From assembly GCA_964522265.1 (NCBI GenBank), contig CAZFVS010000052.1:1-7595 (forward strand): a stretch of 7,595 nucleotides of DNA, given 5' to 3'. The notes below the pieces were generated by a model, which saw nothing but the letters and a program-made list of their open reading frames with translations, was not told the DNA's origin and did not search any database. Shown here piece after piece: positions 1 through 7,595 of this stretch. Source of the DNA: an uncultured Gammaproteobacteria bacterium (GTDB lineage: Bacteria > Patescibacteriota > Microgenomatia > Daviesbacterales > UBA10151). Each line of letters opens with the position of its first letter. Position 1 is the first letter of the stretch. The translations under genes and the position numbers were made by a program.

Positions 1-58
1 ATTTTAAATTTAAAATTTTTAATTTGAACTGAAATTTAAATTTTTAAAATTAAACAAA

Positions 59-98
59 TGAAAATTCATTGAAAATTTGTAATTGAAAATTGAAAATT
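59..98. repeat. Four copies of the octamer TGAAAATT (starting at 59, 70, 84, 91) within a near-pure A/T low-complexity tract that spans 1-99
   Basis: Read directly from the sequence. Spacings are 11, 14 and 7 nt. A degenerate copy, TGAAATTT, sits at 30-37. The tract lies downstream of the minus-strand ATL gene and runs off the window edge. Confidence 0.5.
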
Positions 99-99
99 C

Positions 100-119
100 G
101 AAGTTCATTTATGAACTTC
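100..119 (-). terminator. Candidate intrinsic terminator hairpin overlapping the ATL stop codon
   Basis: GAAGTTCAT (100-108) and ATGAACTTC (111-119) are perfect reverse complements. On the minus strand the stem is followed by GAATTTTCAATTTTC. The stem is AT-rich and the U-tract is interrupted, so this is weak. Confidence 0.3.
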
Positions 120-425
120 TCTGAACCATCCGTACTTATCTAAATCTACCATAAAATCTTTTGAAACCTCAATTCCCTCATCTCGAAGTATTTTTTTCTG
201 TAGTGCTTTGGGGTGTTCCAAACATTTTGTTGAGATAAAACCATGCCTATTGATAACCCTGTACCAGGGCAGGTCAATCTCATCCATGACATTATGTAAA
301 ATCCCTCCCACCAGCCTGGCACCTCTGGGTAACCCTGCCAAAACAGCTACAGTCCCATATGTTGTTACCCTTCCAGAAGGGATAGACCTCACTATATTGA
401 TAACTTTAGTTTTAAAACTGCCCAT
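105..425 (-). CDS. atl: Alkyltransferase-like (ATL) protein, MGMT/Ogt family, lacking the acceptor cysteine
   Basis: 106-aa ORF. It has the MGMT DNA-binding-domain pattern VTTYGTVAVLAGLPRGARLVGGIL. It reads PWYRVINRHGFIS where active Ogt/MGMT has PCHRV. Trp replacing Cys is the ATL hallmark (as I recall it, E. coli YbaZ has PWHRVVNRHGTIS). TGA stop at 105-107. Confidence 0.85.
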   Translation of the reverse strand: MGSFKTKVINIVRSIPSGRVTTYGTVAVLAGLPRGARLVGGILHNVMDEIDLPWYRVINRHGFISTKCLEHPKALQKKILRDEGIEVSKDFMVDLDKYGWFREVHK

Positions 426-471
426 AAAGCCGGGAACAAGAAGATACCTCGAGCATCAACCCGTGGAAGAT

Positions 472-735
472 TCATTCCTGCAGTAATCTCAATAATTCTG
501 CTTTCGAAGTTACACCAATCTTCCTTGCTATTTCTTTTCCATCCTTCATAACAACATATGTCGGAATGCTCATAACTCCATACTGGGAGGCTTTTTGGGG
601 ATTTTCATCAACATTGATTTTTTCCACCTCAATCTTATCCCCCAATTCCTTTTCAATCTCCTCCAAAACAGGATTCATAATCTTGCAAGGTCCGCACCAC
701 GGCGCCCAGAAATCAATCAAAGTAGCTTTTGCCAT
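472..735 (-). CDS. trxA: Thioredoxin (short form, 87 aa)
   Basis: FWAPWCGPCK active site at residues 10-19 and the cis-Pro motif SIPT. The length and layout fit a minimal thioredoxin fold with a very short N-terminus. Confidence 0.9.
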   Translation of the reverse strand: MAKATLIDFWAPWCGPCKIMNPVLEEIEKELGDKIEVEKINVDENPQKASQYGVMSIPTYVVMKDGKEIARKIGVTSKAELLRLLQE

Positions 736-782
736 GAAAAATATAATATCACAAATTTTGGGAAGAAGGAATTACTGATATT

Positions 783-2243
783 TTAAAACTCATTCCACAA
801 AAACTGGTTTGTCACTTCGTGGTGGTAAATTATTTCTGAAGGCTTGATGAGATTGCCTAAAGCCTTGGGGCTTCTGTCTGCAGCTGCCTGTTTAAAACCG
901 GCATATTTGTCCCTGTTTTCCTCACCTAAAATTTGTGTTATAAAATCGCTTGATTTAAAAAGCTTAATTGCATCATAGATATTATCCGGTAAAAACCTTA
1001 ACCTGTCTCTTTTATCTGTATCTTTTTCCAACCTCTTTCCCTCAAGACCAGTCCTGATCAGGGTATACAAAACCAGATACGGGTTGGCATCAGGTGCAAC
1101 TGAGCGCACCTCTATCCTGGCGGTTTTCTCATTCCCTACCGGAATCCTGATCATCGCTCCCCTGTCAATAGCAGAGACCTTTATCTGGTTCGGAGCTTCA
1201 AAATGAGGATCTAATCTTCTGTAAGAGTTAACCGAAGGATTTATTGTAAGACAGATTTCCGGGGCGTGATTTAATAATTTGTAAATAAAATCCCAAGCAA
1301 CTACCGACAACCCATCCTGGCCCTTTGGGTTATAAAAAATATTTTTATCCCCCCTGGAGAGTGAGAAATTAGTGTGCATCCCTGAGCCGTTAATACCCAT
1401 AAATGGTTTTGGCAAAAAAGTGGCTGTCATCCCTAAATTGCGTGCTACTTGACGGCAGACTAACTTATAAAGCTGGATATTATCTGCAGCCCTGACCACC
1501 TCCGAATAGGCAAAATTCATCTCAAATTGAGATGGGGCTACCTCCGGATGGTCTTTTTCGTTCCGAAAACCCATCGCTCTCTGGGCTTCTGCTGAGTTGT
1601 CTATAAAATTCCTGAGCTTGTCCAAAGGCAGGGAGTGATAATAACCACCTGTTGAAATCAGTTTCAAGCCTCCTTTTGATTGGTAGTTTTGTTCTGCATT
1701 TATCTCATCAACCAAAAACCCCTCAATCTCAGCGGAGGCAAAAGCAGTCAACCCCTGTTTTTTCTTCAGTTGCTGTGTGAGGATTTTTAACTGCCCCCTG
1801 AAATCTGAAATATAGGGAGACCTGTCACGGCTCAGGACACTGGCAAAAAAAATTACTTTGCCGGGACCAAAAACATCAGAGGGAAGGTAGCGGATAGAAG
1901 AAAAGTCAATTTCCAACCTTAAATCAGATTCCTGCTGGGCGGAAAATCCTCTGATCGATGATCCGTCAAAAGTTAAATTAGAAAGTGACTCAAGCAAAAA
2001 CTTTTTGTCATAATCCAACATGTGAAGCCTGCCTTCAATGTCTGTGAAACAGATTGTGACAGCTTTCAGTAATTTCTCTTTTTTTAAATAAACTGTATAT
2101 TCTGATTCCAGCTCTTTTGGGCTTAAGACCTCTCCTTTTTCTTTTGCTTTTAAATTTAATTCTTCAAGTTGGTCATAAGGAATTTCCAGAAAGTTTTTAA
2201 GTAAAGAACTAGGATAATTTTCTTTAGAATTATTATTACTCAT
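783..2243 (-). CDS. glnA: Glutamine synthetase family protein (type I-like catalytic domain)
   Basis: 486 aa. N-terminal beta-grasp motif FTDIEGRLHML. Catalytic motifs HPEVAPSQFEMNF, LPKPFMGINGSGMHTNFSL, NSYRRLDPHFEAPNQIKVSAIDRGAMIRIP and EVRSVAPDANPYL. About 60 aa of N-terminal extension has no recognisable motif. The subtype cannot be resolved by eye. Confidence 0.85.
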   Translation of the reverse strand: MSNNNSKENYPSSLLKNFLEIPYDQLEELNLKAKEKGEVLSPKELESEYTVYLKKEKLLKAVTICFTDIEGRLHMLDYDKKFLLESLSNLTFDGSSIRGFSAQQESDLRLEIDFSSIRYLPSDVFGPGKVIFFASVLSRDRSPYISDFRGQLKILTQQLKKKQGLTAFASAEIEGFLVDEINAEQNYQSKGGLKLISTGGYYHSLPLDKLRNFIDNSAEAQRAMGFRNEKDHPEVAPSQFEMNFAYSEVVRAADNIQLYKLVCRQVARNLGMTATFLPKPFMGINGSGMHTNFSLSRGDKNIFYNPKGQDGLSVVAWDFIYKLLNHAPEICLTINPSVNSYRRLDPHFEAPNQIKVSAIDRGAMIRIPVGNEKTARIEVRSVAPDANPYLVLYTLIRTGLEGKRLEKDTDKRDRLRFLPDNIYDAIKLFKSSDFITQILGEENRDKYAGFKQAAADRSPKALGNLIKPSEIIYHHEVTNQFLWNEF

Positions 2244-2258
2244 TAAGAATTAATATTA

Positions 2259-2287
2259 AAGTTAGCAGTATTTATACTAACTGTCAA
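2259..2287 (-). promoter_or_regulatory. Candidate sigma70-type promoter for glnA, enclosing a small palindrome
   Basis: On the minus strand: TTGACA (plus coords 2282-2287), a 17-nt spacer, then TAACTT (2259-2264). The spacer contains the palindrome AGTAT-nn-ATACT (2267-2278). This leaves only about 15 nt between the -10 and the ATG at 2243 and no clear Shine-Dalgarno, so it is tentative. Confidence 0.3.
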
Positions 2288-2305
2288 GCGAGTGTTAAGT
2301 TAAAT

Positions 2306-2581
2306 TCAATGAATCTGAAGATCCGGGAATGATTGTTTTATGAAGCTCTTCATTATCCCAAAAGACCCACCATGTCTTCTGCCTATCTCCACCTCATCCT
2401 CTAGAGTAATGAAGGTCGGCACTCCTAATAATTTAAACCTCTGAGCTTTTGGTTCTTCGAATTTATAACTATTATTAGGATCCACATTAATTTTTTCCAG
2501 AATAATTCCGTTCGGATCTAAAACCTCTGTTTGGAGTTTTTTGATAACGGGCTCCATTGCCTTACAAGGACCACACCAACG
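2306..2581 (-). pseudogene. Thioredoxin paralogue, C-terminal fragment (from about one codon before WCGPC to the stop), separated from its N-terminus by the IS element
   Basis: The frame reads (R)WCGPCKAMEPVIKK...LLGVPTFITL (CGPC site plus cis-Pro VPT). The ORF-track start at 2587 is a GTG lying in IS-end sequence. That start would leave no beta-strand ahead of the active site. The matching N-terminal piece lies at 3118-3150. Confidence 0.7.
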
Positions 2582-2588
2582 GAACACT

Positions 2589-2608
2589 CCGCGGACTAAA
2601 GTCCGCGG
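2589..2608 (-). repeat. IS right-end stem-loop (perfect 8-bp stem, 4-nt loop), overlapping the tnpA stop codon
   Basis: CCGCGGAC (2589-2596), TAAA loop, GTCCGCGG (2601-2608). The tnpA stop (plus-strand CTA at 2596-2598) lies inside it. The last TnpA residues, GLRTRGL, are encoded by the hairpin region. Confidence 0.8.
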
Positions 2609-3030
2609 GTTCTTAACCCTGGTTCCTTAACATAATGTTTATCCTGTTCTCTAACGTATTTTGCAACCTTTGCTAAATCTTTTGTTCCAACTGTTGCAGC
2701 ATAATACCCATCTGACCAGAAATGCTTGGCCCAAATACTCTCCACTGAGCCTGGGTACATTTCTCTTAATTTTTTAGATGTACCACCCTTAATCAGTTGC
2801 ATCATACTTGCTGGTGAATCATCACTTTTGGTTTGCATGAGCAAATGGACATGATCAGGTTGGATATTAAGTTCCAACACCTTCCACTCGTTTACCTGGG
2901 CACAAAACTTAATCATTCCACACAAAGTGTTTTTTAAATTACCTACCAACCTTCTTCTTCGATATTTAGGTATAAATACAAAATGATATACCAATTCTGT
3001 TACACAATGCGCTTGTCTGACCAATCCCAT
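2596..3030 (-). CDS. tnpA: IS200/IS605-family Y1 (HUH) transposase TnpA
   Basis: 144 aa. It has the N-terminal YHFVFIPKYRRRRL motif, the HUH motif PDHVHLL, KGGTSKKLR, and the catalytic-Tyr region FWSDGYYAATVG. No tnpB is adjacent. Confidence 0.9.
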   Translation of the reverse strand: MGLVRQAHCVTELVYHFVFIPKYRRRRLVGNLKNTLCGMIKFCAQVNEWKVLELNIQPDHVHLLMQTKSDDSPASMMQLIKGGTSKKLREMYPGSVESIWAKHFWSDGYYAATVGTKDLAKVAKYVREQDKHYVKEPGLRTRGL

Positions 3031-3065
3031 CCTAACACTATTTTACCCTACCTGTTTTGTGCCCT

Positions 3066-3110
3066 GCCTCTTTCATCCCCGCCCTAAAAGAGGGCGGGGG
3101 TCTCAGAGGC
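3066..3110 (-). repeat. IS left-end stem-loop (9-bp GC stem, extended by an outer 6-bp stem)
   Basis: Inner stem CCCCGCCCT (3077-3085) pairs with AGGGCGGGG (3091-3099), with loop AAAAG. Outer pairing is GCCTCT (3066-3071) with AGAGGC (3105-3110). It lies upstream of tnpA on the element's sense strand. Confidence 0.75.
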
Positions 3111-3117
3111 TTTCACT

Positions 3118-3150
3118 AGCATAAAAATCCAGAAATTTTCTTTCAGTCAT
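3118..3150 (-). pseudogene. Thioredoxin paralogue, N-terminal fragment (MTERKFLDFYA)
   Basis: The minus strand reads ATG ACT GAA AGA AAA TTT CTG GAT TTT TAT GCT, then runs into IS sequence (..SESL, TGA at 3103-3105). FLDFYA matches the strand that precedes WCGPC in thioredoxins (the neighbouring Trx has LIDFWAP-WCGPCK). Confidence 0.65.
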
Positions 3151-3151
3151 C

Positions 3152-3310
3152 TTAAAGTTTGGCTATCCTAAGCCTAGCTTCCCAAACAGAATCTTTTTGT
3201 TTATCCAGCTGATTTAAAACAAGCAGAACAAAAAGCATCTTTTGTTTGAATCTTCTCAAATCTTCCAATTCCTGTCTCTCTTTTCCATCCAATGGCTGTC
3301 TTTCTAACAT
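3152..3310 (-). CDS. Possible small protein (52 aa), unknown function
   Basis: My own translation: MLERQPLDGKERQELEDLRRFKQKMLFVLLVLNQLDKQKDSVWEARLRIAKL. Its TAA stop (3152-3154) sits 1 nt from the ATG of the thioredoxin fragment (3150), which suggests translational coupling. It is below the ORF-track length cutoff and has no recognisable motif. Confidence 0.25.
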   Translation of the reverse strand: MLERQPLDGKERQELEDLRRFKQKMLFVLLVLNQLDKQKDSVWEARLRIAKL

Positions 3311-3359
3311 TTAGTGCAAAGATATATCATTTTTGGATCTTTTTCAATATGCAACATGG

Positions 3360-3368
3360 TGTTAATAT
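3360..3368 (+). promoter_or_regulatory. Candidate extended -10 promoter element for the helicase gene
   Basis: TGtTAATAT matches the TGnTAnnnT extended -10 pattern, 38 nt upstream of the ATG at 3406. There is no good -35. GGAG at 3387-3390 is a possible but distant ribosome-binding site. Confidence 0.3.
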
Positions 3369-3405
3369 TGGATAGTTCTTGGAAGTGGAGAAGTACATTA
3401 TTTAT

Positions 3406-5448
3406 ATGCTCAATTTACTTGATGACCTAAACCCTATCCAGCAAAAAGCAGTTCAGGCTGCAGAGGGTCCAACCCTGATTTTAGCAGGTGCAGGCTCTGG
3501 AAAAACCAGGGTTTTGACCTACAAAGTGGCTTTTCTAATATCTGAGAAAAAAATCCAACCTGAGAATATTTTAGTTCAAACTTTTACCAATAAAGCCAGC
3601 GGTGAAATGAAAGAACGGATACGTAAACTTCTGACATCTGATATCCGACATCAGACATCCGAGCCTATGATGGGCACTTTCCATTCAATCTGCGCAAAGA
3701 TTCTCCGCCGTGAAGGCCATAACATCGGCCTAACTATTTCATTCTCGATTTATGACGAAAACGATGCTATGGATGCTATCAAAATTGCCATGGGCAATTT
3801 AAATCTTGCTACCAAACAGGTAAACCCGGGTGCAGTCAGACATACAATTTCCAGTGCCAAAAATGAACTGATCTCCGAATTAGAATATCCTCAATATGCC
3901 AGCGGGTTTTTCCAAGAAACAGTGGCGAAAATTTACCTGGAATACCAAAAAATCCTGCGGGAAAATCAGGCCCTGGATTTTGATGATCTTTTAATGAAAA
4001 CCATCCAGCTTTTCCAGACAGCCCCAGAAATCCTCGCCCGCTATCAAAACCAGTTTAAATATATCCTGGTAGATGAATACCAGGATACCAATGCTGCCCA
4101 ATATCAATTAATCAAATTATTGGCAAAAAGATACCGTAATATTTGTGTGGTAGGTGATGCTTCTCAGGCAATTTATGGCTTCAGAGGCGCTGATTTTAGA
4201 AATATTGTCAATTTCCAAAATGATTATCCTGAGGCAAAAGTTTTTAATCTTGAACAAAATTACCGTTCAACCCAGATTATTTTGGATGCAGCGCAAGCTG
4301 TAATTTCTCAAAATAAACTTCACCCGATTTTAAAGCTTTGGACAGAAAAAAAAGAGGGTCCAAAGATTGCTATTTATCAGGCTAAATCTGAGGTGGATGA
4401 GGCAATGTTTATTTTAAATGAAATAAGAGGTTTTGTTTTGCGGGGTGACGCCGAAGAGGGATCCCGAGCGTCGACCGCAGGAGGTTTGTTAACCTCCGAG
4501 GACGCACTCGGGACACTGAGGCGGCAGGACCCCAAAAAACATATCTTAAAACTTTCTGATTTTGCAATTCTTTACAGAACCAATGCCCAATCCCGAGTAA
4601 TCGAGGAGATCTTTTTAAAAGCAGGCCTTCCATACAGGCTAGTAGGAGGCGTCCAGTTTTATGAGCGAAAAGAGATTAAAGATGTTTTGGCTTATCTTAG
4701 ATTAGTAGCAAACCCTACGGATTCTGTTGCCAAAAAAAGAATAGAAAAAATTGGCAAAGGCCGCGCTCAAAAGTTTTATGAATTAATAGACGTCATTGCG
4801 AGCGGAGCGAAGCAATCTCAAAAAAACGAGATTGCCACGTCCTCCGATGGACATCGGAGTCCTCGCAATGACGGATACCACACTTTACAACTCATGGACT
4901 TAATCCTAGAAAAAACAGGCTATTTAGAATATCTTGATGACGGGACAGAACAGGGCAAGTCCAGAATTGAAAATGTTAAAGAGCTCCGTTCTGTAGCAGA
5001 ACAGTTCCCCAATTTAGTACAGTTTTTAGAAAATGTAGCTTTAGTCCAGGATAATTACCATCCAGATCAGACATCAGATATCAGACATCAGATATCAGAT
5101 TCAGTAACTTTAATGACCTTACATGCCTCCAAAGGTTTGGAATTTCCAACAGTTTTTATTGTTGGCATGGAAGAAGGATTATTCCCCCATTCCCGTTCCA
5201 TGTTAAATCCCGAGGAGATGGAGGAAGAGAGAAGACTGGCTTATGTGGGAATTACCAGGGCAAAAAGTAGACTTTTCCTAACTTATACCAGAACCCGTCT
5301 TTATTTTGGTACCAGAAGTAATAATTTAGTTTCCCGTTTTTTAGCAAACATCCCTGAACATTTAATAGATCAAAAATTTTCTTCAAAACTGATTGATGAT
5401 TTCCGGGATGATGTTTCTACCCTTGACGAAGATGACTGGCTAAATTAA
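3406..5448 (+). CDS. pcrA: ATP-dependent DNA helicase, PcrA/UvrD (superfamily 1A)
   Basis: Motifs in order: Q motif LNPIQQKAV, I AGAGSGKT, Ia TFTNKASGEM, TFHS, II VDEYQDTN, III VGDASQAIYGFRGA, IV ILYRTNAQSR, GGVQFYERKEIKD, V LMTLHASKGLEF, VI RRLAYVGITRAK. The ORF track begins at TTG 3379. I prefer ATG 3406 (MLNLLDDLNPIQ), which matches the usual N-terminus of this family. Confidence 0.9.
   Translation: MLNLLDDLNPIQQKAVQAAEGPTLILAGAGSGKTRVLTYKVAFLISEKKIQPENILVQTFTNKASGEMKERIRKLLTSDIRHQTSEPMMGTFHSICAKILRREGHNIGLTISFSIYDENDAMDAIKIAMGNLNLATKQVNPGAVRHTISSAKNELISELEYPQYASGFFQETVAKIYLEYQKILRENQALDFDDLLMKTIQLFQTAPEILARYQNQFKYILVDEYQDTNAAQYQLIKLLAKRYRNICVVGDASQAIYGFRGADFRNIVNFQNDYPEAKVFNLEQNYRSTQIILDAAQAVISQNKLHPILKLWTEKKEGPKIAIYQAKSEVDEAMFILNEIRGFVLRGDAEEGSRASTAGGLLTSEDALGTLRRQDPKKHILKLSDFAILYRTNAQSRVIEEIFLKAGLPYRLVGGVQFYERKEIKDVLAYLRLVANPTDSVAKKRIEKIGKGRAQKFYELIDVIASGAKQSQKNEIATSSDGHRSPRNDGYHTLQLMDLILEKTGYLEYLDDGTEQGKSRIENVKELRSVAEQFPNLVQFLENVALVQDNYHPDQTSDIRHQISDSVTLMTLHASKGLEFPTVFIVGMEEGLFPHSRSMLNPEEMEEERRLAYVGITRAKSRLFLTYTRTRLYFGTRSNNLVSRFLANIPEHLIDQKFSSKLIDDFRDDVSTLDEDDWLN
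3629..3663 (+). repeat. Degenerate heptamer tract (TTCTGAC ATCTGAT ATCCGAC ATCAGAC ATCCGAG) inside the helicase CDS
   Basis: Five 7-nt units fit ATCNGAN. The unit ATCTGAT is the reverse complement of ATCAGAT, which gives a TCTGAT/ATCAGA stem (3637-3642 with 3650-3655). The tract encodes TSDIRHQTS. Confidence 0.6.
4441..4533 (+). repeat. 93-nt GC-rich imperfect palindrome, in frame (31 codons), inside the helicase CDS
   Basis: My count is about 63/93 G+C, against about 19/60 in the preceding 60 nt. The central stem is GGAGGTT (4480-4486) with AACCTCC (4491-4497). Outer pairings are CCCGAGCGTC (4463-4472) with GACG-ca-CTCGGG (4501-4512), GCCG (4450-4453) with CGGC (4522-4525), and GGGGT (4442-4446) with ACCCC (4529-4533). 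Confidence 0.75.
4792..4872 (+). repeat. 81-nt palindromic element with three stems, in frame (27 codons), inside the helicase CDS
   Basis: The closing stem is GTCATTGCGAG (4792-4802) with CTCGCAATGAC (4862-4872), perfect over 11 bp and 12 bp if C4791/G4873 are included. Inner hairpin 1 is GCAATCTC (4812-4819) with GAGATTGC (4828-4835). Inner hairpin 2 is CTCCGAT (4842-4848) with ATCGGAG (4853-4859). Confidence 0.8.
5066..5104 (+). repeat. Tandem heptamer array ATCAGAY x5.5 inside the helicase CDS
   Basis: ATCAGAC ATCAGAT ATCAGAC ATCAGAT ATCAGAT TCAG, preceded by the degenerate unit ATCCAG (5060-5065). It encodes QTSDIRHQISDS. Confidence 0.8.
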
Positions 5449-5466
5449 TATTATCCCAAAAGACAA

Positions 5467-6168
5467 ATGGATCAGATCATAGGGGCCGTACTTGTTTTTA
5501 TCTCCTCTATAACCCATCAAAATGTTTTAGGAGTTTCCATCCAGGACGCAAAACCACAGTTGAGTGAAATTCTGGAGGTCTCCCAACCGATTAAAACAGA
5601 ATCCCGGTTTGAAGAAAAACTCTCCACCCAATCTGCCATTATTTCCAAAAAAACTGTTTATAAGGATAATTCAGAAATAGAGGCTGGAATAGAAACAGTT
5701 TTAGAGGAAGGGGAAGATGGCAAAAAAATCATTACCTACAAAATAACCTACTACTATGCAAACACCTCGGATAAAGAAGAATATTCCCGTGAGCTTATCT
5801 CCACCCAAACTATTGATCCTCAAGACAAAATCATCTCCCGCGGCACTAAAATTGTTTGGAGAACCCTTCAGACCCCTGATGGAGAGATCCGTTACTGGAA
5901 AAAAATGCGGGTTTATGCCACCCATTACGATTCGAGATGCCCAGGTTGCAATGACTGGACAGCGATCGGTATGCGCGCAGGTAAAGGTGTAATCGCTGTT
6001 GACCCTAAAGTTATAAAAATGAGAAGCCAGGTTTATATCCCCGGTTATGGCAAGGCTGTTGCCGGAGACACCGGAGGGGCAATCAAAGGAAATATCATAG
6101 ACCTAGGCTTCGACGACGCCCGCACCGCCGGTTGGCAAGCACACTTCGTCGATATCTATTTATTATAA
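5467..6168 (+). CDS. G5-domain plus 3D-domain cell-wall protein (YabE/YuiC/RpfB-C-terminal-like putative lytic transglycosylase)
   Basis: 233 aa with a short hydrophobic N-terminus. A G5-like segment reads KKTVYKDNSEIEAGIETVLEEGEDGKKIITYKITYY...IISRGTK. The 3D domain follows: ATHYD...WTAIGMRAGKGVIAVDPKVI...VYIPGYGKAVAGDTGGAIKGNIIDLGF. It starts 18 nt after the helicase stop. Confidence 0.8.
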   Translation: MDQIIGAVLVFISSITHQNVLGVSIQDAKPQLSEILEVSQPIKTESRFEEKLSTQSAIISKKTVYKDNSEIEAGIETVLEEGEDGKKIITYKITYYYANTSDKEEYSRELISTQTIDPQDKIISRGTKIVWRTLQTPDGEIRYWKKMRVYATHYDSRCPGCNDWTAIGMRAGKGVIAVDPKVIKMRSQVYIPGYGKAVAGDTGGAIKGNIIDLGFDDARTAGWQAHFVDIYLL

Positions 6169-6186
6169 TTTCTTTGCTTGCCAATC
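6130..6186. other. Inverted repeat spanning the stop codon of the 3D-domain gene, in the convergent gene junction
   Basis: TTGGCAAGC (6132-6140) is the reverse complement of GCTTGCCAA (6176-6184), extendable by G-U and G-C pairs. The loop is about 35 nt and no U-tract follows on either strand, so a terminator role is doubtful. Confidence 0.3.
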
Positions 6187-6201
6187 CTGAGCTTGTCGAA
6201 G

Positions 6202-6226
6202 GGCTGGTCAGCACAATACATTGATA
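6202..6226. repeat. Copy A of a 25-nt direct repeat (GGCTGGTCAGCACAATACATTGATA)
   Basis: 22/25 identical, in the same orientation, to 7519-7543. It lies just 3' of the last gene of the minus-strand block and follows the GC-rich motif CCTGAGCTTGTCGAAGGG (6186-6203). Confidence 0.7.
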
Positions 6227-6231
6227 TTTAT

Positions 6232-6957
6232 CTACTTTAAGAATTTAAAACTGCCAAGTATTTGTTTTGGATCAAGCGGATTTGGGTTCTTCTTGTAGTC
6301 CCCGTTTACATCCTCAATCTCACAAGATACACTGTCAATTTCTACAACATACGAAGACGAACTATGCGGAATAATTATAAAGTCATCAACACATAAACCA
6401 TCACCACTGCGGTATAAGTAAGCCTCCAGAGGAGACTCCATTCTTTTAACAACATTCGGCGCAGGTTCTCCATTTCCATCAATCACCCACCTTTTATTTC
6501 TTGTATCAAATCTGTAAATTGCTCCTGCTGGTTGATCTATAAGTTTATATTGACCCAAACTATCTTTAAAAACATTGACGGTTAAGAAATTTATTTCCTC
6601 TATTTTAAAACTTACAACTTCAATCTTTTTTTCTTCTCCGGTTGGTCGTAATTCTATACTTTTGTAACTTCCTGGATACTTTAACTCAAAACCATACTCT
6701 TCGTTCTTATAACTTTTCCAATTTCCCCCGATTGAATCGGGGTTTGCAGTTTCATTAGAAGGGGTTTGGGATGGTTGGGGTTTTGGGGATTGGGTCACTA
6801 CATTTTTAGTAGGATTTTTAACTTGAGTAAAATAATAAATTCCCCCACTCAAAGCAATTAAAACTACCAACCCCATAAGCATCAAAATTAGGGCAGCACC
6901 TTTTTGTTTACACTGAGCGGACTTGTGGTGAGCGGAGTCGAACCAGTCGAAGTGCAT
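6232..6957 (-). CDS. Membrane-anchored hypothetical protein (N-terminal TM helix, Pro/Ser/Thr/Gln linker, beta-rich extracytoplasmic domain)
   Basis: 241 aa. It has KQKG followed by the hydrophobic stretch AALILMLMGLVVLIALSGGIYYF, then the linker QSPKPQPSQTPSNETANP. Next comes NWKSYKNEEYGFELKYPGSY, a motif I recall as common at the start of secreted or anchored hypothetical proteins in CPR-type genomes. The first ~15 codons lie in repeat-like DNA, so the start is uncertain. Confidence 0.7.
   Translation of the reverse strand: MHFDWFDSAHHKSAQCKQKGAALILMLMGLVVLIALSGGIYYFTQVKNPTKNVVTQSPKPQPSQTPSNETANPDSIGGNWKSYKNEEYGFELKYPGSYKSIELRPTGEEKKIEVVSFKIEEINFLTVNVFKDSLGQYKLIDQPAGAIYRFDTRNKRWVIDGNGEPAPNVVKRMESPLEAYLYRSGDGLCVDDFIIIPHSSSSYVVEIDSVSCEIEDVNGDYKKNPNPLDPKQILGSFKFLK
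6911..6957. repeat. GC-rich repeat-like segment with internal direct repeats, forming the 5' end of the membrane-protein ORF
   Basis: TGAGCGGACTTG (6914-6925) and TGAGCGGAGTCG (6929-6940) are near-identical direct repeats. GTCGAA occurs twice (6937-6942 and 6945-6950). GTCGAAG-n-GC is shared with 6196-6204. Confidence 0.5.
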
Positions 6958-6985
6958 AAATTAATCATAGCAGATATTGGAAAAA

Positions 6986-7240
6986 CTATTTAATCTTGTG
7001 CGGGATAGAAACAGAAGATTGATCTGGCCAGTTTGATTTTTGGCCTTTTTTAATAAAAGATTTATCTTTAAATAACCTGCTGGCAAATAGAATTTCTATA
7101 TAAACAGGCTCCCTTTTTTTTGTATAATGGGTAATTACCCCATTCTCATCCTCAGCATAATCATAAAGCTTTTTAGAAAGCCATATGTTAAGTACATCAT
7201 CTTCAGGTTCATAGATAATTTTTAAGCTATTTTTTTTCAT
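6986..7240 (-). CDS. DUF2283-family protein (putative antitoxin partner)
   Basis: 84 aa. KIIYEPEDDVLNIWLSKK...ENGVITHYTKKREPVYIEILFAS fits the DUF2283 pattern (YD.e.D.l.i.l ... G.ivgiEil.aS). An AAGGA ribosome-binding site (plus coords 7245-7249) sits 4 nt upstream of the ATG. It overlaps the upstream gene by 14 nt. Confidence 0.7.
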   Translation of the reverse strand: MKKNSLKIIYEPEDDVLNIWLSKKLYDYAEDENGVITHYTKKREPVYIEILFASRLFKDKSFIKKGQKSNWPDQSSVSIPHKIK

Positions 7241-7517
7241 AACGTCCTTTTTCTGCGGGATGGAAAGTAATTACAACTATTATACCATTAACTGTCTTGT
7301 AAATTACTCTCAAAATATGCTTTGCATCAATTTCCTTAATTACTTCAATAACTTCTTGTTCTTTATCTTCAGATAAATAATCTGGATCACCGATTACTTC
7401 CTCCACCACTGTTTTTTTTATTTTCATTTTTATTACAGAGGGGTGTTTAAACTTTTTTAATGCATGTTTTGTATAAACAATTTTCACCGCTGGATTGTAC
7501 CATAAAGTCCGCACCAC
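7227..7517 (-). CDS. DUF4258-family protein (putative toxin partner)
   Basis: The IVYTKHALKKF opening and the ...ILRVIYKTVNGIIVVITFHPAEK ending fit DUF4258 as I remember it. The gene is paired with, and overlaps, a DUF2283 gene, which is a common arrangement. The start is uncertain: either GTG at 7517 (track) or GTG at 7487, which would give VKIVYTKHA. Confidence 0.65.
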   Translation of the reverse strand: MVRTLWYNPAVKIVYTKHALKKFKHPSVIKMKIKKTVVEEVIGDPDYLSEDKEQEVIEVIKEIDAKHILRVIYKTVNGIIVVITFHPAEKGRYEKK

Positions 7518-7518
7518 C

Positions 7519-7543
7519 GGCTGGTCAGCACATTATATTGACA
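7519..7543. repeat. Copy B of the 25-nt direct repeat (GGCTGGTCAGCACATTATATTGACA)
   Basis: 22/25 identical to 6202-6226. It lies immediately 5' of the DUF4258 ORF. On the minus strand it contains a perfect TATAAT (plus coords 7532-7537) 14 nt upstream of the GTG at 7517, but no convincing -35. Confidence 0.7.
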
Positions 7544-7595
7544 GGGCCGTTGCATTCTCCATTTGACAAAAGACTTCCACCTCAAGCACGATTAA

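Follow-up and report, generated by a model that had tools for sequence, protein, structure and literature searches.

The elements closest to the one described here are the palindromic elements of Rickettsia and the GC clusters of yeast mitochondria. The former (RPEs; Ogata et al. 2000) are in-frame palindromic repeats of ~100–150 nt (PMC10969869). The latter are GC-rich palindromes of ~30–60 nt found in an AT-rich genome, and GC clusters located in mitochondrial genes of Magnusiomyces are bypassed during translation (PMC8811140). REP sequences and REPINs, which are linked to RAYT transposases, are extragenic and occur in tens to hundreds of copies per genome, the single-copy RAYT gene being flanked by REPs (PMC3116915). 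Finally, classical bacterial MITEs, such as Correia, ERIC and BOX, are associated with target-site duplications and usually have a recognisable parent IS (PMC10969869). Globally, in-frame palindromic selfish DNA inside proteins has largely been regarded as specific to Rickettsia, yeast mitochondria offering a parallel, and a targeted full-text literature search retrieved no report of it in Daviesbacteria.

The window, i.e. the whole stretch of 7,595 nt that was analysed, harbours such a palindrome, which very probably belongs to a dispersed family of GC-rich palindromic repeats of Daviesbacteria and related CPR bacteria, apparently non-autonomous selfish DNA. This 93-nt imperfect palindrome (4441–4533, forward strand) corresponds to codons 346–376 of a helicase ORF (3406–5448) and encodes RGDAEEGSRASTAGGLLTSEDALGTLRRQDP. 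It is a net in-frame insertion of 31 codons (RGDAEEGSR...RRQDP), ends 12 codons before helicase motif IV and constitutes the conserved core of what will be called a type-A element. The sequence is as the original prediction described it, including the centre GGAGGTT-tgtt-AACCTCC and the outer arms. Indeed, the outer stem pairs GGGGT (4442–4446) with ACCCC (4529–4533) and the inner stem TCCCGAG (4462–4468) with CTCGGGA (4507–4513), both enclosing an apical hairpin, GGAGGTT-TGTT-AACCTCC (4480–4497), the variable centre that defines the subfamily; this hairpin is shared with copy L009, and pairing is retained in the variants found in copies L015 and L032. The left arm (4442–4466) includes two motifs that appear as invariant columns in the family alignment, GGGGTGAC (4442–4449) and GAAGAGGGATCCCG (4453–4466), and the right arm (4507–4533) comprises CTCGGGA and the invariant terminus GGCAGGACCCC (4523–4533). 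The flanks of this core also pair in the fold, giving a full palindrome (4435–4540) whose outer stem is GTTTTG...CAAAAAAC. The true element is therefore probably ~106 nt or 35–36 codons long, extending ~6–7 nt beyond the core on each side, as is also indicated by the modal empty state among orthologues, which is 36 codons shorter. Along with the core, the motifs GTTKCGAG...CGAGCAAC (V[AS]R...EQ) are found at two sites of the helicase gene (sites 1 and 2) as well as at further loci.

The GC content of the 93-nt segment is 67.7%, versus 35.5% in its flanks (200 nt per side) and 38.9% in the remaining part of the gene; the predicted ~68% was thus borne out, but the context, put at ~32%, actually reaches 36–39%. 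The RNA fold of the segment is far more stable than that of 200 dinucleotide shuffles (-56.4 kcal/mol vs -35.0 ± 3.7; z = -5.84), none of which equals it, and its DNA fold gives z = -4.60. A search of 4435–4540 with the Rfam 15 covariance models gave no match at E ≤ 1, and an nhmmer profile built from 27 family copies matches 4436–4537 of the window with E = 7.5e-19. An intein or an intron was discarded since the element is too small, lacks splicing motifs and keeps the frame. The inverted ends GGGGTC...CTCAGTG of the window copy resemble inverted repeats of the Tn3 family, a likeness confined to the window subfamily and judged coincidental, no 5-bp duplication being present.

The host gene encodes an apparently intact UvrD/PcrA-type superfamily 1 helicase of 680 aa (Pfam UvrD-helicase, 7e-91; UvrD_C, 3e-65), which matches PcrA of the 1pjr structure (E = 3e-168). 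Its modelled fold matches 3pjr and 2is4 and superposes on PcrA/UvrD at TM 0.73–0.76. Motif IV (LYRTNAQSR; 4570–4596, forward strand) is intact, aligns with AVLYRTNAQSR of PcrA and is invariant in 33 orthologues. In 1pjr, IREAVERGE, ending at residue 348, is followed two residues later by YRDFAVLYRTNAQ (from 351), so that PcrA has 2 residues where the window helicase has 34, residues 349–382 of the latter lacking any counterpart; the loop is therefore short in PcrA, as had been stated, and even shorter than the ~8 residues proposed. In the structure model, the insert lies between a helix (329–345) and a strand (386–390), and residues 347–378 form a coil with pLDDT below 50. According to this model, the insertion occupies a surface loop and is compatible with the protein fold, in agreement with the location initially suggested.

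Site 1, where the window copy resides, is empty in 74 of 102 Daviesbacteria orthologues, the nearest empty ones being exactly 31 codons shorter. The other orthologues carry type A (~6–7), type B (4) or other families (~17) and, altogether, at least five or six repeat families have struck this loop. The original prediction inferred two distinct palindromic element types in this single gene; the second, an 81-nt element (4793–4873), does differ in sequence from the 93-nt segment, but two types understate the diversity found in the loop. Parsimony on a neighbour-joining tree indicates at least 19 changes between occupied and empty states among the 102 orthologues.

These data also bear on two rival explanations. 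According to the first, the segment would be a native, fast-evolving and lineage-specific loop of the helicase with incidental palindromy, as the variation of loop length across orthologues might suggest. However, the same DNA is found in rplA, rplD, dinB, gyrB, dnaX, polA, tgt and spacers, its GC content is 68% vs 39% for the remaining gene, its fold reaches z = -5.8 and it is more conserved than its host gene, all of which makes a native loop scarcely credible. Furthermore, the peptide is not conserved across orthologues and appears only where the DNA palindrome is present: it is tied to the GC-rich palindrome. Together with the further copies, the empty orthologues and the loop location, this upholds the original interpretation as inserted DNA. 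The second is an assembly artefact, either a chimeric join or a collapsed repeat at 4430–4545, and the contig is indeed short (7.6 kb). Nevertheless, neither the frame nor either flank is interrupted, the flanks of orthologues can be aligned on the two sides, assemblies obtained independently (NCBI, ENA, Logan and JGI) have an insert of this kind at the same codon, and sister copies do not differ between independent metagenome contigs (2 and 4 of them); such an artefact is hence extremely improbable.

The family was explored by scanning species-representative genomes with a pattern derived from the left arm (4442–4466), GGGTGACNNNGARGAGGGNTCCCG, the right end CAGGACCC being required 71–97 nt downstream. 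The pattern gave 29 matches, 24 of which have the right end at this distance; nearly all lie in Daviesbacteria, Microgenomates or other Patescibacteria. The further copies anticipated for inserted DNA thus exist, with 24 further matches in unrelated genes and spacers, and profile searches yielded additional ones. The family members measure ~80–106 nt and have MITE-like inverted ends (GGGGTGAC... and ...CAGGACCCC), with no transposase ORF; 1–4 copies per genome were detected with this strict pattern in partial genomes. About 19 of 28 copies are located within ORFs and about nine in short intergenic spacers. The genic hosts encode the UvrD helicase (two sites) or are rplA, rplD, dinB, gyrB, dnaX, polA and tgt, and their ORFs are intact, every genic copy keeping the frame without any stop codon. 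Genes contain copies in either orientation, and other copies lie between genes. Within ORFs, they are read in only one frame per orientation, the 5' half encoding GDxEEGSR or GPASSVSRR; a padded GDxEEGSR peptide profile gave a single match in a search that is weak for 30-aa queries owing to the word index and the database size. A metagenome scan with the core of the window subfamily retrieved only resamplings of two known loci, with no new locus and no empty allele. Viral contigs gave no match to the element and therefore no sign of a phage vector.

The hairpin is maintained among these copies. In the alignment, 94.2% of the stem cells are paired, versus 81.1% in shuffles (reached by 0 of 500) and 21–45% in slid controls, the covariation score is 0.372 vs 0.148, and compensatory changes affect 11 of 24 pairs. 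The stem is thus preserved through compensatory change. In a DNA palindrome, such changes may also arise mechanically, by template switching from arm to arm, without structural selection. Pairing is strand-asymmetric, with 30 G·T cells vs 2 A·C cells, and the plus strand of the element folds better in 22 of 27 copies irrespective of the orientation of the host gene, which hints at a single-stranded hairpin intermediate. The predicted difference between strands is large in subfamilies such as those of L027 and L014. The window copy itself displays no such asymmetry (-51.9 vs -52.3 kcal/mol). The G·T asymmetry tracks the strand of the element and not that of the mRNA.

A role of the hairpin in the helicase mRNA might nonetheless be considered, for example in stability or as an RNase III site, as a translational pause, or through a programmed bypass similar to that of byps, the mitochondrial GC clusters skipped in translation, and the hairpin would then be retained for this role; its fold is very stable and its stem conserved. 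Several data argue against it: copies occur in both orientations in genes as well as between genes, the G·T asymmetry follows the element strand, and no T-run follows the hairpin, which is thus not an intrinsic terminator. As for bypass, direct repeats are absent here, and all genic copies hold the frame with no stop, rather than breaking it, although a bypass would not need an open frame. Overall, an mRNA function seems improbable. Instead, since the length is a multiple of three and the frame used contains no stop, the insert of a dispersed repeat is most likely translated by ribosomes that read through it, judging from the coding sequence, and the peptides ...FVLRGDAEEGSR... and ...RRQDPKK... 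would be diagnostic of this read-through.

The repeats have moved between loci and between genomes. Copies taken from different loci of one genome share an identity of 0.90 (n = 15, up to 1.00), while same-site copies from different genomes are 0.68 identical (n = 13), i.e. equal to the background (0.68), although the copies compared are interrelated, so that these statistics overstate independence. The core of the window copy is 96% identical to copy L009, located at site 2 of a helicase gene, while the two host helicases share only 69.9% (protein) or 70.4% (DNA) identity; the element is thus better conserved than its host gene, which implies movement or horizontal transfer. Likewise, copies L021 and L025 are 100% identical and lie in different spacers.

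Part of the similarity within genomes could stem from gene conversion rather than from new insertions. Taken further, the inserts would be ancient and immobile, and gene conversion would homogenise the copies of each genome by concerted evolution. In favour of this scenario, the similarity between copies tracks the genome and not the site, several lineages have the same loops filled in the helicase, rplA and rplD, the termini that types A and B have in common could act as recombination handles, and no transposase was found in the element-bearing loci. Against it, occupancy itself shifts at least 19 times among the 102 orthologues, unrelated repeat families fill the same loop, L021 and L025 are identical yet lie in different spacers, and a 96%-identical copy sits at a different site in a helicase that is 70% identical. 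Concerted evolution of immobile inserts is therefore unlikely.

The dispersed repeat family appears to be non-autonomous selfish DNA, and the history of the window copy may be sketched as follows. A copy would have landed in an insertion-tolerant loop of helicase domain 2A, and the ribosome would read through it, adding a disordered hydrophilic peptide of 31–36 residues and leaving the helicase motifs intact. Copies landing elsewhere or in other frames would be removed by selection, and this filter on frame and location would account for the recurrent occupancy of a small set of loops in essential proteins. The element would provide no benefit to its host. Its movement presumably involves a single-stranded hairpin formed by one particular strand and an enzyme acting in trans, and generates no target-site duplication. 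A bolder and rather doubtful proposal is that this represents a mechanism new to bacterial miniature elements, in which a strand-specific single-stranded hairpin, with no target duplication, would leave or create copy-specific inverted flanks and repeatedly hit the same insertion-tolerant loops in ribosomal, replication and repair proteins, horizontal transfer among CPR bacteria being faster than host divergence. If so, the essential proteins of CPR bacteria would permanently offer insertion sites for which several hairpin families compete.

Concerning the boundaries and traces of such insertions, no close filled/empty pair was found, the nearest helicase neighbours being at most 83% identical and the nearest TGT orthologues at most 74% identical with a loop that is itself variable. 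No target-site duplication was seen at the flanks, which are inverted and not direct: a direct repeat is incompatible with flank pairs such as AC/GT and GT/AC. The CGAG...CGAG motif, considered as a 4-bp target duplication, was rejected since it is found with the element wherever this has inserted and gives rise, inside the stem, to a tandem G·A mismatch. An attC-like site was rejected as well: the outer motifs of the element (5'-GTT...AAC-3') are in the reverse of the order found in attC (RYYYAAC...GTTRRRY), and the copies lie outside cassette arrays.

A candidate for the enzyme would be the product of an IS200-like gene found in the window 1.4 kb upstream of the element (2596–3030; Pfam Y1_Tnp), a Y1 transposase which would mobilise the element as a PATE or a REPIN. 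Y1/HUH enzymes act on strand-specific single-stranded DNA hairpins and do not generate target duplications (PMC6006769, PMC3116915), and both the strand asymmetry of the hairpin and the absence of duplication fit this behaviour. However, the hairpins flanking the IS (2590–2612 and 3078–3100) share no sequence with the element, which is thus devoid of the subterminal hairpins of the resident IS200/IS605 expected of a PATE, and a blastn-short comparison of the IS ends with all loci gave no match to the element. Moreover, no second Y1_Tnp gene was seen, the element-bearing loci (374 kb, ~20 genomes) containing neither a homologue of its product nor any other partner element. About two thirds of the copies are genic, unlike REPINs. 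Without a sequence link or co-occurrence, this TnpA was rejected as the mobiliser, and a Y1-driven PATE or REPIN is improbable.

With regard to known systems, the repeat belongs to the functional class of RPE-like in-frame palindromic repeats, being a repeated palindrome of ~100 nt that is in frame in unrelated genes and compatible with the fold; as the host lineage and the base composition are different, no membership in RPE-1 to RPE-10 is claimed. Both are short palindromic repeats of several families, in frame in unrelated and often essential genes, which encode a conserved peptide at sites tolerated by the protein fold and have no known transposase or mechanism. The element is shorter than RPEs (80–106 nt vs ~100–150 nt). 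It also differs by its host phylum (CPR instead of Alphaproteobacteria), by its strong GC richness in a genome of 36–40% GC and by its many intergenic copies. To our knowledge, repeated strikes of several families on one loop have not been described for RPEs. Like yeast GC clusters, which spread by mobility or gene conversion and are mostly intergenic but also found in frame in a protein gene (var1), the family consists of GC-rich palindromes in AT-rich genomes, has variable loops and shows merging or shuffling between copies; GC clusters are, however, organellar and shorter, and have AG/TAG repeats read as target duplications, of which there are none here. REPINs share with it imperfect hairpins of ~100 nt with two inverted arms, conserved asymmetries and genome-specific subfamilies, the single-stranded DNA hairpin being the presumed substrate, but here about two thirds of the copies are in ORFs, copies are few per genome and no RAYT was found in the loci searched. 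Finally, the element resembles MITEs in its small size, absence of transposase coding capacity, terminal inverted repeats, multiple copies and occasional in-frame fusions. It differs from them in that neither a target-site duplication nor a parent IS was found, no IS with the same termini and no long element bounded by the same ends being present in the 374 kb of loci searched.

The element family is thus rated as new, and its kind, the in-frame palindromic repeat, as already known. The phenomenon now extends to core replication, repair and ribosomal genes of Daviesbacteria, where families compete for the same loops, and this suggests that it is a general outcome in small, AT-leaning and gene-dense genomes. 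It accounts for part of the variation in protein length and for part of the low-complexity GC-rich peptides of CPR bacteria, and should caution those who annotate genomes or build phylogenies, since such segments do not represent homologous protein sequence. Furthermore, because each genome has its own subfamilies and identity between some copies reaches 100%, the family offers a tractable system to study the movement of hairpin repeats without any recognisable transposase.

Types A and B have termini in common. The orthologue closest to the window helicase (82% identical) carries, at the same site, a different subtype with the same termini and, in orthologue P0006, the two termini alone remain at the site.

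The UvrD/PcrA-type helicase gene of the window (3406-5448, plus strand; Pfam UvrD-helicase, 7e-91, and UvrD_C, 3e-65) includes a segment, 4441-4533, that corresponds exactly to codons 346-376, encodes RGDAEEGSRASTAGGLLTSEDALGTLRRQDP and reaches 67.7% GC versus 35.5% in the flanking 400 nt and 38.9% in the remainder of the gene. The original prediction of a GC-rich imperfect palindrome of 93 nt (31 codons) lying in frame therefore holds, as does the jump in composition, although the context is richer in GC than the approximately 32% first given. The palindrome comprises an apical hairpin (4480-4497), an inner stem (4462-4468 paired with 4507-4513) and an outer stem (GGGGT paired with ACCCC). 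Its folding energy, 10 nt of flank included, is -56.4 kcal/mol versus -35.0 ± 3.7 for shuffled sequences (z = -5.84; none of 200 shuffles as good), and z is -4.6 when the same segment is folded as DNA. Since pairing extends into the flanks GTTTTG...CAAAAAAC, the palindrome reaches about 4435-4540; the 93-nt core is thus retained, with a small correction of the element's limits. No Rfam match to the palindrome was found.

The alignment of the protein to PcrA (1pjr, E = 3e-168) stops at ...IREAVERGE348 and restarts at Y351RDFAVLYRTNAQ, window residues 349-382 having no counterpart. In an AlphaFold2 model (33 orthologues), residues 347-378, lying after helix 329-345 and ahead of the motif-IV strand 386-390, are coil of pLDDT under 50, and the remainder matches crystal structures (PcrA 3pjr, TM 0.73; UvrD 2is4, TM 0.76). 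The insert thus falls in a loop at the PcrA 348/351 gap, as a surface location would have it. The frame is open, and motif IV (4570-4596), said to be unbroken, is indeed intact, like all other invariant helicase residues; judging from the sequence, the insert is likely translated by read-through.

The same gene harbours other inserts. An unrelated palindromic element of 81 nt (4793-4873, 53% GC, VIASGAKQSQKNEIATSSDGHRSPRND) lies in frame in another low-confidence loop and recurs with 96% identity at the corresponding site of locus L001, the two genes being 81% identical; peptides of its family (IATS..PRND) fill the loop preceding motif IV (site 1) in orthologues P0030, P0054 and P0064. A third kind of insertion consists of in-frame tandem heptanucleotide repeats (GACATCA / ATCAGAT, 4-6 copies; 3633-3662 and 5066-5104), which encode SDIRHQTS-like peptides. 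The two loops concerned have a pLDDT under 50 and, in orthologues, vary and are of low complexity.

The state of site 1 was read from the HPIL-to-LYRTNAQ spacing in the 102 orthologues carrying both anchor motifs. It amounts to 47 residues in 40 orthologues and to at most 57 in 74, versus 83 in the window. Empty sites therefore exist: the nearest empty orthologues (P0003, P0007-P0010, P0014 and P0019) are shorter by exactly 31 codons and the modal empty state by 36 codons, i.e. the full palindrome of 106-108 nt. Occupied orthologues carry GC-rich palindromes of several kinds: window-like type A (P0004, P0018, P0035, P0088, P0092), type B (P0002, P0013, P0016, P0091), which has the termini of type A (GGGGTGRC...GRCAGGACCCC) but a different interior, and at least three or four unrelated peptide families. 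Just the two termini (CGAGGGGTGACAGC and AGGCAGGACCCGGAG) are left in P0006, which looks like an internal deletion. Parsimony on a neighbour-joining tree requires at least 19 occupied/empty changes, and at least six for type A, so that the site-1 loop is a recurrent landing site rather than the seat of a single old insertion.

Searches for further copies were productive. A pattern scan with GGGTGACNNNGARGAGGGNTCCCG over one genome per GTDB species gave 29 matches, 24 of which are followed by the right terminus CAGGACCC at a distance of 71-97 nt; the remaining five, from high-GC genomes and devoid of this terminus, are chance matches. Profile searches added diverged copies. The true copies come almost all from Daviesbacteria, Microgenomates or other Patescibacteria; the label 'Gammaproteobacteria' of several third-party assemblies is evidently wrong, since L011 and the Daviesbacteria-like L007 are one and the same contig. 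According to Pfam, the host genes encode the UvrD helicase (sites 1 and 2, the latter a second loop), the ribosomal proteins L1 (three genomes) and L4 (two genomes), DinB, GyrB, DnaX, Pol I and TGT; approximately nine copies occupy short spacers, beginning 3-15 nt past a stop codon. Within ORFs, the 5' half uses one reading frame per orientation only (GDxEEGSRR... or GPASSVSRR...), despite other frames being frequently open, as would be expected if selection let through only harmless, hydrophilic peptides.

The TGT gene of Daviesbacteria (L038 4791-6332) has an insertion region about 100 aa long, bounded by GGFQAFSLG and KITEEGV. Nearly every orthologue has a different content there, with other repeat-peptide families (DSRLRGND, IASSPSASRND, VIPAKAGI) among it; similar behaviour is seen in the L1 N-terminal extension (rplA; L010, L012, L026) and in a DinB loop (L014). 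Two type-A copies 100% identical to each other (L021 4543-4646 and L025 4182-4285) come from a genome with a GC content of about 48-50%, a NuoM-like subunit gene and the label Planctomycetia; they may reflect either a family extending beyond CPR or a wrong bin or label.

Within a genome, copies at different loci average 90% identity (15 pairs; 100% for L021 versus L025); those at an orthologous site in different genomes are 68% identical, the level of random pairs. The core of the window copy is 96% identical to that of the L009 copy at helicase site 2 (BLAST, 92% over 104 nt), the helicases of the two genomes being 69.9% (protein) and 70.4% (DNA) identical. Two further copies match the window copy at 90% identity: an intergenic one from the genome of the window's closest relative (L015) and one inside tgt (L032). 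The closest helicase (P0002, 82% identical) carries type B at site 1 but shares the 81-nt site-2 element, at 96% identity. The L009 and L032 copies were found base for base in independent metagenome assemblies, which argues against assembly artefacts for inserts of this kind. Copies in unrelated genes and spacers, empty orthologues and identity that tracks the genome and not the site all bear out the claim of inserted DNA rather than native coding sequence; the element is very probably a palindromic repeat that moves or recombines and that the helicase loop tolerates, a well-supported reading.

In an alignment of 27 family copies (A2), 94.2% of the cells of the consensus hairpin are paired, versus 81.1 ± 1.0% in column shuffles (0/500) and 21-45% in slid controls, and the covariation score is 0.372 versus 0.148. 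Double (compensatory) changes affect 11 of 24 pairs, the outermost included, and asymmetric bulges (GARGAGGG left, GGCAGG right) are conserved in every copy. Non-Watson-Crick cells comprise 30 G·T (in 9 pairs) versus 2 A·C. The strand GGGTGAC...CAGGACCC is more stable than its complement in 22 of 27 phylogenetically related copies (mean -3.9 kcal/mol), regardless of host-gene orientation, the window copy itself being symmetric. This hints, as a lead rather than a result, that the fold that matters is that of one specific single strand; as orientation in the host mRNA varies, this strand would be either DNA or a transcript of the element itself. Movement via a single-stranded hairpin is a plausible, if rather doubtful, route.

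No target-site duplication was found, the flanks of the examined copies being inverted and not direct (GGTCAAT...ATTGACC, CTGTGAC...GTCACAG, ACAT...ATGT, and GTTTTG...CAAAAAAC in the window). Complementarity between a copy's own flanks exceeded that across copies in all but 5 of 10,000 permutations. The outer stem GTTKCGAG...CGAGCAAC accompanies 'class-1' copies to different sites and therefore belongs to the element. The cores of L021 and L025 are identical but their inverted flanks differ, which rules out slow compensatory evolution as the origin of these flanks. Template switching at quasipalindromes can homogenise and expand inverted repeats (PMC7202029, PMC13100816); this process and insertion at the centre of short palindromes are candidate explanations. 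Searches revealed no transposase partner, no long element with the same termini in the element-bearing loci and no copy in viral contigs. The IS200-like Y1 transposase of the window was rejected as a partner: its hairpins are unrelated and the 374 kb of element-bearing DNA contain no homologue.

Palindromic elements of Rickettsia form several families inserted in frame within unrelated genes, encode a conserved peptide and fit the host fold (PMC10969869), and the present element behaves likewise in all these respects. It also resembles the GC clusters of yeast mitochondria, GC-rich palindromes of AT-rich DNA with in-frame insertions in var1 (PMC8811140). It has the shape of REPINs (PMC3116915) but is mostly genic, no linked RAYT having been found, and, unlike MITEs, shows no target duplication. 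Targeted full-text literature searches found no description of such elements in CPR/Patescibacteria. The element is accordingly taken as a new family that works like the Rickettsia elements, membership of whose families is not claimed.

The window is an entire NCBI contig of 7,595 bp. Its best relatives are Candidatus Daviesbacteria (CPR, Microgenomates), and the helicase neighbours MGMT-like, two thioredoxin, glnA, IS200-like transposase and G5/3D-domain protein genes. In the region 2582-3148 (minus strand), the IS200-like element (Y1_Tnp ORF 2596-3030; flanking hairpins 2590-2612 and 3078-3100) sits inside a thioredoxin gene, whose N-terminus MTERKFLDFYA lies at 3148-3116 and whose remainder (...FRWCGPCKAMEP...) picks up at 2587, directly ahead of the WCGPC active site; the uninterrupted orthologue in L001 reads MERKLLDFYADWCGPC. 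L005, a Daviesbacteria contig, bears the signature of a diversity-generating retroelement at 3124-4514, some 6 kb upstream of the helicase: a reverse transcriptase (RVT_1) gene beside a bAvd-like gene. A 23-nt intergenic repeat, GGCTGGTCAGCACAWTAYATTGA, occurs twice in the window (6185-6224 and 7519-7541, 91% identity), its first copy adjoining CCTGAGCTTGTCGAAGGG, which is also similar to 1610-1632; these repeats may form a further small family. Finally, a GC-rich stretch (6901-6960) at the 5' end of the minus-strand ORF 6232-6957 is 98% identical to L001 13425-13484, i.e. conserved far above the surrounding genes, and may be an additional embedded repeat.
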